Assembly: GCA_002422535.1 (NCBI GenBank)
Contig: DIVY01000017.1
Location: 15,176-79,175, forward strand
Source of the DNA: Bacillales bacterium UBA6120
GTDB lineage: Bacteria > Bacillota_I > Bacilli_A > RFN20 > CAG-826
Direction of reading: 5' to 3'
DNA: 64,000 bases
The notes beneath the pieces are model-generated. The model made no database searches, had not been told where the DNA came from, and worked only from the letters and a program-made list of their open reading frames with translations. The translations under genes were made by a program, and so were the position numbers. Positions 1-64,000 of the stretch are shown here, piece after piece (the stretch's first letter is position 1; every line of letters begins with the position of its first letter).

Positions 1-38
1 GGGATCAACCAATCAGGTTTTTGAAAGGATAGAAAAAA

Positions 39-1739
39 ATGAAACAATTAAATAACGATAATGCTGCTAATCGAACTAGTTATGTTGGACATGTTTATAA
101 CGTGGGGGAAAAAGAATATAAGAAAAGAATTCTTGATGGTCTACCAAAAGAATGGGCGGATTTACATCGTACCGGAGCAATCCACATTCATGATTTGGAC
201 GCCTATGATCTTACCTATAATTGTTTGACTTTTGATATACTTCAAAACTTCCCTTATGATGAGTTTCGAAGTCTAAGTGGTGCTGGTCAAATACTACATT
301 TATTCGATTGGTTTAAAAACCTTTTTACTACATTAGGAAACGAGCAATCAGGGGGAATGGCTTTTGCAAACTTTGATAATGAGGTGGCCACAATTCTTGA
401 AAACCTAGGCATCGATTTTCATCACCACCAAGAGCTGATTGAAGCATCTATTGCCGAGTTAATTCTTTGGTGTAATGGGAACCACTCGAGGATGGGTCAA
501 ACAAGTTACTATGTTTCCTTAAATCTTGGCTTAGCGAATTCAGAAGTCGCTAGATTCATCGCTCGGACAGTCATTAACAAATTCGAATCATTAGGAGAAA
601 AGGTTTTTAAGCCCAATATTGTCTTTAAGGTAGTTGAAGGAATAAATGCATCCCAAGGCAATCCTAATTTTGATTTACTGGAATTAGCCTTACGATGCAG
701 CGCAAAAAAAATGATTCCTACCTATCTTCTTTGTGATTGCAAAGAGGACCGAGATACCGATCCCCATAAATTGTCAGTCATGGGCTGCCGCACACGAGTA
801 GTGGCAAATCTATTTGGAGAAGACGGAGCGATTGGAAGAGGAAACATTTCTAATATTTCCATCAACCTTCCTCGCATTGCCCTGAAGATCGATGAAAGTC
901 ATCCAGAATTATCTTTTGAAGATAAGATGGACCTATTCTTTAAAAAATGGGATCAAGTGGCAATGACAACAAAGGATATTCTTTTGGATCGTTATCAAAA
1001 GCTATGCCAACGGGATGCCGATGATTTTCCAACAAATCTTAGTCATAAGCTCTGGTGTGTCGATTTTATAGAAAAAGAAAATTTAGAAAAAGTGTTTAAA
1101 CACGGAACATTGGCATTAGGTTTTATTGGAATAAGCGAAGCAATCGAAGTTCTTTTCGGGAAGAAATATTATTCAAACATGAATACCTACATTGCCACGC
1201 TTGGATTCATCAAACATATGAGGGACTATTGCGATTTTCTAAAAAATGAATACAAACTAAATTTTTCCCTACTAGCCACTAGCGGTGAATTGATTAGTGG
1301 TAGATTCATCGACTACGATAAAGAACTTTTCAAACCACGGGTAGATATTTTCTCAAAGGGATACTACACGAATTCATTCCATGTAGATGTCGATAGTGGG
1401 CTGCCTGGATATAAAAAAATCCAACTAGAGGGATTGTTTCATGAATACTGCAATGGGGGTTCGATTACCTATGTTGAACTTGGAGAAGCTCCATTGGAGA
1501 ATGTAGAGGGATTAAGAGAATACATTGAGATTGCCACGAAGGCTGGCGTTCATTATTTGGGCTTCAATTTTCCAAAGGATGTATGTAATTTTTGCGGTAC
1601 CTCTGGTGTATTCGATTACTGCCCCAGTTGTAACAGTAAAGATATCACCAGAATCAGAAGAGTATCCGGTTATCTTGAAATTCTTGATGGCTTTACAAAA
1701 GGAAAAATAGCTGAAGAAAAAAACCGGAAGAAGAATTGA
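39..1739 (+). CDS. nrdD: anaerobic ribonucleoside-triphosphate reductase (class III RNR), compact 566-aa form
   Basis: C-terminal glycyl-radical motif RRVSGYL preceded by a Zn-ribbon CNFCG...CPSCN. The ORF has full length in one frame. Its TGA stop overlaps the next ATG (TGAATG). Confidence 0.85.
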   Translation: MKQLNNDNAANRTSYVGHVYNVGEKEYKKRILDGLPKEWADLHRTGAIHIHDLDAYDLTYNCLTFDILQNFPYDEFRSLSGAGQILHLFDWFKNLFTTLGNEQSGGMAFANFDNEVATILENLGIDFHHHQELIEASIAELILWCNGNHSRMGQTSYYVSLNLGLANSEVARFIARTVINKFESLGEKVFKPNIVFKVVEGINASQGNPNFDLLELALRCSAKKMIPTYLLCDCKEDRDTDPHKLSVMGCRTRVVANLFGEDGAIGRGNISNISINLPRIALKIDESHPELSFEDKMDLFFKKWDQVAMTTKDILLDRYQKLCQRDADDFPTNLSHKLWCVDFIEKENLEKVFKHGTLALGFIGISEAIEVLFGKKYYSNMNTYIATLGFIKHMRDYCDFLKNEYKLNFSLLATSGELISGRFIDYDKELFKPRVDIFSKGYYTNSFHVDVDSGLPGYKKIQLEGLFHEYCNGGSITYVELGEAPLENVEGLREYIEIATKAGVHYLGFNFPKDVCNFCGTSGVFDYCPSCNSKDITRIRRVSGYLEILDGFTKGKIAEEKNRKKN

Positions 1740-2255
1740 ATGAAATATTACATTTCGGATTTGCATTTAGGCGATACGCTAGTGTTTAAGTTGTGTGGAA
1801 GAGAAATCACTATTGAACAATTCAATGACCTAATTATCAATAATTGGAATCGTGTCGTGCAAGAAGATGACGAAGTATATATTCTTGGGGATCTAGCGAA
1901 TGAAGAATACAAGGATTGCATCATTTGCCTACGACAACTCTATGGTAATAAGCATCTGATTATTGGAAATCATGACATCGAACTCCTTGAAGATGAAGCA
2001 TTTCGAATCCAATTGCAGAAGATAATGTCGATTAAACACGAAGACCTTATCGAAGATAGTGGTCGACTTGTCTTCCTTAGTCATTATCTACTCCTAGACT
2101 GGTCAGAATGCCATCGAGGAAGTTACCTGATTTATGGACGCATACACAACAAGTCCATACCAGAAATTAAGTCATTTTATAATTATAAACCTGCATTCAA
2201 TGCTAGCACTGATGTGACTGGATTCATACCGCAGACCCTTGATGAATTAATGTGA
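1740..2255 (+). CDS. calcineurin-like metallophosphoesterase (occupies the position where the NrdG activase is usually found)
   Basis: Motifs ISDLHLGD, ILGDL and IIGNHD fit the metallophosphatase motifs I-III. There is no CxxxCxxC radical-SAM cluster motif. It is translationally coupled to nrdD. Confidence 0.65.
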   Translation: MKYYISDLHLGDTLVFKLCGREITIEQFNDLIINNWNRVVQEDDEVYILGDLANEEYKDCIICLRQLYGNKHLIIGNHDIELLEDEAFRIQLQKIMSIKHEDLIEDSGRLVFLSHYLLLDWSECHRGSYLIYGRIHNKSIPEIKSFYNYKPAFNASTDVTGFIPQTLDELM

Positions 2256-2274
2256 TTAAAGGAGGCAAACAAAG

Positions 2275-2862
2275 ATGAACCATATATCAATTGAAGGCAT
2301 GGATGGCGTTGGCAAATCAACTACATGCAAATTATTGGCCGTTCGTCTCGGATATCAATTTGTTGAAAAACCCCTTCATTACCTACTTGACGACCATGAT
2401 GAAGAGATTACCCAATATCAAAAGGTCGCCAAGCGTGTGAATTCAAATAATAATCGTACCTTCACAGCTTGGTACTATGGTTTGAACAATATCTATCTTT
2501 ACGAAAAATTTAAAGGAATTAACATCGTCACTGATCGGCATATTGTTTCCAATTACTGCTGGAGTGGTACGAAAGACAATGTCGATATCTATCGATTGAT
2601 TTTAAATAAAATTGGAAAACCCAAACTAACGGTAATACTTTACGCTAGGCCAGAAGTCATAACCGAACGACTAACTCAAAGAAACGTGTGTGATTCTGAT
2701 ATTGCAAAAGTCGCTCTTAGCGAAGCGGCATACGAAAAGATGATCTATTTTTGCGAGAGGATGAAAATCAATTATGCCGTCGTGGATACAAGTGACAAAG
2801 TGGTTGAGGAAGTCGTCGAAGAAATCATCAGAAAAGTCATGGAGGTAAATAAAGATGAATAG
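2275..2862 (+). CDS. P-loop nucleotide kinase, thymidylate kinase (Tmk)/deoxynucleoside kinase-like
   Basis: N-terminal ISIEGMDGVGKST Walker A. VTDRHIVSNYCW matches the Tmk DRY region. PKLTVILYARPEVITERL matches the Tmk lid. SD AAGGAGG lies upstream. The stop overlaps the next start (ATGAATAG). Confidence 0.7.
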   Translation: MNHISIEGMDGVGKSTTCKLLAVRLGYQFVEKPLHYLLDDHDEEITQYQKVAKRVNSNNNRTFTAWYYGLNNIYLYEKFKGINIVTDRHIVSNYCWSGTKDNVDIYRLILNKIGKPKLTVILYARPEVITERLTQRNVCDSDIAKVALSEAAYEKMIYFCERMKINYAVVDTSDKVVEEVVEEIIRKVMEVNKDE

Positions 2863-5311
2863 CATTGAAACATATCGATTATCCCGAGATATGAAGTATG
2901 AAGCTCTCTATTGGTCTTTAGGGTTTGAAGAATTAGTCACATCAATTTTCACGAAAAAGTACCGTTCAGATCTGATTGCCATAATCGATGTTGATAAACA
3001 AGTTGTAGATTTTTCCGGAAGAATATCGATTATCAATGGCGATGCCTTAAAACTCAATACACACAAAAGCTTTGTGGTACTTGAATGCATCGACAAACTT
3101 TTGTCAATGGGGTATGTCCCAAACGAAATTATTGTTGATTTAAACAATGAGTACGACGTTTTTTTGAATGGCATCTACATTAAGTGTGATGAATGGAGTC
3201 AAAAATTGACCGCAGATGTTATAGTATCACCGGGAACATTTCTTTCGATAAGGTATCAATCTCGACTCGTTAGCGGAGTCATCGAAAGAAAAACCTTGAT
3301 TAATGATGGTTCGGGCTCGTTATTCCAATTCGGAATATTCGAAAACGAGACGAAGCTAGAAAAATACAAATTGTACAACTCATATGAAATTCAAAGCGAT
3401 GACTTTCTAATCAATGGCGGAGTCGCAACAAAATACATTGGTACATCTTCAAAAGCTTTTGTTCCCGAAGGTGTTCGAGAACTGGCGTCCTGTCTTTTTT
3501 GGGATAACCCGACGATTGAAGAAGTAGTTTTACCCGAATCATTGGTGGATCTTGGTGGGGATACGTTCTTTAATTGCGTCAATCTAAAAACAATCACCAT
3601 CCCCCATAATGTTAAGTTCATGGGTAACAATCCATTTGCAGGTTGTATTAATATCCAAATTCAAAACAATTCTCCTTATTTTCATTTAGAAAACGGCGCT
3701 TTGTATAATTGGAATTACAATAAAATCATTTTTTATTCGCCTAGTAACAAAGAACAAAAATACCTAATCAAAGATGGCACGAGAATCGTCGGAAAACATT
3801 CCTTCTATCTATGCAATAACCTTGAATGTGTAAAAATTCCTACCTCTGTCATTAAATTAGAAAATAACCCATTTTCGGGTTGTGAAAAACTTGATCTAAT
3901 AAACGGATCTGACTATTACCATGTAATTGATAAAGTAATTTATAACAGGGAAATGGACACGATTACGGGTTGCCTTAACTCCATCAGTTGCCCTGAATTA
4001 ATACTTCAAAACGTAAAACGAATTGGGAGAAATTCTTTTTGGAACTGCAAAGGACTGATAAATGTCGTCATTCCAAAGACACTAGAAGTTATAGGCTATA
4101 ATCCATTCGTTGGATGTTCGAATATCGAGTTTGAATCGCTTTCGTCAAAGTTTGTAGTCGAGAATCATGCTTTATTCATTGAGGATAAAAGCAAACTGAT
4201 TTGTTATCCACCAAAATACGCGGTAGGAGAAGTATTTTTACCAGATGAAGTCATAACTCTCGAACGTGGGGCGTTTTCAGGATGCGATAAGATGACTAAT
4301 ATCAATTTGCATAATGTGGCAGTCATAAGCAAAACCTGTTTCACTAATTGCCTCAATTTGGAAAAGATTTACTGTTCAGATATGGTTTCTTATATTGGCG
4401 AATGGGCGTTTGCTCATTGCCAAAACCTTAAAGAAATCTCGGTTTATAAGGATTGTTATCTCGATAAGAACTTGACATTGAATTCTACTGCAAGAATAGA
4501 AATCAGAAAAGAAAGAACAAACTATATCGTTGAATCAGATAATCTTTTCACTTTTAATTCGATGACAAGAAGTTATACAGGAAAAATTAAGTCAATATTG
4601 ATCGACCCACCATATAACACGAGAATTGATGCAATTGGTTACCAAGATCAGGGATTTTCTGGGGGATATTGTACATTCATGAAAAAACGCATCGAATTAT
4701 GTCATGTATTACTATCAGAAGATGGCTTTTTAGTAATTAACATCGATAAAGGTGAAGTACATGAGTTATCTAGGTTATGCAATTATGTCTTTGGACATAA
4801 AGCGAAAATCTATAAATGGGAAAAACTTCATCCCCTATTTGATAAAAACAGGAATGTTAATCCAAGAAAGAAATTGGTTAAATATGAATACATTATCCTC
4901 ATTTCAAAGAAGAAAAAAACAAGGCTTAATTTGATTTCAAAACCTTTGATTGTAAAAGGTAAAATCAAAGAAAAATGGAAGAAAATTCCCAAAATTCTTC
5001 GATGTTTTGGCACCACTTCTTCTGCGAAAGATGAAATCGAAGAAATTTTTGGCACACGGGATTACTTTTCTACCCCTAAGCCCGTGAAACTAATGAAAGA
5101 ACTGATCAGAGCAACGACTACAAAAGATTCGTTAATATGCGATTTCTTCGCCGGAAGCGGAACAGTGGGACAGGCTACAATTGAACTAAATCAGGAGGAT
5201 TGTGGGAAACGACAGTATATTCTCGTTAGTAACTCCGAGAATAATATCTGCCAAGAGGTGACACTAAAACGAATCCAAAAAAAAGATCCAAGTGTTGTTT
5301 TTCTTCGATGA
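2855..5311 (+). CDS. fusion protein: unknown N-terminal domain, BspA-type leucine-rich repeats (LRR_5) and a C-terminal beta-class N6A/N4C DNA methyltransferase domain
   Basis: Repeats of the form IPxxVxxIGxNPFxGCxNL span roughly aa 230-560 (e.g. TITIPHNVKFMGNNPFAGC, CVKIPTSVIKLENNPFSGC, VVIPKTLEVIGYNPFVGC, GAFSGCDKMTNINL, GEWAFAHCQNLKEISV). The C-terminal domain carries motif IV ILIDPPYN, FSTPKPVKLMKELI and motif I DFFAGSGTVGQA, in the IV-then-I order typical of Mod/beta-class MTases. There is no signal peptide. Confidence 0.8.
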   Translation: MNSIETYRLSRDMKYEALYWSLGFEELVTSIFTKKYRSDLIAIIDVDKQVVDFSGRISIINGDALKLNTHKSFVVLECIDKLLSMGYVPNEIIVDLNNEYDVFLNGIYIKCDEWSQKLTADVIVSPGTFLSIRYQSRLVSGVIERKTLINDGSGSLFQFGIFENETKLEKYKLYNSYEIQSDDFLINGGVATKYIGTSSKAFVPEGVRELASCLFWDNPTIEEVVLPESLVDLGGDTFFNCVNLKTITIPHNVKFMGNNPFAGCINIQIQNNSPYFHLENGALYNWNYNKIIFYSPSNKEQKYLIKDGTRIVGKHSFYLCNNLECVKIPTSVIKLENNPFSGCEKLDLINGSDYYHVIDKVIYNREMDTITGCLNSISCPELILQNVKRIGRNSFWNCKGLINVVIPKTLEVIGYNPFVGCSNIEFESLSSKFVVENHALFIEDKSKLICYPPKYAVGEVFLPDEVITLERGAFSGCDKMTNINLHNVAVISKTCFTNCLNLEKIYCSDMVSYIGEWAFAHCQNLKEISVYKDCYLDKNLTLNSTARIEIRKERTNYIVESDNLFTFNSMTRSYTGKIKSILIDPPYNTRIDAIGYQDQGFSGGYCTFMKKRIELCHVLLSEDGFLVINIDKGEVHELSRLCNYVFGHKAKIYKWEKLHPLFDKNRNVNPRKKLVKYEYIILISKKKKTRLNLISKPLIVKGKIKEKWKKIPKILRCFGTTSSAKDEIEEIFGTRDYFSTPKPVKLMKELIRATTTKDSLICDFFAGSGTVGQATIELNQEDCGKRQYILVSNSENNICQEVTLKRIQKKDPSVVFLR

Positions 5312-5555
5312 ATGTGTCTAATTACATGGTTTGCAATGTCTGGTTAGAGGTTTCTAATGAAATAAATCAAAAACAAAAATGAAATATATAATTTATAATA
5401 TATCAATTCGAATATATCATCTTTTTTAGTGAAGAAAAGATAGTGATTAGCAAAACCAAGTTATAGTTTCAATATAAAGCATGTTATAAAAAAGGCTAAG
5501 TAGTGGTTTTTAAAAAAATAGGAAAATATTTAATCGATTAATAAGAGGAGTTAGC

Positions 5556-6743
5556 ATGGATTATTTGCGGAACCACTATATCCCAAAATTTCTGTTGAAA
5601 AACTTTTCAGAAAAGGCCGAGAATGGAAAGTGGAAAATAAATTATATAAATCTCGGTTCTCGAAAAGTAGAACGGCGAAATCTTAAGGCAGTTTTTGCCC
5701 AGAATAATTTTTATGATATTCCGAGTGCTTCTGACACGAAGATACTCGAGAAACGCTTCAATTTGAAAATCGAAACTCCAATGGCTCAAATTGTGGACAA
5801 GATTATCAGTTCTAACGAAGGATACATCACAATTACAAGGAAAGAACTGGGAATAATAAAGAAATTCATTCTGATTCAGATGTATAGAAATCCAGCGAAT
5901 CAAGGTCAATATCAAAATGCTTCAGAAAAGGACTCATTCACATTCTCAAAAGCTTTCAAGAAAGAATCAGAAACGGATATTGATTATTGGAAACGGGAAA
6001 TGCTTTATGTGATTGAGCAATAATGGGATACGTTAATTACTCAAACTGATATGCCAGGAGTTCACCAGGTTGCCAACAATATCTTTACCGGGTATTTGAC
6101 TTTCTTCACAACACAAAATGAATTTATATTAGCTGATGTTCCGGTTTTTTCTGAGCGATTTCCTATGGAAATTCAAAAAAATCAGGAAGCCGATTTCATC
6201 AAATATGCTAGAGAATCTAGCAGGTCAAGAGGACTGAGTGAAGAACAAGCAGAAGCTAACATGAGAAAAGAGATACGTGAAAAATCAAGTTACATTGAAA
6301 ATTTCTTTGTCGTGGTACTTGCTCCTGGTCTTGCAATAGCTGTAATAAATGTGATTTGGAAGTTGCATTATCTTTATGATGGTCTTAATGGTCGTTTACA
6401 TAGTCCTATTTTAGGTAATCCAAAAAACCTAAAACTACCTCAAACCTATTATGCTAATAAACACATGATAAAGTATGAGGACGAAATCAAAAAATATAAG
6501 AATCCCAAAGATCAATATAGATACAATCTAATTCCATTAACTCAGCAAGAGACCGACTATCTTATGACTCTTTCACTCAACGAAAGTAGATTATTTATCG
6601 GTTTTAAAAACAAAGAAAGCATTCTTCGACAAGTCACTATTTACAACCGCTTGACAAAAAAAGAGTTAATTAACTTAAAAATCAATTTGCAGGATATTCC
6701 AAATCTAATTAATAATTTCAATTATGAGCGTGATAAGGGTTAA
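5556..6743 (+). pseudogene. DUF4238-family gene (Rst_DUF4238-like single-gene defence family) interrupted by one in-frame TAA at 6021-6023; ORFs 5556-6023 and 6051-6743 share a frame
   Basis: N-terminal HYIPKFLLKNF matches, from memory, the HY(V/I)P(Q/K)FYL(K/R)NF start of DUF4238. Both ORFs are in the same frame and are separated only by TAA plus 9 sense codons. The combined length is about 395 aa. An AT-rich promoter region and an RBS (AGAGGAG) lie upstream. Confidence 0.55.
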
Positions 6744-6930
6744 TCATATCATCATCTTTCAGCCATTCAGCGATTGATGGTTGCTAAAAACATTTCTTTT
6801 AGCATAAAATCAACTTAACGCTATTAAATTATTTGTCTCTTTTTCTTTTTTTTATGCTATACCTTTTAGCATATCCCCATTGTTAACCATACACCCCATA
6901 AGCGGGAGACAGCATTCATAGGAGGAATAT

Positions 6931-8568
6931 ATGTTTAAGAAGATGAATGTCGTTATCACTTCAATTGTGATGACGCTTAGCGTGCTTCTAAGTCTTTTTG
7001 TTTTGTATACGCCAGTTCCTACTGCTGATTCATCTGGATTCAGCGCGGTCCAGGCGGCTTCCTACATTAGTGAGATATCGAAAACACCACATGCCACTAG
7101 TGATGAACTTGAACATGAACGCGTGCGTTTATATTTGAAAGATACACTTTCGGAATTTGTCGGTGCTTCTAATGTGGTGGAGATGAACTACGCGAAAGAA
7201 GATGTCGATCCCGATTGTGAATATGACATTAAAAACTTACTAGCGACGATTCAGGGTACCTCGGATACTGGTATCATGCTAGTTGCCCATTACGACTCAC
7301 GGGGACATATTGGTCGCTCAGGCGAACTTGGTCGATCGTATGGCGCTGCTGATGATGGCTATGGTCTCGCGACGATGTTAGAGATTGCGCGTCTATATGG
7401 TAATCGAGACTTGTCAAACTCCATTTATCTGTTAATGACGGATGGAGAAGAGACGGGATTATATGGAGCCATCATGGCGGCGCAAGAAACGGCTTTGATG
7501 GATAAGATTGGCTTCGTGATTAATATTGAAGCGCGTGGCATTCAAGGCGCCGCTTATATGTTTGAGACTTCCACCAATAACAATAAAGTCATCGATTTCT
7601 ATCAACAAGCGAAACTTGAAGTGTCGTATAGCTTGGCTACGGCAGTATATACGGTGATGCCAAATATGACGGACTTTACCGCTTTCTTAGCCGTAGGCAA
7701 ACAAGGTGTGAACTTCGCAGTTCTCGATGGACTTAATTACTACCATTCACCTCTCGACAACTACGATAATATTGACCTGTCTTCCATCCAACATTACGGA
7801 AGCCAAATATTGCCAATGGTGGAAGAATTTGTCACCAATAGCGCTTACTCTGATGTCAATTATTTTGTCGGTACCCAAAATAGTGTCTTCTTTACCTTAT
7901 TACCAAATGTATTTGTGTCATATTCGGAAACCATGGCCATTATTATTAACATGCTTTTACTAGTTACTTTCATTGGTCTAGTGGTCTTTCTCGTCTTAAA
8001 AAAACAAGTCAAGTTACTCGCACTATTAAAGAACTTGGGATTTGTATTTGGTTCGCTTATTGTTACGGCAGTTATTGGACTATTCATCTCGAAGCTCATT
8101 GCCTTTATCGGAAGTGTTCCTTGGTCCATTACTTATGTAAGAATGCAAGGAACGGAACTTCCAACCATTTTAGTGATGCTTGGAACAATCCTAGGCTTCT
8201 CGTTCTTGATTCATCGGTTTATGAAACATAAAGAAGCGAAAGTATCGTTAATGCTTTCAGGTATCTTCCTTAATTTACTGTTAGCAACAGTAACGGGCTT
8301 TATTCTTTCAGGCGCCAGTTTCTTATTCATGATTCCCGCTTTAGTGGGCTTAATTGCTTTAATCGTTGATACCTTTGTTAAAAACAGGATTGTTAAGCAT
8401 GTGGCTTTTAGTCAAACTATCATTTGGAATGTGCTCATGATGATTCCCATTCTTTTCTCCTTATTCCTTTCCTTAACCGTGGGTGGTCTATTAGCGCTAC
8501 TCATCATTCAAACTTTATTCATGAGTGTGATGTTACCTTCGATCTTCTTACAACTAGAACTTAAATAA
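6931..8568 (+). CDS. membrane-anchored M28-family Zn aminopeptidase with a C-terminal polytopic membrane domain
   Basis: M28 metal-ligand motifs LVAHYDS, GAADDGYG and TDGEETGLYGA. An N-terminal TM is followed by 8 or more C-terminal TM segments. RBS AGGAGG. Confidence 0.8.
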   Translation: MFKKMNVVITSIVMTLSVLLSLFVLYTPVPTADSSGFSAVQAASYISEISKTPHATSDELEHERVRLYLKDTLSEFVGASNVVEMNYAKEDVDPDCEYDIKNLLATIQGTSDTGIMLVAHYDSRGHIGRSGELGRSYGAADDGYGLATMLEIARLYGNRDLSNSIYLLMTDGEETGLYGAIMAAQETALMDKIGFVINIEARGIQGAAYMFETSTNNNKVIDFYQQAKLEVSYSLATAVYTVMPNMTDFTAFLAVGKQGVNFAVLDGLNYYHSPLDNYDNIDLSSIQHYGSQILPMVEEFVTNSAYSDVNYFVGTQNSVFFTLLPNVFVSYSETMAIIINMLLLVTFIGLVVFLVLKKQVKLLALLKNLGFVFGSLIVTAVIGLFISKLIAFIGSVPWSITYVRMQGTELPTILVMLGTILGFSFLIHRFMKHKEAKVSLMLSGIFLNLLLATVTGFILSGASFLFMIPALVGLIALIVDTFVKNRIVKHVAFSQTIIWNVLMMIPILFSLFLSLTVGGLLALLIIQTLFMSVMLPSIFLQLELK

Positions 8569-8616
8569 CGAGCGATAGTTTCAATGATATTTCTCTAAAT
8601 CGTGTAAAATAAGCAC

Positions 8617-9600
8617 ATGGATATTTTACTTATCATTTTAGGAGTACTCGTCTTAATACAAATTGGCATTTTGCTACTGCTGTTTTTGAGTTTCAACCAC
8701 CGGGGCGATAACGATAAGAACTTAAAGTATTTCACCCATGAGGACTTTGATGATCTTGACGCCACATTAATTGAATTTCCTTCTAGGAAGCATACTTTAA
8801 GAGGATATATCTATCGTCCCAAGGGAGAGACGCCCCATCGCTTAATGGTGTTCAATATGGGCATTGGCGCGGGACATCATGCCTACATGCATGTAATTAG
8901 GGCGTTTGTATTACATGATTACACCGTGGTCGCTTATGACTATACGGGCTGCCAAATGTCAGATGGTAAACGCATGGGGGGATTACCTCAAGCGTTATTA
9001 GACTTCCAAGCGGTGATGGAATATATCGCTACTCGCGATGAGTTAAAGTCATTGCCAATTGACGTCGTGGGTCATAGTTGGGGTGGCTATGTAACTGGTA
9101 TTGCGCCTCGATTAGCCAAGAATATTCGAAAAGTCATCTCGATGTCAGGCTTCAATCGTGTGCCTGAAGTCATCGCAAGCAATCGTCCCATGTTAAAAGT
9201 CATGGGTCCCTTCGTTGATTTTGCCAATTACTTAATGTTTGGCCCAGTGGGCGTGTATGATATTGCTTCTTCAATTCGAGATACGAATATTCCCATGTTA
9301 TTTATCGCGGGCAGTCGCGATCCGTTTATTGATACGAACAAGCAAATTAATAAGTTCCAGCTATTAGCAAAAAACAAACCATTAATCGAATTTCACATCG
9401 AAGGCAAAAAGAACCATAATCCCTATCTTAGTGAAGCGGGCGAAGCTTACTTCATTGAAGTGTTAAAGAAGAAACGAGTGTTCGATAAAAAGAGGGAAAG
9501 CCCTGAAAGCCAGGAATTCTATAAAGCCATCAATTATGATCTCATCACTGAGAATGATGAAAATGTGTTTAAGGTGATGTTTGATTTTTTAGATAAGTGA
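8617..9600 (+). CDS. alpha/beta-hydrolase fold protein with N-terminal TM anchor
   Basis: Nucleophile elbow GHSWGG (GxSxG). Later Asp/His-containing segments are consistent with a catalytic triad. Confidence 0.65.
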   Translation: MDILLIILGVLVLIQIGILLLLFLSFNHRGDNDKNLKYFTHEDFDDLDATLIEFPSRKHTLRGYIYRPKGETPHRLMVFNMGIGAGHHAYMHVIRAFVLHDYTVVAYDYTGCQMSDGKRMGGLPQALLDFQAVMEYIATRDELKSLPIDVVGHSWGGYVTGIAPRLAKNIRKVISMSGFNRVPEVIASNRPMLKVMGPFVDFANYLMFGPVGVYDIASSIRDTNIPMLFIAGSRDPFIDTNKQINKFQLLAKNKPLIEFHIEGKKNHNPYLSEAGEAYFIEVLKKKRVFDKKRESPESQEFYKAINYDLITENDENVFKVMFDFLDK

Positions 9601-9613
9601 TGAGGTAAGTGAT

Positions 9614-10408
9614 ATGACTAATTTACAAATCGCCATCTTTGGAGTCGCCTTAATATTTGTGATGACCGTTGCCGGTTCAGTCATGGTGTACTTCTTTAAA
9701 AACACCATTAATGAGAAGTTTAATAAGATATTCTTGGGCTTTGCCGCTGGGGTAATGATTGCCGCGAGTGTCTGGTCATTATTAATTCCGGCGATTGACA
9801 TGTCAAATAATCAAGGTTTGGCCGGCTGGATTCCCGCCGCGGTTGGCTTTGTCGCTGGTGGCCTAGTGTTACTAGGAATCGATAAGTTAGTGCCGCACTT
9901 CCACGTCGAAGGGCATGTTGAAGAAGGCTTACCTTCAAAGCTATCAATGAGTTCTAAGCTATTTCTGGCGATGACGATTCATAATATCCCTGAAGGTTTA
10001 GCGGTTGGCTTCGCCTTTGGTGCCGCTTTTTTAAGTGGCGAGCGAGCGATGTTTCTCGCGGCGTTAGGTCTTGCGATTGGGATTGGTTTACAAAACTTTC
10101 CCGAAGGGGCGGCTGTTGTCTTACCTTTGAAGAAGGAATATGGCAATACCAATCAAGCGTTTGGCATGGGTGTTATCAGCGCCGTAGTGGAACCGATTGC
10201 CGCAATTATTGGCATCTTGCTCGCCTATTATGGAGCGGGGGGTATCATGATGCCGTGGTTACTCGCGTTTGCTGCGGGCATGATGATTTATGTCACCGTG
10301 GAAGAATTAATTCCAGAAGCTCATCTTGGTGAGCATAGCGACTTTGGTACCTGGGGTTTAATGATCGGATTTATGGTAATGATGATTCTTGATGTTGCTC
10401 TTGGATGA
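9614..10408 (+). CDS. zupT: ZIP-family divalent metal transporter
   Basis: HNIPEGLAVG ZIP signature, a His-rich loop HFHVEGHVEEG, and 8 predicted TMs. Confidence 0.8.
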   Translation: MTNLQIAIFGVALIFVMTVAGSVMVYFFKNTINEKFNKIFLGFAAGVMIAASVWSLLIPAIDMSNNQGLAGWIPAAVGFVAGGLVLLGIDKLVPHFHVEGHVEEGLPSKLSMSSKLFLAMTIHNIPEGLAVGFAFGAAFLSGERAMFLAALGLAIGIGLQNFPEGAAVVLPLKKEYGNTNQAFGMGVISAVVEPIAAIIGILLAYYGAGGIMMPWLLAFAAGMMIYVTVEELIPEAHLGEHSDFGTWGLMIGFMVMMILDVALG

Positions 10409-11256
10409 AAAAATTATCTAAACAATTAATTATAGTTACTGTTTGTATCGCCATGATCCCAGCGACGCTTTTCGTATTTGATAGTAATAAGCTACAAACG
10501 ACAAGGTATGATATTTATAGCGAGAAACTTCCTGGATCATTCGATGGTTTTAAAATAGTGCAAGTCTCCGACTTCCATAATGAAGCGATTGAATATCCTA
10601 ACGTCAATATCATCGATGCCATCAATCAAGAAGATCCCGATGTCATCGTTCTTACCGGTGACTTTATTGATGAATACACGAAAAATCTTACCAAGATTGA
10701 AGCTTTTCTATCAGGATTGGCTGATTATGTCATCCTTTATGAAAATGGCAATCATGATATCCGTGCAGACTTGTATGATGAATTTAGGCTGATGCTGGCG
10801 ACTTACGGCGGTATCGACATCAGCGGTGACCGTTATACATTCAATAATGGCGAAGATCAACTAGCTTTCATCGGTGTCGACCAAACGTTTGTCGATGATA
10901 AATGGGGTCCCTTTACCATCAATATTGATCCCGTATTATATCCGCACATCCATCCCTTACTAGATGAAGCCGATGATTTTAGAATATTGTCTTCGCACCA
11001 TCCGGATTTTTATCATGAAGCCGCCTCGCTTGGATTTGATGTGATGCTATCGGGCCACTACCATGGCGGGCACATCCGTTTGCTCGATTGGAGCCCCATC
11101 AATTGGATTGATAAAACGTATGACGGTGGTCACTTTAAGAGTGAAGATATGAATTTAATCGTTTCCAGGGGTGCCGGAAGTGGTTTTTTTCCGATTCGCA
11201 TTAATGCCGATGCGGAAATTGTATCGTTAACCCTCAAACATGGCACCATTGTTTGA
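10405..11256 (+). CDS. calcineurin-like metallophosphoesterase (YkuE-like) with N-terminal TM
   Basis: Motifs LTGDFID, ENGNHD and LSGHYHGGH. The start overlaps the zupT stop (ATGA). Confidence 0.75.
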   Translation: MKKLSKQLIIVTVCIAMIPATLFVFDSNKLQTTRYDIYSEKLPGSFDGFKIVQVSDFHNEAIEYPNVNIIDAINQEDPDVIVLTGDFIDEYTKNLTKIEAFLSGLADYVILYENGNHDIRADLYDEFRLMLATYGGIDISGDRYTFNNGEDQLAFIGVDQTFVDDKWGPFTINIDPVLYPHIHPLLDEADDFRILSSHHPDFYHEAASLGFDVMLSGHYHGGHIRLLDWSPINWIDKTYDGGHFKSEDMNLIVSRGAGSGFFPIRINADAEIVSLTLKHGTIV

Positions 11257-11268
11257 TACAATGGCTCT

Positions 11269-13281
11269 ATGAAGAATAACAAGTTATTCAATCATAAGAA
11301 TCAGGGCAAGTTATTACTAGCCGGCATCTCCTTAGTGGTCCCCGCCATTTTCTTGCTTTTAACCATGAATGACTATGAATATGCTGCCACCGATGCCAGG
11401 ACCGAATCGTTCCATAGCGATATCGAAGTGTTACCTAATGGCGATGTGCAGTTTGCCGAATCGCGCGTCCGTTATTTAAATTACCGGACGATGGAACAGT
11501 CGCTATATTTTGGGGCCGATGATGAAGATGTCTCTTCACTAACACATCAACCAGTATTTGATACAACCACGTTTGCAAACCGCGTTTATGACGAGAATGA
11601 TAATTTGCTGATAGAAGGCGATGGGACCACATTTGTCAATTTAAATTATGGGAGTGAACGCTTATACCTCACTTATTCGTGGCTTGATAACGCCGTTAAC
11701 GAGCTGGGCCAACCTTTTGAAACTGTCGATAACCAATCGGTCAACGTATTGCATCATCACTCCGCAAAATGGGGTAAAGCGCGTTTTGAATATGATTATT
11801 TGATTAAAGGCGTCGCTTTAAAATATTCAGATACCGGCGAGTTCTATTGGACTGTCGCGGCCACCGACTTTATGAAGACCGAAAACGTCACCATATCGAT
11901 TACGCTTCCCGGCATCAATTATCAAGCAAGCGATGTTAAAGCCTATGCCTTTGGGGCGAATAAAGCCAAAGTAGAAAGCATTGAGAAAAATGAGGATGGA
12001 CAAGTTGTTGTTAAATTATCAGCGTCACGCCTATATCCTGATGAAGCGTTAATCACCCGTGTTAACTTCCCGATGTATGCGCTTAGCATTCCTAATAACC
12101 TATACGGCAATATCGTGCATTCGGCGGGACATTTACATAACGTAGCGATTTATCAATCACAATATGAATTGCCACGCACTATCTATCGAATCGCCGACCT
12201 CGTGGCTTTTATCGTTTTAGGAGTGGCAGTTGTCTATGCCCTCGCGCTCGTTTTTATCATCTTTGTTAAATATGATAAAGAACGAACTTCATCGTTTTTT
12301 GGAGAATATTATCGAGAACTTCCCGCTGAATATCCTCCAGCAATAATGGGCTACTTATATCGCTTTAAAGAAGTTACTAAAGATGATGTAAGTGCCACTT
12401 TGATGGATTTAATCAGGCGTGGTTTTATCGACGTCGATCTCAATAACCAATCATTAACGGATGCGAAAGCCGATTATATCCTTATCTATCACCGCGAGAA
12501 AAACACTAGTGACCTGTTACCGCACGAAAAACAATTATTAAGATGGTTCTTCGATCTAGTGGGAGCGGGCAAAGATACGTTATCGCTTGCACAACTAGCA
12601 AAATATACTTCCAAAGAACAAAGCGCGATTAAATACCTAGCTGCCAATGACGACTTCATTCGCGCGGTGGATGCGACAGCATCGGCCAAGGGTTTCTTTG
12701 ATAATGTGTTTGAGGCTTGGAACAAAGGGCGCCATATGACCGTGACATTAATCGTTTTCTCAATCATATTCATCGTCACGAAGCTACTAGGTTTTGGCAC
12801 CTTCACGATGATAATTGGGGGCATTCTGCTGGCGTTATCGCTTGTGCTATCCGCTTATTTTGGTTCGATTTTACGAAGGTCGAAGCAAGGTCATGAAGAC
12901 TTTGTGCGCTGGGCAGCATTTGAAAAGTTCTTGAAGGAATTTCCCAATCTCAAAGATTATCCCATTCCAGGCATTGCTGTGTGGGAACATTATATGGTGT
13001 ATGCCGTATCATTTGGCATCGCCGATTTAGTGGAGAAGCAGCTCCGCTTTAAGTTTACAGAACTAGGGGCATCTAAAGAGTTAGAAAGTTCGATGCTCTT
13101 TAGGTATCCAGGTTTCCATTATTATTACTGGTATGGCATTAATCGTAGCTTTGTAGCGGCCTCCCAAACGATTAAAGTGGCGCAGCAACAACGCAATTCG
13201 GCGCGGGGCGGTGGCGGTCGCTTTGGCGGTGGGGGCGGCGGTTTCACCGGTGGGGGCGGAAGTGGCGTCTCTTTACGGTAA
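11269..13281 (+). CDS. DUF2207-family membrane protein with Gly-rich C-terminal tail
   Basis: N-terminal TM, a large extracytoplasmic domain, internal TMs, and a terminal RGGGGRFGGGGGGFTGGGGSG tail typical of DUF2207. It is adjacent to LemA. Confidence 0.6.
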   Translation: MKNNKLFNHKNQGKLLLAGISLVVPAIFLLLTMNDYEYAATDARTESFHSDIEVLPNGDVQFAESRVRYLNYRTMEQSLYFGADDEDVSSLTHQPVFDTTTFANRVYDENDNLLIEGDGTTFVNLNYGSERLYLTYSWLDNAVNELGQPFETVDNQSVNVLHHHSAKWGKARFEYDYLIKGVALKYSDTGEFYWTVAATDFMKTENVTISITLPGINYQASDVKAYAFGANKAKVESIEKNEDGQVVVKLSASRLYPDEALITRVNFPMYALSIPNNLYGNIVHSAGHLHNVAIYQSQYELPRTIYRIADLVAFIVLGVAVVYALALVFIIFVKYDKERTSSFFGEYYRELPAEYPPAIMGYLYRFKEVTKDDVSATLMDLIRRGFIDVDLNNQSLTDAKADYILIYHREKNTSDLLPHEKQLLRWFFDLVGAGKDTLSLAQLAKYTSKEQSAIKYLAANDDFIRAVDATASAKGFFDNVFEAWNKGRHMTVTLIVFSIIFIVTKLLGFGTFTMIIGGILLALSLVLSAYFGSILRRSKQGHEDFVRWAAFEKFLKEFPNLKDYPIPGIAVWEHYMVYAVSFGIADLVEKQLRFKFTELGASKELESSMLFRYPGFHYYYWYGINRSFVAASQTIKVAQQQRNSARGGGGRFGGGGGGFTGGGGSGVSLR

Positions 13282-13350
13282 ATGGCGAGAAGTGTTAATT
13301 TATAAAGCAATTGATGATAATATAATTAAGTCAATTAAAGGAGTAACAAT

Positions 13351-13938
13351 ATGGTTATCTTAACAGTCGGACAAATAATCGGTTGGTCGATCTTCGCACT
13401 CGTCATCATCCTGATTATTGTATTAGCCTTTTGGGTTGTGGCTACCTATAACAAACTGGTGATGGGCCGTAATAAGGTCAAGAATTCGTGGGCCCAAATC
13501 GAAGTGCAGTTAAAACGCCGCTTTGATTTGATTCCAAATCTAGTGGAAACCGTGAAAGGGTTTGCGAAACAAGAAAAAGACATCTTCCTAGAATTTGCTA
13601 AAGCGCGCAAGATGTTTACGGAAGCGTCGGCCACCGGCAACATCGAAGATATGTCCAAGGCCAATAACTTACTATCAAAATCCATCGCCTTGGTCGTCGA
13701 ACAATATCCGCAGTTAAAAAGCGATCAATCATTTTTGAAAATGCAAGATACGCTGCAAGACACCGAAAACAAGATTGCTTTCTCACGGCAATTTTATAAT
13801 GATGTGGTATTAAGCTTTAATAACAAGCGCGAAGTATTCCCCGCCAATATCGTCGCCAGCATGTTCAAGTTTAGCGAAGCTCACTTATTCAAACTTGAAG
13901 AAGAGGCGGACAAAGAAGTTCCTAAAGTTAGCTTTTAG
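13351..13938 (+). CDS. lemA: LemA-family protein
   Basis: N-terminal TM and the conserved LemA core (VEQYPQLKSDQSFLKMQDTL...FYNDVV...FPANIVA). Confidence 0.8.
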   Translation: MVILTVGQIIGWSIFALVIILIIVLAFWVVATYNKLVMGRNKVKNSWAQIEVQLKRRFDLIPNLVETVKGFAKQEKDIFLEFAKARKMFTEASATGNIEDMSKANNLLSKSIALVVEQYPQLKSDQSFLKMQDTLQDTENKIAFSRQFYNDVVLSFNNKREVFPANIVASMFKFSEAHLFKLEEEADKEVPKVSF

Positions 13939-14027
13939 AAGAAATTTATTCAAATTCTATATTTTAAATTTCAAAGAAGTGATTTTAAAAGAAAAGCGAT
14001 CAGCCATACTCTAAAATCGTAAGAAGA

Positions 14028-14058
14028 AAGCCGTGAGAACGAATACCATGGCTTTTTT
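14028..14058 (+). terminator. rho-independent terminator after lemA
   Basis: AAGCCGTG / CATGGCTT stem (8 bp, one G-U pair) followed by TTTTTT. Confidence 0.6.
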
Positions 14059-14263
14059 GATATTTTTATGCTCTTAAATTAACTCTTTTGGCAAAAAAAA
14101 TAAGTGTAAACAATCCTGACAAGATAATCAATATTTAACGTTAATTTTATCAGAACTTCGTCGCTTTACTATTAAAATGTCATAAATAATAAACAATGTA
14201 CTTGAAAAATATATGACAAATGATAGATAATTATAGTGTAGTAAAAGGGAGGAACTTTTATTT

Positions 14264-14620
14264 ATGTTAAGCGGGGAAAAAGTTCAATACTTAAGGAAAA
14301 AAATGGGTTTATCACAAGAACAACTTGCTGATTACCTCAATGTTGATCAAAGTTTAATTTCATTGATTGAAAACGAAAACCGTAATTTTAGCATTGATAT
14401 GGCGGAAAAAATGTCTAAATTAGCGGGAATACATCCTGCCCAATTTTTTACGGACGATGTTCTTGATTTATCTGATGCAATTGCTCTAGATTTTCGCTCC
14501 ACGCCGTTTAGTAATGATGATTTGCTGATGATTGCCGAAGTTAACAATATCGTTGAAAATCTCCGTTGGATGAATCAAACAATTTCACTTAATGGTCAAA
14601 CCAAAAATGAAGAAATCTGA
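14264..14620 (+). CDS. XRE-family helix-turn-helix transcriptional regulator
   Basis: HTH_3 signature LRKKMGLSQEQLADYLNVDQSLISLIENENR. RBS AGGGAGG. Confidence 0.85.
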   Translation: MLSGEKVQYLRKKMGLSQEQLADYLNVDQSLISLIENENRNFSIDMAEKMSKLAGIHPAQFFTDDVLDLSDAIALDFRSTPFSNDDLLMIAEVNNIVENLRWMNQTISLNGQTKNEEI

Positions 14621-15350
14621 AATCAGAGAAAGACTAGCGATTGAAGCTAATAGAAAAAGAAAGGAATTGGGAATCGATCGAACCCCCGATTTCGACATCG
14701 TCAAAGCATTGATCAATTATAAAAAATTTACGATTGTTATTGCTCCACTTGGTCCCAATACTTCGGGAATTTGCTACAAAAATGAACATGTCATTGTTGT
14801 CAACATGAACCAAACCTTGGGACGTGCTCGCTTTACAATAGCGCACGAACTTTATCACTACTTTTATGGAAAAAAAGGAACAGATTATATTTCGCCGACT
14901 AGTTATAATCCGAGTAAGTCAATCGAAGAGTATGAAGCGGATATCTTCGCATCATATTTTTTAGCTCCCCGGGATGATTTTTTCCAGTTTATTTTTGAAG
15001 AAATACGAAAAAGCACGAAATTTAAATTGGTCGATATTTTGAAGATTGAACAGCATTTTATGATGAGTCGTAAATCAACTTTAATAAGGCTGAAAGATGA
15101 TGGTTTTATCGGCGATTATGAGTTTTCAATGTATGAAAATGGAGCGATCATGCAAGCAAAAACGAATGGCTATCAGGATTCGCTATATCGCCAGTGGTGT
15201 GCTGAACCAACCACTTTAGGATATTATCTAAATGCCACTAAATCGCTTTATGAACAGAATTTAATCTCGAAATCAAAACATGATGAGTTACTAATAGAAG
15301 CTTTTCGTACGGATATCGTTTTTAAAGAAAATGGCGTGATTAATGACTGA
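14592..15350 (+). CDS. ImmA/IrrE-family Zn metallopeptidase (anti-repressor-type protease); start may be the ATG at 14607
   Basis: HEXXH motif in FTIAHELYHYF. It overlaps the upstream XRE gene, the classic XRE plus ImmA pairing. Confidence 0.8.
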   Translation: MVKPKMKKSEIRERLAIEANRKRKELGIDRTPDFDIVKALINYKKFTIVIAPLGPNTSGICYKNEHVIVVNMNQTLGRARFTIAHELYHYFYGKKGTDYISPTSYNPSKSIEEYEADIFASYFLAPRDDFFQFIFEEIRKSTKFKLVDILKIEQHFMMSRKSTLIRLKDDGFIGDYEFSMYENGAIMQAKTNGYQDSLYRQWCAEPTTLGYYLNATKSLYEQNLISKSKHDELLIEAFRTDIVFKENGVIND

Positions 15351-15870
15351 CAGACTTGCCAATCATTATTTTGACGCGGATATTCTTTTGAATTTTTTTA
15401 GAATTCATCAAGAAAAAATCATCATAGGTTAAATAAATAACCGGTTTATTACCGAGCAGGTTTATAAAGAGTTTTTATCTTTGTGTAAGTATAGAATGGG
15501 TGCCGAAGTTGGCAACAGGTTAACTTTTTTAGTTGAAGATGGGAGGTATAAACTCGTAAATAAAAACAATTTTTCAATTCCCGAGTACCTTTATTACCAA
15601 TCATTGCTTGATCCGCAGATAGGTCGATAAGCCATCGGCAAAGGAGAAGCCTCTATTATCACGATGGTTAAATTTCGCAAAGGAATAATTGTTAGCAGCA
15701 ATTTTGCCGATGTCGCCGATTATGCACAGCAGTTGGGACTTGCTCATATAGGAACGATCGATATATTAAAAATGGCTTTTCAAAAAGGACTAATAACAAG
15801 TGAACAAGCTTTACGTATTCATTCAATGATGATTAAAATAGGGGCAAAATTGCCTCCTCTAATTTTATAA
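15343..15870 (+). pseudogene. DUF3368/COG2405 PIN-like (toxin-like) gene with two in-frame TAA codons at 15430 and 15628
   Basis: A single frame reads MTDRLANHYFDADILLNFF...*...ITEQVYKEFL...*AIGKGEASIIT...VADYAQQLGLAHIGTIDILKMAFQKGLITSEQALRI. This matches the DxGEAEAIALA...RKVAKxLGLxVxGTLGIL core of DUF3368 PIN-like proteins. Its ATG overlaps the ImmA stop (ATGACTGA). Confidence 0.55.
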
Positions 15871-15875
15871 TTGAA

Positions 15876-16451
15876 TTGCAATTTGCTAGCTTCATTTATG
15901 ATACAATTTGGTTTATGGAAAAACGCATCTTTAAAAATGAAACTAGTTTCTTCGGCAAACTAGAAACATTAATCCGCACCCTATGGGAAAAATCCTTCAT
16001 CCGTTTCGTAGTCGTCGGTGGTTTTAACACATTACTTGGCATTATTGTCACTTATATTCTTCGTTATTCATTTGATGTATTGATTGGTTACAACCCTAAA
16101 TGGGATTTTGTGTTCCTATGGTTTTTGAATCTACAAATCGATATCCCAGGTCTTATTATGTTCGTGGCACTACTGCCAGTGTCATACACCACGCAAGCCA
16201 TTTGGGCGTTTCGCACCAAGTGGAGCTTGAAGCGGTTAGCAATTTACCCGCTATCTTCCATCCCTAACTTCATCTTGCAACAAGGTTTCATTTATTTATT
16301 TGAAATTGTGTTGGGCGTCAATCCTTATATCAGTTATGCCCTCGCCGCGATATTGCCAATCCCGATTATGTTTTTCATCATTCGCTTCCTTGTTAAGCCC
16401 AATAAAAAAGCGGAGCCAATCACCCCGCTTCAAGAAGAAGATAACGAGTAA
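15876..16451 (+). CDS. GtrA-family membrane protein
   Basis: FIRFVVVGGFNTLLGIIVTYIL GtrA signature and 4 TMs. Confidence 0.6.
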   Translation: MQFASFIYDTIWFMEKRIFKNETSFFGKLETLIRTLWEKSFIRFVVVGGFNTLLGIIVTYILRYSFDVLIGYNPKWDFVFLWFLNLQIDIPGLIMFVALLPVSYTTQAIWAFRTKWSLKRLAIYPLSSIPNFILQQGFIYLFEIVLGVNPYISYALAAILPIPIMFFIIRFLVKPNKKAEPITPLQEEDNE

Positions 16452-18374
16452 TTAATCAACGATTCCGGCGATTTGTGTTTCGTAGGTTTCGATTTGCTCT
16501 TCCACTTTTAGTTCGGCGAACTGATTCATATATAGATGGTGATAGGTGCCTTGGGCGGTGATTAATTCGCGGTGGGTGCCATCTTCGATAATTTTGCCAT
16601 TACTCATAACTAAGATGCGATCGCTATCGACGATGGTTGATAAGCGGTGGGCAATGATAATCGAAGTACGTCCCTTAAGGACATCCTTTATCGCTTTTTG
16701 AATGACAACTTCGGTTTCGGTATCAATGGAACTTGTGGCTTCATCAAGAATCATGATAACTGGATCTCTGACAATGGCGCGGGCAAAGGAAATGAGTTGC
16801 TTTTGGCCCACGGATAATTCCGAACCACCATCTTGGAGTTCGGTGTTATAGCCATTTGGCAGTGACATGATGAAATCATGAACATCGACAAGTTTGGCCG
16901 CATGGATGATCTCTTCATCGGTGGCATCAAGTTTTCCATAGGCAATATTTTTACGAATCGTGCCCGAGAAGATGAATGGCGATTGCTGCACATAGCCGAT
17001 GTTACTGCGTAACCATGAGACGGACCGTTCGCGGTAATCGACTCCATCGATTAATAATTGACCACTGGTGGGCTCATAAAAGCGACATAATAAATTAACC
17101 GTGGTTGATTTACCACTTCCGGTTTCTCCCACAATAGCGATGCTTTGACCAGCTTTAATCTTTAAATTCATATCGTGGATGATCTCGATATCTTTGAGAT
17201 ATGAAAAGTTGACATTCTTAAATTCGATATCACCCTTAATGGGTTCATAGTTTTCTTTTCGTTCATGGAAAAGCGTTCCATATTTAGCAATGACATCAGG
17301 ACGATCGACGATTTGCGGTTTCGTATCAATGAGCGACACAATCTTCTCGACCGACGATTGCGTTTGGACGATGTCGCCAAATAATTCCGCAAATTCCTGG
17401 AGCGGGTTAAAAATGGCGCGCACAAACCCGATATAGAGGGCAAATGTCGCCACGGTGATCGTGGTATCGGTTTTCATGAACATGCTGCCGAAGAAGATTA
17501 CGATGGCCGTGGTAAGTGACATAACGAAGACGACTGAAGGATGGAATAACGCTTGGAACTTCGTGCGTTTGAAGTTTTTATTACGGATATCGGTGACGAT
17601 TTCATCGGCTTCGGCTTGGACAGTCGTTTCGATGGCTAGTGTCTTAATGGTTTTGGCTCCGGCGATGGATTCGGCCAGCCAGGCCACATAACCGCTGAAG
17701 GCGTTACGGGCAATCCGACTTAACTTCAAAAGCACCATCTCAAAATAGGGGGCAATAATCATGATTAATGGTGAAGCCGCTAAGAGGATTAAAGCCATCT
17801 GCCAAGAGACCGTAAACATCGTAATTAAAGTAAGCACTAAATCAAAAACTAACCACACGACGCGGATAATGCCCCAAGAAATCATGTCGGCAATCTTGCT
17901 AGTATCGCTTTGGAGTCGGGCAATCAGCCAACCGGCCGAGGTCTTATCGAAATAGGAGAACGATAATTCCTGAACACGGCGGAAACCATCTTGGCGGATA
18001 TCAACATAGATGCTCATCTCAAGATAATTTGTGGCGAAGAAGGTTATGAAGATGCACAAGGATCGCAATAGAATGCCAATTAACAATGTGAGGCCATAGC
18101 CCCAGAAATCAACCGTGAAACGGATGCCGAAAATGAACTGCACATCGATGACCACGGCATCGAAGGGCAGGCCTTGGCTGAGGCGGATCGCTTCAATTGC
18201 CGCTTTGTTTAGTAGTGGCACGAAACTGGCGTCATGAAATGAAGTAAGAAGCATCGTAATTGCGAGTATCGCTAAAAGATACCAGCGCCTCAAGGCATAG
18301 CCGATGATTTTGCCCCACACGCCAAAGTGGACTTTAGTTTTGATTTGCTCTTCTTCGAATGCGAAACTAGCCAT
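16452..18374 (-). CDS. ABC exporter, fused permease-ATPase (heterodimer partner B)
   Basis: Six N-terminal TMs. Walker A GETGSGKST, signature LSVGQKQL, Walker B ILDEATS. Confidence 0.9.
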   Translation of the reverse strand: MASFAFEEEQIKTKVHFGVWGKIIGYALRRWYLLAILAITMLLTSFHDASFVPLLNKAAIEAIRLSQGLPFDAVVIDVQFIFGIRFTVDFWGYGLTLLIGILLRSLCIFITFFATNYLEMSIYVDIRQDGFRRVQELSFSYFDKTSAGWLIARLQSDTSKIADMISWGIIRVVWLVFDLVLTLITMFTVSWQMALILLAASPLIMIIAPYFEMVLLKLSRIARNAFSGYVAWLAESIAGAKTIKTLAIETTVQAEADEIVTDIRNKNFKRTKFQALFHPSVVFVMSLTTAIVIFFGSMFMKTDTTITVATFALYIGFVRAIFNPLQEFAELFGDIVQTQSSVEKIVSLIDTKPQIVDRPDVIAKYGTLFHERKENYEPIKGDIEFKNVNFSYLKDIEIIHDMNLKIKAGQSIAIVGETGSGKSTTVNLLCRFYEPTSGQLLIDGVDYRERSVSWLRSNIGYVQQSPFIFSGTIRKNIAYGKLDATDEEIIHAAKLVDVHDFIMSLPNGYNTELQDGGSELSVGQKQLISFARAIVRDPVIMILDEATSSIDTETEVVIQKAIKDVLKGRTSIIIAHRLSTIVDSDRILVMSNGKIIEDGTHRELITAQGTYHHLYMNQFAELKVEEQIETYETQIAGIVD

Positions 18375-18376
18375 CG

Positions 18377-20152
18377 TTATACCATTCTCGTTTGAATGTC
18401 GTGGACACGACGATACAAACCGGGTTCATTTAATAATTGTTGATGGGTTCCAATTTGCGAGATTTTCCCATCTTCAAGCACGACGATGCGGTCGGCGTCC
18501 TTAGCTGTCGCCACGCGGTGCGTGATGATTAGCGTCGTGGTATCAGCTTGTCGTGACTTAAGGGCGGAACGTATATGAATATCCGTCTCGGTATCCACAG
18601 CGCTTAAACTATCGTCAAACACGAGAATCGGGGCTTTGTTGACAATCGTCCGCGCAATCGCTAGACGTTGTTTTTGACCGCCCGATAAAGTGACGCCTTT
18701 TTCGCCGACTTTCGTCTCATAGCCATCTTTGAACGACAAGATGTTTTGATGGATATCGGCGATTTGAGCCGCTCGGTGAATTTCTTCAATCGTGGCTTTC
18801 CGGTTGGCGATTTTTAGATTGTTGATGATTGTTTTCGAGAAGAGGAACGGTTCTTGTAAGACGGTGGCAATTTCGTGCCGTATGTGCTGCTTCGCGATGT
18901 CTTTTAGTTCGACCCCATCAATTTTAATCGATCCGCTTGTGTAATCATATAACCGTGTCAGCAAGTGACTAAGGGTGGATTTACCGCTGCCGGTCTTGCC
19001 CATGATGGCAATCGTTTCACCGGCTTTGATCGATAAGGTGATGTGATTCAGTATCGTCTCATCGCCATCGTCATAATGGAATGACATATCATCGAACTCA
19101 ATTGCACCTTTTATTTCAGGACGAAGACCCGATTCAATATCTTCAAGAGGTTGTTGCAAGATGACATTGATCCGATCCATCGCCGCGACCGCCCGGGCGA
19201 GGTTTGATAAAGTCATGGCCACATCACGGACGGGCCAGACGATCATGGAAACGAATTCAAAGGCGACAATCAGGGTCCCGATAGTAATATCTCCAATCAG
19301 GGCAAGATAGAGACCAAACAGCGTCGTTAAAACGATTTGACCGAACACGAAGATATCACTGCTAGCAAAGAAGAAACTCGAAAGTTTGCGCCAGCGGATG
19401 AATTTATTACGGTAATCCTGCAAGTGCTTATCGAAATCATCGATTTCGTATTTCTCGTTATTATAAGCTTTGACTAAGCGGATGCCGGCGAGCGTTTCTT
19501 CAATCTTGGCGCTTACAAGGCCATCACTATCTTCGGTCTCCCGGTAAAGTTTACGGACACGGCGGATAAGAAAATAAGAATACACGAACATAATCGGAAG
19601 AATGGCAATCGTCACGAGGGCAATTTTCGGTGAGAGAGTCATTAATAAGGTAAAACTAATCGTCACGATGAATAAGGCGTAAGATACACCAAATACTTGC
19701 CGAGTGATAAACGAACGAACCGTTTCTTCATCCCGCGTGCAAGTTTGGATGTAATCACCACTTTTAGCTTTTTTAAGCGCGGGATAAGGCAGTCGCTCGA
19801 TGTGATAGAAGAGTTTAAGCTGCATTTCCCTGCCGATGTTTGTTTCAACCACGCCACGAAGGTACATGCGGAAAAAAAACATTAACGCTCGGGAAAATCC
19901 AAGACCTAGTATGATAACAGAGAAAACCCAAAGGTTCTCCGATAGAAACGCTTGGCCGCCGAATAAATCGGTAAGAAAGGCATCAATTGGTCCTGAAGGA
20001 GGCACAAGCATAATGGTATCCACGAGGATTTTTGTCATGAAAGTGGATAATAACATGACGATGACGATAAAGAATTGGAGGATGAAAGAAAAAAGATAGG
20101 TCCCTCGATGCCCAGCAGTGATGTCCCACAATATTTTTAGATATTTTTTCAT
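18377..20152 (-). CDS. ABC exporter, fused permease-ATPase (heterodimer partner A)
   Basis: Walker A GKTGSGKST, signature LSGGQKQR, Walker B LVFDDSLSAVD. It lies 2 bp upstream of its partner. Confidence 0.9.
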   Translation of the reverse strand: MKKYLKILWDITAGHRGTYLFSFILQFFIVIVMLLSTFMTKILVDTIMLVPPSGPIDAFLTDLFGGQAFLSENLWVFSVIILGLGFSRALMFFFRMYLRGVVETNIGREMQLKLFYHIERLPYPALKKAKSGDYIQTCTRDEETVRSFITRQVFGVSYALFIVTISFTLLMTLSPKIALVTIAILPIMFVYSYFLIRRVRKLYRETEDSDGLVSAKIEETLAGIRLVKAYNNEKYEIDDFDKHLQDYRNKFIRWRKLSSFFFASSDIFVFGQIVLTTLFGLYLALIGDITIGTLIVAFEFVSMIVWPVRDVAMTLSNLARAVAAMDRINVILQQPLEDIESGLRPEIKGAIEFDDMSFHYDDGDETILNHITLSIKAGETIAIMGKTGSGKSTLSHLLTRLYDYTSGSIKIDGVELKDIAKQHIRHEIATVLQEPFLFSKTIINNLKIANRKATIEEIHRAAQIADIHQNILSFKDGYETKVGEKGVTLSGGQKQRLAIARTIVNKAPILVFDDSLSAVDTETDIHIRSALKSRQADTTTLIITHRVATAKDADRIVVLEDGKISQIGTHQQLLNEPGLYRRVHDIQTRMV

Positions 20153-20174
20153 GATAAGTCTCGCAACATTGTAT

Positions 20175-20182
20175 ATTATACA
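20175..20182 (-). promoter_or_regulatory. extended -10 (TGTATAAT) for the ABC exporter operon
   Basis: The minus-strand sequence TGTATAAT lies about 20 nt upstream of the ATG at 20152. Confidence 0.4.
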
Positions 20183-20448
20183 TTTTTTTATGATTTTTTT
20201 AAGGATTAATCGGCATAATTTGCGATAAATAATCGCTTGGTGTTAGCGCTTTTTGCTTAATTTTGTTTATCTTGTGGATAAATGAAGATGACTCATGATT
20301 TTTCACTGATTGCTTGGATTTTATTTGCAAGAAAGCTTCATAGTCACGAATTTTAGCAAGTTATGGTCGCGGGAAATCGACATCGAATGATGAAGGTGAA
20401 GTTCACTCCCGCAACACTTCGAAAAGAACATCCAAAAAAGTGGTGTTA

Positions 20449-20457
20449 TGGTATAAT
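20449..20457 (+). promoter_or_regulatory. extended -10 (TGGTATAAT) for the downstream membrane protein gene
   Basis: A TGnTATAAT match lies about 20 nt upstream of the ATG at 20477. Confidence 0.45.
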
Positions 20458-20476
20458 AGCGAAGATAAATCCCCTT

Positions 20477-21886
20477 ATGAACGAAGATAAACAAACTAAT
20501 CAAATAAACATAGTTCGTGACGCTGAAATTCATGGTCGTCATCGGCCTAAACGCGTCAATCGTAAATACCTCATCAATATCGCGATTGTCCTATTGATTA
20601 CCATCTTGGTGCTATATTTCAATTTGCGCGATAACCTAACGGCGGTCATGGAGGCGATGGTGCACGTCGATTACCGGTTTATTTTATTAGCGACGGGGCT
20701 GGTGCTCCTCACTTTCTTGTTAGATGGTTTTATTTTATTCATACTGGCGCGGCTTTACACGACCCGATTCACGATTGGTAAAGGCTTAGGCAATGCCTTA
20801 ATTGGAATTTTTTATAACAATGTGACACCCGGTCATAGCGGAGGTCAGTTTGCCCAAGCCTACACCTTTAAAAAGCAAGGGTTAGAGATTTCGAGCGCCG
20901 CTTCAATTCTTGTCATGCATTTTTTATTAAATCAAATGGCGCTTGTCACTTGGGGAATATTAGCCGTTTCCTTCAAGTTGAAAGACTTCATCAACATCAT
21001 TCAACCGATTACTTTGCTTGGCATCAATTTCCCCACCATTTCCCTAGCCATCATTGGCTTCTCGCTAAATTTCATCGTCATCGTTGGCATCATCTTTTTA
21101 GCGTATTCCAAATGGATTCATAACTTTGTCATTAATGGACTTGTCGGTCTTTTAGGAAAGATGAAAATTATCAAGCATCCGGAAGTTACCAAAAGCAATC
21201 TGCATCTCCAAATTGAAAACTTCCGCATCGAGTTACGGCGCTTACAATCGAATATTCGCGTGACGATATTCTTATATATTCTTTTCATGTTTCGCTACTT
21301 TGTCATCTATTCACTGCCAATGGTTATTGCCAAGTCGCTCCCCACGATTACGATTAGCGGAACATTGTGGGATGGCATTTTCATGACGAGTTATTTATAT
21401 GTAATCACTAACCTTGCCCCACTTCCTGGTTCCGCTGGTGTTAGCGAATTATTTTTCTCACATCTTTTCCAAACGATATTTGGTAGTTACGCGGCCACGC
21501 TGGCGCCTCAATTGATTTGGCGTACGACGACCTTCTATCTGACGCTGATTGTTAGTGGTTTCGCTTCGGCGTTTTATCGTTCGGCACCTCAGGAAGACAA
21601 TTTCCGGAGCGACCGCCGTACGTTTGTGGAATTACAAAAATCGACTTATGCCATTCGCAAACTTTCAAGCGATACCATGTGGGAAACGTCGCAGCTTTCT
21701 CGCAAAGACATGATTAAAGAGGTCACCGGCGACTTTTTAGGGATTAAAGCGCGCCGTAAAAAGGCCGAAGAACTGAAAAAGAAACAGCAAGAGGATGCTC
21801 GTGCGAGCGCCGAGCGGAAGATGAAAGAAAGGTTGACGTTAGAAACTGATGAGTTTCTCATCGATCCCGACGACCCCGTCAAATAA
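20477..21886 (+). CDS. flippase-like / lysylphosphatidylglycerol-synthase-TM-domain (UPF0104) membrane protein. The longest ORF begins at 20363, but that extension overlaps the promoter
   Basis: GIFYNNVTPGHSGGQFAQAYTFKKQGLEISSAASILV is the typical flippase-like-domain core. Multiple TMs. It is followed directly by a GT4 glycosyltransferase. Confidence 0.6.
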   Translation: MNEDKQTNQINIVRDAEIHGRHRPKRVNRKYLINIAIVLLITILVLYFNLRDNLTAVMEAMVHVDYRFILLATGLVLLTFLLDGFILFILARLYTTRFTIGKGLGNALIGIFYNNVTPGHSGGQFAQAYTFKKQGLEISSAASILVMHFLLNQMALVTWGILAVSFKLKDFINIIQPITLLGINFPTISLAIIGFSLNFIVIVGIIFLAYSKWIHNFVINGLVGLLGKMKIIKHPEVTKSNLHLQIENFRIELRRLQSNIRVTIFLYILFMFRYFVIYSLPMVIAKSLPTITISGTLWDGIFMTSYLYVITNLAPLPGSAGVSELFFSHLFQTIFGSYAATLAPQLIWRTTTFYLTLIVSGFASAFYRSAPQEDNFRSDRRTFVELQKSTYAIRKLSSDTMWETSQLSRKDMIKEVTGDFLGIKARRKKAEELKKKQQEDARASAERKMKERLTLETDEFLIDPDDPVK

Positions 21887-23058
21887 TGAATATTGGGTTA
21901 TTTACCGATTCGTATCCACCTCAAATTAACGGCGTGGCGGTCTCAACGCAAAACTTATTCAATATCTTACGACGTAACGGCCATCAAGCTTATGTGGTGA
22001 CTACCAATGCGGTAGCCAATCACCTTGAATACAAAGATAATGTCTTATACATTCCCGGGCTCGAGTTAAAGAAGTTATATGGTTATCGAATGGCGAGTTT
22101 TTATAATTCGCGGGCGATGAAAATCATCCAATCGTGGAAGCTTGATATCGTCCATATCCAAACAGAGGCCGGCATTGGCATCTTCGGTAAAATCGTGGCC
22201 ACCCGGGGAAATTTACCGACGGTGAATACCTATCACACGATGTACGAAGATTACACGCACTATGCTGGAAAAGGCGAACATTTTGATCGCTTTGCTAAAA
22301 GCGTCGTTCGCGTGTTTTCGAAATATGTGGCGATGCAATGCACGGAATTCATCTCCCCTTCAGAAAAGACGAAAGAGGCCTTTCGTCAATATGGGACTGA
22401 TCGCTATATAAATATTGTGCCGACCGGCATTGAATTTTCGAAATTCAAGCGCGAAAACATTAATGTAACCGAACTTGAAGATTTCAAATTGCAACATGGG
22501 ATAAATGATAAATTTGTGATTTTAGCCCTTGGCCGCGTGGCCGAAGAAAAAAGCATCGATGTCTTGATTAGAGGTTATGCCACTTATCTTAAACAAGCGA
22601 CACGACCATCGAAATTTGTCATCGTTGGCGATGGTCCCGCGAAAGGTTCGTTAATGAAACTGGCTGGCGAGCTTGGAATTGGCGACCATGTGTTATTCGT
22701 GGGCGCGGTAAGCAGCACCCGCGTTCCTTTCTTTTACCAACTTGCCGATGTATTTGTCTCGGCCTCGATTACCGAAACCCAAGGCTTGACATTCATGGAA
22801 GCGATGGCTAGTCGCCTTCTTGTTTTAACCCGTTATGATGATAATTTACGCAATACCATTATCGATAATGAAACAGGCTTTTTCTTCGCTTCAGAAACGG
22901 ATTTCCCCGAAAAACTGGCGCGTTTAGCGACACTGCCCGCTACTACTAAAGAGAAAATTATCAAGACGGCCTTAAAAACCCTTGATGTTTATTCGATTGA
23001 ACGATTCTATGACAACATCATGGAGGTGTATCATCGTGCCCTCAGAAAATACTTCTAG
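21886..23058 (+). CDS. GT4-family glycosyltransferase, diacylglycerol glycosyltransferase-like glycolipid synthase
   Basis: The N-terminus MNIGLFTDSYPPQINGVAVS resembles GT4 glucosyl-DAG synthases. EX7E motif ETQGLTFMEAMAS. Confidence 0.75.
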   Translation: MNIGLFTDSYPPQINGVAVSTQNLFNILRRNGHQAYVVTTNAVANHLEYKDNVLYIPGLELKKLYGYRMASFYNSRAMKIIQSWKLDIVHIQTEAGIGIFGKIVATRGNLPTVNTYHTMYEDYTHYAGKGEHFDRFAKSVVRVFSKYVAMQCTEFISPSEKTKEAFRQYGTDRYINIVPTGIEFSKFKRENINVTELEDFKLQHGINDKFVILALGRVAEEKSIDVLIRGYATYLKQATRPSKFVIVGDGPAKGSLMKLAGELGIGDHVLFVGAVSSTRVPFFYQLADVFVSASITETQGLTFMEAMASRLLVLTRYDDNLRNTIIDNETGFFFASETDFPEKLARLATLPATTKEKIIKTALKTLDVYSIERFYDNIMEVYHRALRKYF

Positions 23059-23836
23059 AACTATCACTTCCATCAAACTATTGAAGAAAGTGGTTCGCGT
23101 GTATTTTGACGAGCGAATGATGGAGTTGACACCTGATCGTTTTACCGATCAGTATTTATACGTTGGGAAAACAATTAATGAAACCGATTTTGAAAATCTA
23201 AAAAGCGTTGCTGCATTATGTAAACTAGAAAATTATGCGCGTGGATTATTAATGAAAGGGCCGTATACGCGTAAAGTCATTGCTATTAAATTATACGCGA
23301 AAGGGGCAAAGCGCCACCAAGTCGAAGATATTCTTCAAGATTTAACAAAAAAGGGGTTGCTAGATGATGCCACTTATATGGAAGATCGCATCGCCTATGG
23401 TCATGCGCGTTTACAAGGGTATCACGCTATCTATGATGACCTAGTTCATAAAGGTGTCAGTGCAGAACTGTTAGAAAAATTCAAATTTGATTATGATTTG
23501 GAACTTCAAAAAGCCAAGATGATTCTTCCTAGGCTTCAAAAAGCGCATCTCTCAAAATCCCATTTGGCGCAGCACCGGTTTTTTTATGAGTGGTATTTAT
23601 CGCACGGCTTTGCCAAAGATGTGATTACACCACTGATTGAAACATTAGAACACTACTCTCTTTCACAAGAACATGAAAACTTACAAAAAGAACTTGAGAA
23701 TGGGAAGCGAAAATTCGCCCATAAATATCACGGCAAGAAGTTGCGCCAGCGTTTATTTCAGTATTTGGCGCAAAAGGGTTATAATTATGCCCATATAAGC
23801 GAAGCGTTAGGAGCTCTTGAAGATGAAATGGATTAA
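23036..23836 (+). CDS. recX: RecA regulator RecX (GTG start preceded by GGAGG)
   Basis: RecX repeats (KLYAKGAKRHQVEDILQDLTKKGLLDDATYMED). SD GGAGGTG lies 8 nt before the GTG at 23036. The longer ORF from 22982 would overlap the glycosyltransferase. Confidence 0.7.
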   Translation: MPSENTSRTITSIKLLKKVVRVYFDERMMELTPDRFTDQYLYVGKTINETDFENLKSVAALCKLENYARGLLMKGPYTRKVIAIKLYAKGAKRHQVEDILQDLTKKGLLDDATYMEDRIAYGHARLQGYHAIYDDLVHKGVSAELLEKFKFDYDLELQKAKMILPRLQKAHLSKSHLAQHRFFYEWYLSHGFAKDVITPLIETLEHYSLSQEHENLQKELENGKRKFAHKYHGKKLRQRLFQYLAQKGYNYAHISEALGALEDEMD

Positions 23837-24764
23837 AGATATTAAAGATGGCGAACATGTGTTTGGTCAATTCCTTGTGACCAACGTCAGCAAAGGCGTC
23901 ACCACGAACAACGCCACCTATTTAAGCGTGAGTTTTCAAGACCAAACGGGCACCATCGATGGGAAACTCTGGGATGCCGATGCCGCCGATATTGAGATAT
24001 TGGCGATTGGCAATATCGTCAGTTTGGATGCCGATGCCCTAAATTACCGCAATAATTTGCAACTCAAAATTCAAGGAGCGACGAAAGTGGATCCCTCCAC
24101 AGTCGACCCAAGCCGCTTTACGATGGCGGCGCCACGGCCTCTTGAAGAAATGGAACAGGATTTAGAAAGAGTTCTTGCCGGGATTGAAGATGGCCAAATC
24201 AAATTGCTGGCGACTACCTTAATCAAGAATCACTATGACGCCTATATTACATTTCCCGCCGCTGTTAGGAATCACCATGAATATACCAGCGGTTTACTTT
24301 ACCACACATTATCGATGGTGCATTTAGCCGATGCCATTATTCCGTATTATCCCACGATTTCGCGCGACTTATTGATTGCCGGGATTTTGCTTCACGACCT
24401 AGGTAAAACAAGCGAATTATCGGGTCCGATTATTCCCAAATATACAATTACTGGCAAGTTGATTGGGCACATCACTTTAATGACTTCTGAAATCATCAAT
24501 GTAGCCAAAGAGTTGGAAATTGACGAGGAAATCAGTACCTTAATCGCCCATATGGTGCTCTCGCATCATGGTAAACAAGAATATGGGTCACCAGTCATTC
24601 CGATGACAAAGGAAGCCTTGCTATTAAGCATGATTGATGACATGGATGCTAAGCTTGTGATGGCGGAAAAAGCGCTCGAGGGGATTGAACCGGGCGACTT
24701 CTCGGCCCGGGTATTCACACTCGACGATCGCAGTCTCTACCAACCAAAATACTTGAAGAAGTAA
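23817..24764 (+). CDS. yhaM: 3'-5' exoribonuclease YhaM (OB-fold plus HD domain)
   Basis: N-terminal OB fold and an HD domain (HHEYTSGLLYHTLSMV...LHDLGKT...SHHG). Confidence 0.75.
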   Translation: MKMKWIKDIKDGEHVFGQFLVTNVSKGVTTNNATYLSVSFQDQTGTIDGKLWDADAADIEILAIGNIVSLDADALNYRNNLQLKIQGATKVDPSTVDPSRFTMAAPRPLEEMEQDLERVLAGIEDGQIKLLATTLIKNHYDAYITFPAAVRNHHEYTSGLLYHTLSMVHLADAIIPYYPTISRDLLIAGILLHDLGKTSELSGPIIPKYTITGKLIGHITLMTSEIINVAKELEIDEEISTLIAHMVLSHHGKQEYGSPVIPMTKEALLLSMIDDMDAKLVMAEKALEGIEPGDFSARVFTLDDRSLYQPKYLKK

Positions 24765-24781
24765 AACCTTCGGGCCATAAT

Positions 24782-25201
24782 TTATTTGATACCAGCGGAA
24801 ATTTTACGAGCAAGGACCGGAAGATTTAGTTCATTGCGATGAACGTTTTCATACATCTCAATCCGTAAGTTATCGTGATGGTCATAACGGGGAATTACAT
24901 GCACATGGAAATGGAATACGGATTGTCCGGCCGCCTTATAGTTATTGGTTAACACATTAACACCGGCCGCTCCCAGTTGGCGCACTTGTGCTTGACCAAT
25001 CCGCTGGGCGACGTTCATGACGCGATGCATGATTGTCTTTGGGGTGGCTAAAAAATTATCATAATGGACTTTGCTTATTACTAACGTGTGTCCAATCGTT
25101 GTTTGGCCGATATCAAGGAAAGCGAGGACATAATCGTCTTCATAGACCTTGGTAGCGGGAATGATGCCCGTGGCAATTTTACAAAAAACGCAATCTTTCA
25201 T
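24782..25201 (-). CDS. hit: HIT-family (histidine triad) nucleotide hydrolase
   Basis: HFHVHVIPR histidine triad. Confidence 0.9.
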   Translation of the reverse strand: MKDCVFCKIATGIIPATKVYEDDYVLAFLDIGQTTIGHTLVISKVHYDNFLATPKTIMHRVMNVAQRIGQAQVRQLGAAGVNVLTNNYKAAGQSVFHFHVHVIPRYDHHDNLRIEMYENVHRNELNLPVLARKISAGIK

Positions 25202-25223
25202 AATTCATACCTCGAATCTATTA

Positions 25224-25252
25224 TATAAAAAAAGGAGGCTTGTGAGCCTCCT
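25224..25252 (-). terminator. rho-independent terminator for the upstream lipoprotein gene (minus strand)
   Basis: AGGAGGCT/AGCCTCCT hairpin with an A-run on the plus strand, which is a T-run on the minus strand. Confidence 0.6.
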
Positions 25253-25272
25253 TAATGAGAGAAACTAAAGAT

Positions 25273-26820
25273 TTATTTTTTGGGGTCGTAGATATCGGGA
25301 TAAACTTCTTTGAAATATTTCCAGATGTCTTGATCGTGGAACACGATTGAGTATTGTTCCAAGTAGTGGTTGGTCGCACTTGTCTTATTGGCATCGCGCG
25401 TTCCTAATACTTTAGCAACTTCCCCAGCAATCATCTTCCGGGTACCGGCGCCATAAAGGGCATCGTAGTTTCGCGTGGAGGCTTCGTCTTGGTTAAGCTT
25501 GGTGCTATTGACGGCTTCTTCGATTTGAATGATGTAGTAGGTTGAACTGCTCGCATCATAGAGGAGAAAGTCGCGGTTGGGGACATTAGGATCGACTTGT
25601 TGGCTATTTTGCGGAATCAGGTAGTAGTTACCATGGATGTTGCGCACATAGTCGGACACTTGGTCATCCGCACCTGTGAATGAGGCGTCGAATTCATCAA
25701 TCGCCTTATCAACGCCATTGGCGACGCCGATATTAAAGAGACGATTACGGATTTCAGTTGGTAACGATTCGAGGCCACCATTTTTGATGTACCAGCCATC
25801 GGTCGTGAAGTCCCGTTTACGTAAGGCATTTTGTTTGATTAATAGTCCTTCATCAGGAGTATACGTGCCATTGGATGTGAAGTCGTTTTCAATCGCCACA
25901 TCAGTTAATTGCACATTGTCGTTGATCTTACTATATTGGGCCAGAATATCGCCATTAAGCGTTTTGCTCACATCAAGACCAGCGGCGGTTAATAAGTTTT
26001 GTTCAGCACTTAAGGGAGCGATGTCAAGACCGCGCCAAGCGCGCGCTAATAATTCTAAATCAGCATCTGCGGCAGTCGCCGTCGGCGCGAGGATGAATTG
26101 ATCGATAAAGGTATCCAGCAAGTATTTCGCGGCTTCGGGGTGTTTGTTGTTTGTTTGGAGGGCGATGTAATTGACTTTGCGGGCATACGAGCGTCCAAGC
26201 GTCGCGTAGTCTTCATCGAGTATATATTGTTCGATTAATTTTTCGCGGTAGATTTCGGGGACGATTTCCCCGTTGATGAATTCTTCATAGTAGTCGACGT
26301 GGATGGCCGCTTCGACGACGGAACGAATTTCATCTTGGGAGACGGGCAGGAAGATGTAGTCGCTAATATAACCGGCGGTTTCATTGACGGGATAGAGTTG
26401 TTTTCTGACAAAGTCGGCAAACCGTTCTTCCGAGAAATAGGACCGCGTTTCATAGGAGCCACTGGTGATCCGGCTATAAAGTTTTTCATAAATTCGTTGT
26501 TCGACATCAGCCACAAACGCTACTTTTTCAGCATCGGTGGAAGCGAGATTATCTTCATAGGAACCGAAGATATCGTCGGCGATTAATTGGATGATATCGT
26601 CTTTGGCTTGGGAGTTTAATGTCCCATTATCGCGTAAGGCGTCATAGACGACCGAAGCGATATTCTTATCAAGATCACTAGCGAGGTTCGATAGTAATGG
26701 TTCTTCATAGTCGCTCGGTTGGGCGATGACATCGCAGCCAGCGAGTAACAAGGCGCCGGTAATGGCGACGATGTATTTTAACTTATTTGACATAGCAGAC
26801 ACCCCCCGCTTGATATTCAA
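25273..26820 (-). CDS. large lipoprotein, function unknown
   Basis: Signal peptide with lipobox LLAGC. No recognisable catalytic motif. Confidence 0.6.
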   Translation of the reverse strand: MNIKRGVSAMSNKLKYIVAITGALLLAGCDVIAQPSDYEEPLLSNLASDLDKNIASVVYDALRDNGTLNSQAKDDIIQLIADDIFGSYEDNLASTDAEKVAFVADVEQRIYEKLYSRITSGSYETRSYFSEERFADFVRKQLYPVNETAGYISDYIFLPVSQDEIRSVVEAAIHVDYYEEFINGEIVPEIYREKLIEQYILDEDYATLGRSYARKVNYIALQTNNKHPEAAKYLLDTFIDQFILAPTATAADADLELLARAWRGLDIAPLSAEQNLLTAAGLDVSKTLNGDILAQYSKINDNVQLTDVAIENDFTSNGTYTPDEGLLIKQNALRKRDFTTDGWYIKNGGLESLPTEIRNRLFNIGVANGVDKAIDEFDASFTGADDQVSDYVRNIHGNYYLIPQNSQQVDPNVPNRDFLLYDASSSTYYIIQIEEAVNSTKLNQDEASTRNYDALYGAGTRKMIAGEVAKVLGTRDANKTSATNHYLEQYSIVFHDQDIWKYFKEVYPDIYDPKK

Positions 26821-28495
26821 GAGCCAAATCGGCGTTTTGGAAGTTTTCGGCGCATGTTTCGGCGATTAAACGACCGCGTTGCCATTCTTGGTATTCGAGG
26901 TAACGGATGAATGTATCCCAGTTTTCCTCATAGTTGAGTTGTTCCGAGAAAGCGTTGCTGGTCCGTTGCACATCGATGTAATTGGTGATGGCCGCTTCAA
27001 GATCGGCATCGACGAAGGTCACGCCTTGAGCGGCGCTTAATTTTTCAAAAATGCGCGCTTGAAGCATGGAGTCAAAACCTTTTATCTCGTTTGTAATTGT
27101 TTCTGAACGTTCTTTATAAATCTTGGTGGTCGTCTTCATGAAGTTGACATAGGTGATAAGTTCTTTATCGCTAATGTCTTTCGGGAAGGTTGACGTGCCG
27201 GGGATTTCGGTGGTGTAGTAATCTTCAAGGGTGACACCACTGGTAGAAGTTTCCACTAATGCTGAGCGTTCGACGACGATGAAGTGTAAACCTTGGTAGC
27301 CACTAGTGCCACTGCCAGTTCCGGCGCGAACCGCCAGAATCACTTTGCCATCTTCATCGACGAGCGCTTTTTGACCGCCAAGTTCAGCGACGGCTTGGAA
27401 ACCCGTCATCGCTTCATAAGCGAGATTGGCGCTACCATCGGTATTCGTTGGAGTGATAATGCTCACGTTATGTTTATTGAAGAATTTGTTGAAGTAGATG
27501 TTACGGGGATAATATTTGCTATCGCCATTATTGACTTTATCGCCATTGACGTCTTTAGTAATATCGGCCGTTTCTTCTAACTTTAAAGCGGCTTGGTAAG
27601 GAATCTCGCCAAGACCTAAATTATTAAGGAATGTGGCGGCATCCGCGGGAACCGCTAATTTGTCGGCGTTTTCCACAACGCCGAGATTTTGATTATAAAG
27701 CGCATCGTAGGCGTAGACGCCGAGTTTGAACTCGTTGACATAACCAGTTGATTTGCTCATGATTCCCAAATCGCCGAAGTTAGCAGCCGAACCTTCGTCT
27801 TCACTCGCTTCACGGGCGATATCTCCAAATGTTTCATCGTTTTGACGAATCGCTAACCGTTTAATGACTGAGGAGACGTTACGAGCTTCTTGTTCGGTAA
27901 TCGCCCCATCGTAAATATCCGTGCTAGAATCGGACACTTTGACGAGGATGTGGCGGACGTGGTAGGGAAGTTTGGTATCGAGGTAACCATCGTAGTCAGT
28001 CGAACCAAGCAACATTTCTTGCTTATTGTCGTCGTAGAAGTTGTCTTGGACTTTCGTCTTCATTAGGTCATAGGCGAAGTAATCCTTGAGTTCGGCTTCA
28101 TCGGCCACATTGTAAGATTGGAATAGTGCTTCGAGTTCGTCTTTGTACTTCGATTTGTTGGCGTCGGCGTTCGATTGCGCCGTCTCCTTGACCCCATCGA
28201 CGCGGTTGTCCGCTTGATCCATGATGTCGGCGAGTTGACCAGCGTTTTCTGGTTGGTTCATCTCGTTACGAATGACGACTTCGACTACGGCCTCATAAAA
28301 TTTGGCGACGCCGGTGGCGTTGCCCTTGTATTGGGAGAATAGGTCGTCGGTCGTGTAATGGATCGTGCTTCCGCTGGGGCTTGTTATTGTCATGACATAA
28401 CCATCAGTGTTTTCTTCAAGTGGGTCACCGCATGACGCTAACGTCAAAAGCGATACCATCGATAAAAGCGCTAACGTTAGTTTGCCCTTATTCAT
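26783..28495 (-). CDS. large lipoprotein, possibly with a PrsA/parvulin-like segment
   Basis: Lipobox LTLASCG. LPYHVRHILVK resembles the start of a parvulin domain (weak). It overlaps the downstream lipoprotein gene by 38 nt. Confidence 0.5.
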   Translation of the reverse strand: MNKGKLTLALLSMVSLLTLASCGDPLEENTDGYVMTITSPSGSTIHYTTDDLFSQYKGNATGVAKFYEAVVEVVIRNEMNQPENAGQLADIMDQADNRVDGVKETAQSNADANKSKYKDELEALFQSYNVADEAELKDYFAYDLMKTKVQDNFYDDNKQEMLLGSTDYDGYLDTKLPYHVRHILVKVSDSSTDIYDGAITEQEARNVSSVIKRLAIRQNDETFGDIAREASEDEGSAANFGDLGIMSKSTGYVNEFKLGVYAYDALYNQNLGVVENADKLAVPADAATFLNNLGLGEIPYQAALKLEETADITKDVNGDKVNNGDSKYYPRNIYFNKFFNKHNVSIITPTNTDGSANLAYEAMTGFQAVAELGGQKALVDEDGKVILAVRAGTGSGTSGYQGLHFIVVERSALVETSTSGVTLEDYYTTEIPGTSTFPKDISDKELITYVNFMKTTTKIYKERSETITNEIKGFDSMLQARIFEKLSAAQGVTFVDADLEAAITNYIDVQRTSNAFSEQLNYEENWDTFIRYLEYQEWQRGRLIAETCAENFQNADLALEYQAGGVCYVK

Positions 28496-28698
28496 ATTTG
28501 ATAAATGCCCTCCTTCTATAAATACAGCACAACTATTGTATTATTTTAATAATACTAATTCAACAACTAATTTGTGGATTTCACCTTACGATAAATACCA
28601 TCAGTCATATAAAATATCACGAATTCAAAAATTATCATATCAATTTAATAAAATGGAGGGCAGTGCTAGAATAAGGACGATTTATAGGAGTTGATAAA

Positions 28699-29520
28699 GT
28701 GGCAAAACTTATTATTAAAGATCTTTGGGTCCAAGTTGAGGGCCAAGACATATTAAAAGGCGTTGATTTAACCTTATCCGATCATGAAACATTGGCCTTG
28801 CTAGGTCCTAATGGTCATGGTAAGTCGACACTCTTAGGCACGATTATGGGCCATCCCAAATACATCGTGACAGAAGGTTCCATGACCCTTGATGGTACGA
28901 ATTTGTTAACGATGGCGCCTGATGAACGGGCGCGCGCTGGATTATTCCTAGGGATGCAAAACCCAAGTGAAGTGCCTGGCGTGGTCAATTCTGACTTTTT
29001 AAAAGCGGCCATGAACACGCGCCGGGTGCAACCTTTGGCGATGTTTGAGTTTTATCGCGCCCTCGATAAAGCGACAAAAGTTATGAAAATTCCCCTGGAA
29101 CTCGCCCATCGGCCGTTGAATGAAGGTTTTTCCGGGGGCGAGAAGAAACGCAATGAAATATTGCAACTTTTGTTATTAGAACCTTCAATTGCCTTACTCG
29201 ACGAGATTGATTCGGGTCTTGACATCGATGCCTTGTCGATGGTGGGACATGCCATCGCCACCTTACAACAAAAAGGGGTGGGCTTTTTAGTCATTTCCCA
29301 CTATGCGCGTCTTTATGATTTAGTGACGCCGAACCGGGTCGCCGTCATGATCGATGGAAAAATCGTGGTTACTGGTGGCCAAGAAATCATTCAAAAAATC
29401 GATCGCACGGGTTATGACTGGATTCGCGCTGAATACGGCATCTCGATTGAAAAAGTGACGCCGACGATGAATACGACATCTTTAGGCGTGTGCGCTACCA
29501 AGGAAAAAACGCGTTTATGA
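28699..29520 (+). CDS. sufC: Fe-S cluster assembly ATPase SufC
   Basis: Walker A GPNGHGKST, signature FSGGEKKR, GTG start with AGGAG. Confidence 0.9.
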   Translation: MAKLIIKDLWVQVEGQDILKGVDLTLSDHETLALLGPNGHGKSTLLGTIMGHPKYIVTEGSMTLDGTNLLTMAPDERARAGLFLGMQNPSEVPGVVNSDFLKAAMNTRRVQPLAMFEFYRALDKATKVMKIPLELAHRPLNEGFSGGEKKRNEILQLLLLEPSIALLDEIDSGLDIDALSMVGHAIATLQQKGVGFLVISHYARLYDLVTPNRVAVMIDGKIVVTGGQEIIQKIDRTGYDWIRAEYGISIEKVTPTMNTTSLGVCATKEKTRL

Positions 29521-30323
29521 GACGTTTTGAACTCAATAAACACTTAAGAAATGGTCATGCCGACATCGATGATAACCATCCCTATTGCCGGATTGATTTA
29601 TCCACTCCAGCGATTGATAAATCATTGACCATTCGGGGAATTAGCAATTTATTCGTCGAATGCGGGCCGAACCCTTTTTCCTTATATTTATTATTAAATA
29701 AGGGAGCATGTGTCAAACTTCAAATAATTGCCCCCAACAAACCGACTGATTGGATGTTAAATGTTGCCCTTGATGAGGGGGCCACTCTGCAAGCAACGAT
29801 GGTCGACTTTGCCTCATTTGGTGGCGTCGTAACTATTAATGGGGAACTATTCGGCCAAGGATCACGTCTTGATTGGCATTTGGCGAGTCTTACGCGAAAC
29901 GATGACGTAAAAAAATACATCGTTAATTTCTCTCATAAAGCGAAAGATACAACAGCCCATATGCGCAATTTTGGCGTCATCGAAGACAAAGGACATCTAA
30001 CATTTACGGGCAAGAGCCATATTCTTCAAGGAGCAATTCGTAGTAGTACGCATCAAACGGCGCGTATTATGGTGTTTGATGCTAACAGCGTGGGCAAAGC
30101 CAATCCCTTTTTAGCAATAGATGATAATGATGTGAGTGCGAGTCATGCGGCGACTGTGGGAAAGATTAACGAAGAACATATGTTTTACCTAAAAACACGG
30201 GGCTTAAATGACGATGAAGCGCGCCGGCTCATTACCTATGGCTATCTAGCGCCTTCCATCAAAGAATTCAGCGATAGAAAAATTAGGGATAGGCTGACAA
30301 CGCAATTACAAGTGAGGCTATAA
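29517..30323 (+). CDS. sufD: Fe-S cluster assembly protein SufD (short form)
   Basis: SufB/SufD C-terminal core (SHAATVGKINEEHMFYLKTRGL). The ATG overlaps the sufC stop (ATGA). Confidence 0.75.
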   Translation: MRRFELNKHLRNGHADIDDNHPYCRIDLSTPAIDKSLTIRGISNLFVECGPNPFSLYLLLNKGACVKLQIIAPNKPTDWMLNVALDEGATLQATMVDFASFGGVVTINGELFGQGSRLDWHLASLTRNDDVKKYIVNFSHKAKDTTAHMRNFGVIEDKGHLTFTGKSHILQGAIRSSTHQTARIMVFDANSVGKANPFLAIDDNDVSASHAATVGKINEEHMFYLKTRGLNDDEARRLITYGYLAPSIKEFSDRKIRDRLTTQLQVRL

Positions 30324-30324
30324 C

Positions 30325-31548
30325 ATGGATATCAAAGCAATTAGAGACCAATTTCCAATGTTAAACAAAACGATGCAGGGACATCCGCTTTGCTATTTTG
30401 ATAATGCGGCGACAACGTTTAAGCCAAAACGTGTGATTGAAGTCATGAATGATTACTATAGCAACTACACGGCCAATACAGGTCGTGGCGATTACGATTT
30501 AGAACATATTACTGACGAAAAGTTTGCCGAGGCGCGCCGCATAATCGCGAATTTTATCAACGCTGATGAAAAGGAAGTCGTTTTTACATCTGGCGCCTCG
30601 ATGTCGATCAACTTATTAGCGTTTGGCTACGGCAAAAAGTTTTTAACCAAAGATGATGAAATCCTCATTACCCAAGCCGAACATGCGAGTAACGTCCTAC
30701 CATGGTTTAAAGTGCGCGATGAAGTGGGCTGCCAAGTTAATTTCATTCCACTTGACCACCAGGGACGTTTAACTCCCGAAAACTTGCGAAAAACAATTAG
30801 CAAAAAGACAAAAATAGTGGCCGTCGCTCATGTGACTAATGTCATGGCCTATCACCTCGACATAAAAGAGATTGCGAAAATCGTTCATGAATATGATGCC
30901 GTGTTAGTGGTCGATGGCGCGCAAAGCGTCCCGCATTTGCCCACTGATGTGCAAGATTTGGATATCGATTTTTTATCGTTCTCGGGCCATAAAATGTGCG
31001 GTCCCACTGGGATTGGCATTTTGTATGGAAAATACGCTTTGCTAGAAAAAACCGATCCGTTTATGACTGGTGGTGGTATGTCGACAGGCTTTGATATGTG
31101 TGGCGACGCTAGTTTTATGAAACCGCCGTTTAAGTTTGAGGCCGGTACTCAAAATATCGCTGGGGCGATTGGTTTAGGCGAAGCCGTCCGCTTTATTCAA
31201 GAAATCGGCATTAAAAATATCGCTAAATACGAAGCGGAACTCCGCCAGTATGCGATTAATAAAATGAAGGAACTGCCAAATATTGAAATATATAATCCCG
31301 ACGCCGAGGGTGGCATTATTACTTTCAATGTCAAAGATGTATTTGCTCAAGACGCGGCCACCCATTTAAATTCCAAGGGCATTTGCGTGCGTTCGGGACA
31401 GCATTGCGCCAAGATTCTGATTGATTATTTAGGGGTTGTGGCTACCTTAAGATTCAGTTTATATTTCTATAACACGACTGACGAAATCGATGCCTTTATC
31501 GAAGCGTTAAAGACGGGAGGGGACTTCCTCGATGCCTATTTCACTTGA
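30325..31548 (+). CDS. sufS: cysteine desulfurase SufS
   Basis: PLP-lysine region SFSGHKMCGPTGIGILYG and a class-V aminotransferase fold. Confidence 0.9.
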   Translation: MDIKAIRDQFPMLNKTMQGHPLCYFDNAATTFKPKRVIEVMNDYYSNYTANTGRGDYDLEHITDEKFAEARRIIANFINADEKEVVFTSGASMSINLLAFGYGKKFLTKDDEILITQAEHASNVLPWFKVRDEVGCQVNFIPLDHQGRLTPENLRKTISKKTKIVAVAHVTNVMAYHLDIKEIAKIVHEYDAVLVVDGAQSVPHLPTDVQDLDIDFLSFSGHKMCGPTGIGILYGKYALLEKTDPFMTGGGMSTGFDMCGDASFMKPPFKFEAGTQNIAGAIGLGEAVRFIQEIGIKNIAKYEAELRQYAINKMKELPNIEIYNPDAEGGIITFNVKDVFAQDAATHLNSKGICVRSGQHCAKILIDYLGVVATLRFSLYFYNTTDEIDAFIEALKTGGDFLDAYFT

Positions 31549-31972
31549 TGCCAACATGATGCGCCAAATCATCATGGATCATTATGAGCACCCCCGTAAT
31601 AAACGGACGCCCAGCGATCCCCGTTACGAAGCCATCCATATGGATTCGGTTTCCTGCGTCGATAATATTTTTGTCTACCTTTTGCTTGAAAATGACGATG
31701 TAACTGACTGCGCTTTTGATGGAGTCGCCTGTGCGATTTCTACCGCCTCCACGTCGATCATGACCGAATTATTACTCGGCAAAACTCGCGCTCAAGCTTT
31801 GCACATTATCGAACAATATTTAGCGATGATCCACGAACGACCATACGACCCCGATTTGCTTGATGAAGCCATTGTATTTATGAATACGCACAAGCAAGCC
31901 GCCCGCATTAAATGCGCCACGATTGGGTGGAACGGGGCAAAGGAAATTTTAGAAAGACATCACCATGAATAA
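31532..31972 (+). CDS. sufU: Fe-S scaffold / sulfur acceptor SufU
   Basis: NifU/IscU-like with conserved Cys/Asp ligands (SCVD, CAIS). Confidence 0.8.
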
Positions 31973-33359
31973 AGATAAGCTACTCAACGAATACAAATAC
32001 GGATTCAAGGATGCCGACACTTCTGTTTTAAAGACGCCGCTTGGGTTAAATGAAGAAGTGATTCGCATGATTTCGGCGCATAAAGACGAACCTGACTGGA
32101 TGTTACAATTCCGGCTAAAAGCGCTCGCTTCCTTTAATAGTAAGCCGATGCCTTCATTTGGCCCCGATTTATCATTTTTAGATTTTGCTAGCTATACGTA
32201 TTTCACCAGGCCCTCAGAGGGCGAAAAAACATCCTGGGAGGATGTCCCTTTGACAATTAAAAATACGTTTAACAAATTAGGAATTCCGGAGGCCGAGCAG
32301 AAATATTTAGCGGGCGTTACCGCTCAATACGAATCGGAAGCCGTTTACCATAATATGCTTCAAGAAGTGGAAGATACAGGCGTTATTTTTCTATCCACGG
32401 ATATGGCGGTAAAACTCCATCCTGAACTTGTGAAAAAATACATCAATACCGTTGTCCCCTACACCGATAATAAGTTTTCCGCGCTTAATAGCGCCGTATG
32501 GTCGGGCGGATCATTTATCTATGTTCCCAAGGGCGTACAGCTCGAAAAACCGCTACAATCGTATTTTAGAATCAACTCGGAGAAATCCGGCCAATTTGAA
32601 CGGACGCTGATCATCGTTGATGAAGGGGCCAGCGTCAATTATATCGAGGGGTGCACAGCCCCGATTTACGATAAGGATTCGCTCCACGCGGCCGTGGTGG
32701 AAATCATCGTCCATAAAGGCGCTACTTGTCGCTATACCACAATCCAAAATTGGTCGACTAACATCGTCAATTTAGTGACTAAACGGGCGTATTGCCATGA
32801 AGATGCGAAGATGGAATGGATCGATGGCAATATCGGTAGCCAAGTTAATATGAAATATCCGGCAGTCATCCTTGGTGGTCGTGGGAGTCGTGGGACTTGT
32901 ATCACGATTGCTGTCGCTAATAAGGGGCAACATCAAGACGCAGGCGCTAAAATGATTCACATCGCACCAGATACCTCCTCGACGATTATTTCAAAAACAA
33001 TTGTTAGGAATGGCGGTATTTCTAATTACCGCGGGCTTGTATCAATTGGCCCAAAAGCTACAAATGCGAAAAGTCATGTCGAATGCGACACATTGATTTT
33101 TGATAACGAATCAAAAAGCGATACTGTACCGCGTAATGAAGTTTTCAATAACGATTCATTTATCGAACACGAAGCAACGGTTAGCCGCATTAACGAAGAA
33201 CAATTATTTTATTTAATGTCGCGCGGCCTAAGCGAGAGCGAAGCCACCCAAATGATTATTATGGGTTTCATTGAGCCATTCTCACGCGAGCTTCCCATGG
33301 AATACGCGGTTGAATTGAACCAACTGCTCAAACTCAATATGGAAGGCAGTGTTGGATGA
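31965..33359 (+). CDS. sufB: Fe-S cluster assembly protein SufB
   Basis: SufB family full length; [13 protein letters not shown] near the C-terminus. Confidence 0.9.
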
Positions 33360-35245
33360 ACGATTTTGATGTCATCGTCGTGGGTGGTGGCCATGCTGGT
33401 CTCGAAGCCGCTTTTGCCAGTGCTCATCTAGGTGCGAAAACGCTCCTTTTAACTTTAAATATAAAGATGATGGGCAACATGCCGTGTAATCCTTCAATTG
33501 GGGGCTCGGCCAAAGGGATTGTTGTGCGTGAAATTGATGCCCTTGGCGGCATGATGGGGATAGGGGCCGATCATACTTATCTTCAAATGAAGATGCTAAA
33601 TACCGGTAAAGGTCCGGGCGTTCAATGCTTGCGATCGCAAGCCGATAAATTGGCTTATCCCGCCTATATGCAAAAAATGGCGTTGCACACGCCGAATCTA
33701 ACAGTCATGGAGGCTAGTGTGGTTGATTTGCTTCATGATGATAGTCATGTCTTTGGAGTGATATTGAGCGATGGTACCTCGATTCAATCAAAAGCCACAA
33801 TACTAACCACGGGTACATTCATGGAGGCCCAAATATTACGTGGTCACCATGCTTATAGTGGCGGTCCCGATGGTGAAAAACCTTCGCTTGGTCTATCGCC
33901 AAACTTAGCAAAGATGGGAATTGAACTATTTAGATTAAAGACGGGGACACCCCCGCGGATTAAACGCGATTCCATCGACTTTTCGAAAATGACACCGCAA
34001 ACAGGGACTGATGCTAAGCTAGCTTTTTCTTATGATACGGACACCTTTGTTCCCCTTGAAGAACAAGAACTTTGCTATCTGATTTATACACAACCGGAAA
34101 CGCATCGCCTCATTAACGAACATCTTTCTGATTCTGCGCTATTCTCGGGTTTGGTCACCGGAGTTGGTCCGCGGTATTGCCCCAGCATTGAGGATAAAAT
34201 CGTTCGATTTGCGGATAAGAGTCGCCACCAACTATTCCTTGAACCAGAATCACGCGAGACGGATTCCATGTATTTACAAGGATTTTCAACTTCGATGCCC
34301 GAAGATATCCAAGAACAAATGGTCCATTCTTTGCCAGGTCTTGAGCAGGCGGTCATTTTAAAATATGCCTATGCGATTGAATACGACGCGCTTGTCCCAA
34401 CACAATTTTTACCTTCGCTTGAACTTAAAAAGTGGCCGGGTTTATTTGGCGCCGGTCAGATTATTGGCACATCCGGCTATGAAGAAGCCGCGGGTTTAGG
34501 TCTTATGGCAGGGATAAACGCGGTTAGAAAAATAAAAAATTTAGCACCATTTATCTTACGACGCGACAAGGCTTATATCGGGGTAATGATTGACGACCTG
34601 GTCACTAAAGGGACATTAGAACCATACCGCCTTTTATCATCGCGCGCGGAATATCGCCTCTTACTGCGCCATGATAATGCTGACTTAAGACTGAGGGAAA
34701 TGGGCTATGAACTTGGCCTGATCAACGAAGAGAGATATGGAAGATTCCTTAAAAAGAACGAGGATTTGCGAACTATTTTTCAAATTATTAACAATACCAC
34801 GATTAGGAATCATAAAGCAATTAACGAGTATTTAGTTAATTTGGGAAGTCAAGCGCTCAATGGGGGCATTAATGCCGCCGAGCTATTGCGACGCCCCGAA
34901 ATCGACTTAAGATCTTTGCTTCAATTCGTTTCCATTCCTCCTGAAATCGATTTATCGGATACTTTGATTGAACAATTGGAAGTCATGATTAAATATGAAG
35001 GCTACATTCAAAAGCAAGACAAGCAAGCGCAAAAGATTATTAAGCAGGAAAGTATCATGATCCCACCCACGCTCGATTATGCCATGCTTGATGGATTGGC
35101 GATTGAAGCGCGGCAAAAATTAGCGAAGATTCAACCCTTGACAATTGGCCAAGCAAGCCGGATTTCGGGCGTCAACCCTAGCGATATCGCGATGCTCGTC
35201 TTATACTTAAAGCGGAACAGCATCAATGGATCGACTTCAATTTGA
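33356..35245 (+). CDS. mnmG: tRNA uridine 5-carboxymethylaminomethyl modification enzyme MnmG (GidA)
   Basis: N-terminal FAD motif [15 protein letters not shown]; full-length GidA. Confidence 0.95.
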
Positions 35246-35930
35246 AAATTGGATTAAATCTCAATTTGAGAAAGTGAGCGATGAACAGCTTGCTAATTTT
35301 GATTTGTATTACCATTTGTTGACCGCGAAGAATAACGACATTAATTTATTAAGTCGGGCCACTGGCCTCGACATTTATGAAAAGCATTTTTCCGACTCAT
35401 TATTGTTTTCCTTGCCCGAATCTTTACGGGGAAAAACAATCATTGATTTGGGTTCTGGAGCGGGATTTCCTGGCATTCCTTTAAAAATCATGTATCCCGA
35501 TAATTATATCTACCTACTTGAACCAACAAGGAAACGGGCTGATTTTTTAAAGGTAGTCATCGCAAAGCTAAATCTCAAAAAGATTGAAGTCATCAATGAA
35601 CGGGCTGAAGACTTTGTCGCTTCATCACGTGAAATGTTTGATGGGCTTGTCGCGCGCGCGGTGGCTCCCTTGAACATCCTCTTAGAGTTAGCATCACCGC
35701 TTGTGAAAGTTGGAGGATTGGTCTTGGCATACAAAGGCGAACGCGCCGATCAAGAATTGATCGAAGCGGATATGGCCCTAAAAGTATTGAATTTAAAAGT
35801 GACTCATCAATTAACAAGTCATCTTCCCACGCTTCAACACACGCGCAATTTACTAATTTTTGAAAAAGAAGCACCAACGCCGATTCGCTACCCACGCTTA
35901 TACGCGGCGATAAAAATCCGGCCGTTATAA
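35226..35930 (+). CDS. rsmG: 16S rRNA m7G527 methyltransferase RsmG (GidB)
   Basis: SAM motif DLGSGAGFPGIPLKI. Confidence 0.9.
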   Translation: MDRLQFENWIKSQFEKVSDEQLANFDLYYHLLTAKNNDINLLSRATGLDIYEKHFSDSLLFSLPESLRGKTIIDLGSGAGFPGIPLKIMYPDNYIYLLEPTRKRADFLKVVIAKLNLKKIEVINERAEDFVASSREMFDGLVARAVAPLNILLELASPLVKVGGLVLAYKGERADQELIEADMALKVLNLKVTHQLTSHLPTLQHTRNLLIFEKEAPTPIRYPRLYAAIKIRPL

Positions 35931-35957
35931 AAACGTAAAAACGCACTTTCATTACTA

Positions 35958-35966
35958 TGCTATAAT
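35958..35966 (+). promoter_or_regulatory. extended -10 (TGCTATAAT) upstream of parA
   Basis: TGnTATAAT match lies 19 nt before the parA ATG. Confidence 0.4.
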
Positions 35967-35984
35967 CTTATTTGTTAAATACTT

Positions 35985-36752
35985 ATGGCTAAAATCATCG
36001 CAATCGCTAATCAAAAGGGCGGAGTTGGAAAAACGACTTCGGCTATTTCATTATCGTCTTCACTTGCCCATTTTAATCGGCGCGTCTTATTGCTCGATAT
36101 GGATCCCCAAGGTAATTCTTCGCGCGGCGTGGGTACTGACGTTTCTGTAATTTCCCGCAGTATCTATGACGCCTTGTTGAAAGGTGTCGATATTAATAAA
36201 GTGATTCGTAAAACGCCGATGAAAAATCTAGAGTTGATTCCCGCTAATCTTAAACTCGCAGGCACAGAAGCCGAATTGAATAGCACGAATGGCGAACCGT
36301 ATTTTTTATTGAAGAATGCCCTGATTAACCTTAAAAAAGACTACGACTACATCATCATCGATTGTCCGCCTTCATTAGGGTTATTATCTCTAAACGCCCT
36401 CGTGGCCAGTCATTCGGTTTTAATCCCTGTTCAATGCGAATATTTTGCGATGGAAGCCGTCGCCCAAATTTTAGCGACCATCAGCCGCATCCAAACTAAT
36501 TACAATAGCGAATTAATGATCGAGGGATTCCTCTTAACGATGTATGACCCGCGGACTCGCTTAGGCACCGAAATTTCCACACAAGTTCGTGGTTTATTTA
36601 AGGAAAATACCTTTATCACCCAAATCCCTCGCAATATTTCGCTTCCAGAAGCTTCGGCTCGCGGCATTCCAATCACCTTATATCGCCCGACATCATCAGG
36701 AAGCCTCGCTTATTTAAGCCTTGCCAAAGAAGTGCTTGACCATGAAACGTAA
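35985..36752 (+). CDS. parA: chromosome partitioning ATPase ParA/Soj
   Basis: Deviant Walker A KGGVGKTT. Confidence 0.9.
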   Translation: MAKIIAIANQKGGVGKTTSAISLSSSLAHFNRRVLLLDMDPQGNSSRGVGTDVSVISRSIYDALLKGVDINKVIRKTPMKNLELIPANLKLAGTEAELNSTNGEPYFLLKNALINLKKDYDYIIIDCPPSLGLLSLNALVASHSVLIPVQCEYFAMEAVAQILATISRIQTNYNSELMIEGFLLTMYDPRTRLGTEISTQVRGLFKENTFITQIPRNISLPEASARGIPITLYRPTSSGSLAYLSLAKEVLDHET

Positions 36753-37578
36753 ACCTTCATTACTACGGGACGATTTAGCAACACTCGTGAAGCGGTTTGC
36801 TTCTACGGATGTGGTGGAAACGATGGCTCGTCAGTACGCCAATAACGTGCCAAAACAGCTTCCCCTCGCCCTCATCATTGATAATGAGCGCTTAAAACAT
36901 TTAAAAATCCCGCATCTCGAGTTACAAAAAGCCGCCATTGCCATTGACACAAATCGCGATGTTGCCCCGATTATTGTTCGTCCTATCGCTGATAAATTTG
37001 AAATTGTGTTGGGCCGACGACGATATCACGCCGCCCTAGAAGCCCAACTCCCCTTCGTTTCCGCCATTATCCAACCATTTGCAGAAGATGAAATGATGCT
37101 GACGATAATTGCTAATTTGCGCCAATCGCGCGATAGCAATGCCTTATCGATTGCCACTCTTTGCAAAGCGTTACAACAAGAATTTGGTTATACGCAACAG
37201 GCGCTTTCTCTGGTGGCTCATGTGTCGCGACCGACGATTGCAAATTTGATGCGCTTGCTAAAACTTCCCACAGAAGTACAACGCCAATTGATGAAAGGTG
37301 ACATAAGTTATGGTCATGCCCGAGCTTTGATTAATTTAGAACCCGCGGCTATCAATAAAATCGTTCCTCGTTTATTAGCTGAGCAATGGTCGGTCCGTCA
37401 GTTAGAAACAATAATTCGTTTAATGGATGGTCATGAATTTGAAGAGGCGATTTCCATTGTTTGCAATAAGGAATTCTCCAATCTAACAATCGAAAAGAAA
37501 CGGGTTGTTGTGAGTTTTTCTAGCGAAGAAGCCTGCTTAAAGTTTGTTAAACGCTTACATAAACAAAAAATATTGTAA
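36742..37578 (+). CDS. parB: ParB/Spo0J-family partition protein (could alternatively be Noc-like)
   Basis: ParB box region IVLGRRRYHAA and an HTH. The ATG overlaps the parA end. Confidence 0.75.
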   Translation: MKRKPSLLRDDLATLVKRFASTDVVETMARQYANNVPKQLPLALIIDNERLKHLKIPHLELQKAAIAIDTNRDVAPIIVRPIADKFEIVLGRRRYHAALEAQLPFVSAIIQPFAEDEMMLTIIANLRQSRDSNALSIATLCKALQQEFGYTQQALSLVAHVSRPTIANLMRLLKLPTEVQRQLMKGDISYGHARALINLEPAAINKIVPRLLAEQWSVRQLETIIRLMDGHEFEEAISIVCNKEFSNLTIEKKRVVVSFSSEEACLKFVKRLHKQKIL

Positions 37579-37600
37579 ATATTAGCCACCGCTATATAAT
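37573..37600 (+). promoter_or_regulatory. sigma-A type promoter (TTGTAA, 16 bp spacer, TATAAT) driving the FMN riboswitch
   Basis: The hexamers and spacing were read directly from the sequence. Confidence 0.5.
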
Positions 37601-37607
37601 GAATATG

Positions 37608-37746
37608 ACTTCAGGGTCGGGTGCGATTCCCAATCGGCGGTATACCCCGCGAGCTTCAAGCAGGAACTAGTGCAATTCTAGTGGCGACAGTAAAGTCTGG
37701 ATAGAAGAAGTCAGCGCTTTTCGACCCGAAGTGGGTCTTTTTTTAT
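37608..37746 (+). promoter_or_regulatory. FMN riboswitch (RFN element) with terminator-type expression platform
   Basis: CAGGGTCGGGTGCGATTCCCAATCGGCGGTATA ... GGCGACAGTAAAGTCTGGATAGAAGAAGTCAG matches the B. subtilis ribD RFN (GGGCAGGGTGAAATTCCCGACCGGCGGTA ... GCCGACAGTGAAAGTCTGGATGGGAGAAGGA). The P1 strands are GACTTC and GAAGTC. A GACCC-GAAGT-GGGTC hairpin plus T7 follows at 37723-37744. Confidence 0.85.
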
Positions 37747-37761
37747 CGATAGGAGCGCTTT

Positions 37762-38382
37762 ATGAAAAAAAGTGTCATAAACTGGTCGCTGACGACGAAA
37801 GTGATGGCGCGCACCGCCATCTTTGGGGCGATTACCACCATCTTGTATGTGGTACCGCTATTTCAATTTAAACTACCCATCTTTCCGTTTTTCCTTGAAT
37901 TACATTTTGACGAGGTCCCAATATTTATCGCCGGCTTCGCTTATGGTCCCCTTACTTCGATTCTAATCACGATTGTGAAGACGTTGATTAAATTGCCTTT
38001 TTCACAGACGGCGATGGTCGGCGAATTAGCCGATTTATTCTACACGCTTTCGTTTGTGCTTCCCGCGGTTATCTATTACCGAAAACACCGCCATCTCAAG
38101 GGCGTGCTGATTGGGTTTGGATTGGGTTTTATGATGCAACTAATCGTCTCCTCACTATTTAACGCCTTTTTCATGATTGATTTCTATTTGTTCTTATATC
38201 CCTTCTTAACGCCGGAGAGTTTGCTCGCCGCCGTGCAAGCGACCAATCCACGCATTGTCGATATTCATTGGACGCTTGTCCTGTATGGCATTTTGCCATT
38301 TAACCTCGTTAAGAATATGCTCGTGATTATCATAACGTTCTTAACTTATAAACGCGTTCATCAATTGTTCTACCGCTTCTAA
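37762..38382 (+). CDS. ribU: ECF-transporter S component for riboflavin
   Basis: A roughly 200-aa, 6-TM protein directly downstream of an FMN riboswitch, with RibU-like segments (LFQFKLPIFP...IFIAGFAYGP). Confidence 0.7.
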   Translation: MKKSVINWSLTTKVMARTAIFGAITTILYVVPLFQFKLPIFPFFLELHFDEVPIFIAGFAYGPLTSILITIVKTLIKLPFSQTAMVGELADLFYTLSFVLPAVIYYRKHRHLKGVLIGFGLGFMMQLIVSSLFNAFFMIDFYLFLYPFLTPESLLAAVQATNPRIVDIHWTLVLYGILPFNLVKNMLVIIITFLTYKRVHQLFYRF

Positions 38383-38390
38383 GACAAAAT

Positions 38391-38422
38391 AAAAACTCGG
38401 ACCTGACAAGACCGAGTTTTTT
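38391..38422. terminator. bidirectional rho-independent terminator between convergent ribU and ferredoxin genes
   Basis: ACTCGG / CCGAGT stem flanked by an A-run on the 5' side and a T-run on the 3' side. Confidence 0.6.
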
Positions 38423-38430
38423 AATCACAG

Positions 38431-38625
38431 TTAACCAACGATAATCGCTGATGTCGGGCAACTGCCGACTGCTTCTTCGACCGCGTCTTCCTCACCATCG
38501 GGAATTTCATCGACGATCGCCTTCATCTTGCCATCATCGTCCCAATCAAAGGTCGCTGGACTGATCGAGTTGCATAAACCGCAACCGATGCAAGCGTCAT
38601 TATCAATTCGTACTTTTTTGCCCAT
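38431..38625 (-). CDS. fer: 4Fe-4S ferredoxin
   Basis: CIGCGLC ... CP cluster motif; 64 aa, acidic. Confidence 0.85.
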   Translation of the reverse strand: MGKKVRIDNDACIGCGLCNSISPATFDWDDDGKMKAIVDEIPDGEEDAVEEAVGSCPTSAIIVG

Positions 38626-38762
38626 ACGAGTGACCTCCTATATGCCATTAATTATATGAAAGTCATGGTCATAATGCAACAATGCATAAAAGGCGAACAT
38701 TTCTTTTTTTCTCTATCAATGAGACAATTTTTCATATAAAATACTTTAAGAGGTAGCGATCA

Positions 38763-39089
38763 TTGGCACAACTGACGCGCACGGTTAAATATCGAACTTA
38801 CCGTGCCAAGATTAAACAAATGGTAGACTCGCACCTACCTTCTGGTTTAGAAGAAGCCATTTCCGCACCTCAAGAAGCCAATAAACCTGATGTAAACGGA
38901 ATTTCACGTTCTACAACGAGTCTTAATGTCAGTGAAATTATCCGAGCGACACAAGAAATCGGTGGGCAACCCATCGTCGATATGGAGATGGTCGAAAAGA
39001 AAATTAAACGCCGCTTCATCCTTAAGGTGGTGTTATCTTGTTTGGCTGCCGTCGCTCTTTTATTAATTCTATATATTATTGTCGTTTAA
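38763..39089 (+). CDS. small membrane-anchored protein, unknown function (TTG start)
   Basis: C-terminal TM (VVLSCLAAVALLLILYIIVV). RBS AAGAGG. No family recognised. Confidence 0.4.
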   Translation: MAQLTRTVKYRTYRAKIKQMVDSHLPSGLEEAISAPQEANKPDVNGISRSTTSLNVSEIIRATQEIGGQPIVDMEMVEKKIKRRFILKVVLSCLAAVALLLILYIIVV

Positions 39090-39104
39090 GGGGGAAAGGC
39101 CATA

Positions 39105-39782
39105 ATGATAAATCGAATCAGCATTGCCATTGATGGCCCAGCAGCCGCTGGAAAATCCACCGTCGCGAAACTTGTTGCCGCGCGACTGGGATTTACCTAT
39201 ATCGATACGGGCGCGATGTATCGCGCCTTTACATATTTTGTATTGAAACGAGGCATCAATCCAAAGGATGAGCAAGCTTGTGACGCTTTAATTCCGGAAG
39301 TTCATATTCAATTAAAACCTGGGGGAGTAGTCTTGTGTAATGATGAAGATGTCACCCATGCCATCAGAGAAGTTGATGTATCAAGCAATGTATCCGATAT
39401 CGCCTCATATAAGCAAATTCGTCTCGCGTTAGTCGATCAACAACGCGCGATGGCTAAAAATTCTTCCGTCGTTATGGATGGTCGTGACATCGGCACCTAT
39501 GTGCTTCCCGATGCCGATATCAAGATTTTCCAAATCGCCTCCGTGGAAACGCGCGCCGTGCGCCGTTATGAAGAGAATTTATCGAAAAACATCGCCTGTA
39601 CGCTGGAAAGCGTCGAAGAAGACTTACGCCGCCGCGATTATATCGATTCCCACCGTGATTTTGCCCCATTAAAGCCGGCTCCCGATTCAATTTTAATCGA
39701 CACTTCATTTATGAGTGTGGAAGAAGTTGTCGAACGCATTATTGACATTATCGCTCGAAAGTTATCTGGATTAACAAAATGA
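39105..39782 (+). CDS. cmk: cytidylate kinase
   Basis: IAIDGPAAAGKST P-loop and Cmk family length. Confidence 0.9.
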   Translation: MINRISIAIDGPAAAGKSTVAKLVAARLGFTYIDTGAMYRAFTYFVLKRGINPKDEQACDALIPEVHIQLKPGGVVLCNDEDVTHAIREVDVSSNVSDIASYKQIRLALVDQQRAMAKNSSVVMDGRDIGTYVLPDADIKIFQIASVETRAVRRYEENLSKNIACTLESVEEDLRRRDYIDSHRDFAPLKPAPDSILIDTSFMSVEEVVERIIDIIARKLSGLTK

Positions 39783-41086
39783 TTAGTGGCGTCCTAGCGA
39801 TTGTCGGCAGCCCCAATGTCGGCAAATCAACGCTATTTAATCGTATTATTGGGGATCGCGTGGCCATTGTTGATGATGTGCCGGGCCTTACTAGGGACCG
39901 CCTTTATGGTCGCGCCAATTGGTTATTGAAAGATTTCCGCGTTATCGACACGGGCGGCATTCAACTTGAAAATGTGGGTTACCAAACTGAAATTCGTGCC
40001 CAAGTGACGATAGCCATCGAAGAAGCTGATGTCATCTTGTTTGTGGTGGATGGCAAGGTCGGTCTTTCACGCGATGACAACATGGTCGCCAAGATGCTTT
40101 ACAAATCCAAAAAGCCGGTTGTTCTCGCCGTTAATAAGATTGACGATGGCCAATTTCTTGGTGATGTTAATGATTTCTATCAATTGGGATTTGGTGATCC
40201 GATTGCGGTTTCTTCCACCCATGGTATTGGGGTGGGCGATGTGCTTGACGCCGTCATCAAATTGATGCCCGATAAATTATTAGAGGAATATGAAGGCAGC
40301 ATTTGTTTTGCCCTAATAGGTCGACCCAATGTCGGAAAGTCAAGTTTAGTCAATGCCATATTAGCGACTGACCGCGTCATCGTGAGTTCTGAAGAAGGAA
40401 CTACCCGGGATGCGATTGATACCCCATTTAGGCGCGAAGGACGCGACTATGTGGTGATTGATACAGCGGGGCTCAAAAAGCGTGGCCGTATTTTTGAATC
40501 AGTCGATAAATATGCGGCGCTTCGAGCCTTAAAAGCCATCGATCGCAGCGATGTCGTCTTGCTTTTAATTGATGGGGAAGAAGGAATTCGCGAGCAAGAT
40601 AAGCATGTGGCCGGTTATGCTTTTGAAGCCCACAAAGCGATAATCGTCGTGGTCAACAAATGGGATTTAGTCACCAAAGATCAAAACGCGATGGCCGATT
40701 TTTCGATTAAAGTGCGCGATGAATTTAAGTTTTTGGATTACGCTCCAATCGTATTTGTATCGGCAAAAAACAAAACGCGGATTAAAACGATTTTCGATAG
40801 TATCATTTTGGCTTATGAAGGATATACGACACGTGTCGCCACGAGTTTGTTGAATGATATTATTCAAGACGCACAAATTATGAATCCAACCCCACACTTC
40901 AATGGCGGTCGCCTCAAAATTTATTACGCCAATCAAGTCGATATCAAGCCCCCGACATTCGTTTTATTCGTAAATAATCCCGACTTTATGCACTTTTCAT
41001 ATAAACGATATATTGAAAATCGCCTGCGGGATACCTTCCATTTTGAAGGATCACCGATTCACATCATTACAAGGATGCGAAAATAA
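39779..41086 (+). CDS. der: ribosome-biogenesis GTPase Der (EngA), tandem GTPase domains plus KH-like C-terminus
   Basis: Two G domains (GSPNVGKST and GRPNVGKSS). Confidence 0.95.
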   Translation: MISGVLAIVGSPNVGKSTLFNRIIGDRVAIVDDVPGLTRDRLYGRANWLLKDFRVIDTGGIQLENVGYQTEIRAQVTIAIEEADVILFVVDGKVGLSRDDNMVAKMLYKSKKPVVLAVNKIDDGQFLGDVNDFYQLGFGDPIAVSSTHGIGVGDVLDAVIKLMPDKLLEEYEGSICFALIGRPNVGKSSLVNAILATDRVIVSSEEGTTRDAIDTPFRREGRDYVVIDTAGLKKRGRIFESVDKYAALRALKAIDRSDVVLLLIDGEEGIREQDKHVAGYAFEAHKAIIVVVNKWDLVTKDQNAMADFSIKVRDEFKFLDYAPIVFVSAKNKTRIKTIFDSIILAYEGYTTRVATSLLNDIIQDAQIMNPTPHFNGGRLKIYYANQVDIKPPTFVLFVNNPDFMHFSYKRYIENRLRDTFHFEGSPIHIITRMRK

Positions 41087-41087
41087 C

Positions 41088-42080
41088 ATGAAAATTGCCA
41101 TCATCGGAACTGGAGCATGGGCGACGGCGCTGGCCCAAGTGTTAAGCGATAACGGACATAGTCCCTTAATGTATGGGATTGAAGCGAGCCAGGTCGAGGA
41201 TATCAATCATTTCCATCGTAATGGGGCATATTTTGGACCGCTGGTGATTCACCCTTCCATCAAGGCCACAAGCGACTTATCGCTTGCGCTCAAAGAGGCA
41301 AAAGTGGTAATTCTTTGCGTGCCAAGTGGCGCGATGAGCAAGGTGTGCCTTACTTTAAACGAAGCTTTAGATCACCGGGTCACACTCGTTAACGCCACCA
41401 AGGGCTTTACTGATAAAAACGAGCGCATGAGCACGATTATTAAATCATCGATTAATCGTGAAAAGCGCTACCCGCTTGTTTCGCTAATTGGACCAAGCCA
41501 TGCCGAAGAAGTAATCCAGCGGCATCTTACGGCGATCACGGCGACCTCAAAAAGCAAACGACGGGCCGCAATTGTCGCCACGATATTTTCAAACCCATAT
41601 TTCCGCGTCTATATTCAAAAAGATGAAGTGGGCGCCGAAATTGGCGTCGCCATGAAAAATGCCATTGCCATTGCTAGTGGCATTATCGAAGGATTAGGGT
41701 TGGGCGATAACGCGCGGGCGGCCTTAGTCACGCGCGGACTATCAGAAATGACGATTTTTGGTCGTCATTTTGGAGGCAAACTTAAAACATATTTGGGTTT
41801 AACTGGTCTTGGCGACCTAATCGTGACCTGCTATTCATTCCACTCCCGAAACTTCAAGGCCGGCCTTGCAATCGGAAAAGCCGATGACGCCACAAATTTT
41901 TTAGCCACCAATAAAACGACGGTGGAAGGGATACGCGCTGCGAAGACAATTTATGAGTTAGCCTTAAAGCATCATATTGACACACCCATCGTCAATGCGG
42001 TGTACGCCGTTCTTTATGAAGGCGCTCAGCCAAGCATCATGATTAACAAATTGATGCAACGGCCTCTAAAAGAAGAATAA
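41088..42080 (+). CDS. gpsA: NAD(P)H-dependent glycerol-3-phosphate dehydrogenase
   Basis: MKIAIIGTGAWATALA Rossmann start. The longer ORF from 41013 overlaps der. Confidence 0.9.
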   Translation: MKIAIIGTGAWATALAQVLSDNGHSPLMYGIEASQVEDINHFHRNGAYFGPLVIHPSIKATSDLSLALKEAKVVILCVPSGAMSKVCLTLNEALDHRVTLVNATKGFTDKNERMSTIIKSSINREKRYPLVSLIGPSHAEEVIQRHLTAITATSKSKRRAAIVATIFSNPYFRVYIQKDEVGAEIGVAMKNAIAIASGIIEGLGLGDNARAALVTRGLSEMTIFGRHFGGKLKTYLGLTGLGDLIVTCYSFHSRNFKAGLAIGKADDATNFLATNKTTVEGIRAAKTIYELALKHHIDTPIVNAVYAVLYEGAQPSIMINKLMQRPLKEE

Positions 42081-42177
42081 TTCGCCTACAAGACGATATT
42101 ATTTTAATTATTTACTGGCAAAACTATTGTTAATGGTTTCTTTGTGTGCTACTTTACCATTATCATAGGAGGAACAT

Positions 42178-42450
42178 ATGAATAAATTAGATCTAGTCAG
42201 CGAAGTCGCTCTCAAGACTCACTTGAGCAAAAAAACTGCTGAAGCGGCCGTCGAAGCCGTGTTTGAACTAGTCGAAAAGTCATTAGTGAAGGGCGTTCCC
42301 GTCAAAGTGTCGGGATTTGGCACGTTTGAAATCCGTCATCGCAAAGCCCGCGTCTATGTGAAACCGCGGACCACCAATAAGATTTCAGCGCCCGCCACCA
42401 AAGTCATCGCTTTCAAACCATCCAAGGCTTTGAAAGAAAAAATCAAATAA
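42178..42450 (+). CDS. hup: DNA-binding protein HU
   Basis: HU family (GFGTFEIRHRKAR...NKISAPA); RBS AGGAGG. Confidence 0.95.
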   Translation: MNKLDLVSEVALKTHLSKKTAEAAVEAVFELVEKSLVKGVPVKVSGFGTFEIRHRKARVYVKPRTTNKISAPATKVIAFKPSKALKEKIK

Positions 42451-42468
42451 ACTTGATATCTTGTCGTT

Positions 42469-42494
42469 AAGAGGACTCCGGTCCTCTTTTTTTA
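42469..42494 (+). terminator. rho-independent terminator after hup
   Basis: AAGAGGAC-TCCG-GTCCTCTT hairpin followed by T7. Confidence 0.75.
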
Positions 42495-42530
42495 TTTAAT
42501 TATGACGATAATTCGTTTAAGATTGAAGCG

Positions 42531-43196
42531 ATGGAACTCAGTGTATTTACCGACCTTGCCACGCTTTTTCATAAAAATGGGTTTCGCTTGTATTTAATCG
42601 GAGGCACCTCTCGTGATTATTTACTGAATTTACCGATTGATGATTTTGACATGGTTACTGATGCCACCCCCGCGAACATGGAAACATTTCTTCATGACGC
42701 TGATTATCGTTTTGCCCATTATGGCAACGTAAAACTGCGGTTCAATAATCACAAAATCGACATTACGACGCTTCGCCAAGAAAGTGGATATAAGGATTAT
42801 CGCCATCCCCAGTCAATTCAGTTTGTGAGCGCTATTGAACAAGATTATGCGCGGCGCGACTTCACGATTAACGCTTTATATATTGATTCAGACATGAAAA
42901 TATATGATTTTGCCGATGGCTTAGCGCACTTAAAGGAAAAGCGCATCGTGATGATTGGGGAACCATATTTAAGGATTCAAGAAGATCCTTTGAGAATTTT
43001 GCGAGCGCTGCGATTTCACATGCGCCTGGGCTTTGATATTGATGAACCATTAAAACAAGCGATCATTCACAATATCGATATGCTTGCATACATTACTCCC
43101 GCCAAGGTTAACGCCGAGATCAATAAGATGCTTCACATTGACGAAGAGCAAACAAAACATTTGCTTAATTCATTTGGGATACAGGAAGCCTATTGA
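42531..43196 (+). CDS. poly(A) polymerase/CCA-adding enzyme head-domain protein, about half the usual length
   Basis: Pol-beta nucleotidyltransferase head motif LIGGTSRDYLLNLPIDDFDMVTD plus RRDFTINAL; only 221 aa. Confidence 0.65.
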   Translation: MELSVFTDLATLFHKNGFRLYLIGGTSRDYLLNLPIDDFDMVTDATPANMETFLHDADYRFAHYGNVKLRFNNHKIDITTLRQESGYKDYRHPQSIQFVSAIEQDYARRDFTINALYIDSDMKIYDFADGLAHLKEKRIVMIGEPYLRIQEDPLRILRALRFHMRLGFDIDEPLKQAIIHNIDMLAYITPAKVNAEINKMLHIDEEQTKHLLNSFGIQEAY

Positions 43197-43215
43197 TTAG
43201 TGTAAGATATTTAAT

Positions 43216-43869
43216 ATGGAAACGACACTAGCCGCGGTCGATTACCGCTATTTATTACTCGAAAATTATAAACGAATGGGTTTGAGTGAACACCATCTCA
43301 CCGCTATTTTACTAATTGATCATTTAATAACCCAAGGGACACCATTTGTGACGGCCGATTTATTGGCCTTAAAAATGACGCTGCCTTTAGATGATATTGA
43401 CAAGTTACTAGTGGAACTTGTAAACATGGACTTGCTTGAATACGACAATTCCGGTAACACCATGAAAACAACGCTTAATCCGTTGAAGAAACGCTTATAT
43501 CGCGAGTTTCAATTGACGGTCATCAAGCAAAGCGAAGAAAACGCCCGTGAAGAATTTGCGACTTCGATTAGCAATATCTATGCCTTGTTTGAAAAAGAAT
43601 GGGGCCGGACTTTATCACCGTTAGAATTCAGCCGCATTCGCGAATGGATTAGCTTTGGATATCCGGACAATGTCATTATTGAAGCCCTTCATGAAGCTAG
43701 CACCAATCATAAGCAATCGATCCGTTCGGTCGATAAGATTTTATTAAAACGCACAGCTCGTAACGATGTCGCTAAAGAAGGCTATTCAGCGGTATCTGAG
43801 CAATGGGAAAAAGATATCGAAAAAACAATCGCCATCGCTCAAACAAAATGGCTTGATGATGACGAATGA
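43216..43869 (+). CDS. dnaD: DnaD-domain replication initiation/primosome protein
   Basis: N-terminal winged-helix region and a C-terminal DnaD/DnaB-like DDBH2 segment (EWGRTLSPLEFSRIREWI...YPDNVIIEAL). It is adjacent to nth, as in Bacillus. Confidence 0.7.
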   Translation: METTLAAVDYRYLLLENYKRMGLSEHHLTAILLIDHLITQGTPFVTADLLALKMTLPLDDIDKLLVELVNMDLLEYDNSGNTMKTTLNPLKKRLYREFQLTVIKQSEENAREEFATSISNIYALFEKEWGRTLSPLEFSRIREWISFGYPDNVIIEALHEASTNHKQSIRSVDKILLKRTARNDVAKEGYSAVSEQWEKDIEKTIAIAQTKWLDDDE

Positions 43870-44506
43870 AACGCTTACTCGCATTCTAACTTATTTTGAT
43901 GAAATTCTTCCCGAGGCGGGTTGCGAATTAAACTATCGGCAACCCCATGAACTTTTAATCGCGGTGATGTTATCGGCCCAAACTCCCGATGCATCTGTGA
44001 ATAGAGTAACTCCAATTCTTTTTTCCCGTTTCAATAGTGTTGAAGCATTGGCTCAAGCCGATCGCGAAGAAGTTGAAACGATCATAAGATCAATTGGCCT
44101 ATTTAAAACAAAGGCTAAAAATATCATCGCGGCCATGAGGATGATGCAAGAAAGGTTTTCAGGAGCAGTACCAAGCGACAAAGCATTTTTGACCTCACTG
44201 CCCGGGGTGGGAATAAAAACGGCCAATGTCGTGCGCGCCGAGCTATTCCATATTCCCGAAATCGCTGTCGATACCCATGTCACGCGTATCGCTAAACGGT
44301 TAGGTTTTGTGAAAATGAGCGATGATGTGACGACGATCGAAAAAAAATTACGCAAACGATTGCCAATCGAACGCTATATTAAAACCCATCATCAAATGAT
44401 TCATTTTGGCCGATATTATTGTCAAGCGCGGGGAATGAAGTGCGCTCATTGTCCATTAGTGGATATTTGCCGCGAAAAGAACAAGAATTTAGCGGTTGAA
44501 AAATAA
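43856..44506 (+). CDS. nth: endonuclease III
   Basis: HhH-GPD region LPGVGIKTANVV and a C-terminal CX6CX2CX5C cluster. The start was chosen as ATGATG at 43856; the longer ORF from 43766 overlaps dnaD. Confidence 0.9.
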   Translation: MMTNETLTRILTYFDEILPEAGCELNYRQPHELLIAVMLSAQTPDASVNRVTPILFSRFNSVEALAQADREEVETIIRSIGLFKTKAKNIIAAMRMMQERFSGAVPSDKAFLTSLPGVGIKTANVVRAELFHIPEIAVDTHVTRIAKRLGFVKMSDDVTTIEKKLRKRLPIERYIKTHHQMIHFGRYYCQARGMKCAHCPLVDICREKNKNLAVEK

Positions 44507-45070
44507 CTCATCAACCGCTTTTAAATAATCAAGTCGCGGCGTGAAACCCTCATTGATCTGAAAACCTTTTTCTTGTATAAAAGCTAACGGTATCGATTGT
44601 CTGATCGCGGTGTTTTTGAAGTTAATCACCTCTTGGGCTGGAAGGATGAAACTCGCCCCAAGCGTGGTGAAGCGAATGATAAAAAAGGCCAGGCCACCTT
44701 GGTCAATGACACGTTGAAGATGCTCGTATTGATGCAAGAAGATGTTGCTTAATGGAAACGAACTGGAAGACAATGTGCTTTTGGCTTCAAAGTCGAGATA
44801 TTTGCCTCGATAAATGCCGTTATAGTCAGTCGTTGACTGCTTTTCAAAATAAGCGTCGGTGATGCGGGCACCCTTCGAATAATCGACTCTAACAACATTA
44901 ATAGGCGTCGGTCTTTTCGTTATCAGGGCAATATTTTTCTCATTATAATAGTCATTTGATAGATTGAGATCATGTTCTAACGACATGCCACGATTAGCGG
45001 CAGTACTGACTAATCGGCCTGTTTTGGCCTTAATGGTTGGGGAAACGCTTCCAAGAGGATACTTAATCAT
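44489..45070 (-). CDS. recU: Holliday-junction resolvase RecU
   Basis: RecU core NRGMSLEHDLNLSNDYY...KRPTPI...DYNGIYRGKYLDFEAK. Confidence 0.85.
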   Translation of the reverse strand: MIKYPLGSVSPTIKAKTGRLVSTAANRGMSLEHDLNLSNDYYNEKNIALITKRPTPINVVRVDYSKGARITDAYFEKQSTTDYNGIYRGKYLDFEAKSTLSSSSFPLSNIFLHQYEHLQRVIDQGGLAFFIIRFTTLGASFILPAQEVINFKNTAIRQSIPLAFIQEKGFQINEGFTPRLDYLKAVDELFFNR

Positions 45071-45792
45071 TCAATGTATTCCCTGATTAACTTCTTGAAG
45101 TCAGAGGCAGTTACGTCCTCATCATTAACTAATTGTTTAATGATGGTGAGAACAGGGTCGGGGAGGTGGCGCATTTGTGTGAGCACCCTTAGGTATTGGT
45201 CGAAAATAATGTCTTGCCGTTTATAGCAACTTTTATATAGCTTGACAAGATTGCGGGCATCATCGAGGGGATTATGCATTATCCCATCAAATGAAAGTTC
45301 GAAAACCTTTAAATAGTTATTGAGCGACAAGGGATTGTTTTGATCATCTTTGATAAATTGGGAAAGGAACGACGATAAATCAAGGTGCTGTTTGACGATA
45401 TGTTTGGCGATTGTTTCGTCGGCTTCCGGAGTGTGAAGTAGCGATTGCATGATAATGCGGACATCGTGAGTGCCAAATGTCACAAACGTTGTTTTATCAA
45501 ACATCGAGCCGCAGTAATTTTTGATGGCTTGCAATGCTTCCCCATAAGTAATGCCCTCGCTTTCGAGTTGCTCTTTGGTGATGCCGGTCAACTTTTTGAC
45601 AAAACTTCCAATTGAATTTTTGGGTTTGACATAACGCTTGATACCCTTGTATGTTTTTTGAATCGATCCATCGACGTTTAACACGGCTTTGACCGCGCCA
45701 AAAGCAATCATTTCATGGCTAAATTGCGTACCCTCGAGATCGAGAAATAATAGATGGCGGTGATGGTGAAGTTGACGGGTAAGTGCTTTCAT
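45067..45792 (-). CDS. DEDDh 3'-5' exonuclease, KapD-like
   Basis: Exo I motif LFLDLEGTQ and Exo III motif HNPLDDARNL. Confidence 0.7.
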   Translation of the reverse strand: MKALTRQLHHHRHLLFLDLEGTQFSHEMIAFGAVKAVLNVDGSIQKTYKGIKRYVKPKNSIGSFVKKLTGITKEQLESEGITYGEALQAIKNYCGSMFDKTTFVTFGTHDVRIIMQSLLHTPEADETIAKHIVKQHLDLSSFLSQFIKDDQNNPLSLNNYLKVFELSFDGIMHNPLDDARNLVKLYKSCYKRQDIIFDQYLRVLTQMRHLPDPVLTIIKQLVNDEDVTASDFKKLIREYIE

Positions 45793-45917
45793 ATTTAACT
45801 TTTTCAGTATATCACTAATTAATAGGATGGCGTGGGCAAAAATAAGCGATTAAGCGTTTCTAAAATTGTAAAGAACCCTTAATTGATATATAATATCAAC
45901 TCGAGGTCATTTAGCGC

Positions 45918-46286
45918 ATGAGTTATAAAAACACCTTAACAAGCAGTGAAATATTGGCGAAAAAATTTCGGGCCAACGTCAAAGGCTACGATGCCGATGA
46001 AGTCGATGCTTTCCTTGATGGGGTGTTAGAAGAATTCCGTCACTACGAAGATTTTCTTAAAAACGAATTGCCCGCGCTAGAAAAAGATGGAGCAAAACTG
46101 GAGAGTCTCTCCAAAAAAAATCAAGAACTGGAAATCGAATTAGCGGTGCTCAAAGAAAAATTTAATGGATTAACACGGCACGATACCCTTGACGTGAATC
46201 AAAATAACCTCGAACTCCATAAGCGGATTAGCCTCCTTGAAAAGGCTTTATATCGATTAGGACAAGATCCGACAAAAATTAAGTAG
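45918..46286 (+). CDS. gpsB: cell-cycle protein GpsB (DivIVA-domain)
   Basis: DivIVA N-domain FRANVKGYDADEVDAFLDGV; about 120 aa. Confidence 0.8.
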   Translation: MSYKNTLTSSEILAKKFRANVKGYDADEVDAFLDGVLEEFRHYEDFLKNELPALEKDGAKLESLSKKNQELEIELAVLKEKFNGLTRHDTLDVNQNNLELHKRISLLEKALYRLGQDPTKIK

Positions 46287-46628
46287 TTGCCGACCCGGAT
46301 GATTGCTGGCGTAAGCTAGAGGAAAGTCCATGCTCGCACGGGCTGTGATGCCCGTAGTGATTGTGCTAACGGAAACGATAACGTTAGGTATATGGGAGCA
46401 TATAACGGCGGCGCAAGGCCTAAGTCGCAAGATATGGCGGCGCGCCTTAAAGTGCCACAGTGACGCAGTCTAGTAGGAAACTCTAGAATGGAACGCGGTA
46501 AACCCCACAAGCGAGAAACCCAAATTTGGTAGGGGAAGTTGATGAAGGGAAGCGAACCATCATCATCATGCAATGCATAGATAAATAATCGTCCTTGACA
46601 GAACATGGCTTACAGGGTCGGCTACTCA
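46286..46628 (+). ncRNA. rnpB: RNase P RNA, type B, compact (about 340 nt)
   Basis: GAGGAAAGTCCATGCTCGCACGG, GATGCCCGTAGTG, AAGTGCCACAGTGACG, GGAACGCGGTAAACCCC, AGCGAGAAACCCAAATTTGGTAGGGGAA and ACATGGCTTACAG all match B. subtilis rnpB. P1 is formed by GTTGCCGACCC and GGGTCGGCTAC. The position directly after gpsB mirrors Bacillus synteny. Confidence 0.9.
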
Positions 46629-46639
46629 AAAAAAGAATT

Positions 46640-47254
46640 ATGAATTTACCAAACAAAATTACAATCGGTCGCGTCGTGATGGTGGGAATTCTCATCATCC
46701 TTTTAGGGCTTCCTTATCAAGCTTTAAACATTCCAATTCCAATTTTATTTGGCGATATTAATTTAATTTATCTGATTGGGGTCATCATTTTTTTGATTGC
46801 CAGCTTTTCAGATTTTCTTGATGGCTACATCGCAAGAAAATATAATTTAGTTACTAATTTTGGCAAGTTCATGGATCCAGTTGCCGATAAAGTGCTTATC
46901 GATGCGGCATTAATTTTCTTAATGATTCGTCCTTTATGGGCCGCTCCAACGCAGATTACGGTGGCCCCGATTATCGTCATCATCTTCATCGCTCGCGATT
47001 TAATTGTCGATGCGATGCGTTTAGTGGCAAGCAGTCGTAAAATCGTGGTAGCCGCCAATATTTTTGGAAAACTTAAGACCGTTGCCCAGATGATGGCGGT
47101 CACATTCGTTTTTCTAAACGATTTTCCATTTTCATACCTAAATTTACCAGCCTTTTTAACAATTACGGATTTTCTCCTTTATATTGCGGCCGCTTTATCA
47201 ATTACCTCGGGGGTCATCTATATTTATCAAAATAGAAAGGTGTTTCACGACTAA
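46640..47254 (+). CDS. pgsA: CDP-diacylglycerol--glycerol-3-phosphate 3-phosphatidyltransferase
   Basis: CDP-alcohol phosphotransferase motif DFLDGYIARKYNLVTNFGKFMDPVADK. The start was chosen at 46640 because the longer ORF overlaps rnpB. Confidence 0.9.
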   Translation: MNLPNKITIGRVVMVGILIILLGLPYQALNIPIPILFGDINLIYLIGVIIFLIASFSDFLDGYIARKYNLVTNFGKFMDPVADKVLIDAALIFLMIRPLWAAPTQITVAPIIVIIFIARDLIVDAMRLVASSRKIVVAANIFGKLKTVAQMMAVTFVFLNDFPFSYLNLPAFLTITDFLLYIAAALSITSGVIYIYQNRKVFHD

Positions 47255-47730
47255 TGGTTAACGTCGCTCATATTTTGAAATTAGCTAAAGCGAAGAAGTT
47301 GACGATTGGGGCGGTGGAAAGCCTCACCGGCGGCTTATTATTAGCGACACTGACTTCAGTTTCAGGGGCATCAAAGGTAATTAAGGGCGGACTAGTCACC
47401 TATACGCGCGAAGAAAAAGAAAAGCTCCTTCACATATCACATGTAAAAATCGCTAAATATGGCGTTATCAGCGAACAAGTCGCATTTGACATGGCAAAAA
47501 TGGGGCGGTATCGGCTCAATGTCGACATTTGTGTGGCCCTAACCGGTAATGCCGGACCAAAAGTCATGGAAGAAAAACCTCGCGGTTTATATTACCTGGC
47601 GATTGCCACTCCTCATGAAGTCCAAGTCATCGAAGTAATTGCTGCGGGAACTCGCACCCAAATACGGCGCGCATGTGTTACTCGTGCCCTTGAAGAATTA
47701 GAAAATACTTTATTGAAGCAAGTCGCTTAA
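47254..47730 (+). CDS. CinA C-terminal domain protein (PncC-like NMN deamidase), stand-alone
   Basis: AVESLTGGLL signature. Only the roughly 158-aa C-terminal domain is present. It lies upstream of recA. Confidence 0.8.
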   Translation: MVNVAHILKLAKAKKLTIGAVESLTGGLLLATLTSVSGASKVIKGGLVTYTREEKEKLLHISHVKIAKYGVISEQVAFDMAKMGRYRLNVDICVALTGNAGPKVMEEKPRGLYYLAIATPHEVQVIEVIAAGTRTQIRRACVTRALEELENTLLKQVA

Positions 47731-47776
47731 CTAATTTTGAAATCAACTCCATATTAACTAATAGGAAGGTATATTT

Positions 47777-48772
47777 ATGGCAAAAGAAACGAATGCGAAA
47801 GAAGTCGCTTTAGAAGAAGCGCTACGCGCGATTGAAAAGATGTATGGTAAAGGCGCCGTCATGAAACTTGGCGAACGACCGAACACCGATATCGATACGA
47901 TTCCATCAGGCTCGATCGCTCTTGATTTCGCCCTTGGCGTAGGCGGTTATCCAAAAGGTAGAATCGTGGAAATATATGGTCCTGAATCCAGTGGTAAAAC
48001 AACTCTGGCCCTCCATGCGATTGCCGAGGCCCAGGCACGCGGTGGCCGCGCGGCGTTTGTCGATGCTGAGCACGCGATTGATCCGGTGTATGCCAAACGG
48101 CTCGGAGTCAATATTGATGAACTGATTTTATCGCAACCCGATAATGGCGAACAGGCGCTTGAAATCGTGGAAATGCTCGCGCATTCTTCGGCAATTGATG
48201 TCATTATTGTCGATAGTGTGGCTGCGCTTGTCCCCCAAGCGGAACTCGATGGCATCATGGCCGATAATCAAGTTGGCCTTCAAGCGCGGTTAATGAGCAA
48301 GGCGATGCGCAAACTTGCCGGCGTCTTAAATAAATCTAGTTGTACAGTTATCTTTATTAATCAATTGCGCGAAAAGGTTGGCATTATGTATGGTAACCCC
48401 GAAGTCACTAGTGGCGGTCGTGCGTTAAAATTCTACGCTTCGGTTAGAATCGATATTCGTCGCGCGGAAGCGATTAAATTAGGCGATCAAATCATTGGCA
48501 ATTCTGTCACCATTAAGATTGTTAAAAATAAAGTGGCACCTCCATTTAAATCATGCAAAGTCGACCTTATTTTTGGGGAAGGTTTTTCGAAGACCGGCGA
48601 AGTGCTTGATTTAGCGACCGATCTAGGTCTCATCAAAAAAATGGGTTCCTGGTATGAAGTCGATGGAACAAGGATGGGGCAAGGACGAGAAACAGCCAAG
48701 CAATTTCTCAAAGACAACCCCGAATTATTGAATCGTCTCATCGGACAAATAAAAACCGGCGAGACCATTTAA
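47777..48772 (+). CDS. recA: recombinase RecA
   Basis: Walker [10 protein letters not shown] and full-length conservation. Confidence 0.97.
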
Positions 48773-48777
48773 CTAAC

Positions 48778-48801
48778 AAGAGCCATCACGGCTCTTTTTT
48801 A
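48778..48801 (+). terminator. rho-independent terminator after recA
   Basis: AAGAGCC-ATCAC-GGCTCTT hairpin followed by T6. Confidence 0.75.
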
Positions 48802-48859
48802 TTACAGGAAGTATTATCAAGATGGTGTAAGCATGATAAAATAACTTCGAGGTTACGTC

Positions 48860-49462
48860 ATGGATTATCAAAAAAACTATTTATACTTCAAGAATCCACG
48901 CAAATTCAATGTGTGGTGGCTCATCTTTTTCCTTCTAGTCGCTGGTGGCCTTGGATATGTCACTTTTAGCGGACTCAATCCCTATACATTAATCGGTTAT
49001 ATACTATCCGGCGTTTTCTTATTGATTGGCATCGCCTTTGGCGCAATATTTCCGCTTCGCGTTCACATTAAGGATGGATTTATCGATAAGCAAGTGCGGA
49101 ATGCCGTGGTCATGTTTGAAAAGATGGCCCTTGAGCAACTTAAAATCACACCTGTTGCCAAAGATGGTCTGAAAACCATCCGTTACTATGACTTTGTCGA
49201 GACGACCAAATATCAAGACATCGAAATTTTATCGCGCGTTGGCAGTGATGAAAAACGGCGCACGTCGCATTGCCGCTTGGTTTGTTATTTCTTTACGGAA
49301 AGCAAATTCATCACATATCACTACGAATTTTCATTAATTCGTCCGTGGTTAGCGGAAGGTTATACCAATTACTATTATTCAGAAATCGCTTCAAAAGAAG
49401 TTCATGAAGTGAACACCGAGAACAATCCTTACTTACAAATGGTTTCTTTTACGAAGAAATAA
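48860..49462 (+). CDS. hypothetical membrane protein (2 TM)
   Basis: Two N-terminal TMs. It has core-like GC content. No family recognised. Confidence 0.45.
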   Translation: MDYQKNYLYFKNPRKFNVWWLIFFLLVAGGLGYVTFSGLNPYTLIGYILSGVFLLIGIAFGAIFPLRVHIKDGFIDKQVRNAVVMFEKMALEQLKITPVAKDGLKTIRYYDFVETTKYQDIEILSRVGSDEKRRTSHCRLVCYFFTESKFITYHYEFSLIRPWLAEGYTNYYYSEIASKEVHEVNTENNPYLQMVSFTKK

Positions 49463-49512
49463 ATAGCGATTCATCTCGATTTTTAAAAGATCTTGAAGAC
49501 GTTTTATCGCGC

Positions 49513-49788
49513 TTGGATGATAAAAAACGCTGCGGCATCGCTTTTAACTATGAACCCATGCTCGCTAGCGTTTTACGATTGAACGCGATGAAGAAGTGCT
49601 TGAGGGTACGCTTGAAAACCGCCAATCGCTGGATTTGCGGGAAAGTGTATCCCGAAGTAATTGGCGATTTGGCTAATTATCGCGCCAAGATGCCAACACC
49701 CAATTGTCGCTATTATCTTGAAGGTGAACTCGTAATGACTAACGCTTCCAATACGCACCTTGGCGCCATCAAATTGTGGTTTTCATAA
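49513..49788 (+). CDS. doubtful small Cys-rich basic ORF
   Basis: A 91-aa ORF with no clear RBS and an overlapping antisense ORF. It sits in a 600-bp unassigned gap before rny. Confidence 0.2.
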   Translation: MDDKKRCGIAFNYEPMLASVLRLNAMKKCLRVRLKTANRWICGKVYPEVIGDLANYRAKMPTPNCRYYLEGELVMTNASNTHLGAIKLWFS

Positions 49789-50056
49789 ACCATTTGATTG
49801 ACTATTTTAATTAGCAACACTTTCGATTGGTTTTTATTGGTTTTTATGACAATTTTTGCTATTGTATTTATGTATCAATAGATACTTAATATAAATTCAA
49901 AAATCGCCTCCATTAATTCAAGCTTTGCTTGTAACACATAATTAGAGAAATCCGTTTTTTTTGGACGGAACGATTTTTGGGTAATATGGCAATTGCCATT
50001 TTAAGTAATTTATCGGTCGGGTCATCACGACCAATTAACCACGAAAGGAAATAATT

Positions 50057-51637
50057 ATGGTTACTCTATCTTCAATGGATACCGGGCTCTCGATTGCCCT
50101 CATAATTATCGCGCTTTTCGTCGGCATTGGCGCCGGATTAGTCATTTACGCTCTCGTGCCATTCTTCAAAGCGAAGAAGGCGATGAAACAAGCGACAAAG
50201 ATTATCCGTGACGCTGAAATTCGTAGCGAACATATCATAAAAAACAGTCAATTAGATGCCAAACAGTTGACCTATGAGATGAAGCAAGAAGCCGAGCGCG
50301 AAATTAAGGAACGAAAAGCGGAAGTTGCTGCCGCTGAAAACAAATTGCTGCAACGCGAACAAAGTATCGACCGGCGCGACGTCGCCCTCATCAGCAAGGA
50401 AAACTTGCTCGAAGAAAAATCCGAATCATTGTCTAATCGTGTCAAAGAAATCGAAAAGAAAGAGAAGACACTTCAAGAAAAACTCGATTCGATCATTGCG
50501 GAACTAGAAAAAGTATCACAAATGTCCATCAACGAAGCCAAGAGTGAAATCATGACCCGCGTTGAAAACAAACTAAGCAAAGAAATTGCTATCTTTATCA
50601 AAAATAAAGAGGATGAAGCCAAGGATACGGCGCTCCAGCAAGCGCAAGAAATCTTAGGCATTACCATCAACCGCTATTCACAAGAATTTACGACCGAACG
50701 CACTGTCAGCGTCGTCGCCCTTCCAAGCGATGAAATGAAAGGTCGCATCATCGGTCGTGAAGGTCGCAACATCCGCAGTCTTGAACAATTATTAGGTGTT
50801 GACCTCATCATCGATGATACCCCAGAAGTGATTACCGTCAGCAGTTTCGATCCAATCCGTCGCGAAATCGCGCGCAAGACATTAGAAACGCTGATTAAAG
50901 ATGGCCGAATTCAACCAAGCCGGATTGAAGAAGTCGTTGAAAAAGCTAAAAAAGAAGTTGATGAATCGATCAAGACCGCTGGAAAAGAAGCGGCATTCCG
51001 CCTTGGTTTACCAACGATTCACCCCGAGTTATTAACGCTTGTGGGACGCATGAAATATCGGACCAGTTATGGTCAAAACGCTTATGACCACATCATTGAA
51101 GTCGCTAAACTCACCGGCATTATGGCCGCTGAACTTGGCCTTGATCAAACGTTGGCCAAGCGCGCTGGTTTACTCCATGATATCGGCAAAGCAATCGACT
51201 TTGAAATGGAAGGGAGCCATGTCGAACTCGGCGCTCGATTTGCCAAAAAGTATGGCGAGCCCGATGTCGTCATCAACGCGATTGAAAGCCATCATGGCGA
51301 TGTCGATGTCAAATATGTGATTTCAAACCTCGTGATTGCGGCTGATACCTTATCCGCAGCCCGACCTGGTGCTCGAAGCGAAACACTTGAAAATTATATT
51401 AAGCGGCTTGAACAGCTTGAAAAGATTTGTAAATCACACGAAGGCGTTGCCCAATCGTATGCGATGCAATCGGGACGCGAAGTGCGCGTCATGGTCATAC
51501 CTGAAAAAATCGATGATGTCGCTGCTTATAAATTAGCCCATGACATCCGTGAACAAATTGAAACTGAGATGACTTACCCTGGCCAAATCAAGGTCTCGGT
51601 CATCCGGGAATATCGCGCGGTAGAAACCGCCAAGTAG
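50057..51637 (+). CDS. rny: ribonuclease Y
   Basis: N-terminal TM, coiled coil, KH domain ([12 protein letters not shown]) and HD domain (LLHDIGKA). Confidence 0.95.
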
Positions 51638-51640
51638 GAC

Positions 51641-52429
51641 ATGAAGAAAATTCTATTTATTGGCGATATTGTGGGTCAAAAGGGACGGCAAGCCGTCTCT
51701 TTTCACCTTCCCGCACTAATAAAAAAATACAAGACCGATTTTGTCATCGCCAATGGTGAAAATGCCACACACGGCAAAGGATTGATTGAACATCACTACG
51801 ATGCTCTTATCGCTGAAGGTGTTGATTGTATTACGCTTGGAAACCATTATGACGCCAAATCGGAAATTAGAAAGTATCTTGATGGGGCTAATGGACTAAT
51901 TCGCCCATACAATCTCATGAACGAATATCCAGGCATTGGCACGATGATTTTTAAAGATCGCGACTGGTCAATCCGCGTGACTAATCTTTTAGGCCAAGCA
52001 TTTATGAGCGAAGAAGTAGCTAGTCCGTTTGATAGTCTCAAAAAAATTATCGAAACCGAGGAGCAGGCCGATATTCATATCGTCGATTTCCATGCGGAAG
52101 CGACGGGCGAAAAATACGCCCTAGCCCATGCCTTTGCTGGATCTATTAGCGCCCTCATCGGCACGCATACGCATGTCCAAACGCGCGATGCCCGCATCTT
52201 AAGTGGTGGTACTGGTTATCTTTCCGATGTGGGGATGACGGGACCTTATCATGGCATTCTTGGGGTTAAGGCCGAGAACATCATCGCCAAATTGTGGCAT
52301 CAAGAAAAGACGGTTTTTACCCTTGATGAACAAAAAGAGGCGCTATTTTCGGCGGTGTTATTACAAATCGATGAGACGACTGGTCACACGATCGACATCA
52401 CGCCGATATATCTAGTGGAGAAACTTTAA
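51641..52429 (+). CDS. ymdB: YmdB-family metallophosphoesterase (2',3'-cNMP phosphodiesterase)
   Basis: MKKILFIGDIVG start, the GNH and GTHTHV motifs, and synteny after rny. Confidence 0.9.
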   Translation: MKKILFIGDIVGQKGRQAVSFHLPALIKKYKTDFVIANGENATHGKGLIEHHYDALIAEGVDCITLGNHYDAKSEIRKYLDGANGLIRPYNLMNEYPGIGTMIFKDRDWSIRVTNLLGQAFMSEEVASPFDSLKKIIETEEQADIHIVDFHAEATGEKYALAHAFAGSISALIGTHTHVQTRDARILSGGTGYLSDVGMTGPYHGILGVKAENIIAKLWHQEKTVFTLDEQKEALFSAVLLQIDETTGHTIDITPIYLVEKL

Positions 52430-53868
52430 TGGCAATCATTATCAAAGAAATGCCCGACCTTAGCAAAGCGCGGTCCCGTTTGCATCAAAGCGTCACGATT
52501 GTTCATGATGAAATCGCCGTACCCGAACGGTTAAAAGCGATGGCTTTAGGTAAAACGTATTTTATTCGGACGTATGGTTGCCAAGCCAATGTCCGCGATG
52601 AAGAAACAATGCGTGGCTTGCTTGAAGAGGCGGGCTTTTCTAGCGTTGACAAGGAACAAGACGCTGATTTAATCATCCTGAATACATGCGCTGTTAGAGA
52701 AAACGCCGAAGACAAAGTGTTTGGAGAAATTGGTGTTCTTAAAGGGATTAAATCGACGAAAAAGGATATCGTCATCGCCATTGGGGGCTGCATGGTGCAA
52801 CAAGCGCACATCGTCTCCACGATAATTGATAAGCATCGCCATGTCGATTTAATGTTTGGCACCCATAACATCCACCAACTACTCGACATGCTTGATGAAG
52901 TATATGTTTCGCGCAACCGCCTCATCGATGTCCCATCCATCCCTGTATCATCAAATGAAACGATGCCGGCAAAACGATTACATCGTTATAAGGCGTTTGT
53001 CAATATCATGTATGGCTGCGATAAGTTTTGCACCTACTGCATCGTACCTTATACGCGTGGCCGCGAACGGTCACGACCTAAAGAAGATATTTTAGCGGAA
53101 TGCCGCCAATTAGTGGCCACAGGATATCAAGAAATCACGTTACTTGGGCAAAACGTCAACGCTTATGGCAAAGATCAACATGATGGTTATAATTTTGCCT
53201 CATTATTAAAAGATGTTGCGTTAACTGGAATTCCACGACTTCGGTTTACTACTTCCCACCCCTGGGATTTTTCCGCGTCTATGATCGAAGTGATATCGGC
53301 ATACCCCAATATCATGAAAGCGATTCACTTACCCGTGCAATCCGGCAATAGCGCGATGCTCCGCTTAATGGGGCGTCGTTATACCCGCGAAAGTTATGTA
53401 GCGCTGGTCGAGCAAATGCGCGCCAAGATGCCCGATATCGCCCTGACCACCGATATTATCGTGGGGTTTCCCAATGAAACAGACGCGCAATTTAATGATA
53501 CGTTAACGCTCGTGGAGCAAGTTGGGTATGATGGATGTTTCACATTTATTTATTCACCTAGGCAAGGAACGCCAGCCTCGCGCATGAAAGATGATGTTTT
53601 AACAAGCGTTAAACATGAACGGTTTGACCGGTTACTCATTGCCGTCGAAGCAAGTGCGAGGCACCACGCCGATGCCCTAGTGGGCACGACCCAATTAGTG
53701 CTCGTCGATGGCTATTCCAAGCGCAATAAACGAGTGTTATCGGGATATACCGAAGGCAATAAGCTCGTGCATTTTTCTGGTTCTAGCGCTTTGATTGGCG
53801 CGATTGTCAAAGTCAAAATAGTGGAATCGCATTTATATTCATTCAAAGGCGAATTAATCAATGACTGA
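52429..53868 (+). CDS. miaB: tRNA-i6A37 methylthiotransferase MiaB (radical SAM MTTase)
   Basis: MTTase N-terminal TYGCQAN, a radical SAM CDKFCTYC motif and a TRAM C-terminus. Confidence 0.9.
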   Translation: MAIIIKEMPDLSKARSRLHQSVTIVHDEIAVPERLKAMALGKTYFIRTYGCQANVRDEETMRGLLEEAGFSSVDKEQDADLIILNTCAVRENAEDKVFGEIGVLKGIKSTKKDIVIAIGGCMVQQAHIVSTIIDKHRHVDLMFGTHNIHQLLDMLDEVYVSRNRLIDVPSIPVSSNETMPAKRLHRYKAFVNIMYGCDKFCTYCIVPYTRGRERSRPKEDILAECRQLVATGYQEITLLGQNVNAYGKDQHDGYNFASLLKDVALTGIPRLRFTTSHPWDFSASMIEVISAYPNIMKAIHLPVQSGNSAMLRLMGRRYTRESYVALVEQMRAKMPDIALTTDIIVGFPNETDAQFNDTLTLVEQVGYDGCFTFIYSPRQGTPASRMKDDVLTSVKHERFDRLLIAVEASARHHADALVGTTQLVLVDGYSKRNKRVLSGYTEGNKLVHFSGSSALIGAIVKVKIVESHLYSFKGELIND

Positions 53869-54178
53869 CTTTGAAAAAGCTTTACTCGAACTAAAAGAGG
53901 GACTATTCGATGTTCCAGAAGTCAAAACTTTCTTTAGTTTGCGCGACCAAATTCAAAATGATCCCGATTTGATGAAGTTGGATAAACAAAAACGCGATGC
54001 GCAACAAGAAATGGCCAAAGCCATCAATGATGATGCCCAGTATTTCGTTAAAAAGCAACAATATCTGCAATTGGAGCAAACATACGATAGCCATCCGCTG
54101 ATCGTCAACTACAAGCAAGTAAAAGCCGAGGTTCATGCCTTATTAGAGCAAATTGTGGATATCCTCTCGACTGAATAG
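53861..54178 (+). CDS. ricA: YmcA/RicA-family (YlbF/YmcA) regulator
   Basis: Roughly 105-aa helical protein located between miaB and mutS, exactly as ymcA is in B. subtilis. Similarity to the YlbF/YmcA family. Confidence 0.55.
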   Translation: MTDFEKALLELKEGLFDVPEVKTFFSLRDQIQNDPDLMKLDKQKRDAQQEMAKAINDDAQYFVKKQQYLQLEQTYDSHPLIVNYKQVKAEVHALLEQIVDILSTE

Positions 54179-54226
54179 CGCGTTTTATCACTTGATTATG
54201 ATAAAATTATTTCTTAAGCGATTGCT

Positions 54227-56743
54227 ATGAAAACACCTTACACGCCGATGATGATGCAGTATCTAACCATCAAGGAAAAACATCCCGACACCTTGATTCT
54301 TTTTCGTCTTGGTGACTTTTATGAATTTTTCTTTGATGACGCGAAAATTGCCTCAAAAGAACTACAACTTGTCTTGACGGGAAAAAGTGCCGGTTCGAAG
54401 CAAAAAGTACCGATGTGCGGGGTACCGCATCATGCTATTAAAAGTTATATTGCGAAGTTAGTCAACCGCGGTTATAAAGTCGGGGTTGTCGAACAGCTGG
54501 AAGATCCGGCTTTAGCAAAAGGAATTGTTGACCGCGATGTCATTCAAATCATCACTCCCGGAGCATTTATTGATGTTCATGGAAGCGATAATAACTATAT
54601 TTGCGCGATTGAAGATACCGGTATTTACTATGTCCTAGTCTACGCCGATATTACCACGGGCGAATTAGCTGTGGCCAACATCGAGCACGACTTATTTTCG
54701 CTTCAAAGCGAACTTGAGCAACTTCAGACAAAGGAGATCGTGGTTTCTAGTGGCTTTGATGAAGTGTTACTATCATCATTGCTTGAAGGAAGACGGCTAT
54801 TAATTTCGCGGGAAGATGATGAAAGTGTTCCGCTTGATTACGAAGCGCTTTTAGTAACAATTAACGATGGCTTCCAAATGAAGGCCATTGCGAGGTTATT
54901 GCATTATTTAGAAAAAACGCAAAAGCGGGCGCTGACATATTTAAAGGCGGCCGTTCTTTTCAAAGCCAGCGCCACTTTAAAGATCGATTCTTTTAGCGCC
55001 GCTAATCTCGAACTATTAAGCTCACTTCGTAACAAAGAGAAGTACGGTTCGCTTTTATGGCTGCTTGATGATACCAAAACAGCGATGGGAACCCGTAAAT
55101 TAAAGCAATGGATCACCCATCCAAGCGCCGACCTTAAACTGATTACCAAGCGGCAAGACATGATTTCTGCCTTAATTAATTCATTCATCGTAAAAGATGA
55201 ACTAGAAAAATTGTTGGCCGATATTTATGATCTTGAAAGATTGATCGCCCGTATCGGCTATGGTAATGCCCATGGTCGTGATTTGTTGCAGTTAAAGCAA
55301 TCACTTGGAAAACTTCCTTCCATGAAACTTGCTTTAGCCAAAATCGACGAAGAAAATTTCAAGTTATTAACTGATAAGTTTGAAACAATGGATGATACTT
55401 TCGCATTGCTTGAACAGGCGCTGGATGAAGATGCGCCTCTTTCAATCAAAGAAGGCGGCATCTTTAAGCGAGGATATCATCAGGAACTAGATGAACTTAT
55501 TGACCTTGCGCGTGGTGGGCAAGCTTGGATTGGTAACCTTGAGTTGCAAGAGCGGGAAAAAACCGGCATCAAAAATTTAAAAGTCGGTTATAACAAAGTA
55601 TTCGGTTATTACATTGAAATCAGCCAAGGCAATCTCCAATATGTTAAAAGCGAATTTGGTTATGAACGCAAACAAACATTAACGACATCAGAACGGTTTA
55701 TTACCCCGGAACTTAAAGAAAAAGAAGCAGCGATATTGCACGCCGAAGAGCGCCGTCAAGCCCTCGAATACGAATTGTTTCTAGCGCTACGAGCACAAAT
55801 TGCCAATGAAACAGCAGTTATTCAAAATCTTGCTGATCAAATCGGGGAAATAGATGCTTTATTATCACTGGCGACGCTTTCAAGTAAAAATGGCTATGTG
55901 CGGCCAACATTTAACAATGATCGCCTCATCAATATTGTAAAAGGCCGGCATCCCGTGATTGAAAAGGTCATGAAAGTCAATCGTTATGTCGCTAATGATA
56001 TTGAATTTAATAAGGATACCGACATTTTGTTAATTACGGGTCCTAATATGGGTGGTAAGTCCACTTATATGCGTCAACTGGCGTTAATCGTGATTTTGGC
56101 GCAACTTGGATGTTATGTTCCGGCCATGTCCGCAAATTTAATGGTGTTTGATCAAATCTTTACGCGGATTGGCGCTAGTGATGACCTTGTCAGTGGCCAA
56201 TCGACATTTATGGTGGAGATGAATGAATCAAATTATGCCTTACAACACGCGAGCAGCAACTCCTTGCTTTTGTTTGATGAAATTGGTCGGGGCACCGCCA
56301 CTTATGATGGGATGGCGCTCGCGCAAGCAATCATGGAATACATCGCCGTTAAGATTCGTGCCAAAACGATCTTCTCGACCCATTACCATGAATTAACGAC
56401 ACTTGAAGCCAAACTTCCTAACCTTAAAAACATTCAGGTATTGGTTGCCGAAGAAAAAGACAAGGTGACGTTCCTATATCAAGTTGCTTCAGGCGCCATG
56501 AATAAGTCATATGGCATTAATGTGGCGCGGTTGGCCCATCTTCCCCCATCCTTGCTTGACCGGGCCAAAGAGATACTTAAGAGCCTCGAAAAGAATGGCC
56601 GCCCGACTTCCAATAAAGTCATGGAGGCTGAAGAACCAATCAACAATCCCTGGGTTGAAGAACTTGCTTCGCTTGATCCCTTAACGATGACGCCCATGGA
56701 CGCCTTGAGGTTTTTATATGATTTTAAAAAGAAGATGAAGTAG
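54227..56743 (+). CDS. mutS: DNA mismatch repair protein MutS
   Basis: Mismatch-binding start MMQYLTIK...GDFYEFF and Walker A GPNMGGKST. Confidence 0.97.
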   Translation: MKTPYTPMMMQYLTIKEKHPDTLILFRLGDFYEFFFDDAKIASKELQLVLTGKSAGSKQKVPMCGVPHHAIKSYIAKLVNRGYKVGVVEQLEDPALAKGIVDRDVIQIITPGAFIDVHGSDNNYICAIEDTGIYYVLVYADITTGELAVANIEHDLFSLQSELEQLQTKEIVVSSGFDEVLLSSLLEGRRLLISREDDESVPLDYEALLVTINDGFQMKAIARLLHYLEKTQKRALTYLKAAVLFKASATLKIDSFSAANLELLSSLRNKEKYGSLLWLLDDTKTAMGTRKLKQWITHPSADLKLITKRQDMISALINSFIVKDELEKLLADIYDLERLIARIGYGNAHGRDLLQLKQSLGKLPSMKLALAKIDEENFKLLTDKFETMDDTFALLEQALDEDAPLSIKEGGIFKRGYHQELDELIDLARGGQAWIGNLELQEREKTGIKNLKVGYNKVFGYYIEISQGNLQYVKSEFGYERKQTLTTSERFITPELKEKEAAILHAEERRQALEYELFLALRAQIANETAVIQNLADQIGEIDALLSLATLSSKNGYVRPTFNNDRLINIVKGRHPVIEKVMKVNRYVANDIEFNKDTDILLITGPNMGGKSTYMRQLALIVILAQLGCYVPAMSANLMVFDQIFTRIGASDDLVSGQSTFMVEMNESNYALQHASSNSLLLFDEIGRGTATYDGMALAQAIMEYIAVKIRAKTIFSTHYHELTTLEAKLPNLKNIQVLVAEEKDKVTFLYQVASGAMNKSYGINVARLAHLPPSLLDRAKEILKSLEKNGRPTSNKVMEAEEPINNPWVEELASLDPLTMTPMDALRFLYDFKKKMK

Positions 56744-56744
56744 T

Positions 56745-58460
56745 ATGGGCAAGATTAATTTATTAGATTCATCGTTATCAAACATGATTGCCGCTGGCGA
56801 AGTAATCGAACGTCCTAGTAGCGTTATTAAAGAACTAGTGGAAAATAGTATCGACGCCTCGGCGACGATGATTGAAGTGGCGCTATATGATGGTGGGCGT
56901 CGCAACATCATCGTTAGTGATAATGGTGAAGGGATGGATCGAAGGGATGCCCAATTAGCGTTAAAGCGCCACGCTACCAGTAAAATATCGACCGAGTTTG
57001 ATTTATTTAGAATTAAGACGCTCGGCTTCCGTGGTGAGGCGCTTCCTTCAATCGCTTCCGTCAGTCGTTTTCACATGTTGACAAGTGATGGCCAGAGCGT
57101 TGGCAGCGAAATCAGCGCGTTTGAAGATGAAATTGAGTGTCGTGACGCTTCAAGTAAGCAAGGCACTACGATCACCGTTGCTGAGTTGTTTTATAACACC
57201 CCAGCGCGTCTTAAATATTTGAAATCCGATTATATTGAAAACGCGAGCAGCTTAGAAGTCATGGCCCGTCTTGCTCTTGCTCATCCTTCGATCGCTTTTT
57301 CCTTCACGATTGATGAAAAATTACAGTTTAAGACCACGGGACGCGGCCAGCAACTTGAAGCTATCCTCAATATATATGGAGCCATGTCGGCGACTAATAT
57401 GCTCCCCATAACCTTTGTTTGTCCTGATTTTAAAATATCTGGTTATCTTGGGAAACCCGATATTGCCAAGTCAAATCGCTATTACATCGTCACCCTTCTT
57501 AATGGGCGAAGCGTCTTTATGCCAAAAGTGCAAACGGCAATCATTGAAGCGTACCGCGACTTTTTAGCCCCCGTGCGTTTTCCGTTTGTCGTTTTAAACT
57601 TTGAAATTGAGCCCGCCCTCGTCGATGTCAATGTGCACCCGAGCAAACGCGAGATTCGCTTTTCAAAAGAAGAAGCATTACGACAGGTATTGCTTGATTT
57701 AATTCCCACCATTTTAAGCGGGACGCCGCTTTTGGCGGCGGCGCCACTAAATAAAGAAGGGCTAAATCGAAATGAACGATCAATCGTCGATGAACCACAA
57801 TCATTATTGGAGACAGAAGTCGCTTATGGCCAATATTCCTTTGATGAAATTGCCCAATCGCAAAATATCAAGCCGTCATTAGTATTCCAGGCGATTGGCC
57901 AAATGCATGGCACTTATATTGTCGCTGTTGATGAACATGGCGGCTTTGTGCTAGTTGACCAACACGCCGCTGCGGAACGTATTAATTATGAAAAATTTAA
58001 ACATCTTGCTTCAATAAATGAATATATAATTTCACCAATTGTTCCCCTGATTATCGACATGAAGCCCAGTGAAGATGCTTTAGTTACACCCGAACGATTA
58101 GCAGTGTTAAAACAAACCGGCGTACTCCTTGAACCATTTGGCATCCATTCGTATAAAGTCGTCGAAATTCCTATTTGGGCCAAGGAATTTGATGAGCGCC
58201 AATATGTTGAACAATTGCTTGATGATGTATTGCATCAAGATAAATTCGATCCATTAAAAATTCGCGATGAAGCAATTGCCATGAAAAGCTGCAAACGTAG
58301 TTTAAAAGCTAATCAAAGATTATCGATTGGAGAAATGCAGGCGCTGATTGATAAATTGCTAACTTGCCAACATCCTTACACCTGTCCTCATGGACGACCT
58401 ACCATCGTATCGTTTTCAAAATATGATTTAGAAAAAATGTTCAAACGGACGGGTTTTTGA
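56745..58460 (+). CDS. mutL: DNA mismatch repair protein MutL
   Basis: GHKL ATPase region AAGEVIERPSSVIKELVENSIDA and full length. Confidence 0.97.
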   Translation: MGKINLLDSSLSNMIAAGEVIERPSSVIKELVENSIDASATMIEVALYDGGRRNIIVSDNGEGMDRRDAQLALKRHATSKISTEFDLFRIKTLGFRGEALPSIASVSRFHMLTSDGQSVGSEISAFEDEIECRDASSKQGTTITVAELFYNTPARLKYLKSDYIENASSLEVMARLALAHPSIAFSFTIDEKLQFKTTGRGQQLEAILNIYGAMSATNMLPITFVCPDFKISGYLGKPDIAKSNRYYIVTLLNGRSVFMPKVQTAIIEAYRDFLAPVRFPFVVLNFEIEPALVDVNVHPSKREIRFSKEEALRQVLLDLIPTILSGTPLLAAAPLNKEGLNRNERSIVDEPQSLLETEVAYGQYSFDEIAQSQNIKPSLVFQAIGQMHGTYIVAVDEHGGFVLVDQHAAAERINYEKFKHLASINEYIISPIVPLIIDMKPSEDALVTPERLAVLKQTGVLLEPFGIHSYKVVEIPIWAKEFDERQYVEQLLDDVLHQDKFDPLKIRDEAIAMKSCKRSLKANQRLSIGEMQALIDKLLTCQHPYTCPHGRPTIVSFSKYDLEKMFKRTGF

Positions 58461-59348
58461 ATGATTTATGTGATTACTGGACCAACCGGCAGCGGCAAAT
58501 CATCATTAGCCATGACTTTTGCTAAGGCGATTAATGGGCAAATTATTAATGCCGATGCTTTTCAGGTTTACAAGTACATGGATGTGGGAACAAATAAGGC
58601 CACTGTCAAAGAACAAGCGGCAGTAAAACATCATTTACTCGATATCGTGGCACCCAGTGAGGGGTATGATGTCGCCTCATATCAAAACGCCACGCGCGCG
58701 ATCATTTCTAAATTGAGCGAACAAAAGATTCCGATTATCATGTGCGGCGGAAGTGGTCTTTATATTCGCGCGACTTTATATGACTATGTCTTTCCACCGC
58801 AGGAACTAAAGACAAACAGCAATTACCAAGACCTAACAAACGCGCAACTTTATGACGAATTAAAGCGAATTGACAACGAAGCCGCGATGACGGTCCATCA
58901 AAATAACCGTCGGCGCGTAATGCGCGCCTTAGAAATTTATGCGCGAACCGGTCGTTCCAAAAGTGAACACCTGGCACTTCATCGTCCAAACCTTTTATAT
59001 AACGCCCTATTTGTTGGTCTAAAGTATGAGCGAGACCAATTATATGCGCTCGTTGATGCGCGCGTTGATACGATGATTCAAAAAGGATTGATTGAAGAAG
59101 TAAAATCGATTGTGGCTCAATTTGGGCTTGAGGCCAGAGCGCTTCAAGCGATTGGTTACAAACAAGTGCTCCCTTACTTAAAAAATGAATGTACACTTGA
59201 ACAGGCCATCGCCGATATTAAAACGGCAACGCGCCATTATGTTAAACGCCAATTTACTTTTTTTAATCGCCAATTACCGATGCATTGGTTTGACACTAAA
59301 GAAGAAGCCAAAGCATTTTTGTTAAGGGAGTTTCACCTCCATGAATGA
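58461..59348 (+). CDS. miaA: tRNA dimethylallyltransferase
   Basis: P-loop GPTGSGKSSLA and the MiaA family. Confidence 0.9.
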   Translation: MIYVITGPTGSGKSSLAMTFAKAINGQIINADAFQVYKYMDVGTNKATVKEQAAVKHHLLDIVAPSEGYDVASYQNATRAIISKLSEQKIPIIMCGGSGLYIRATLYDYVFPPQELKTNSNYQDLTNAQLYDELKRIDNEAAMTVHQNNRRRVMRALEIYARTGRSKSEHLALHRPNLLYNALFVGLKYERDQLYALVDARVDTMIQKGLIEEVKSIVAQFGLEARALQAIGYKQVLPYLKNECTLEQAIADIKTATRHYVKRQFTFFNRQLPMHWFDTKEEAKAFLLREFHLHE

Positions 59349-60027
59349 GCGATTATCACGCTTAGAACCTCTTTTTAAGGAGGCAGGAATCAAGGCAATT
59401 GAAGCAGCAAGAATTGTCATTGTTGGTCTTGGCGGCGTTGGTGGTCCCTGCGCGGAAACACTTGTTAGAAGTGGTGTCAAGCATCTTTTAATAATTGATC
59501 ATGATCTTGTGCAACCTTCAAACCTTAATCGCCAAATCCTTTATACAACAGACGACATTGGCAAAAAGAAAGTTGCTTGCGCTTACGCGCGTTTCACAGC
59601 GATTAACCCCGACATCTTTATGGAAACTTCGACTGACTTTATTGACTCCATTTCAATGCAAATCTTCAATCAATTCAAACCTGACTTTATTATCGATGCC
59701 ATTGATTATATTTCAGGGAAGAAAGCGCTAATTGCTTATGGGCAAACTAATGGAATCCCGACAATCACAAGTCTAGGAATGGGCAATCGAATTAATCCCA
59801 CTAAAGTTAAAATCGGAATGTTAAGCGAGACAAAGGGCGACCCATTAGCAAAAATGTTACGGCATGATTTACGACAACTAGGCATCAACATTAATCGTGT
59901 CCCGGTTGTCTATTCCGAAGAAATGCCACGTGTGAAAGCGCGACCAGTTGCTTCATACATGGCCGTTACTTCGACAGCAGGTCTTTTGCTTGCCAACTAT
60001 ATAATTGATAAAATAATTACGAGGTAA
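59341..60027 (+). CDS. tcdA: ThiF/MoeB-type E1-like protein, tRNA t6A dehydratase TcdA-like
   Basis: IVGLGGVGGPCAETLVRSGV Rossmann motif and the NLNRQ motif. Confidence 0.75.
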   Translation: MNERLSRLEPLFKEAGIKAIEAARIVIVGLGGVGGPCAETLVRSGVKHLLIIDHDLVQPSNLNRQILYTTDDIGKKKVACAYARFTAINPDIFMETSTDFIDSISMQIFNQFKPDFIIDAIDYISGKKALIAYGQTNGIPTITSLGMGNRINPTKVKIGMLSETKGDPLAKMLRHDLRQLGININRVPVVYSEEMPRVKARPVASYMAVTSTAGLLLANYIIDKIITR

Positions 60028-61649
60028 TGAACATGGCTCTAAAACGAATTAATGAAATCGCTAAGAAACTTAATATTGCGGAGCAGTATCTGCTTCCTTA
60101 TGGTCACTACAAAGCAAAAGTAGACCCCGAAATTTTTGAAACATTGAAGCATAAGCCTTATGGAAAACTCGTTTTAGTTACGGCCATCACGCCAACGAAG
60201 GCTGGTGAGGGAAAAACCACGACTTCAATCGCTCTTGTCGATGGACTCAATCGCCTCAACAAAAAAGCGGTCTTGGCGCTTAGAGAACCTTCTCTTGGTC
60301 CCGTCTTCGGCTTAAAAGGGGGAGCTACCGGTGGTGGACTTGCCCGTGTTGAGCCATCTGAAGATATTAACTTGCATTTTACCGGCGACATCCATTGTCT
60401 TACCTCATCAGTGAATCTTGTCTCCGCTATTATCGATAATCACATTTTCCAAGGGAATGAACTTGGTATTGATCCTCATCATATTGTATGGAAACGCGTC
60501 ATGGATATGAACGATCGGGCCCTGCGTGATGTCGAAGTTGGCCGTGGTACCAATAATGGTACGCCTAGACCCGACCATTTTATGATTACGGTCGCTAGTG
60601 AATTGATGGCGATATTGTGTCTTGCCGACGATGCCGATGATTTCGAAAAGCGCACTAACGAAGTTATTGTCGCCTATACATTTGAGGGACGCCCCGTTCG
60701 CATTGGGGATTTAAGAATTTCTCACGCAATCATGAAATTAATGCGCGAGGCGTTTAAACCAAATCTTGTGCAGACACTCGAAAACAATCCCGTTTTTATT
60801 CATGGAGGACCGTTCGCTAATATCGCCCATGGTTGTAACTCGTTAACGGCCACAAAAATGGGACTTAAACTTGGCGAAATACTTGTCACCGAAGCCGGGT
60901 TTGGTTCTGATTTAGGTGCCGAAAAATTCATGGATATCAAATGTCGAGTTGGTGGCTTACATCCCGACGCTGCCGTAATCGTCACCACAATCAGGGCGCT
61001 GAAAATGCATGGAGGCGTCGCTTTGGAAAACCTTAAAGAGGAAAATGTCGAAGCCTTACTAACAGGAACGGCGAACTTAAAACGACATGTACTCAATATC
61101 AAGAAATTCCAAGTTCCATCCATAATTGCCTTAAACAAATTTGATGCAGATACTCCCCAAGAAATAAAAGCTTTAACCGATTGGGCATATCAAGAAGGGT
61201 ATCATTTTGCGATTAATGACGCCTTTACAAAAGGGGGCGAAGGCGCGCTTTCTCTTGCCTCGAAAGTGATTGAAATATTAGAAACCACGAAGTCTCACTA
61301 TCAGCCTCTTTATCCCCTCGATCTCTCGATAGAAGATAAAATAGTCAAGATTTGCAAGGATATTTATGGCGCGGGAAGTGTTGAGTTCTCCCAAAAAGCA
61401 AAGGATCAGATCGAGCAATATCGCTCATTAGGATATGACTCCTTGCCCATTTGCATGGCAAAAACGCCCCAATCACTGACAGATGACCCCACGGTTTTTA
61501 ATGCGCCGACGGGATTTAAGGTGTCCATTCGTGAAGTTGATTTATCGGCTGGCGCCGGCTTTATTATTCCGCTTACTGGCGATGTGATGACGATGCCAGG
61601 ATTGGGAAAAGTTCCCGGCGCTGTCAAGATGCAAGATGAACCATGGTAA
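60027..61649 (+). CDS. fhs: formate--tetrahydrofolate ligase
   Basis: TPTKAGEGKTTTSIAL P-loop and full-length FTHFS. Confidence 0.95.
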   Translation: MNMALKRINEIAKKLNIAEQYLLPYGHYKAKVDPEIFETLKHKPYGKLVLVTAITPTKAGEGKTTTSIALVDGLNRLNKKAVLALREPSLGPVFGLKGGATGGGLARVEPSEDINLHFTGDIHCLTSSVNLVSAIIDNHIFQGNELGIDPHHIVWKRVMDMNDRALRDVEVGRGTNNGTPRPDHFMITVASELMAILCLADDADDFEKRTNEVIVAYTFEGRPVRIGDLRISHAIMKLMREAFKPNLVQTLENNPVFIHGGPFANIAHGCNSLTATKMGLKLGEILVTEAGFGSDLGAEKFMDIKCRVGGLHPDAAVIVTTIRALKMHGGVALENLKEENVEALLTGTANLKRHVLNIKKFQVPSIIALNKFDADTPQEIKALTDWAYQEGYHFAINDAFTKGGEGALSLASKVIEILETTKSHYQPLYPLDLSIEDKIVKICKDIYGAGSVEFSQKAKDQIEQYRSLGYDSLPICMAKTPQSLTDDPTVFNAPTGFKVSIREVDLSAGAGFIIPLTGDVMTMPGLGKVPGAVKMQDEPW

Positions 61650-61861
61650 CCAATTTAAAGTACGGGCTCAACGATATCGTCGAGATGAAACGTCCGCATC
61701 CATGTGTCACTCATAGTCGCCTATTTAAAATTATAAGAGTGGGAGCGGATATTAAGTTATCATGTCAAGGCTGCGGCCATGTGGTGATGATGACGCGCGA
61801 TTTATTTAACAAACGCATTAAACGAATCGTGACTGTAAGCCCTGATATTCCAAAAGAATAA
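61643..61861 (+). CDS. DUF951-family small protein
   Basis: DIVEMKRPHPC...GADIKLSCQGCGHVVMM matches the DUF951 pattern as remembered. Confidence 0.6.
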   Translation: MVTNLKYGLNDIVEMKRPHPCVTHSRLFKIIRVGADIKLSCQGCGHVVMMTRDLFNKRIKRIVTVSPDIPKE

Positions 61862-61865
61862 CAAG

Positions 61866-61894
61866 ACTCCTACTAATATGTAGGAGTTTTATTT
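61866..61894 (+). terminator. rho-independent terminator whose 3' arm also carries the SD for the next gene
   Basis: ACTCCTAC-TAATAT-GTAGGAGT hairpin followed by TTTTATTT. The AGGAG lies 9 nt before the GTG at 61896. Confidence 0.55.
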
Positions 61895-61895
61895 C

Positions 61896-63941
61896 GTGAT
61901 TGAACTGATTCATATATCAAAAGTTTTTGGTTCGGGGCCAAACGCATGCAAAGCACTCGAAAATGTTAATCTAACATTTAATTCATCCGGTTTAGTCGTG
62001 ATTATGGGTCCATCGGGTTGTGGCAAAAGCACATTATTGAACATCATCGCCTTGCTTGATCGACCCACTAGTGGCAAATACGAGTTATTTGGGAAGAAAA
62101 CAAGTGAGTTTTCTAATCGTCACATTGAAAGTCACTATAAAAACACGTTTGCTTATTTATTCCAACATTTCTATTTGCTGGAAGGATTTTCCGCGTTTGA
62201 TAATGTCCTGCTGCCCTTAATAAATGATGGCTATTCACTTGATGAAGCGCGCTATCGAATTCCGGCTTTATTTGCCACTTTTGGCATCGCGCATTTATTG
62301 AATCGCCCCGTAGAGACATTGTCAGGAGGAGAATCTCAGCGCGTCGCTCTATTGCGCGCAATCGCCAAGAAAAGTCCAATCATCCTAGGTGATGAACCCA
62401 CCGGCGCCCTCGATTCGCGAAATGGTGTTTTACTAATGGAAACATTGAAAGAAATTTCGAAGCAAAAACTAGTGATCATTGTTACTCATGATCGCCAATT
62501 GGCTCTAAGTTATGCCGATCGAATTATCGATATGGACAATGGTCAGATTGTCAAAGACCAAGTAATTAATATAACTCCCGCGCTTGAATGTAAGGCCAGC
62601 CATAAAAAAGCACCTGCAATAATAAAGACGTTTCTTTGGAAATTTATGATGCTCGCCCGAAAAAGTTTAACGTGGTCGCTTATCTCGTTAGTTGTGGGAA
62701 TCATCACGACTATATTAACGATTGGAATGGCGGAGGGCACCTCAAATCTTTGCCGTGATTTACCGCTTGAAACAGCCGACGCGCGCATCTTTTATTTCAG
62801 AACACAACATGTCCTTCCTCTTGAAAACACACCATTAAATCTAATAAGTTATGAGCGCCCCTTAATGAGTGAAGCCCAACAGGTAGCATCTTCATTTCCA
62901 GAAAGTTATCTCGACGTTTCTTTCAAAGGCTTGCTTGGAGAATTAGGAACATTATTTGTTGATGGTCAACCATTGACAAGCGTCCAATTGATACCACTGA
63001 TCATAGATGAATTATTTGACAACTCATCGTTTGACACGATTTATATGAATAAACCAGCCGCGGATATTATATGTTCTAAGCGCCTAGACCAAGAAAATTC
63101 CTTAAAAATAGATTATCAAATAAATTTGGAAACAAAATTTGTTTTGGATGATGAACGCGTCATTCGGGATGCCTTCGACATTCATCACAAATTTATGAAG
63201 ATCAAGGAAATCGATGATCGCCGTTTCAATCAGGAAGCGATTGTCTTTTATGATTACTTTGCTGCTAAAAAATGGCTCGATAACAAGGTTTTGCCAAACC
63301 TATCAGCAGCGTTACAAACAGAAATCAGCTGGTATCGCCGTTTACTGATGGCGACACCATTTGAAGCAATCACCAACCTTGAATACATGCTTATCTTAGC
63401 AAACGATGAACAAGTTAAAGACATGTATGATCGTTTGCCAGAAGATGAACGTTATTCTTGGTCGAGCGCTTATATTCAAGAACGTGAAATTTTAGGTGCA
63501 CTGACGACCACGATTAATTTGGGACTTAGCTTTTTCACCGCCATAAGCGCCCTTGTTAGTGTCATCATGATGATGCTTACGATGGTGCACATTATGGCAA
63601 TATTTCGGCGACGCTTGGCCATTATGTGGCAATTAGGAACTAATTTTAAGCAATTAAAACATCTACTTATAAGCATTGGACGATTTCAAGCTTTAATCGC
63701 CTGTGCTTTATCTGTTCTAGTGACGCTAGTGTTGCAACCTTTGTTAAATAAATTGTTTGCCAAAATCGTGCATTTTAACAATATTATTGCAGTTCCTTGG
63801 AAGTCATATCATCAAATCGTATTGGGATTGCCGATTTTAATCTTTTTAATCGTGTTTATCACTAGTGAAATAACAACGAGATTAGTGATGCGGTCATTGG
63901 CCTCAAAAAATTTAATTGAGGAGTTGCGGGATGCTGATTGA
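61896..63941 (+). CDS. fused ABC ATPase plus FtsX/MacB-type permease
   Basis: Walker A GPSGCGKST, signature LSGGESQRV, Walker B ILGDEPTGALD, and a C-terminal 4-TM FtsX-like domain. GTG start. Confidence 0.8.
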   Translation: MIELIHISKVFGSGPNACKALENVNLTFNSSGLVVIMGPSGCGKSTLLNIIALLDRPTSGKYELFGKKTSEFSNRHIESHYKNTFAYLFQHFYLLEGFSAFDNVLLPLINDGYSLDEARYRIPALFATFGIAHLLNRPVETLSGGESQRVALLRAIAKKSPIILGDEPTGALDSRNGVLLMETLKEISKQKLVIIVTHDRQLALSYADRIIDMDNGQIVKDQVINITPALECKASHKKAPAIIKTFLWKFMMLARKSLTWSLISLVVGIITTILTIGMAEGTSNLCRDLPLETADARIFYFRTQHVLPLENTPLNLISYERPLMSEAQQVASSFPESYLDVSFKGLLGELGTLFVDGQPLTSVQLIPLIIDELFDNSSFDTIYMNKPAADIICSKRLDQENSLKIDYQINLETKFVLDDERVIRDAFDIHHKFMKIKEIDDRRFNQEAIVFYDYFAAKKWLDNKVLPNLSAALQTEISWYRRLLMATPFEAITNLEYMLILANDEQVKDMYDRLPEDERYSWSSAYIQEREILGALTTTINLGLSFFTAISALVSVIMMMLTMVHIMAIFRRRLAIMWQLGTNFKQLKHLLISIGRFQALIACALSVLVTLVLQPLLNKLFAKIVHFNNIIAVPWKSYHQIVLGLPILIFLIVFITSEITTRLVMRSLASKNLIEELRDAD

Positions 63942-64000
63942 GGCAAAAGGATTATCGAAAAGTTTTTTAAATAATAGAGTGTTAAAGGATATTAATATTC
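63931..64000 (+). CDS. ABC transporter ATP-binding protein, 5' fragment (runs off the window)
   Basis: MLIEAKGLSKSFLNNRVLKDINI is a typical ABC ATPase N-terminus. The ATG overlaps the upstream stop. Confidence 0.5.
   Translation, partial: MLIEAKGLSKSFLNNRVLKDINI

Follow-up and report, generated by a model that had tools for sequence, protein, structure and literature searches.

Four tightly packed ORFs near the start of a 64,000-nt stretch from Bacillales bacterium UBA6120 (GCA_002422535.1 DIVY01000017.1:15176-79175; the whole stretch is called the window below) form the downstream two-thirds of a larger gene cassette, which is a conserved, co-inherited and co-diverging mobile unit. The cassette core consists of nrdG, nrdD, a TMPK-family kinase, a protein with an N-domain and LRR_5 repeats and, fused to that protein here, a beta-class DNA methyltransferase. 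Not every copy has the further parts: p134 (a small Cys/His protein), a metallophosphoesterase, a DEDDh exonuclease and, upstream, a regulator of the XRE or WYL type. The locus is not a housekeeping nrd locus and not clearly a phage one, and the best reading places the cassette outside both general metabolism and virus replication modules. Its features are the following:

1-55, + strand: 3' end of nrdG, the class III RNR activase, radical SAM (Fer4_12 1.9e-24, phrog_626 3.5e-26)
39-1739, + strand: nrdD, 566 aa, cone-less formate-type (NrdD1-like) class III ribonucleoside-triphosphate reductase (PF13597 1.8e-107, TIGR02487 342.3 bits)
1740-2255, + strand: metallophosphoesterase, 171 aa, optional cassette member (Metallophos 4.9e-5, PHROG 547 9e-32)
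2256-2274, + strand: 19-nt spacer with the AAGGAGG ribosome-binding site of the kinase gene
2275-2862, + strand: thymidylate-kinase superfamily kinase, 195 aa, the cassette-specific marker gene (PF02223, Thymidylate_kin, 1.1e-14)
2855-3349, + strand: N-terminal alpha/beta domain of the 818-aa fusion protein, aa 1-165, weakly endonuclease-fold-like
3407-4534, + strand: BspA-type LRR_5 solenoid, aa ~185-560 of the fusion protein (PF13306 1.6e-41)
4562-5311, + strand: beta-class amino-methyltransferase domain, Type III Mod-like (PF01555, N6_N4_Mtase, 7.4e-32)
5312-5555, no strand: AT-rich intergenic region, end of the tightly packed gene run
5556-6743, + strand: DUF4238 gene, interrupted by an in-frame TAA, 6021-6023 (PF14022 5.5e-28, first piece)

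The four ORFs (39-1739, 1740-2255, 2275-2862 and 2855-5311) abut or overlap as a first-pass annotation of this DNA had described, and its domain calls for them were likewise borne out. The sequence TGAATG at 1737-1742 makes the nrdD stop and the phosphoesterase start abut. The phosphoesterase stop TGA (2253-2255) is followed by a 19-nt gap, with AAGGAGG at 2258-2264, before the kinase ATG at 2275, and the kinase and fusion genes overlap by 8 nt at ATGAATAG (2855-2862), with GGAGG upstream. Since this tight packing is kept across ~40-70 related loci (median junction gaps of -5, 0, -20 and -8 nt), it is not due to chance. Where this copy has the 19-nt spacer, most relatives have a 20-nt overlap between the phosphoesterase and kinase genes. 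No convincing terminator was called in the intergenic region at 5312-5555. The annotated operon of four genes at 39-5311 proved too short at its upstream end: nrdG and a 134-aa gene sit upstream of the window, so the operon is cut by the window start. The nrdG gene begins 404 nt before the window and shares 17 nt with the start of nrdD, an overlap seen in both L001 and L002. In L001, whose position 9963 is window position 1, it lies at 9559-10017 and encodes a 152-aa protein (Fer4_12/Radical_SAM). This arrangement suggests that the cassette genes are carried on a single transcript and co-translated.

The genes lie in a low-GC island, as had been reported, but one that is milder and longer than the annotated 28-35% GC ending at 5311. 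In 1-kb windows GC is 33-38% over positions 1-7000 and 40-48% over most of the remainder. The island reaches ~6750-6930 and, in L001, extends for 10 kb or more before the window start. GC3 of the island genes is 0.343, versus 0.456 +/- 0.041 for 21 other window genes. Together with recombinase-rich flanks, this deviant composition agrees with the proposal that the module was horizontally acquired.

A kinase-based search recovered 74 loci in 185,579 species genomes, all with the order nrdG-nrdD-(phosphoesterase)-kinase-LRR/MTase wherever the flank allows. Wherever a related locus has sufficient flank, the kinase-methylase pair lies next to nrdD; this is the recurrence that the first-pass annotation had proposed checking. 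A reciprocal NrdD-based search gave the same picture: among 80 metagenome loci, nrdG was present in 77/77, the kinase in 67/68 and the LRR-methylase in 65/66 testable loci. The component proteins have co-diverged, with pairwise-identity matrices correlating at r = 0.66-0.84 (0/999 permutations reach the observed value), and for kinase, RNR and LRR-methylase this holds down to 35-50% identity across two domains. Purifying selection on the cassette is strong. Carriers include Bacillota, Treponema, Bacteroidales, Cloacimonadota, methanogens, Asgard and Bathyarchaeia, as well as small-genome gut Bacilli, Mollicutes-like bacteria and Methanomassiliicoccales. The hosts are strict anaerobes from both prokaryotic domains. 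Bacteria and Archaea share the five genes in an unchanged order at 41-80% identity, and cross-domain protein identity is 41-59%. This cross-domain distribution was absent from the first-pass annotation, as were nrdG, the 134-aa gene, the LRR and N-domains and the optional nature of the phosphoesterase.

The cassette has entered islands of variable content, often rich in defence genes, and in some cases lies next to large serine recombinases. An identical LRR-MTase was found within differing flanks, bins of different classes share cassette copies of 96-99% identity, and one MAG holds two diverged copies. One 10.8-kb contig is filled by tandem serine recombinases, an HTH gene, the cassette and an exonuclease. 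Decayed copies, interrupted or frameshifted, are found in complete genomes (L075, L076). Flanks contain serine recombinases, XRE/WYL regulators and defence genes, and the upstream regulators have repeatedly given way to XRE, XRE-TM or WYL types. Upstream, the locus studied here has a Type IIG RM and an SLFN-g3 helicase, and another copy is flanked by a Type I S subunit and SoFic. Matches among 149 flanking ORFs include WYL, pVip, AbiD, AbiEi, Abi_2, Ago-SIR2 and PDC. This richness in defence genes is in line with the defence-related role that had been raised as a possibility. Full-length DUF4238 genes (390-495 aa) are found upstream of the cassette in ~20 loci; DUF4238 is a frequent neighbour, not a core part.

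The NrdD protein scores 342.3 bits against the TIGR02487 equivalog (cutoff 326.35). Alignment to 8P23, 9D3X and 1H78 showed conservation of HIHDLD..NC, VMGCRT, GRGN, TSGE, YYTNSFH, CxxC..CxxC and RRVSGYL. These include the glycyl-radical RRVSGYL, the thiyl-radical Cys in VMGCRT and the Zn site CNFC...CPSC of class III enzymes (compared with 8P23 and 1H78), and a dedicated radical-SAM activase, NrdG, is encoded alongside. No catalytic residue of formate-type class III reductases is missing, and the reducing Cys/Met pair is among those kept. The bottom-face Cys (HDLD..NC) and the Met-Gly-Cys motifs suggest that NrdD reduces NTP to dNTP in a formate-dependent manner. NrdD has no ATP-cone.

The metallophosphoesterase, present in 46/74 loci, has invariant DxH, GD, GNHD, H and GHxH motifs, and its family profile matches Aquifex aq_1665 (1XM7) at 1.4e-19. 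The kinase carries the TMPK motifs IEGxDGxGKxT and DRH..S..W.G. It passes PF02223 (55 bits, cutoff 27) and falls below the dTMP-kinase equivalog TIGR00041 (46.9 bits, cutoff 83.25); by these profiles it is a superfamily member and not the housekeeping dTMP-kinase equivalog. Its PADLOC matches are PDC-M51B (2.6e-15), VakA (5e-15) and, weakly, the pVip-kinase fusion. Close relatives are rare, with only 32 representatives at E<=1e-30 among 1.84 billion. Distant relatives are fused to LRR_5 domains, and relatives with this fusion lie in operons with an rSAM-SPASM enzyme. One relative (P0340) is fused to a radical-SAM domain.

The fourth ORF had been called a methyltransferase. It does contain a methylase domain, but in the 818-aa product this Type-III-Mod-like DPPY domain follows an N-domain and a BspA-type LRR, making three fused parts. 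By sequence and by fold, the N-domain best matches N-terminal regions of bifunctional RM enzymes, and a conserved PD-(D/E)xK triad is absent from it. The LRR solenoid (AF2 pLDDT mostly 72-94) matches 4GT6 and 4H09 in Foldseek (3.5e-14), and its repeat motif xNPFxGC / AFxxC is highly conserved. In the methylase domain, DPPY (aa 584-587) precedes FxGxG (aa 764-770); matches are PADLOC MTase_III (1.2e-44) and, in Foldseek, 6K0W, 7DSU and 4ZCF. The methylase is a separate gene of ~280 aa in archaeal and some clostridial loci.

The most likely role, which we propose tentatively, is that of a conflict cassette, immune or selfish and RM-like, in which epigenetic self-marking is tied to control of the deoxynucleotide pool. 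Synteny, conserved overlaps, co-divergence, mobility and defence-type context point in this direction. So does the protein-level evidence: the catalytically complete, cone-less NrdD, the TMPK motifs of the kinase and its matches to defence-candidate kinases, the kinase-LRR_5 fusions, the Mod-like DPPY methylase and the RM-enzyme matches of the N-domain. In the mechanism that we infer, a promoter under repressor control would drive the whole operon, with its genes translationally coupled. The kinase would convert (d)NMP to (d)NDP and NrdG-activated NrdD would convert NTP to dNTP, together forming a private deoxynucleotide line; the phosphoesterase and the exonuclease may supply or trim it. Having no cone, NrdD would escape the dATP feedback that acts through one, leaving dNTP synthesis unthrottled. 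The LRR solenoid would dock the kinase onto the methylase protein, whose DPPY methylase, probably N6-adenine-specific, would mark resident DNA. A Type IIB/IIG-style nuclease may survive in the N-domain or be its origin.

A rather unlikely alternative, though one deserving serious weight, is that the cassette is mobile-element cargo without an immune role: a phage-style auxiliary dNTP-supply set with an orphan methylase that shields element or host DNA from foreign restriction, the rest bringing a growth or replication benefit in anaerobes. Orphan MTases are common cargo of MGEs. Every enzyme has a phage counterpart among the nucleotide-metabolism PHROGs (626, 487, 547, 761 and 192), all catalytic motifs are intact under strong purifying selection, and the small-genome gut Bacilli, Mollicutes-like bacteria and Methanomassiliicoccales among the carriers also speak for this reading. 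Yet cargo leaves unexplained the locked, presumably translationally coupled order and the co-divergence of kinase, RNR and LRR-methylase across two domains, as well as the LRR, the N-domain, the kinase-LRR fusions and the repeated regulator replacement, and no replication genes accompany the cassette. We consider it distinctly improbable that the kinase and the glycyl-radical reductase instead act on an unusual or modified (d)NMP/NTP. The product of such a non-canonical pathway would be a chain terminator against viruses, a signal in immunity or a modified precursor of DNA, with the methylase protein as partner, sensor or self-marker, and the logic would be that of nucleotide-signalling systems or of viperin with a CMPK2-type kinase. 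A radical enzyme acting on the NTP ribose beside a TMPK-family kinase does mirror viperin-kinase pairs. The kinase matches to VakA and the pVip-kinase fusion, the radical-SAM fusion of P0340 and the rSAM-SPASM operons fit as well. Because the kinase scores under the true dTMP-kinase cutoff, a substrate other than dTMP is possible, and a preprint (bioRxiv 10.1101/2024.12.20.629578) offers a precedent for base-modified nucleotides as immune messengers. Conversely, NrdD keeps all residues of ordinary 2'-reduction and passes its equivalog cutoff, with no sequence sign of altered chemistry. The methylase is the only base-modifying enzyme present, and no receptor or effector for a signal was identified.

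The locus had also been likened to phage nucleotide-metabolism modules, and it is very improbable that it is the remnant of one from a prophage. The likeness of its parts stands, given the PHROG matches for all enzymes, and two close copies are catalogued in IMG/VR. However, these were the only two among 2.9 million viral contigs, and megablast found no match in 50,697 phage records. On the two contigs, the scanned flanks (~7 kb and ~5 kb) gave no Pfam virion-gene match, holding serine recombinases and HTH regulators instead. Nor was a virion gene among the 25 most frequent Pfam families listed for the 149 immediate-neighbour ORFs (49/74 genome loci). Membership of a prophage or virus genome was rejected on the missing phage-record match, the rarity of close copies in IMG/VR and the lack of Pfam virion-gene matches in the scanned flanks of the two copies there. 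Least probable, and already largely refuted, is an ordinary housekeeping nrdDG locus of the lineage with unrelated neighbours. NrdD and NrdG are catalytically intact, and anaerobes need a class III RNR. Against this stand the low GC and GC3, the fixed five-gene order in Bacteria and Archaea, the patchy spread over 74 loci, the interrupted or frameshifted copies, the two copies in one MAG, the adjacent recombinases and a kinase below the Tmk equivalog cutoff. Neither vertical inheritance nor host-like composition is seen, judging by GC3, the cross-domain identity and the near-identical copies across classes. The first-pass annotation had found the locus unlike a housekeeping nrdDG, and the case that it named as a refutation, a standard nrd locus of the clade with core-like GC, does not apply.

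No described system that matches the cassette was found. It resembles cone-less nrdDG operons of the phage T4 type in its glycyl-radical C-terminus, thiyl Cys, formate-type Cys/Met pair and Zn ribbon, and in an nrdG immediately upstream of and overlapping nrdD; T4 NrdD has 605 aa and, like the 566-aa cassette NrdD, no ATP-cone. Unlike in ordinary nrdDG operons, these genes always lie inside a larger co-diverging operon with kinase and LRR-methylase, which is mobile, patchy over two domains and has an XRE or WYL regulator in front. Type III Mod (EcoP15I, Mbo45V) is the closest match to the methylase domain, which is beta-class with DPPY before FxGxG, and the best N-domain matches are the N-termini of bifunctional Type IIB/IIG enzymes (BsaXI, Eco57I/MmeI class). 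In contrast to all of these, a 375-aa LRR_5 solenoid separates N-domain and methylase, and the protein is always paired with nrdDG and the kinase. A Type III RM system was rejected because no adjacent Res-like gene was found in any of the 74 + 80 loci. Type IIG/IIB enzymes, defined by an N-terminal PD-(D/E)xK nuclease with a catalytic triad fused to a methylase, may be related through the N-domain, which is weakly endonuclease-like and shows no conserved triad.

Like pVip with a nucleotide kinase and eukaryotic viperin-CMPK2, the cassette combines a TMPK-family kinase with a radical enzyme that strips NTP of a ribose hydroxyl. It shares defence-island settings with pVip systems, and its kinase matches VakA, the kinase model of the PADLOC viperin block. 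Here, however, the radical enzyme is a glycyl-radical RNR with a separate activase and an ordinary dNTP as expected product, and methylase and LRR are added. The sole radical-SAM protein is NrdG, which matches pVip models at E 0.0046 and 0.0093 versus 1.9e-24 for Fer4_12, so viperin was rejected. PADLOC PDC-M51 was also rejected: the kinase matches its B component only weakly (54.7 bits), and PDC-M51A was not among the matches listed for any cassette protein (the best 25 of 36 families for the 818-aa protein). BREX/Pgl systems likewise combine a methyltransferase as probable self-marker with a phospho-transfer enzyme and a phosphoesterase, lack an obvious restriction nuclease and lie on mobile islands. 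PADLOC scans of all cassette proteins found no BREX components; the cassette lacks PglZ, BrxC and BrxL, has a small nucleotide kinase and not a protein kinase, a beta-class, Mod-like methylase and not PglX, and contains an RNR. Finally, T4-type deoxynucleotide-synthesis sets (nrdDG, dNMP kinase, nucleotidases and exonucleases) have the same enzyme inventory. Unlike those sets, the cassette resides in bacterial and archaeal chromosomes and not in a virus genome, carries no polymerase or replication genes, and forms a single operon with an LRR-methylase.

The first-pass annotation had described a coupled nrdD-phosphoesterase-kinase-methylase operon in a low-GC island, possibly horizontally acquired or defence-related. 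We recovered all four ORFs, and their domain calls held in Pfam, NCBIfam and PHROGs:

39-1739, + strand: nrdD (PF13597, 1.8e-107; TIGR02487 score exceeds the cutoff)
1740-2255, + strand: metallophosphoesterase (weak Pfam match; PHROG 547, 9e-32)
2275-2862, + strand: thymidylate-kinase-superfamily kinase (Pfam Thymidylate_kin, 1.1e-14)
2855-5311, + strand: N-domain, LRR and methylase fusion (methylase PF01555)

The junctions were also exact. The nrdD TGA (1737-1739) directly abuts the phosphoesterase ATG (1740-1742), the phosphoesterase TGA (2253-2255) is followed by 19 nt including AAGGAGG before the kinase ATG at 2275, and the kinase and fourth ORF share an 8-nt overlap (ATGAATAG at 2855-2862). 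A promoter and terminator scan returned sites no more numerous than in shuffled sequence.

The window start cuts this operon. By exact-protein look-up, we located this locus on the longer contigs L001 and L002, where nrdG and the gene for a 134-aa protein, p134, sit upstream of nrdD. NrdG is a 152-aa radical-SAM activase (Fer4_12, 1.9e-24; phrog_626 match) whose gene extends 17 nt into nrdD; the first 55 bases of the window are therefore the nrdG 3' end. The p134 gene (L001 9158-9562) precedes and overlaps nrdG. On its 5' side lies a small XRE-type HTH gene, which has a hairpin after its 3' end; the terminator-like appearance of this hairpin is only suggestive.

As the annotation proposed, the island differs in composition from the rest of the window, although the contrast is smaller than had been estimated. 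GC content is 33-38% in window 1-7000 versus 40-48% across most of the remainder, and GC3 is 0.343 in the island genes versus 0.456 ± 0.041 in 21 other window genes. GC climbs at the M28 peptidase gene (6931), and the remaining window is ordinary Bacillota chromosome with cmk, dnaD and recU. The 64-kb window holds a canonical cmk and neither tmk nor a second nrdD, which has little bearing on the whole genome; no tRNA gene was found in it as a possible integration site. A second low-GC patch at 14000-16000 (33-34% GC), which may be a fragment of another mobile element, encloses a Peptidase_M78 (ImmA/IrrE-like) gene at 14592-15350.

Low GC persists for at least 10 kb upstream of the window on L001, where 7001-8000 is very AT-rich (26.6% GC). 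L001 1-8645 encodes a split Type IIG system, composed of an Eco57I-like methylase (590 aa) and a 796-aa protein for which a Type IIG RM model was matched, as well as a SLFN-group-3/DUF2075 helicase (623 aa). Two paralogous proteins of 262 and 264 aa, p262 and p264, are also encoded upstream on L001. Neither these nor p134 had matches in Pfam, PADLOC, PHROG or PDB sequences. The p134 family (134-170 aa; alignment A5) occurs in 35 bacterial cassette loci and has invariant KCGHVG, RVKH and YL(K/H)C motifs that, judged from the alignment, possibly form a Cys/His metal site. Downstream, a DUF4238 gene (window 5556-6743) is divided by one in-frame TAA (6021-6023) into 155-aa and 230-aa pieces, identically in L001 and L002. 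Some 20 other loci have full-length DUF4238 (390-495 aa) immediately 5' of the cassette, accompanied by one or two paralogous p262/p264-type genes or a 420-aa membrane protein. This suggests that DUF4238 and its companions form a second unit, repeatedly found beside the cassette.

To follow the cassette (nrdG, nrdD, an optional phosphoesterase, the kinase and the LRR/methylase protein) across genomes, we scanned the kinase alignment against one genome per GTDB species and obtained 74 loci, then compared the window and L001 proteins with all ORFs of these loci by BLAST. The carriers were bacterial (Bacilli/RF39, Acholeplasmatales, Mycoplasmatota, Clostridia, Treponema, Bacteroidales and Cloacimonadota) and archaeal (Methanomassiliicoccales, Methanocorpusculum, Promethearchaeota, Hodarchaeota, Bathyarchaeia and Nitrososphaerota). 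Every kinase-found locus with enough flank had the order nrdG-nrdD-(phosphoesterase)-kinase-LRR/methylase. The phosphoesterase gene was present in 46 of the 74 loci, and the LRR protein and methylase are encoded separately in archaeal loci and in some clostridial ones. In the reciprocal test, the window NrdD retrieved 80 metagenome loci at 60-77% identity, with nrdG upstream in 77/77, the kinase downstream in 67/68 and the LRR-methylase downstream in 65/66. Gene junctions were conserved across related loci, with median gaps of -11 nt (p134-nrdG), -5 nt (nrdG-nrdD), 0 (nrdD-phosphoesterase), -20 (phosphoesterase-kinase) and -8 (kinase-LRR-methylase). Pairwise-identity matrices of NrdD, NrdG, kinase and LRR were correlated (r = 0.66-0.84; observed values reached by 0/999 permutations), and therefore the cassette genes diverged together as a unit. 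Archaeal and bacterial NrdDs were on average 51% identical, and the kinases 46%. The host range indicated by short contigs may be overstated through MAG binning, but several phyla and both domains are represented even among long contigs and isolate genomes.

We next considered the individual proteins. Aligned to the NrdDs of Prevotella copri (8P23), 9D3X and T4 (1H78), the cassette NrdD keeps HIHDLD..NC (bottom-face Cys), VMGCRT (Met and thiyl Cys), GRGN, TSGE, YYTNSFH, the CxxC..CxxC Zn site and RRVSGYL, a motif set that we take to be of the formate type known from NrdD1 enzymes. Its start lies some 110-150 residues downstream of that of cone-bearing NrdDs, and neither the domain search nor the alignment revealed an ATP-cone. 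Altered NrdD chemistry is not supported, because every catalytic residue is conserved in the alignment. The phosphoesterase resembles Aquifex aq_1665 (1XM7, 1.4e-19) and keeps all metal-binding motifs.

The kinase bears the TMPK hallmarks IEGxDGxGKxT and DRH..S..W.G and scores below the dTMP-kinase equivalog cutoff. Its close homologues number hundreds, all unnamed or generically named, and the family is small: 32 of 1.84 billion representatives match at E<=1e-30. Among its more distant relatives, many are single-chain fusions of the kinase with LRR_5 repeats, and one carries a fused radical-SAM domain. Because such kinase-LRR fusions exist, we argue that the LRR is the partner of the kinase and not a DNA-recognition module. 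Among these distant relatives, fusions of about 700 aa occur in a different conserved operon (loci L171-L177; for example, L173 2765-12757) that adjoins TraG or IS66 genes. It comprises a 46-aa ORF, an rSAM-SPASM enzyme (~520 aa), a 184-aa protein, Aminotran_5, NTP_transf_5 (~585 aa), the kinase-LRR fusion, a 160-aa protein and a UvrD helicase, and has the look of an uncharacterised operon carried by mobile elements, either RiPP-like or involved in conflict. Within its C-terminus, the fusion protein has a CGSAC motif that is reminiscent of C39-type peptidases.

The product of the fourth ORF has three domains in Pfam and an AlphaFold model (pLDDT 73.5):

aa ~10-165: N-terminal alpha/beta domain
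aa ~185-560: BspA-type LRR_5 solenoid (pLDDT mostly 72-94)
C-terminal part: beta-class methylase (DPPY precedes FxGxG)

In Foldseek, the solenoid matches 4GT6 and 4H09, while the methylase domain matches the Type III Mod subunits 6K0W, Mbo45V (7DSU) and EcoP15I (4ZCF). The best PADLOC match of the protein is MTase_III (1.2e-44).

Several observations concern mobility. An identical LRR-methylase protein was found in differing flanks, one copy, on a 2.5-Mb scaffold, being flanked by a Type I S subunit, a DEDDh exonuclease and SoFic. Cassettes 96-99% identical were found in bins labelled Bacilli and Christensenellales (L004 vs L005), which reflects either recent transfer or binning error, and a horse-faeces Bacilli MAG holds two copies (L011 vs L012; NrdD 81%, kinase 92% identical). 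Close copies were found in only 2 of 2.9 million IMG/VR contigs. On each, the cassette is accompanied by an XRE HTH gene and a tandem pair of large serine recombinases; the complete copy (L078) adds an ORF of about 400 aa after the cassette, and the set fills the 10.8-kb contig. Pfam scans covering ~7 kb of flank on one contig and ~5 kb on the other matched no virion gene, and window 1-7000 had no megablast match in the phage or plasmid collections. In genome loci, serine recombinases flank the cassette in six cases and a DEDDh exonuclease gene lies 3' of it in 15.

Two copies in complete genomes look disrupted and decaying. In a Methanocorpusculum chromosome (L075 6500-11300), a ~1.3-kb insertion with reverse-strand ORFs interrupts nrdD; in a Clostridium sp. 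genome (L076 6400-13100), all cassette genes are frameshifted, with long-read assembly errors possible. The genes of three Mycoplasmatota loci (L036, L046 and L069; Mycoplasmataceae, Malacoplasma and Ureaplasma ceti) also appear fragmented under table 11. We rejected the idea that they are pseudogenes, as the alignments continue end to end through the stops. The stops are consistent with TGA encoding Trp (table 4), and the genes are probably intact in these very small genomes.

In 21 loci, the gene immediately upstream of the cassette encodes a 73-aa XRE protein; in 10 it encodes an XRE protein that also has a transmembrane region, and the alternative is a divergent WYL-like protein. We infer that the cassette is a single translationally coupled operon under a repressor. 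A plain tally of 149 immediate neighbours included PADLOC matches to DEDDh, WYL, pVip, AbiD, AbiEi, Ago-associated SIR2 and several PDC candidates, a Pfam match to Abi_2 and, likewise, housekeeping genes. Immediate neighbours of the cassette in the L003-L055 flanks (alignment A6) include a prokaryotic viperin in two loci (PADLOC pVip, E 1.6e-80) and a WYL-domain protein in five.

The cassette is a conserved, co-diverging and horizontally mobile unit restricted to anaerobes, and neither a housekeeping nrd locus nor a recognisable prophage; we regard an origin as a prophage remnant as very unlikely and a housekeeping role as the least likely of all. It would supply a private, feedback-free dNTP route, physically tied via the LRR to a DNA amino-methylase (adenine or cytosine). 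The most likely reading, which we favour tentatively, is a role in conflict, either immune or selfish and RM-like, because of the island context, the interchangeable XRE/WYL regulators, the recombinase association, the methylase, the RM-like N-domain and the kinase relatives in defence candidates. The ordinary-looking enzymes and strong conservation would also fit metabolic cargo of a mobile element with an orphan methylase, but this leaves the obligate coupling of the genes unexplained and is on balance unlikely. Improbable, too, is a non-canonical nucleotide pathway on the viperin-kinase model, a reading that the intact reductase residues leave unsupported.

A more specific form of the conflict role, a previously unrecognised immune or conflict system of anaerobic Bacteria and Archaea with an RNR/kinase-made effector or signal and methylase self-marking, is a doubtful proposal. 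Here, the glycyl-radical RNR and TMPK-like kinase would dock on the LRR scaffold and generate or drain deoxynucleotide species, through uncontrolled NTP-to-dNTP conversion or a non-canonical dNTP, while the fused Mod-like methylase would mark self DNA.

Ribonucleotide reductases are usually viewed as core metabolism or phage auxiliary genes. In this case, one operon locks a complete class III RNR together with a nucleotide kinase, a DNA methylase and an LRR domain; it moves among phyla and domains and lands in putative defence islands. This suggests a hitherto undescribed functional link between deoxynucleotide synthesis and DNA marking. If immune or selfish, the cassette would extend the radical-enzyme nucleotide chemistry of prokaryotic defence beyond viperins, and would be among the few such systems ~50% identical across gut Firmicutes, spirochaetes, methanogens and Asgard archaea. 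It would also give a cytosolic role to BspA-type LRRs, which to our knowledge are otherwise known from cell-surface proteins. Even as metabolic cargo only, it matters when methylomes and nucleotide metabolism are interpreted in uncultured anaerobes from gut and rumen.

Finally, we compared the cassette with known systems. Literature outside subscription-only sources yielded no description of it, and two comparative-genomics papers that refer to defence nucleotide kinases say nothing of NrdD or LRR. NrdD, the phosphoesterase, p134, p262 and p264 are without PADLOC models. The cassette differs from Type III RM in the absence of the defining Res subunit, and probably also from Type IIG/IIB RM, in that the conserved nuclease triad was not seen and its methylase is beta-class. 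Unlike BREX/Pgl, it has no PglZ or BrxC, and it probably falls outside PDC-M51, of which, among the matches listed, only the B component was hit, weakly. Nor does it contain the viperin that defines pVip; as an immune system, it would by analogy be a glycyl-radical counterpart of the viperin-kinase logic.

What the first reader, a model, noticed from the sequence alone, without database searches (positions are those of the whole stretch)
2855..5311. Cytosolic BspA-type leucine-rich repeats fused to a beta-class (DPPY) DNA methyltransferase: an apparently new architecture
The 818-aa ORF has three parts. An N-terminal region of about 180 aa has no recognisable motif. A run of about 330 aa contains six to eight LRR_5-type repeats (IPxxVxxIGxxAF/PFxGCxNL), a repeat type normally seen on Treponema/Bacteroides surface proteins. 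A compact C-terminal module of about 240 aa is a Mod-like N6A/N4C methyltransferase, with motif IV IDPPYN, FSTPKPVKL, and motif I DFFAGSGT. There is no signal peptide or TM, so the LRRs are intracellular. The segment between motif IV and motif I is short, so the LRR solenoid may serve as the target-recognition domain. Alternatively it could be a sensor, by analogy with NLR/Avs-type defence proteins. No restriction subunit is obvious nearby. The only candidate partner is the downstream DUF4238 gene, which carries a nonsense codon.
Basis: partly seen in the sequence, partly recalled or inferred. Interest (0 to 1): 0.85.

Follow-up and report, generated by a model that had tools for sequence, protein, structure and literature searches.

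The report
LRR-armed DNA methyltransferase on mobile island
The gene is real: a cytoplasmic DNA methyltransferase core joined to a leucine-rich-repeat arm and a restriction-enzyme-like head, and it is the fused form of a common but undescribed two-gene pair carried on mobile elements of anaerobic gut bacteria, always behind a ribonucleotide-reductase/kinase operon.

Summary
ORF 2855-5311 (818 aa) scores strongly for LRR_5 (1.6e-41) and N6_N4_Mtase (7.4e-32), with motif IV (DPPY) before motif I (FAGSGT), and has no membrane segment.

Three corrections apply:
- The "motif-less" N-terminus is a conserved restriction-endonuclease-like domain. It is related to the N-termini of type IIG enzymes but lacks a canonical (D/E)xK.
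- The architecture is not a singleton. There are over 120 full-length clusters, and an even larger set in which the N-LRR protein (~535 aa) and a ~280-aa methyltransferase are separate, translationally coupled genes. Fusion or fission happened more than once.
- The pair is always the last cistron(s) of a mobile module, NrdG-NrdD-(phosphoesterase)-kinase-N-LRR-MTase. This module occurs on integrative islands and in one complete gut phage. In the window it lies in a low-GC island.

The methyltransferase is a type III Mod core stripped of its ~105-aa target-recognition domain and both termini, and no Res gene accompanies it.

Best reading: a DNA amino-methyltransferase whose obligatory N-LRR partner replaces the lost Mod parts. 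A new restriction-modification type remains possible. LRR as sequence reader and NLR-like sensor are poorly supported.

No paper in the searched library describes the family. Function is untested.

The parts
2855..5311 (+). 818-aa fused N-domain / LRR_5 / beta-class MTase gene. The start overlaps the kinase stop by 8 nt, with GGAGG 9 nt upstream.
   Evidence: identical in independent assemblies
2855..3400 (+). N-terminal domain (aa 1-182, folded core ~11-150). Restriction-endonuclease-like fold related to type IIG N-termini. Invariant K14 E26 K34 H70 E77 C111 W114 S136 R137 E144. PD-like D101 is conserved in about 90% of sequences. There is no (D/E)xK: beta3 reads h-x-C111.
3401..4510 (+). BspA-type LRR_5 solenoid (aa 183-552). 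About 10 FxxCxxL units plus 3 hairpin inserts. An invariant polar stripe runs along it: D236, N258-N259, K314-H315, N337-N338, R392-N393, Y415-N416, R471, K493, E516-W517.
   Evidence: Pfam LRR_5 1.6e-41; PDB 4fs7, 4gt6, 4h09; AF2 pLDDT >90; invariants; repeat scan
4511..5311 (+). Compact beta-class amino-MTase core (aa 553-818), a type III Mod core without TRD, N-terminal or C-terminal extensions.
   Evidence: Pfam PF01555 7.4e-32; PADLOC MTase_III 1.2e-44; PDB 6k0w, 7dsu, 4zcf; comparison with the 561-aa E. faecium Mod
4604..4615 (+). Motif IV, DPPY (aa 584-587), the catalytic motif.
4838..5020 (+). Residual variable region or mini-TRD (about aa 662-722: basic FDKNRNVNP loop plus three short strands). 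It overlaps aa 601-720, the most variable stretch among close homologues.
5141..5164 (+). Motif I, DFFAGSGT (aa 763-770), SAM binding. FSTPKP lies at 5066-5083.
39..1739 (+). NrdD, a class III ribonucleotide reductase, short form without ATP-cone. It is an upstream cistron of the same conserved module.
   Evidence: NrdD is upstream in 61 of 63 loci. 61-77% identical to the copies in the phage and in islands.
1740..2255 (+). Metallophosphoesterase, an optional member of the module (34 of 63 loci).
2275..2862 (+). Thymidylate/dNMP-kinase-like P-loop kinase, directly upstream and translationally coupled to the target ORF.
   Evidence: Pfam Thymidylate_kin 1.1e-14; PADLOC PDC-M51B and VakA ~1e-15; adjacent in 73 of 77 loci
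5556..6743 (+). DUF4238 gene inactivated by one in-frame TAA (6021-6023). It is a neighbouring defence-type gene, not a demonstrated partner.
   Evidence: PMC9122126
1..6800 (.). Low-GC island (31-39% GC, versus about 37-46% after 6800). It continues upstream beyond the window. Host genes (M28 peptidase onward) begin at 6931.

Best explanation
The ORF encodes a cytoplasmic, probably dimeric, SAM-dependent DNA amino-methyltransferase (m6A or m4C).

Its catalytic core descends from a type III Mod subunit that has lost its target-recognition domain and both terminal extensions. In their place the core depends on an obligatory partner. That partner is an N-terminal restriction-endonuclease-like head, probably non-catalytic, carried on a rigid BspA-type LRR solenoid. 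In most relatives the partner is a separate protein translated just before the MTase. In the window's lineage the stop codon between the two genes was lost, and they are one chain.

The N-LRR part most likely engages the substrate and positions the stripped catalytic core on it. It does so through a conserved ligand-binding surface that does not vary with specificity. Any sequence preference would reside in the MTase's residual variable loop or in the head.

The pair is the last part of a mobile DNA-precursor operon (NrdG, NrdD, an optional phosphoesterase, and a dNMP kinase). This operon is carried by integrative islands and at least one Ca. Heliusvirales phage of anaerobic Bacillota. The likely role is to methylate the element's (and host's) newly made DNA, for protection against restriction or as an epigenetic mark.

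Shown here: domain identities, loss of the TRD, fusion/fission, operon linkage, island location, and purifying selection on every part. Inferred: DNA as the substrate, the partner's role, and the biological purpose.
For: Domains and motifs:
- LRR_5 and N6_N4_Mtase hits, DPPY before FAGSGT.
- The best sequence and structure matches of the core are type III Mods (6k0w, 7dsu, 4zcf). Compact beta-class MTases also match: M1.HpyAVI, M.MboIIA, M.RsrI, M.BceJIV.

Loss of Mod parts:
- The closest conventional relative is a 561-aa E. faecium plasmid Mod sitting next to a DEAD-box Res.
- The window core aligns to Mod residues 92-233 and 340-446 only. About 105 central aa, 91 N-terminal aa and about 115 C-terminal aa are absent.

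Obligatory partnership:
- Of the 80 metagenome loci with the N-domain, all 70 with enough sequence have the MTase, either fused (63) or as the next gene (7).
- All six split loci whose gene tables were examined have the MTase immediately downstream.
- The split form has a TGATG stop/start overlap preceded by AAGGAG. One fused protein keeps the relic SD plus ATG in frame.
- Fused and split forms interleave in an NJ tree.

Constraint on the partner:
- dN/dS is 0.07-0.15 in all parts.
- The N-domain and LRR are the least variable parts among close homologues.
- An invariant polar stripe runs along the LRR.

N-domain:
- The (D/E)xK position is hydrophobic-x-Cys.

Mobile context:
- The same block occurs in phage PV036423.1, in tyrosine-integrase islands and in a serine-recombinase island.
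- The window region is a low-GC island.

Background:
- Beta-class MTases act as dimers with division of labour between subunits, and some work with non-catalytic partners, e.g. METTL3-METTL14 and MTA1-MTA9 (PMC7544214).
Against: - No methylation data exist, so substrate and specificity are inferred from family membership alone.
- Compact beta-class MTases of 230-320 aa are active and site-specific on their own. The core may therefore not need help with DNA.
- The N-domain (median pI 5.0, net charge -7) and the LRR (pI 6.5) are not basic, as DNA-binding surfaces usually are.
- LRRs typically bind proteins.
- The tools returned no inter-domain geometry (only pLDDT and secondary structure; pTM 0.67; MTase part pLDDT 50-87). 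Contact between the LRR and the catalytic cleft could therefore not be examined.
- The strict linkage to NrdDG and the kinase is not explained by a simple protective methylase.
Confidence: 0.45

Rival explanations
1. A new kind of restriction-modification or defence module. The N-terminal domain is an active nuclease related to type IIG heads, the LRR is a ruler or DNA cradle, and the compact MTase protects self DNA. N-LRR would play the part of the R subunit, replacing the helicase-nuclease Res of type III systems.
For: - HMM hits of 30 of 32 family members to the N-terminus of type IIG REase-MTase models.
- E77 is invariant and a PD-like D101 is about 90% conserved.
- R-then-M gene pairing with translational coupling.
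- The pair sits at the edge of mobile islands next to defence-type genes: DUF4238, Fic, a DEDDh exonuclease, and an Eco57I-domain/helicase cluster.
- The MTase ancestor is a type III Mod.
Against: - The canonical (D/E)xK is absent. The beta3 position reads hydrophobic-x-Cys in all sequences, and D101 itself is lost in some members.
- The N-LRR part is conserved at least as well as the MTase. Restriction subunits usually diverge faster (my own knowledge).
- The strict operon with NrdDG and the kinase is unusual for R-M systems.
Confidence: 0.2
2. The LRR is a protein-protein scaffold. It tethers the MTase to the co-encoded dNTP-synthesis enzymes (NrdD, kinase) or to the replisome, so that methylation is coupled to the element's DNA synthesis. 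This would be analogous in logic to the T4 dNTP-synthetase complex (my own knowledge).
For: - Synteny is near-invariant, with overlapping stop/start codons from kinase to N-LRR. The kinase is adjacent in 73 of 77 loci and NrdD is upstream in 61 of 63.
- LRR surfaces are conserved rather than diversifying.
- The N-LRR part is non-basic.
- LRRs are typically protein binders (general knowledge).
Against: - There is no direct evidence of any interaction.
- The REase-like head has no obvious role in this model.
- Operon linkage can reflect co-regulation only.
Confidence: 0.15
3. One reading: the concave face of the LRR solenoid is the sequence-reading target-recognition domain of the MTase.
For: - The TRD is truly missing from the Mod-like core.
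- The LRR is always present, in cis or encoded by the adjacent upstream gene.
- Nucleic-acid-binding LRRs exist, e.g. TLR3 and TLR9 (my own knowledge).
Against: - Among close homologues the LRR is less variable than the MTase's own aa 601-720 region. That region falls into two variant classes while the LRRs stay more than 93% identical.
- LRR dN/dS is 0.12, with no sign of diversification.
- The LRR is near-neutral in charge.
- Compact beta-class MTases recognise sites without a large TRD (PMC7544214).
Confidence: 0.1
4. The MTase acts on a non-DNA substrate: a protein amide/amino group, RNA, or a free nucleotide made by the co-encoded enzymes. The LRR would present that substrate.
For: - (D/N)PPY amino-MTases include protein- and RNA-modifying enzymes, and sequence similarity does not fix the substrate (PMC7544214).
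- LRRs usually bind proteins.
- The gene sits in a nucleotide-metabolism operon.
Against: - All close relatives and all model hits are DNA MTases of R-M systems. PF01555, PADLOC MTase_III at 1e-44, and 36-45% identity over the two conserved halves to a type III Mod encoded next to its Res.
Confidence: 0.06
5. NLR/Avs-like sensor: the LRR senses a phage protein and switches an effector.
For: - Only the presence of an intracellular LRR, together with defence-type neighbours.
Against: - No STAND, NACHT or other NTPase domain appears in the protein, or in the partner gene in any locus examined.
- The fused enzymatic domain is a methyltransferase, not a known death effector.
Confidence: 0.03

Closest known systems
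Type III R-M Mod subunits (EcoP15I Mod 4zcf, H. pylori Mod 6k0w, Mbo45V Mod 7dsu; E. faecium plasmid Mod WP_002346636.1)
   Same: Beta-class motif order, DPPY, FxTPKP and FAGSGT motifs. These are the best sequence, HMM and fold matches. Identity is 36-45% over the two conserved halves.
   Different: The core lacks the ~105-150-aa TRD, the ~90-aa N-terminal region and the ~115-aa C-terminal region. No Res helicase-nuclease gene is adjacent in more than 80 loci. It is joined instead to an N-domain+LRR partner.
Compact stand-alone beta-class MTases (M1.HpyAVI 5hfj, M.MboIIA 1g60, M.RsrI 1nw6, M.BceJIV, TTHA0409)
   Same: Similar size (~230-320 aa) and fold of the catalytic core (Foldseek TM to target 0.5-0.7). 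Expected to act as dimers (PMC7544214).
   Different: Those enzymes work alone. This core is always encoded with, or fused to, the N-LRR partner.
Type IIG / IIB single-chain R-M enzymes (BpuSI 3s1s, DrdV 7lo5, RM.BsaXI 8w0p; PADLOC REase_MTase_IIG models PDLC03624 and PDLC03615)
   Different: The spacer is an LRR solenoid rather than a helical connector. The MTase is beta class rather than gamma class. There is no C-terminal TRD. The catalytic (D/E)xK is not conserved.
BspA-like LRR_5 proteins (4fs7, 4gt6, 4h09, TpLRR 6mlx, PcpA 4cp6)
   Same: The same repeat type and hairpin inserts. Strong sequence and fold matches.
   Different: Those are secreted or surface proteins. This one has no signal peptide or anchor and is joined to DNA-enzyme domains. 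It also carries a family-specific NNPF(A/S)GC variant and an invariant polar stripe.
Heteromeric beta-class-derived MTases with non-catalytic partners (METTL3-METTL14; ciliate MTA1-MTA9)
   Same: The logic is the same: a catalytic amino-MTase core that depends on a non-catalytic partner for substrate engagement (PMC7544214).
   Different: Those partners are degenerate MTase paralogues, not an REase-like domain plus LRR. They are eukaryotic, and no homology of the partners is implied.

Membership tests
Beta-class N6A/N4C DNA amino-methyltransferases (Pfam PF01555) | HMM match above the curated threshold | tested here: met
   111.5 bits versus a cut-off of 26.7, aa 578-781
Beta-class N6A/N4C DNA amino-methyltransferases (Pfam PF01555) | Motif IV (D/S)PP(Y/F) lies N-terminal to motif I FxGxG | tested here: met
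   DPPY at 584-587, FAGSGT at 765-770
Beta-class N6A/N4C DNA amino-methyltransferases (Pfam PF01555) | Transfers methyl to an exocyclic N of A or C in DNA | not testable with these tools
   Needs a methylome or an enzyme assay
Type III R-M Mod subunit | Closest sequence and structure relatives are Mod proteins | tested here: met
   PADLOC MTase_III 1.2e-44; PDB 6k0w, 7dsu, 4zcf
Type III R-M Mod subunit | Central TRD of ~100-150 aa between the two conserved halves | tested here: not met
   68 aa versus 151 aa in 6k0w. About 105 aa are missing versus the E. faecium Mod.
Type III R-M Mod subunit | Adjacent res gene (SF2 helicase plus nuclease) | tested here: not met
   No such gene is called next to the pair in any gene table examined, and none appears in the marker-based maps of 80 loci. 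The conventional relative does have one.
Type IIG R-M fusion enzymes | N-terminal PD-(D/E)XK endonuclease domain | tested here: inconclusive
Type IIG R-M fusion enzymes | Conserved catalytic D...(D/E)xK | tested here: not met
   beta3 reads h-x-C111, and D101 is not universal
Type IIG R-M fusion enzymes | Gamma-class MTase followed by a C-terminal TRD | tested here: not met
   The MTase is beta class and ends the protein
BspA-like LRR_5 surface proteins | LRR_5 repeats | tested here: met
   1.6e-41, 4 stretches; about 10 units (9 matched by the scan)
BspA-like LRR_5 surface proteins | Secretion signal or cell-surface anchoring | tested here: not met
   No hydrophobic N-terminus or TM segment. 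The protein is fused or coupled to DNA-enzyme domains.
NLR / Avs / STAND defence proteins | Central STAND NTPase (NACHT/NB-ARC-like P-loop) | tested here: not met
   No such hit in Pfam, NCBIfam or PADLOC

The most novel reading that the evidence does not exclude
N-LRR plus the stripped Mod core may be a previously unrecognised class of restriction-modification or methylation-dependent effector system. In it, an LRR solenoid carrying a type-IIG-like nuclease head replaces both the TRD and the Res motor. The system would be mechanistically coupled to a mobile ribonucleotide-reductase/kinase operon in gut mobile elements.
Probability: 0.17. Interest if true: 0.85.

Novelty: new variant of a known kind. 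Interest (0 to 1): 0.62.

Why it matters
Intracellular BspA-type LRRs joined to DNA enzymes are not described in the literature library searched here.

This family shows a type III Mod core that has shed its recognition domain. It has acquired an obligatory partner instead: a restriction-enzyme-like head on an LRR arm. Independent fusions and fissions prove that the two work together.

The family is abundant in human-gut and rumen metagenomes. It rides on islands and on a member of a very prevalent gut phage order. It is welded to an anaerobic ribonucleotide-reductase/kinase operon.

Working out what the N-LRR part does could have several consequences:
- It could reveal a new way of targeting DNA methylation.
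- It could reveal a new R-M type.
- It could explain unassigned methylation motifs in gut methylomes.
- It could offer a modular methyltransferase scaffold.

Tried and rejected
N-domain searches that found nothing:
- Pfam on each of 32 members.
- PDB sequences with a profile of the domain at E<=10.
- Foldseek against viral predicted structures, BFVD.
- A word-indexed homologue search, which returned only fragments of the same family.
- An HMM of the N-domain run against all ORFs of all fetched loci. It found the domain only in N-LRR genes.
- The afdb50 library was not available.

Collection scans:
- IMG/VR scans with the protein, with alignment A2 and with alignment A4 found only one true locus, L020.
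- I therefore dropped the idea that this is mainly a free-phage gene. Most copies are on chromosomal islands.
- The representative search was swamped by giant LRR_5 proteins. It still yielded 4 full-length (plus 3 partial) fused and at least 5 split clusters at 50% identity.

Other dead ends:
- The promoter/terminator scan gave fewer sites than shuffled controls.
- Four literature searches for LRR plus methyltransferase or for the operon, and one for PDC-M51, found no relevant paper.

Ideas rejected:
- DUF4238 as the partner of the MTase. It is a stand-alone defence gene, its position varies, and it is fused to a different neighbour in L025.
- The upstream Eco57I-domain/helicase cluster as the missing Res. 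The helicase has no counterpart in the other loci compared.
- A frameshift artefact in the phage record. The split form is the common natural state.
- A decaying pseudogene. dN/dS is 0.07-0.15 and the ORF is identical in independent assemblies.

Full report
**1. Observation**

The ORF at 2855..5311 (+) is present exactly as described: 818 aa, ATG start. A GGAGG lies 9 nt upstream, and the start overlaps the stop of the preceding kinase gene by 8 nt.

Pfam gives LRR_5 (PF13306, E 1.6e-41, four stretches) and N6_N4_Mtase (PF01555, E 7.4e-32, aa 578-781). DPPY lies at aa 584-587, FSTPKP at 738-743 and DFFAGSGT at 763-770. This is the beta-class order, motif IV before motif I.

No 19-aa window exceeds a Kyte-Doolittle mean of 1.09, so there is no signal-like or membrane segment. 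The LRR region spans aa ~183-552. It holds about ten FxxCxxL units (nine matched by the scan plus one read by eye at ~201-223) and three beta-hairpin inserts.

**2. The N-terminus is a domain, not a blank**

Across 85-90 homologues that are 31-64% identical to the window protein, about 21 residues of aa 1-182 are invariant. They include K14, E26, K34, H70, E77, C111, W114, S136, R137 and E144.

- EcoR124I HsdR, Hjc, tRNA-splicing endonuclease subunits, BpuSI and DrdV.

Independently, 30 of 32 family members hit the N-terminal ~85 positions of PADLOC's type IIG REase-MTase model PDLC03624 (best 5e-15), and 19 of 32 hit PDLC03615. The window protein hits PDLC03624 at 4.5e-8.

The canonical catalytic triad is not there. 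A PD-like D101 is conserved in about 90% of sequences and E77 is invariant, but the (D/E)xK position reads hydrophobic-x-Cys in every sequence. I therefore call it an REase-like head of uncertain, probably absent, nuclease activity.

Pfam, PDB sequences and viral predicted structures gave nothing for this domain.

**3. The methyltransferase is a stripped type III Mod**

- The best PDB sequence matches are H. pylori Mod 6k0w, Mbo45V Mod 7dsu and EcoP15I Mod 4zcf.
- The best PADLOC models are MTase_III (1.2e-44).
- Foldseek also matches compact beta-class enzymes: M1.HpyAVI, M.MboIIA, M.RsrI and M.BceJIV.
- The closest conventional relative found is a 561-aa E. faecium plasmid Mod encoded next to a DEAD-box Res.
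- The window core aligns to that Mod's residues 92-233 and 340-446 only. It therefore lacks about 105 central residues (the TRD), 91 N-terminal residues and about 115 C-terminal residues.
- What remains between the halves is a ~60-aa basic loop with three short strands.

**4. A populous family, mostly as two genes**

The word-indexed search returned 1277 hits. The best 120 are all full-length proteins of 815-822 aa at 61-64% identity (besides the window's own cluster), with the same two Pfam domains. Some are named "DNA modification methylase" by JGI or "uncharacterized protein [Firmicutes bacterium CAG:631]" by NCBI.

Searching with the N-LRR half of a phage homologue returned 120 clusters, all but one of 513-557 aa and carrying only LRR_5. 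Many stand for hundreds of sequences. One further fused protein of 846 aa appeared among them.

In all six split loci whose gene tables I examined, a 268-292-aa PF01555 gene follows immediately. The junction is a classic coupled one: TGATG preceded by AAGGAG in L017, and an 11-nt overlap in the phage. The fused protein P0263 still carries the relic SD plus ATG in frame.

In an NJ tree of the N-LRR part, fused and split forms interleave: P0263 nests among split forms, and the split P0277 nests among fused forms. Fusion or fission therefore happened more than once. This is strong Rosetta-stone evidence that the N-LRR part and the MTase act together.

**5. Context: the tail of a mobile DNA-precursor operon**

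I looked at loci obtained by exact look-up and at 80 metagenome loci found with the N-domain.
- The MTase is present in 70 of 70 loci where sequence allows: 63 fused, 7 as the next gene.
- The dNMP-kinase-like gene is directly upstream in 73 of 77.
- NrdD is upstream in 61 of 63, and NrdG in 60 of 63.
- A metallophosphoesterase is present in 34 of 63.
- A ~139-aa ORF is upstream in 44 of 47.
- A ~273-aa ORF (28 of 47) and DUF4238 (23 of 47) sit at the head of the module.

The collinear block from the ~273-aa ORF to the MTase, without the phosphoesterase, also lies in the complete Ca. Heliusvirales phage PV036423.1 from human faeces, next to its serine recombinase. The order is described in PMC11283538.

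The block also lies in ~11.6-kb tyrosine-integrase islands that end right after the MTase, next to host ECF/TsaE genes. It also lies in an island with a large serine recombinase, a rolling-circle Rep and Fic. Only one IMG/VR contig carries the family, so most copies sit on chromosomal islands.

In the window, positions 1-6800 are 31-39% GC against roughly 37-46% beyond. Host-type genes start at 6931. Upstream of the window the same genome has an Eco57I-domain protein, a 796-aa protein and a DUF2075-type helicase. At least the helicase is not shared with the other loci compared.

**6. How it most likely works**

Shown:
- A beta-class amino-MTase core with intact catalytic and SAM motifs.
- Loss of the Mod TRD and termini.
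- Obligate co-encoding or fusion with the N-LRR part.
- Purifying selection on every part, with median dN/dS 0.07-0.15 over about 170 pairs.
- An island or phage location.

Inferred: the N-LRR part replaces what Mod lost, engaging the substrate and positioning the core. Beta-class MTases are thought to act only as dimers with division of labour, and some rely on non-catalytic partners (PMC7544214).

Several results argue against the LRR being a variable sequence reader:
- Among 119 close homologues the N-domain (mean pairwise identity 92.5%) and the LRR (91.2%) vary least. The MTase's aa 601-720 region varies most (80.7%).
- That region falls into two classes (70-80% and over 90% identity) among pairs whose LRRs are more than 93% identical.
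- The LRR carries an invariant polar stripe, which points to a constant ligand.
- The N-domain and LRR are acidic to neutral (pI 5.0 and 6.5), while the core is basic (pI 8.7).

Rivals kept open are a new R-M type with an active head (0.2), a protein scaffold tying methylation to the co-encoded RNR and kinase or to the replisome (0.15), the LRR as TRD (0.1), a non-DNA substrate (0.06) and an NLR-like sensor (0.03).

I could not examine LRR-to-cleft geometry. The structure tool returned only pLDDT and secondary structure (full model pLDDT 82, pTM 0.67, MTase part 50-87).

**7. DUF4238**

The neighbouring gene (5556-6743) is one reading frame broken by a single TAA at 6021-6023. It is identical in two independent assemblies. 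DUF4238 alone protects E. coli against T7 (PMC9122126). In many other loci an intact copy sits at the head of the module, and in L025 it is fused to the ~273-aa gene. It is a fellow passenger of the island rather than a demonstrated partner of the MTase.

**8. Comparison, novelty and verdict**

The protein works like a DNA amino-methyltransferase and is a member of PF01555.
- It is derived from type III Mod but fails two defining Mod features, the TRD and an adjacent Res.
- It resembles type IIG enzymes in layout (head, spacer, MTase) but fails their catalytic motif, MTase class and TRD.
- It shares repeats with BspA-like surface proteins but is cytoplasmic.
- It is not an NLR.

No paper in the searched library describes the pair or the operon. 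Databases only auto-annotate it.

I rate it a new variant of a known kind. What replaces that claim is more interesting than a lone fusion: an abundant, conserved, mobile, two-part methyltransferase with an unexplained LRR-plus-nuclease-like partner, welded to an anaerobic RNR operon.

Noticed in passing
window 5556-6743 (TAA at 6021-6023); L027, L028: DUF4238 gene broken by a single in-frame nonsense codon, identical in two independent assemblies. Intact 410-491-aa copies sit at the head of the module in other loci. In L025 the gene is fused to the next (~273-aa) gene, giving 672 aa.
   Followed up: partly
L027 348-6995 (same genome, upstream of the window): A defence-island-like cluster just upstream of the module: an Eco57I-domain protein (579 aa), a 149-aa ORF, a 796-aa ORF and an SLFN-g3/DUF2075 helicase (623 aa). 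At least the helicase has no counterpart in the other loci compared.
   Followed up: no
window 2275-2862: The thymidylate-kinase-like protein matches PADLOC candidate-defence models PDC-M51B (2.6e-15) and VakA (5e-15). No paper on PDC-M51 was found.
   Followed up: partly
window 39-1739: NrdD is a short form (566 aa). It aligns only from about position 118-165 of full-length NrdD models, so it has no ATP-cone. It is 61-77% identical to the copies in the phage and in other islands.
   Followed up: no
window 1740-2255; L029-L108: The metallophosphoesterase between NrdD and the kinase is present in only 34 of 63 loci. In L105 and L108 it lies between the kinase and N-LRR instead.
   Followed up: partly
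L098 1438-12331; L102: An inverted second copy of the whole module abuts the first (N-LRR, kinase, NrdD and NrdG on the minus strand). This is either a real inverted duplication or an assembly chimera.
   Followed up: no
L004 (CP091735.1, Clostridium sp. MAG): A 38%-identical full-length homologue is detectable by tblastn, but the region has only short ORFs. This suggests indel errors in the assembly or a decayed copy.
   Followed up: no
L024/L025 847-12444; L017: The module forms compact integrative islands: an ~11.6-kb one with a tyrosine integrase, and another with a large serine recombinase, a rolling-circle Rep (REP_ORF2-G2P) and Fic. None has phage structural genes. They are possibly satellite-like elements.
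   Followed up: partly
window 6800-6930: A sharp GC step at about 6800 marks the right edge of the island, just before an M28-family membrane peptidase gene. An M28 peptidase gene also flanks the island in L017.
   Followed up: no

Follow-up and report, generated by a model that had tools for sequence, protein, structure and literature searches.

DUF4238 in phage defence and the gene in the window

The closest described system is a single DUF4238 protein encoded in the P2 hotspot of Escherichia coli, which confers strong resistance to phage T7 and the molecular function of which is unknown (Rousset et al. 2022, PMC9122126). The 309-residue protein WP_001515549 is a close E. coli relative, DUF4238 in the hotspot tables of PMC9122126; its gene is flanked by the replication endonuclease and portal genes of a P2-like prophage, and the PADLOC DUF4238-Pers model PDLC03000 matches it with 725.5 bits. 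A survey from 2024 was still unable to place Rst_DUF4238 in any known domain family, and a search of the accessible literature library found no mechanistic paper on DUF4238.

The window, that is, the whole stretch of 64,000 nucleotides analysed here (contig DIVY01000017.1 of Bacillales bacterium UBA6120), contains a DUF4238 gene that is divided between two ORFs, 5556-6023 and 6051-6743, lying in the same frame and, when joined, giving a 395-residue protein. The gene consists of the following parts.

5312..5555, + strand: spacer upstream of the DUF4238 gene, 244 bp, AT-rich, containing the Shine-Dalgarno sequence GAGGAG at 5545-5550
5556..6020, + strand: N-terminal part of the DUF4238 gene, 155 codons, with the family-conserved residues H7, Y53, E65, E73, R95, K102 and R111
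6021..6023, + strand: premature stop TAA, next base T, codon 156 of the DUF4238 gene
6024..6743, + strand: C-terminal part of the DUF4238 gene, 239 codons and the natural TAA, with the frame open and colinear with intact homologues, and with the conserved residues F190, D194, E200, N249, D319, Y323 and Y363

This layout had been noticed in a sequence-only reading of the same DNA, and the sequence and its translation agree with the ORF coordinates, the nine sense codons and the joined length of about 395 residues given there. The gene starts with the ATG at 5556, the TAA at 6021-6023 is followed by nine sense codons (WDTLITQTD) that lead to an ATG at 6051, and the frame from that ATG is open until the TAA at 6741-6743, with no second stop or frameshift in the 1,185 bp of the gene. 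The gene encoding a methyltransferase with leucine-rich repeats (LRR-methyltransferase), at 2855-5311, precedes the DUF4238 ATG by the 244 bp of the spacer. Five more adjacent ORF pairs in the window share a frame, with one stop between them, and are plain neighbouring genes, so that it is homology rather than the shared frame that sets the pair at 5556 and 6051 apart from chance.

Such homology is evident from the comparison with Pfam. The joined protein matches PF14022 (DUF4238) with 114.1 bits (E=1.1e-32), above the gathering threshold of 27 bits, in one stretch from residue 5 to residue 210 (profile positions 1-217 of 281) that begins at the N-terminal H-Y-x-P motif and spans the stop, as expected of the single DUF4238 gene, cut by one in-frame TAA, that had been recognized from the letters alone. 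The N-terminal ORF on its own scores 98.6 bits (E=5.5e-28), and the C-terminal ORF on its own has no Pfam match. The Pfam match leaves out the last ~185 residues, which are peculiar to a subfamily of ~385-440-residue proteins whose members come chiefly from uncultured Bacilli, Acholeplasmataceae and Clostridia. PF14022 matches all 30 aligned subfamily members, and the segment HYIPKFLLKNF, named in the sequence-only reading as the family hallmark, corresponds to the N-terminal motif NHY[IV]P.F[IL]LK.F that is conserved in the 30-sequence alignment, its H7 being present in 124 of 130 full-length family representatives. The weak secondary matches to other families (His_kinase, LmuA, PDC-M16B and a MazF-like phrog) all have E>=0.002 and were judged to be noise. 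By these matches, the window gene is a member of a known family, PF14022, in a diverged subfamily.

The relationship to the E. coli protein extends to the Pfam family, to the single-gene organization without a conserved partner and to the location among defence-type or mobile genes, and DUF4238 as a single-gene phage defence, as described in the sequence-only reading, is a validated anti-T7 system. The label 'Rst_DUF4238-like', however, holds only as far as the shared Pfam family and is otherwise overstated: PDLC03000 does not match the window protein at E<=0.01 or any of the 30 subfamily members at E<=10, and the profile-profile comparison (hhalign) with the E. coli protein yields 78.7% probability (E=1.7e-5) over the N-terminal ~105 residues only. 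Both hhalign and hmmsearch align residues ~4-117 of the window protein with residues 5-113 of the E. coli protein, so the detected homology falls short of full length. The two proteins also differ in size (395 residues in the window and 309 in E. coli), and E200 of the subfamily appears, by inspection of the two sequences, to be replaced by Met in E. coli. The E. coli gene resides in a P2-like prophage, whereas the window gene lies outside such a prophage and is interrupted, its neighbours being the LRR-methyltransferase and an M28 peptidase gene, with no phage structural genes nearby. By these comparisons, the kinship of the window protein with the validated E. coli Rst_DUF4238 protein is no more than distant. 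The search of viral contigs with one pattern found no relatives, and phage records gave one weak partial match only.

Homologues, conserved residues and the replaced codon

Homologues of the gene are, as a rule, single ORFs. The first protein search retrieved, besides the second ORF itself, four full-length proteins of 386-424 residues that are 30-41% identical to the joined query over 97-98% of its length and colinear with it through the stop. A scan of species-representative genomes, which did not return the window's own locus, yielded 56 homologue loci, and in the 14 of these whose matches, at 22-38% identity, covered the query wholly or for the most part, the ORFs were traced and all found to be uninterrupted (13 complete, with 382-434 residues, and one ended by the contig end). 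A profile search yielded 39 proteins, the closest of which (P0014-P0016) are 46-47% identical to the joined protein, and among about 45 close homologues single ORFs are the rule. The exhaustive HMMER search of 1.84 billion cluster representatives detected 2,933 family members at E<=1e-3, including 139 at E<=1e-30, and almost every one of the best 150 of the 2,933 is a single full-length chain, with roughly 320-490 residues. Two separate genes, an arrangement that the sequence-only reading had named as one that would refute it, are therefore not the normal form, and the window gene departs from the one uninterrupted polypeptide of the family by the TAA at codon 156.

The conserved residues of the family are distributed on both sides of the stop. 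The invariant residues of the 30-sequence alignment are E73, R95, K102 and R111 on the N-terminal side, with D194, E200 and N249 on the C-terminal side. Among the 130 full-length representatives, the N-terminal side has H7 in 124, E65 in 130, E73 in 128 and R111 in 127, and the C-terminal side has F190 in 120, D194 in 123, E200 in 119, N249 in 110, D319 in 109 and Y323 in 115. The window sequence keeps all of the family-conserved residues, H7, E65, E73, R111, D194 and N249 among them. The AlphaFold2 model of the joined protein, a confident one (mean pLDDT 86.7, pTM 0.88), is one compact alpha/beta unit, in which the stop falls in a loop between the helices 141-154 and 158-162. Given the conserved residues on either side and the single domain, truncation at this point parts two conserved sets from one another.

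The column of the stop itself is variable. In the subfamily, it is occupied mostly by D, with E in one of the three closest relatives (P0014), and family-wide it contains S (34), D (29), N (23), T (19), P (7) and E (5), so that the identity of the residue that was replaced hardly matters. Aligning the homologues to choose among Gln, Lys and Glu, the check proposed in the sequence-only reading, points to Glu: the most parsimonious change, and probably the actual one, is GAA to TAA by a G-to-T substitution at 6021.

The conserved His, Glu, Asp and Arg residues suggest an enzyme; a nuclease or hydrolase activity of DUF4238 would be speculation. The Foldseek comparison of the model with the PDB produced nothing (best E=0.85, TM about 0.1), and neither did searching the PDB sequences with a profile. 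Among viral structures, the model matches just one protein, from the P2-like Stenotrophomonas phage Smp131 (E=1.4e-6).

The stop allele, its age and its explanation

The TAA is not peculiar to one assembly. The same codon is present in three other independent assemblies, ENA ERZ27315036, Logan SRR5323149 and JGI 3300002498 (the allele is shared by the contigs L001/L071, L002 and L072). Compared with the window, the ENA sequence has 16 SNPs, all inside 9844-10240, the Logan sequence has a single SNP at 7515, and the JGI sequence has five SNPs and a 186-bp gap (window 10088-10273 missing). Thus, four datasets from four sources, separately sequenced and assembled and representing at least three haplotypes, all contain the TAA, and the exact 155-residue and 230-residue products are recorded in NCBI, JGI, ENA and Logan. 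The lesion is a substitution, with no change of homopolymer length. The TAA allele is genuine and fixed in the sampled near-clonal genomes; because these genomes are nearly clonal, they offer no power to measure selection. An intact allele was found neither in a search of 5.8 billion proteins nor among the JGI metagenome contigs.

The differences between these assemblies have a pattern of their own. All 16 ENA differences belong to the ZIP-family transporter gene at 9614-10408, in a cluster of ~400 bp (window 9844-10240), and the part that the JGI assembly lacks, 10088-10273, is in the same gene. The differences may represent a tract of recombination or local variability of this gene, the genomes being nearly identical elsewhere.

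No further decay is seen in the gene. In a leave-one-out test on columns conserved in >=85% of the other members, with the stop itself left aside, the window sequence deviates at one of 38 such columns (a conservative L to I change) and at none of the 15 past the stop, compared with 0-3 deviations in intact members. The absence of decay after the stop implies that the lesion is recent or, in a minority reading, that the second half is still under selection, given that an open, conserved frame of 239 codons is also expected from selection on a functional second polypeptide.

The possible routes around the stop find little support in the sequence. The TAA is the commonest stop in the window, ending 29 of the 55 long ORFs, which indicates that the genetic code is standard and leads us to reject an alternative code; no bacterial code is known to take TAA as sense. 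Termination-context studies in E. coli rank TAA with a following T among the strongest contexts, and no recoding signal was seen at this one. Coupled restarting at 6023-6025, where an ATG overlaps the stop, is rejected because this ATG is out of frame and its reading closes after eight codons. The predicted energy of the anti-Shine-Dalgarno duplex is -8.5 kcal/mol at the 5556 start as opposed to +1.2 kcal/mol at 6051, where it is weaker than at 96% of the ORF starts and at 90% of all ATGs in the window; an independent start at 6051 was accordingly rejected for want of a Shine-Dalgarno sequence, and separate translation of the second half is left unsupported. Low-level re-initiation 27 nt past the stop, or rare readthrough, is possible as judged from sequence alone. 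The spacer has the length and the AT-richness attributed to it in the sequence-only reading but its promoter-like character is not established: there is one weak promoter-like match at 5392-5420, the region holds four matches in total compared with 8.2 in shuffled sequence, and the promoter and terminator scans of the region gave nothing better than shuffled sequence. A search for flanking repeats or insertion scars at the gene found only short, chance-level repeats.

These observations are best explained if a diverged DUF4238 gene has recently become a nonsense pseudogene at 5556-6743, which we consider very probable, and the 'recent pseudogene' of the sequence-only reading is the best of the possibilities listed there. 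A single-protein gene of 395 codons, belonging to the diverged subfamily, would have gained a nonsense codon at position 156 through one substitution. Ribosomes that start at 5556, where the binding site is good, would then terminate after 155 residues, yielding a product with only the N-terminal conserved set (H7, E65, E73, R95, K102 and R111), and the other set (D194, E200, N249, D319 and Y323) would remain in a stretch that lacks a ribosome-binding site of its own, so that the full protein would not be made. The ancestral intact protein would have been a stand-alone phage-defence effector, as is the E. coli anti-T7 DUF4238 protein, an extrapolation from a distant relative, and the loss of the gene would have been tolerated or even advantageous, given that genes of this kind are dispensable or costly.

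The principal rivals of the pseudogene explanation retain some function for the divided gene. The halves, cut in a variable surface loop, might still be made and reassemble, or the lesion might be the off-state of a costly effector; taken broadly in this way, a functional lesion seems unlikely. Its more specific version, in which ribosomes make the 155-residue product and, after re-initiating at 6051, the 230-residue product as well, and the two assemble into an active protein, is compatible with the intact downstream frame and the retention of every conserved residue, with the position of the stop at a variable column in a loop between helices, and with a restart codon just 27 nt 3' of the stop. 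Nevertheless, this version appears quite unlikely: the ATG at 6051 is without a Shine-Dalgarno sequence, the stop-overlapping ATG at 6023 is out of frame, the cut is inside a single Pfam domain, and no homologue is divided at this point, the other broken homologues having homopolymer frameshifts near residues 24 and 181. A truncated N-terminal fragment that is functional by itself, such as a regulator or a decoy, would have a good ribosome-binding site and a block of conserved residues to its credit, as well as an allele that is fixed in all four datasets; yet where the databases contain short members of the family, these are fragments at contig ends or further broken genes, and no natural DUF4238 lineage of ~155 residues was found among the 2,933 representatives, which makes a functional fragment very improbable.

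Attenuated expression, whereby rare readthrough of the TAA would supply a trickle of the full-length toxic effector at a low dose, is in line with the frame being kept through the stop and with the undecayed sequence; the TAA is, however, the normal and commonest stop in a strong termination context, with no sign of recoding, and such attenuation is, in our estimation, highly unlikely. An error of sequencing or assembly, with a sense codon at 6021 in the true genome, was also among the suggestions of the sequence-only reading; it is rejected, being exceedingly improbable for a substitution that recurs identically in four datasets and at least three haplotypes.

The window gene is not the only broken member of the family. 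Altogether, three independent disruptions were found among the ~45 close homologues and the best 150 of the 2,933 representatives: the TAA described here, one at the locus L062 and one shared by L068 and L069. In L062 (5780-6010, protein P0019), the first ~24 codons are lost through a frameshift in an A-run, and in L068 (1340-1375) and L069, which come from two samples, the halves (P0129 and P0130) are parted by a 1-base deletion in a T-run near codon 181. The lesions are at differing positions and hence the two-gene form is not the norm. Those in L062 and L068/L069 could be pseudogenes, slippage-prone switches or homopolymer sequencing errors.

Genomic setting and significance

The DUF4238 gene is at the edge of a low-GC, defence-rich stretch. 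The GC content is 31-38% from the start of the window to ~6900 and 36-46% beyond, as profiled to 13800, with 42% for the whole window, which suggests that a segment that was acquired, or is distinct in composition, ends at the gene. Upstream of the window, the same genome has type IIG R-M-like genes, then an Nhi/AbiO-like helicase and two unknown genes; next come nrdG, nrdD, a phosphoesterase, a thymidylate-kinase-like protein and the LRR-methyltransferase. In the subfamily, the gene stands alone among variable, defence-like or mobile neighbours with no constant partner: the neighbours differ in every examined locus and include a NERD protein, an AlwI R-M system with DUF4357/DUF2971, an AAA_11/12 helicase with a protein kinase, a serine recombinase, C5 methylases, AAA_14/DUF4143 and DUF3800.

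Among these neighbours, the LRR-methyltransferase might have seemed a functional partner, as the sequence-only reading proposed in calling the DUF4238 gene a possible restriction-like companion. No homologue has it as a conserved neighbour, and the partnership is rejected. In a tblastn search against the 56 homologue loci, the methyltransferase was found in L028 only and in another arrangement: this locus keeps the cluster from nrdD to the methyltransferase at 44-64% protein identity, and its DUF4238 gene, a member of a different subfamily (23% identical), is on the other side of the cluster, upstream of nrdG.

The cluster itself is conserved in order between window 39-5311 and L028 8335-13681, the latter from a distant relative (nrdG-nrdD, metallophosphoesterase, thymidylate-kinase-like protein, LRR-methyltransferase). 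The LRR-methyltransferase (818 residues) consists of BspA-type LRRs fused to a type III Mod-like N6/N4 methyltransferase, with no restriction subunit adjoining it, and the kinase-like protein matches the PADLOC candidates PDC-M51B and VakA at ~1e-15.

The DUF4238 gene of L028 represents a different organization within the same Pfam family, in which a ~435-residue DUF4238 protein is encoded together with two ~270-residue proteins without Pfam matches. Although the L028 example adjoins the same nrdG-nrdD-phosphoesterase-kinase-LRR-methyltransferase cluster as the window gene, these DUF4238 proteins are only 20-24% identical to the window protein, and the window gene is without such partners downstream. 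Such pairs of adjacent genes (~262-275 residues, no Pfam or PADLOC match) are located 3' of the ~435-residue DUF4238 gene in four genomes (L028 4503-7424, L065 4715-7683, L066 5001-7875 and L022 292-3214). In the genome of the window, ~1.4-4.9 kb upstream of position 1 (L071 5124-8645), a pair follows a 623-residue Nhi/AbiO/PDC-S41-like helicase; its second member is 36-41% identical to the second partner gene, and the first is matched by position and size only. The arrangement resembles a modular candidate defence system of three genes, the first of which is exchangeable. Farther upstream, L071 348-5080 contains type IIG restriction-methyltransferase-like sequence in separate ORFs of 579 and 796 residues, which match different parts of one PADLOC profile and have a 149-residue ORF between them; this region may be another fragmented defence gene.

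Among the RNA features of the window are a class B bacterial RNase P RNA at 46291-46617 (288 bits), which points to a low-GC Gram-positive (Bacillota-type) chromosome, and an FMN riboswitch at 37603-37716 (95 bits); the window contains no tRNA genes.

A defence-family gene killed by a point mutation is an ordinary finding, common in bacterial genomes. For annotation, the consequence is that the two 'hypothetical' ORFs should be combined into a single entry marked as a DUF4238 pseudogene, and that the pair should not be taken for the restriction partner of the LRR-methyltransferase. The window gene provides a natural loss-of-function allele, the one-base repair of which could probe phage defence or toxicity in this subfamily. 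The three lesions show that DUF4238 genes are disrupted repeatedly, and if, in the less likely reading, these disruptions represent recurrent switching-off, this would suggest that DUF4238 proteins are toxic when active.

Follow-up and report, generated by a model that had tools for sequence, protein, structure and literature searches.

The 64-kb stretch of DNA from an uncultured Bacillota bacterium analysed here (the window) carries, between the terminator of lemA and the gene gtrA, a three-gene cassette of ~1.8 kb with its own candidate promoter and operator, and we consider it likely that this unit was acquired horizontally and works as proposed below. The genes, for an XRE-family repressor, an M78 peptidase and a PIN-domain nuclease, all lie on the forward strand, overlapping and in the same direction (Table 1), and the nuclease gene is dead in the window strain. 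The original prediction had described an XRE regulator, an ImmA-type protease and a reading frame broken by TAA codons at 15430 and 15628, all of which holds, and its proposal of a horizontally acquired, toxin-antitoxin-like element was borne out. What had been filed as a prophage remnant is re-filed here as a complete mobile three-component cassette, of a putative toxin or defence type, that is now decaying; in the window genome, it can no longer act as a toxin.

Table 1. Cassette features and neighbouring host elements, in window coordinates
Feature	Position	Strand	Basis or detail
lemA terminator hairpin	14024..14058	+	inverted repeat AAGAAAGCCGTG / CATGGCTTTTTT, then a T run
Candidate operator	14178..14218	+	TGTCATA (14178-14184) ... 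TATGACA (14212-14218), -35 box inside
Candidate sigma-70-type promoter	14202..14231	+	TTGAAA (14202-14207), 18 nt, GATAAT (14226-14231); 10/12 matches
Ribosome-binding site AAGGGAGG	14245..14252	+	11 nt 5' of the XRE start codon; read from the sequence
XRE-family HTH repressor, 118 aa	14264..14620	+	Pfam HTH_3, E=7.4e-13; HTH residues 8-60
M78 (ImmA/IrrE/CapP-like) zinc metallopeptidase, 252 aa	14592..15350	+	Pfam Peptidase_M78, E=3.2e-16
PIN-domain nuclease pseudogene, 175 codons	15343..15870	+	translation, family conservation, fold
First premature stop, codon 30	15430..15432	+	TAA from TTA (Leu30), T-to-A at 15431
Second premature stop, codon 96	15628..15630	+	TAA from AAA (Lys96), A-to-T at 15628
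GtrA-like membrane protein, host gene	15915..16451	+	Pfam GtrA_DPMS_TM; same start called in related contigs

Gene content, borders and distribution of the cassette

Besides its Pfam match, the repressor was recognized by the PADLOC profiles capH (E=1.8e-9) and PDC-M69A (8.7e-4). XRE proteins of the family share a FAFRA motif, with the R kept in ~90%, and the window protein has Phe77-Arg78 in its C-terminal part (codons 14492-14497). The start of the peptidase gene overlaps the XRE stop. Its product scores above the 22-bit cut-off of Peptidase_M78 and carries H85-E86-x-x-H89 (14844-14858); both HEXXH and E-x-E-A-D are conserved in the family alignment. The closest solved structure is CapP, retrieved from PDB sequences (7t5t, E=1.5e-4) and, ahead of PprI/IrrE, by the fold of the peptidase model (E=2.3e-5; pLDDT 72, a moderate confidence), and among PADLOC profiles capP (2.9e-19) and PDC-M69B (1.1e-11) were matched.

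The fold match to 7t5t spans ~173 columns, covering the peptidase and central parts. Residues 175-252 were modelled, with the moderate certainty that the pLDDT allows, as helices alone without a GAF-type sheet; since helices here take the place of a GAF domain, the ssDNA-sensing groove of CapP and IrrE may be absent from the window peptidase. At the position of the cysteine switch, all alleles encode Ser101 (14892-14894), a site occupied by Cys in 72 of 77 relatives. No other family member deviates as much at conserved columns as the window peptidase (14 of 68 differing, against a mean of 3.4). Because the switch Cys is missing and the deviation is so extreme, the peptidase may itself be impaired.

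Relatives of the PIN protein formed 231 representative clusters at E<=1e-3 in an exhaustive HMMER search. Scanning genomes with an 11-sequence PIN alignment yielded 80 loci in Bacillota, Mollicutes, Spirochaetes, Actinomycetota (Varibaculum), Fusobacterium, Melainabacteria and one archaeon, Methanobrevibacter. In 79 of the 79 loci with upstream DNA, an ImmA-like gene (E 8e-14 to 1e-46) ends at the PIN start, typically with an overlap of 8 nt, and an XRE gene precedes it in all 75 loci with enough further DNA. XRE and M78 are separate ORFs throughout. By contrast with this constant core, the 137 nearest flanking ORFs represent 127 Pfam families, none of which has more than 4 ORFs, and integrases or phage genes are not enriched in the flanks of the 80 loci. 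Nor is the cassette clearly enriched in defence islands.

In the window, LemA/DUF2207 genes flank the cassette on one side and GtrA/ABC transporter genes on the other. The islet (14060-15875) has a GC content of 33.5%, compared with 42.0% for the window. On the left, host DNA is bounded by the lemA terminator, and the start of the cassette therefore lies somewhere 3' of 14058; gtrA is the boundary on the right, which places the end of the cassette within 15871-15914. The synteny comparison with relatives that had been suggested as a check turned up both intact cassettes and an empty site: in a distant relative (L092), LemA (63% identity), the terminator and GtrA (53% identity) are present with only 65 bp between the two genes, which argues for insertion of the trio alone. 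The absence of a nearby integrase was likewise confirmed, at least within ~6 kb on either side according to the Pfam labels of neighbouring genes, and the window offers no tRNA gene usable as an integration site. An 8-mer, TTGCTAGC, found close to each end of the islet (on the left only in alleles with the 9-bp insertion), was considered as a target-site duplication. It is probably a chance match, as two 100-bp stretches share an 8-mer with a chance of ~0.15 by a rough estimate.

Based on the conserved co-occurrence of the three genes, their unrelated flanks, the operator described below and the empty site, the trio with its promoter and operator is the whole mobile, presumably self-regulated unit, and nothing is missing from it in the window but PIN function. 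The window thus holds an XRE gene, an M78 gene with HEXXH and a coupled, co-directional PIN gene (here a pseudogene), the makeup of a three-component XRE/COG2856/PIN system.

Identity and decay of the PIN gene

The ATG of the broken frame overlaps the peptidase stop as ATGACTGA (15343-15350), and the frame contains GKGEASII and LGLAHIGTIDILKMAFQKGLITS. We identify the gene as that of a PIN nuclease, with an activity predicted from conserved residues and a modelled fold. In the PIN family, D11, D13, G101 and E102 are invariant and E43, S118, N120 and D123 nearly so (E43 and D123 at 90% or more of the 76 family sequences), and the catalytic D11, D13, E43, E102 and D123 are still encoded in the window. 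An AF2 model of the window sequence, with X at both stops, reached a pLDDT of 95.1; Foldseek placed VapC/PIN structures on top (E 3e-5, probability 1.0, TM 0.5-0.7). The best 50 PDB fold matches were nearly all PIN-domain or PIN-like proteins, among which VapC toxins and PIN proteins of archaea predominated, and the other matches included FitB, Nmd4, protein-only RNase P and the PIN domain of exosome Rrp44. Among PADLOC profiles, PDC-S70 recognized 63 of the 76 family members and PDC-M69C 11 of 76, the latter matching neither the window protein nor the intact allele.

The assignment is based on family conservation, structure and PADLOC profiles, not on Pfam. No Pfam PIN model hit the window protein, and the 7 of 76 relatives that hit PF01850 all remained below threshold (best E=5e-4). 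The more specific label DUF3368/COG2405 given at first is weakly supported: against PF11848 (DUF3368), the intact allele scored E=0.079 and 13.3 bits where the cut-off is 27.3 bits, 4 of 76 relatives matched, again all below threshold, and PDC-S70 was matched instead. A distant kinship of the family to PF11848 is nonetheless likely, given the precomputed PF11848 labels, from another Pfam version, on the intact allele and relatives. The repaired frame was thus missed at Pfam cut-offs, whereas its PIN-like nature was upheld by the invariant acidic residues, the VapC/PIN fold and PDC-S70. With the repaired PIN sequence, a word-indexed homology search returned no match and NCBIfam nothing meaningful; PHROGs gave no match, the family profile searched against PDB sequences found a marginal VapC match alone (E=0.11), and no DUF4411 match was found for the family.

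Near-identical contigs (99.1-99.9% identity over 3.1 kb) preserve successive states of the gene. At codon 30, L003-L006 and L008 have TTA, and the window, L001/L007 and L002 have TAA; at codon 96, L004 and L008 have AAA, and the window, L001, L002, L003, L005 and L006 have TAA. An intact 175-aa PIN is therefore encoded in L004 (NCBI HAK05456.1) and L008, the one-stop allele is found in three assemblies, and the two-stop allele in the window and two more independent assemblies. Because each allelic state was seen in at least two independent assemblies, both TAA stops are real. K96* arose first and L30* later, each by a single-base change. In a second lineage, the PIN gene has been deleted after codon 31 next to an identical protease, which was kept. 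In both lineages, XRE and the peptidase remain intact reading frames after PIN loss. Together, the allele series and the independent deletion show that it is the nuclease on which the pressure for loss acts. Its repeated inactivation fits what would be expected for the costly component of the cassette and is an indirect hint of toxicity.

Control region and proposed mode of action

The region upstream of the trio (13939-14263) is, as had been noted, very AT-rich (25.2% GC). The several promoter-like hexamers reported there are no more than composition predicts (11 found versus 10.1 expected from shuffled sequence), but one site is supported comparatively: 14202..14231 is the top-scoring promoter-like site of the region, and it coincides with a conserved arrangement. 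Of 72 related loci, 66 carry GTCATA-N25-27-TATGAC just 5' of their XRE gene, and in 55 the spacing is N26. In the family consensus promoter (TTGAAa, 17 nt, TATAAT), the inverted repeat encloses the -35 box, the right operator arm lies within the spacer and TATAAT follows 10 nt past the repeat. The window copy departs from this consensus in its -10 box (GATAAT) and in its repeat spacing (N27). Elsewhere, the operator motif occurs only twice more in 619 kb of related loci; the 64-kb window has a single copy, and so gives no sign of a second target promoter. The half-sites lie ~32 bp apart centre to centre, an uncommon distance for one XRE dimer that points to a tetramer, a pair of dimers or bent DNA.

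Based on these features and on analogy with characterized relatives, we propose the following mode of action, of which the repression step is the one in which we have most confidence. XRE would very probably bind TGTCATA-N-TATGACA around the -35 box and spacer and keep the operon nearly silent. Once activated, the M78 peptidase would cut XRE at Phe77|Arg78, at the start of a C-terminal oligomerisation region; we favour this step over its absence, with some reserve. The predicted site matches the cut of CapH at F82|R83 and the FR motif of VapB52 at F75-R76. As with CapP, IrrE and VapB52, the activating signal would come from damage or infection, for instance in the form of single-stranded DNA, a suggestion that we make tentatively and that is weak because the GAF domain is absent. 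Loss of XRE would de-repress the operon. If XRE also bound the nuclease, as the N-terminal domain of VapB52 does, its loss would in addition set the nuclease free, an idea to which we give slightly more credit than to the proposed trigger while still leaning against it. The released PIN nuclease would then probably degrade RNA, leading to growth arrest or to aborted phage infection. For the split cassette, DNA binding, cleavage, trigger, toxicity and neutralisation are accordingly all to be understood as expected from its relatives.

A broader scenario, which we regard as speculative and rather unlikely in its entirety, would make the cassette a suicide (abortive-infection) module, set off by damage or infection, with a costly nuclease that is repeatedly lost, leaving orphan sensor-repressor pairs that persist or are re-used. 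The strains would then represent three live stages (intact, K96*, and L30* with K96*), and decay might have been favoured by a leaky C101S protease devoid of its autoinhibitory cysteine. The stricter idea that loss of the switch Cys forces loss of the toxin is weakened by four Cys-less proteases (L011, L052, L073 and L089) that adjoin intact PIN genes.

Relation to known systems and alternative readings

CapH/CapP pairs, which control immune operons such as those of CBASS (Lau et al. 2022 preprint; Calloji et al. 2026 preprint), resemble the cassette in combining an XRE-type repressor that carries an F|R site with an M78 peptidase. The cysteine of their switch, ~12-13 residues past the second His of HEXXH, is shared by most cassette relatives and missing from the window protein; it is found in only a third of CBASS-associated CapPs and so is not strictly defining. 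At its C terminus, CapP has a GAF domain that contributes to ssDNA binding; the window peptidase is modelled as helical there. A CapH/CapP-type or domesticated pair whose target is a neighbouring host operon (gtrA or the ABC transporters), and for which the PIN gene is incidental, could account for capP and capH as the top PADLOC matches, for the diversity of adjacent operons that such pairs regulate and for the survival of the XRE and peptidase ORFs after PIN loss in two lineages. We consider this reading very unlikely. capH and capP sit on the upstream side of the operon they regulate and are transcribed divergently from it, whereas the cassette genes are co-directional and overlap their effector; PIN is the sole conserved partner in 79 loci, while the genes downstream vary from locus to locus, and the solitary operator in the window leaves such a pair without a second target. 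The earlier suggestion of a domesticated regulatory module is not supported either, as three genes with promoter and operator are the entire unit.

Repressors paired with a cognate M78 cleaver are also known from ImmR/ImmA (ICEBs1 and Gram-positive prophages) and from DdrO/IrrE (PprI, Deinococcus). These pairs respond to DNA damage and govern an entire mobile element or a regulon of the chromosome, whereas the cassette has neither attached to it but only one nuclease gene; IrrE, moreover, has a GAF domain. XRE with M78 is the classical ImmR/ImmA combination, and an eroded prophage or ICE was the reading first put forward; what is left would be an immunity region, with the PIN gene as decaying cargo. 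Such an origin would agree with the low GC of the islet, with the match of the peptidase to the phage families phrog_87 ('metallo-protease') and phrog_2439 in PHROGs, and with five relatives on contigs classed as viral. Those five come from 2.9 million viral contigs, blastn of the 2-kb islet found no match in 50,697 phage or 72,556 plasmid records, and a fold comparison of the PIN model with viral proteins gave no close relative. The same trio stands alone in 79 of 79 loci, among unrelated and mostly housekeeping flanks not enriched in integrases; the conserved promoter and operator belong to the trio, and the empty site records a trio-only insertion. Thus, an element that has lost its integrase is not supported, and we judge this origin highly improbable.

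According to the table of Makarova et al., Xre-COG2856 is entered in TA databases as a type II pair whose toxin is the protease, and the XRE and peptidase sequences match the NCBIfam 'spr1629 family repressor/antitoxin' below threshold. A two-gene system in which the metallopeptidase is the toxin, XRE the antitoxin and PIN unrelated seems to us just as improbable as a prophage origin. Overexpressed pneumococcal COG2856 proteins were nontoxic in both S. pneumoniae and E. coli (PMC4257102), and PIN is always present, translationally coupled and repeatedly the gene that is inactivated. The toxin of the Mycobacterium tuberculosis system VapBC52 (Rv2514c/Rv2515c) is the PIN protein, and the fused antitoxin cleaves itself on ssDNA to free it (PMC13273310, 2026). 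Like the cassette, VapBC52 places a PIN toxin downstream of HTH and IrrE-type peptidase parts and has an FR motif ~75 residues into the HTH part. It differs in that VapB52 is fused and self-cleaving and its PIN is of the DUF4411 type, while substrate and protease are separate genes here; it also has the cysteine-switch loop, where the window protease has Ser. That the window PIN is alive, its stops being assembly errors or bypassed by readthrough or recoding, is scarcely credible even though all catalytic residues are encoded and the frame is otherwise open, since the stops recur in independent assemblies and are sense codons (TTA, AAA) in intact alleles, TAA is an ordinary stop that ends 18 of 41 long window ORFs (the PIN gene included), and an Rfam scan of 13300-16500 gave no match and no recoding signal.

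The cassette is best compared with the three-component Xre/COG2856/PIN system predicted computationally by Makarova et al. (2009, PMC2701414) and Matelska et al. (2017, PMC5499597). According to the relevant portions of those papers, both share the same co-transcribed domains, a presumed PIN toxin, a protease presumed to cleave Xre and a patchy, mobile spread; their examples are mostly HTH-protease fusions, whereas the window has three separate proteins. The triads of Matelska et al. include, in the part that lists them, PINs of COG2405, DUF4411, PIN_14, PIN_20 and PIN_26 (PMC5499597). An operator, an FR site, a cysteine-switch position and recurrent PIN loss were not found in these portions of PMC2701414 and PMC5499597. 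The three-component class was predicted in 2009 and 2017, and experiments are known for its fused form, VapBC52, alone. The family-wide operator TGTCATA-N26-TATGACA, the predicted Phe|Arg site and the cysteine-switch position now provide handles on the split form.

Two other groupings touch the cassette at its edges. The PADLOC candidates PDC-M69 (genes A/B/C) and PDC-S70 (a single PIN) (Payne et al. 2024 preprint) are weak matches, with A and B of PDC-M69 recognized in the window and C in relatives only; the literature searched contained no mention of PDC-M69. COG2405/DUF3368 proteins are alike in their length of ~175 aa, PIN core and helical C-terminal extension with a G-T-x-x-I-L-like motif. 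They usually occur with UPF0175 antitoxins, whereas the partners of the cassette PIN are XRE and M78. The PIN family described here is missed by current Pfam models, and the allele series and independent deletion can help annotation and help in judging whether a predicted defence system works.

An islet of three genes with a disrupted nuclease frame

The low-GC islet (33.5% vs 42% for the window) encodes an XRE repressor and an M78 (ImmA/CapP-like) peptidase, followed by a broken PIN nuclease frame. The overlapping HTH_3 and ImmA/IrrE-type genes of the original prediction were recovered as open reading frames with Pfam matches, and translation confirmed that the third frame, which encodes GKGEASII and LGLAHIGTIDILKMAFQKGLITS and whose ATG overlaps the M78 stop (ATGACTGA), is interrupted by two in-frame TAA codons. 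The intergenic region upstream of the XRE gene is AT-rich as described (25% GC), but the promoter-like hexamers read there as a signal are not in excess (11 observed vs 10.1 expected from shuffled sequence).

Features of the islet and its borders, in window coordinates
Feature	Coordinates	Strand	Details
lemA terminator	14024-14058
Islet	14060-15875
Candidate operator core	14179-14217		GTCATA/TATGAC, N27
Candidate promoter	14202-14231		TTGAAA-18-GATAAT
XRE ORF	14264-14620	+	118 aa; Pfam HTH_3, E=7.4e-13
M78 peptidase ORF	14592-15350	+	252 aa; Pfam Peptidase_M78, E=3.2e-16
PIN frame	15343-15870	+	175 codons; TAA at codon 30 (15430) and codon 96 (15628)
PIN remnant ORF 1			29 codons
PIN remnant ORF 2	15481-15630		49 codons
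PIN remnant ORF 3	15664-15870		68 codons
gtrA	15915

The broken gene had been assigned to the PIN-like DUF3368/COG2405 proteins, of which only the PIN-like part held. The repaired product (stops ignored) matched no Pfam or NCBIfam model, a word-indexed homology search returned zero matches, and the intact allele reached DUF3368 only below threshold (E=0.079; 13.3 bits vs a cut-off of 27.3), suggesting distant kinship at most. Its PIN nature came instead from a family alignment, a structural model and PADLOC. An exhaustive HMMER search recovered 231 representative clusters (E<=1e-3), with members mostly 170-195 aa long and a best full-length identity of 37%. Across a 76-sequence family alignment, D11, D13, G101 and E102 are invariant and E43, S118, N120 and D123 are conserved in at least 90%; the window frame still encodes all the conserved acidic residues, whose conservation corresponds to the PIN pattern. 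The AlphaFold2 model built from this alignment is of very high confidence (pLDDT 95.1, pTM 0.89) and has PIN/VapC structures as its best PDB matches (1y82, 1w8i, VapC4 5h4g and Shigella VapC 5ecw; probability 1.0, E down to 3e-5). PADLOC PDC-S70, a PIN nuclease candidate (PMC12988326), was matched by 63 of the 76 family members (best 4e-11), and PDC-M69C by 11.

Exact-protein look-ups retrieved near-identical contigs (99.1-99.9% identity over 3.1 kb) from metagenomes of methanogenic hydrocarbon-degrading enrichment cultures (JGI 3300002446, 3300002498 and 3300002821; ENA ERZ27315036, ERZ27315059 and ERZ27315071) and from MAGs with no label beyond "Firmicutes/Bacillota bacterium". Their flanks agree throughout, with DUF2207-LemA to the left and GtrA plus a pair of ABC transporter genes to the right, and what differs is the state of the PIN gene: it is intact in L004 and L008 (175-aa product; NCBI HAK05456.1 for L004), interrupted by the second stop alone in L003, L005 and L006, and by both stops in the window, L001/L007 and L002. 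The first stop (L30*) is a TTA(Leu30)->TAA change at 15431 and the second (K96*) an AAA(Lys96)->TAA change at 15628. Each allelic state was found in at least two independent assemblies, which excludes sequencing error, and recoding can be set aside because 18 of the window's 41 long ORFs terminate in TAA; both stops are genuine point mutations of recent origin. Parsimony places K96* first, with the caveat that the haplotypes are mosaic. L006 has K96* and lacks a 9-bp insertion, as in the window, and carries SNPs of the intact alleles (13938, 15717, 15999, 16265 and 16307 in common with L004, the last three, in the right flank, also with L008). Such mosaic haplotypes around the cassette (window 13938-16355; L003-L008) imply recombination among co-existing strains.

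The 9-bp indel, TTGCTAGCA, is present in L003, L004 (6780-6788), L005 and L008 and absent from the window (insertion point 14129/14130), L001 and L006; together with the next AA it makes up a perfect palindrome of 10 bp, TTGCTAGCAA, which lies ~50 bp upstream of the candidate operator. The 8-mer TTGCTAGC recurs just past the PIN stop (15884-15891), but a target-site duplication is not demonstrable and the recurrence is probably due to chance. Three assemblies break within the AT-rich lemA-XRE intergenic region (ends of L009 at ~14244 and L010 at ~14183, start of L002 at ~14145), where two contigs of one JGI sample (3300002498) also overlap by ~39 bp. Rather than marking a biological boundary, these breaks look like places where strain heterogeneity (the 9-bp indel and nearby SNPs) split the assembly graph.

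A conserved trio in unrelated genomic settings

Scanning one genome for each of 185,579 species with the PIN family alignment yielded 237 confirmed loci, the best 80 of which were used for synteny and flank counts. These 80 derive from Lachnospiraceae, Erysipelotrichaceae, Acholeplasmataceae/Anaeroplasma, Peptococcaceae, Negativicutes, Spirochaetes, Varibaculum, Fusobacterium, a melainabacterium and a Methanobrevibacter MAG. Intact cassettes also occur in cultivable species, for instance Blautia schinkii DSM 10518 (L019) and Hathewaya proteolytica DSM 3090 (L042). An ImmA-like gene (~250 aa; E 8e-14 to 1e-46 against the window protease) ends at the PIN start in all 79 of them with upstream DNA, typically with the same 8-nt overlap as in the window, and an XRE gene (~112 aa) precedes it in all 75 with enough upstream DNA. 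The trio is thus a unit, which speaks against the domesticated regulatory module that had been offered as one explanation.

The other explanation, a mobile-element or toxin-antitoxin remnant, survived in part. Among the same 80 loci, the nearest flanking ORFs are mostly housekeeping genes and are unrelated between loci (127 Pfam families for 137 ORFs, at most four per family), with no enrichment of integrase or phage-structural genes among the 137. Only five relatives turned up in 2.9 million viral contigs, and the islet DNA had no match in phage and plasmid collections. L092, more distantly related to the host, has an empty site: LemA (63% identity) and GtrA (53% identity) are separated there by only 65 bp with a terminator hairpin. 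Taken together, the trio synteny, the unrelated flanks and this empty site indicate that the cassette was inserted between the lemA terminator and gtrA; it is complete without any integrase, and the reading as a TA-like mobile module is supported, that as an eroded prophage or ICE is not. ImmR/ImmA-type element control was rejected, as its defining features fail and no element is attached. In one relative, L121 (605-1775), the neighbours of the cassette include AbiH-like, Abi_2 and Y1 transposase genes, a defence-island-like setting that is not typical of the loci.

A putative self-repressed toxin module

Upstream of the XRE genes, the best inverted repeat is the same in nearly all loci (TTGTCATA...TATGACAA), with the core GTCATA-N25-27-TATGAC in 66 of 72 loci (N26 in 55) and only two occurrences elsewhere in 619 kb of the loci. 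In the family consensus, TTGAAa directly precedes the right arm and TATAAT follows it by 10 nt, so the right arm lies within the 17-nt promoter spacer; a repressor bound at the repeat would be predicted to occlude the promoter, leading to autoregulation. The window copy, the only one in its 64 kb, is slightly off-consensus in spacer and promoter. The half-site centres lie ~32-33 bp, or three helical turns, from each other; such spacing is atypical of a single XRE dimer and points to a tetramer or a pair of dimers.

Past the HTH, members of the XRE family carry a conserved FAFRA motif, represented in the window by L-D-F77-R78-S. CapP cuts CapH between F82 and R83, where the dimerisation domain starts, and leaves the R83A mutant uncut (Lau et al. 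preprint); in VapB52, a fused M. tuberculosis antitoxin, an "FR motif" (F75-R76) lies at the self-cleavage junction (PMC13273310). The proteases share HEXXH (H85-H89) and a downstream E-x-E-A-D, and 72 of 77 have a Cys 12 residues past the second His, at the position of the CapP cysteine switch (CapP residues H96, E97, H100, C113 and E129). CapP 7t5t is the only PDB sequence relative of the window protease (E=1.5e-4), and the model of the window protease (pLDDT 72) has CapP (E=2.3e-5), PprI/IrrE and PrpR as top fold matches over ~165-173 columns; its last 80 residues form helices, with no GAF-type sheet.

A three-component, self-repressed toxin module is the best-supported reading. XRE would bind the inverted repeat and silence the operon; the M78 peptidase, once activated, would cleave XRE at F77|R78, de-repressing the operon and, if XRE binds the nuclease, also freeing it; the PIN nuclease would then attack RNA, causing growth stop or aborted infection. 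The same logic is proposed for Xre/COG2856/PIN systems by Makarova et al. (PMC2701414) and Matelska et al. (PMC5499597), and has been shown experimentally for fused VapBC52, CapH/CapP and DdrO/IrrE. Overexpressed COG2856 proteases alone were non-toxic (PMC4257102), which argues against the protease as the toxin. The trigger is the weakest link of the model, because CapP and IrrE sense ssDNA in a groove between the peptidase and GAF domains, and the latter is apparently absent from the modelled window protease.

The cassette, decayed here, is a member of the three-component XRE/COG2856/PIN class known from computational descriptions. It is functionally like CapH/CapP and VapBC52, but lacks the divergent orientation and GAF domain of the former and the fused antitoxin and DUF4411 PIN of the latter; the PADLOC candidate systems PDC-M69 and PDC-S70 are distant relatives. 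Measured against the passages describing this class, the new points are incremental: a family-wide operator, the FR site of a stand-alone repressor, a PIN family that scores under the Pfam thresholds and a natural allele series.

Recurrent loss of the nuclease

In this genome, XRE and M78 are still open reading frames but the nuclease is inactivated; none of the PIN remnants can assemble a PIN active site. At conserved columns, the window protease deviates more than any other family member (14 of 68 vs a mean of 3.4), and the two-stop lineage has three more amino-acid changes private to it (K14R, Y203C and K205E) with zero private synonymous ones, which may reflect relaxed constraint. In every allele, codon 101 (14892-14894) is Ser rather than the switch Cys. 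A link between Cys loss (possibly giving a leakier protease; cf. IrrE) and toxin loss is conceivable, but is weakened because four other Cys-less proteases adjoin intact PIN genes.

A second lineage lost the nuclease independently. Its 252-aa protease (P0174) occurs in identical copies on 18 contigs (including L111-L118), beside an intact 178-aa PIN gene in L114. The PIN gene is cut after its first 93 bp in six contigs examined directly (L111, L112, L113, L115, L116 and L117) and in 10 listed similar places (eight for L112, two for L113); unrelated GC-rich sequence replaces the remainder, followed by a sulfate permease gene. PIN genes are also truncated in two of the five copies on viral-classed (IMG/VR) contigs: L110 (2255-3601) keeps XRE and protease with PIN residues 96-171 only, and in L108 (5091-6336) the protease gene is split, XRE is missing and PIN residues 58-170 remain. 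Repeated nuclease loss fits a costly toxin.
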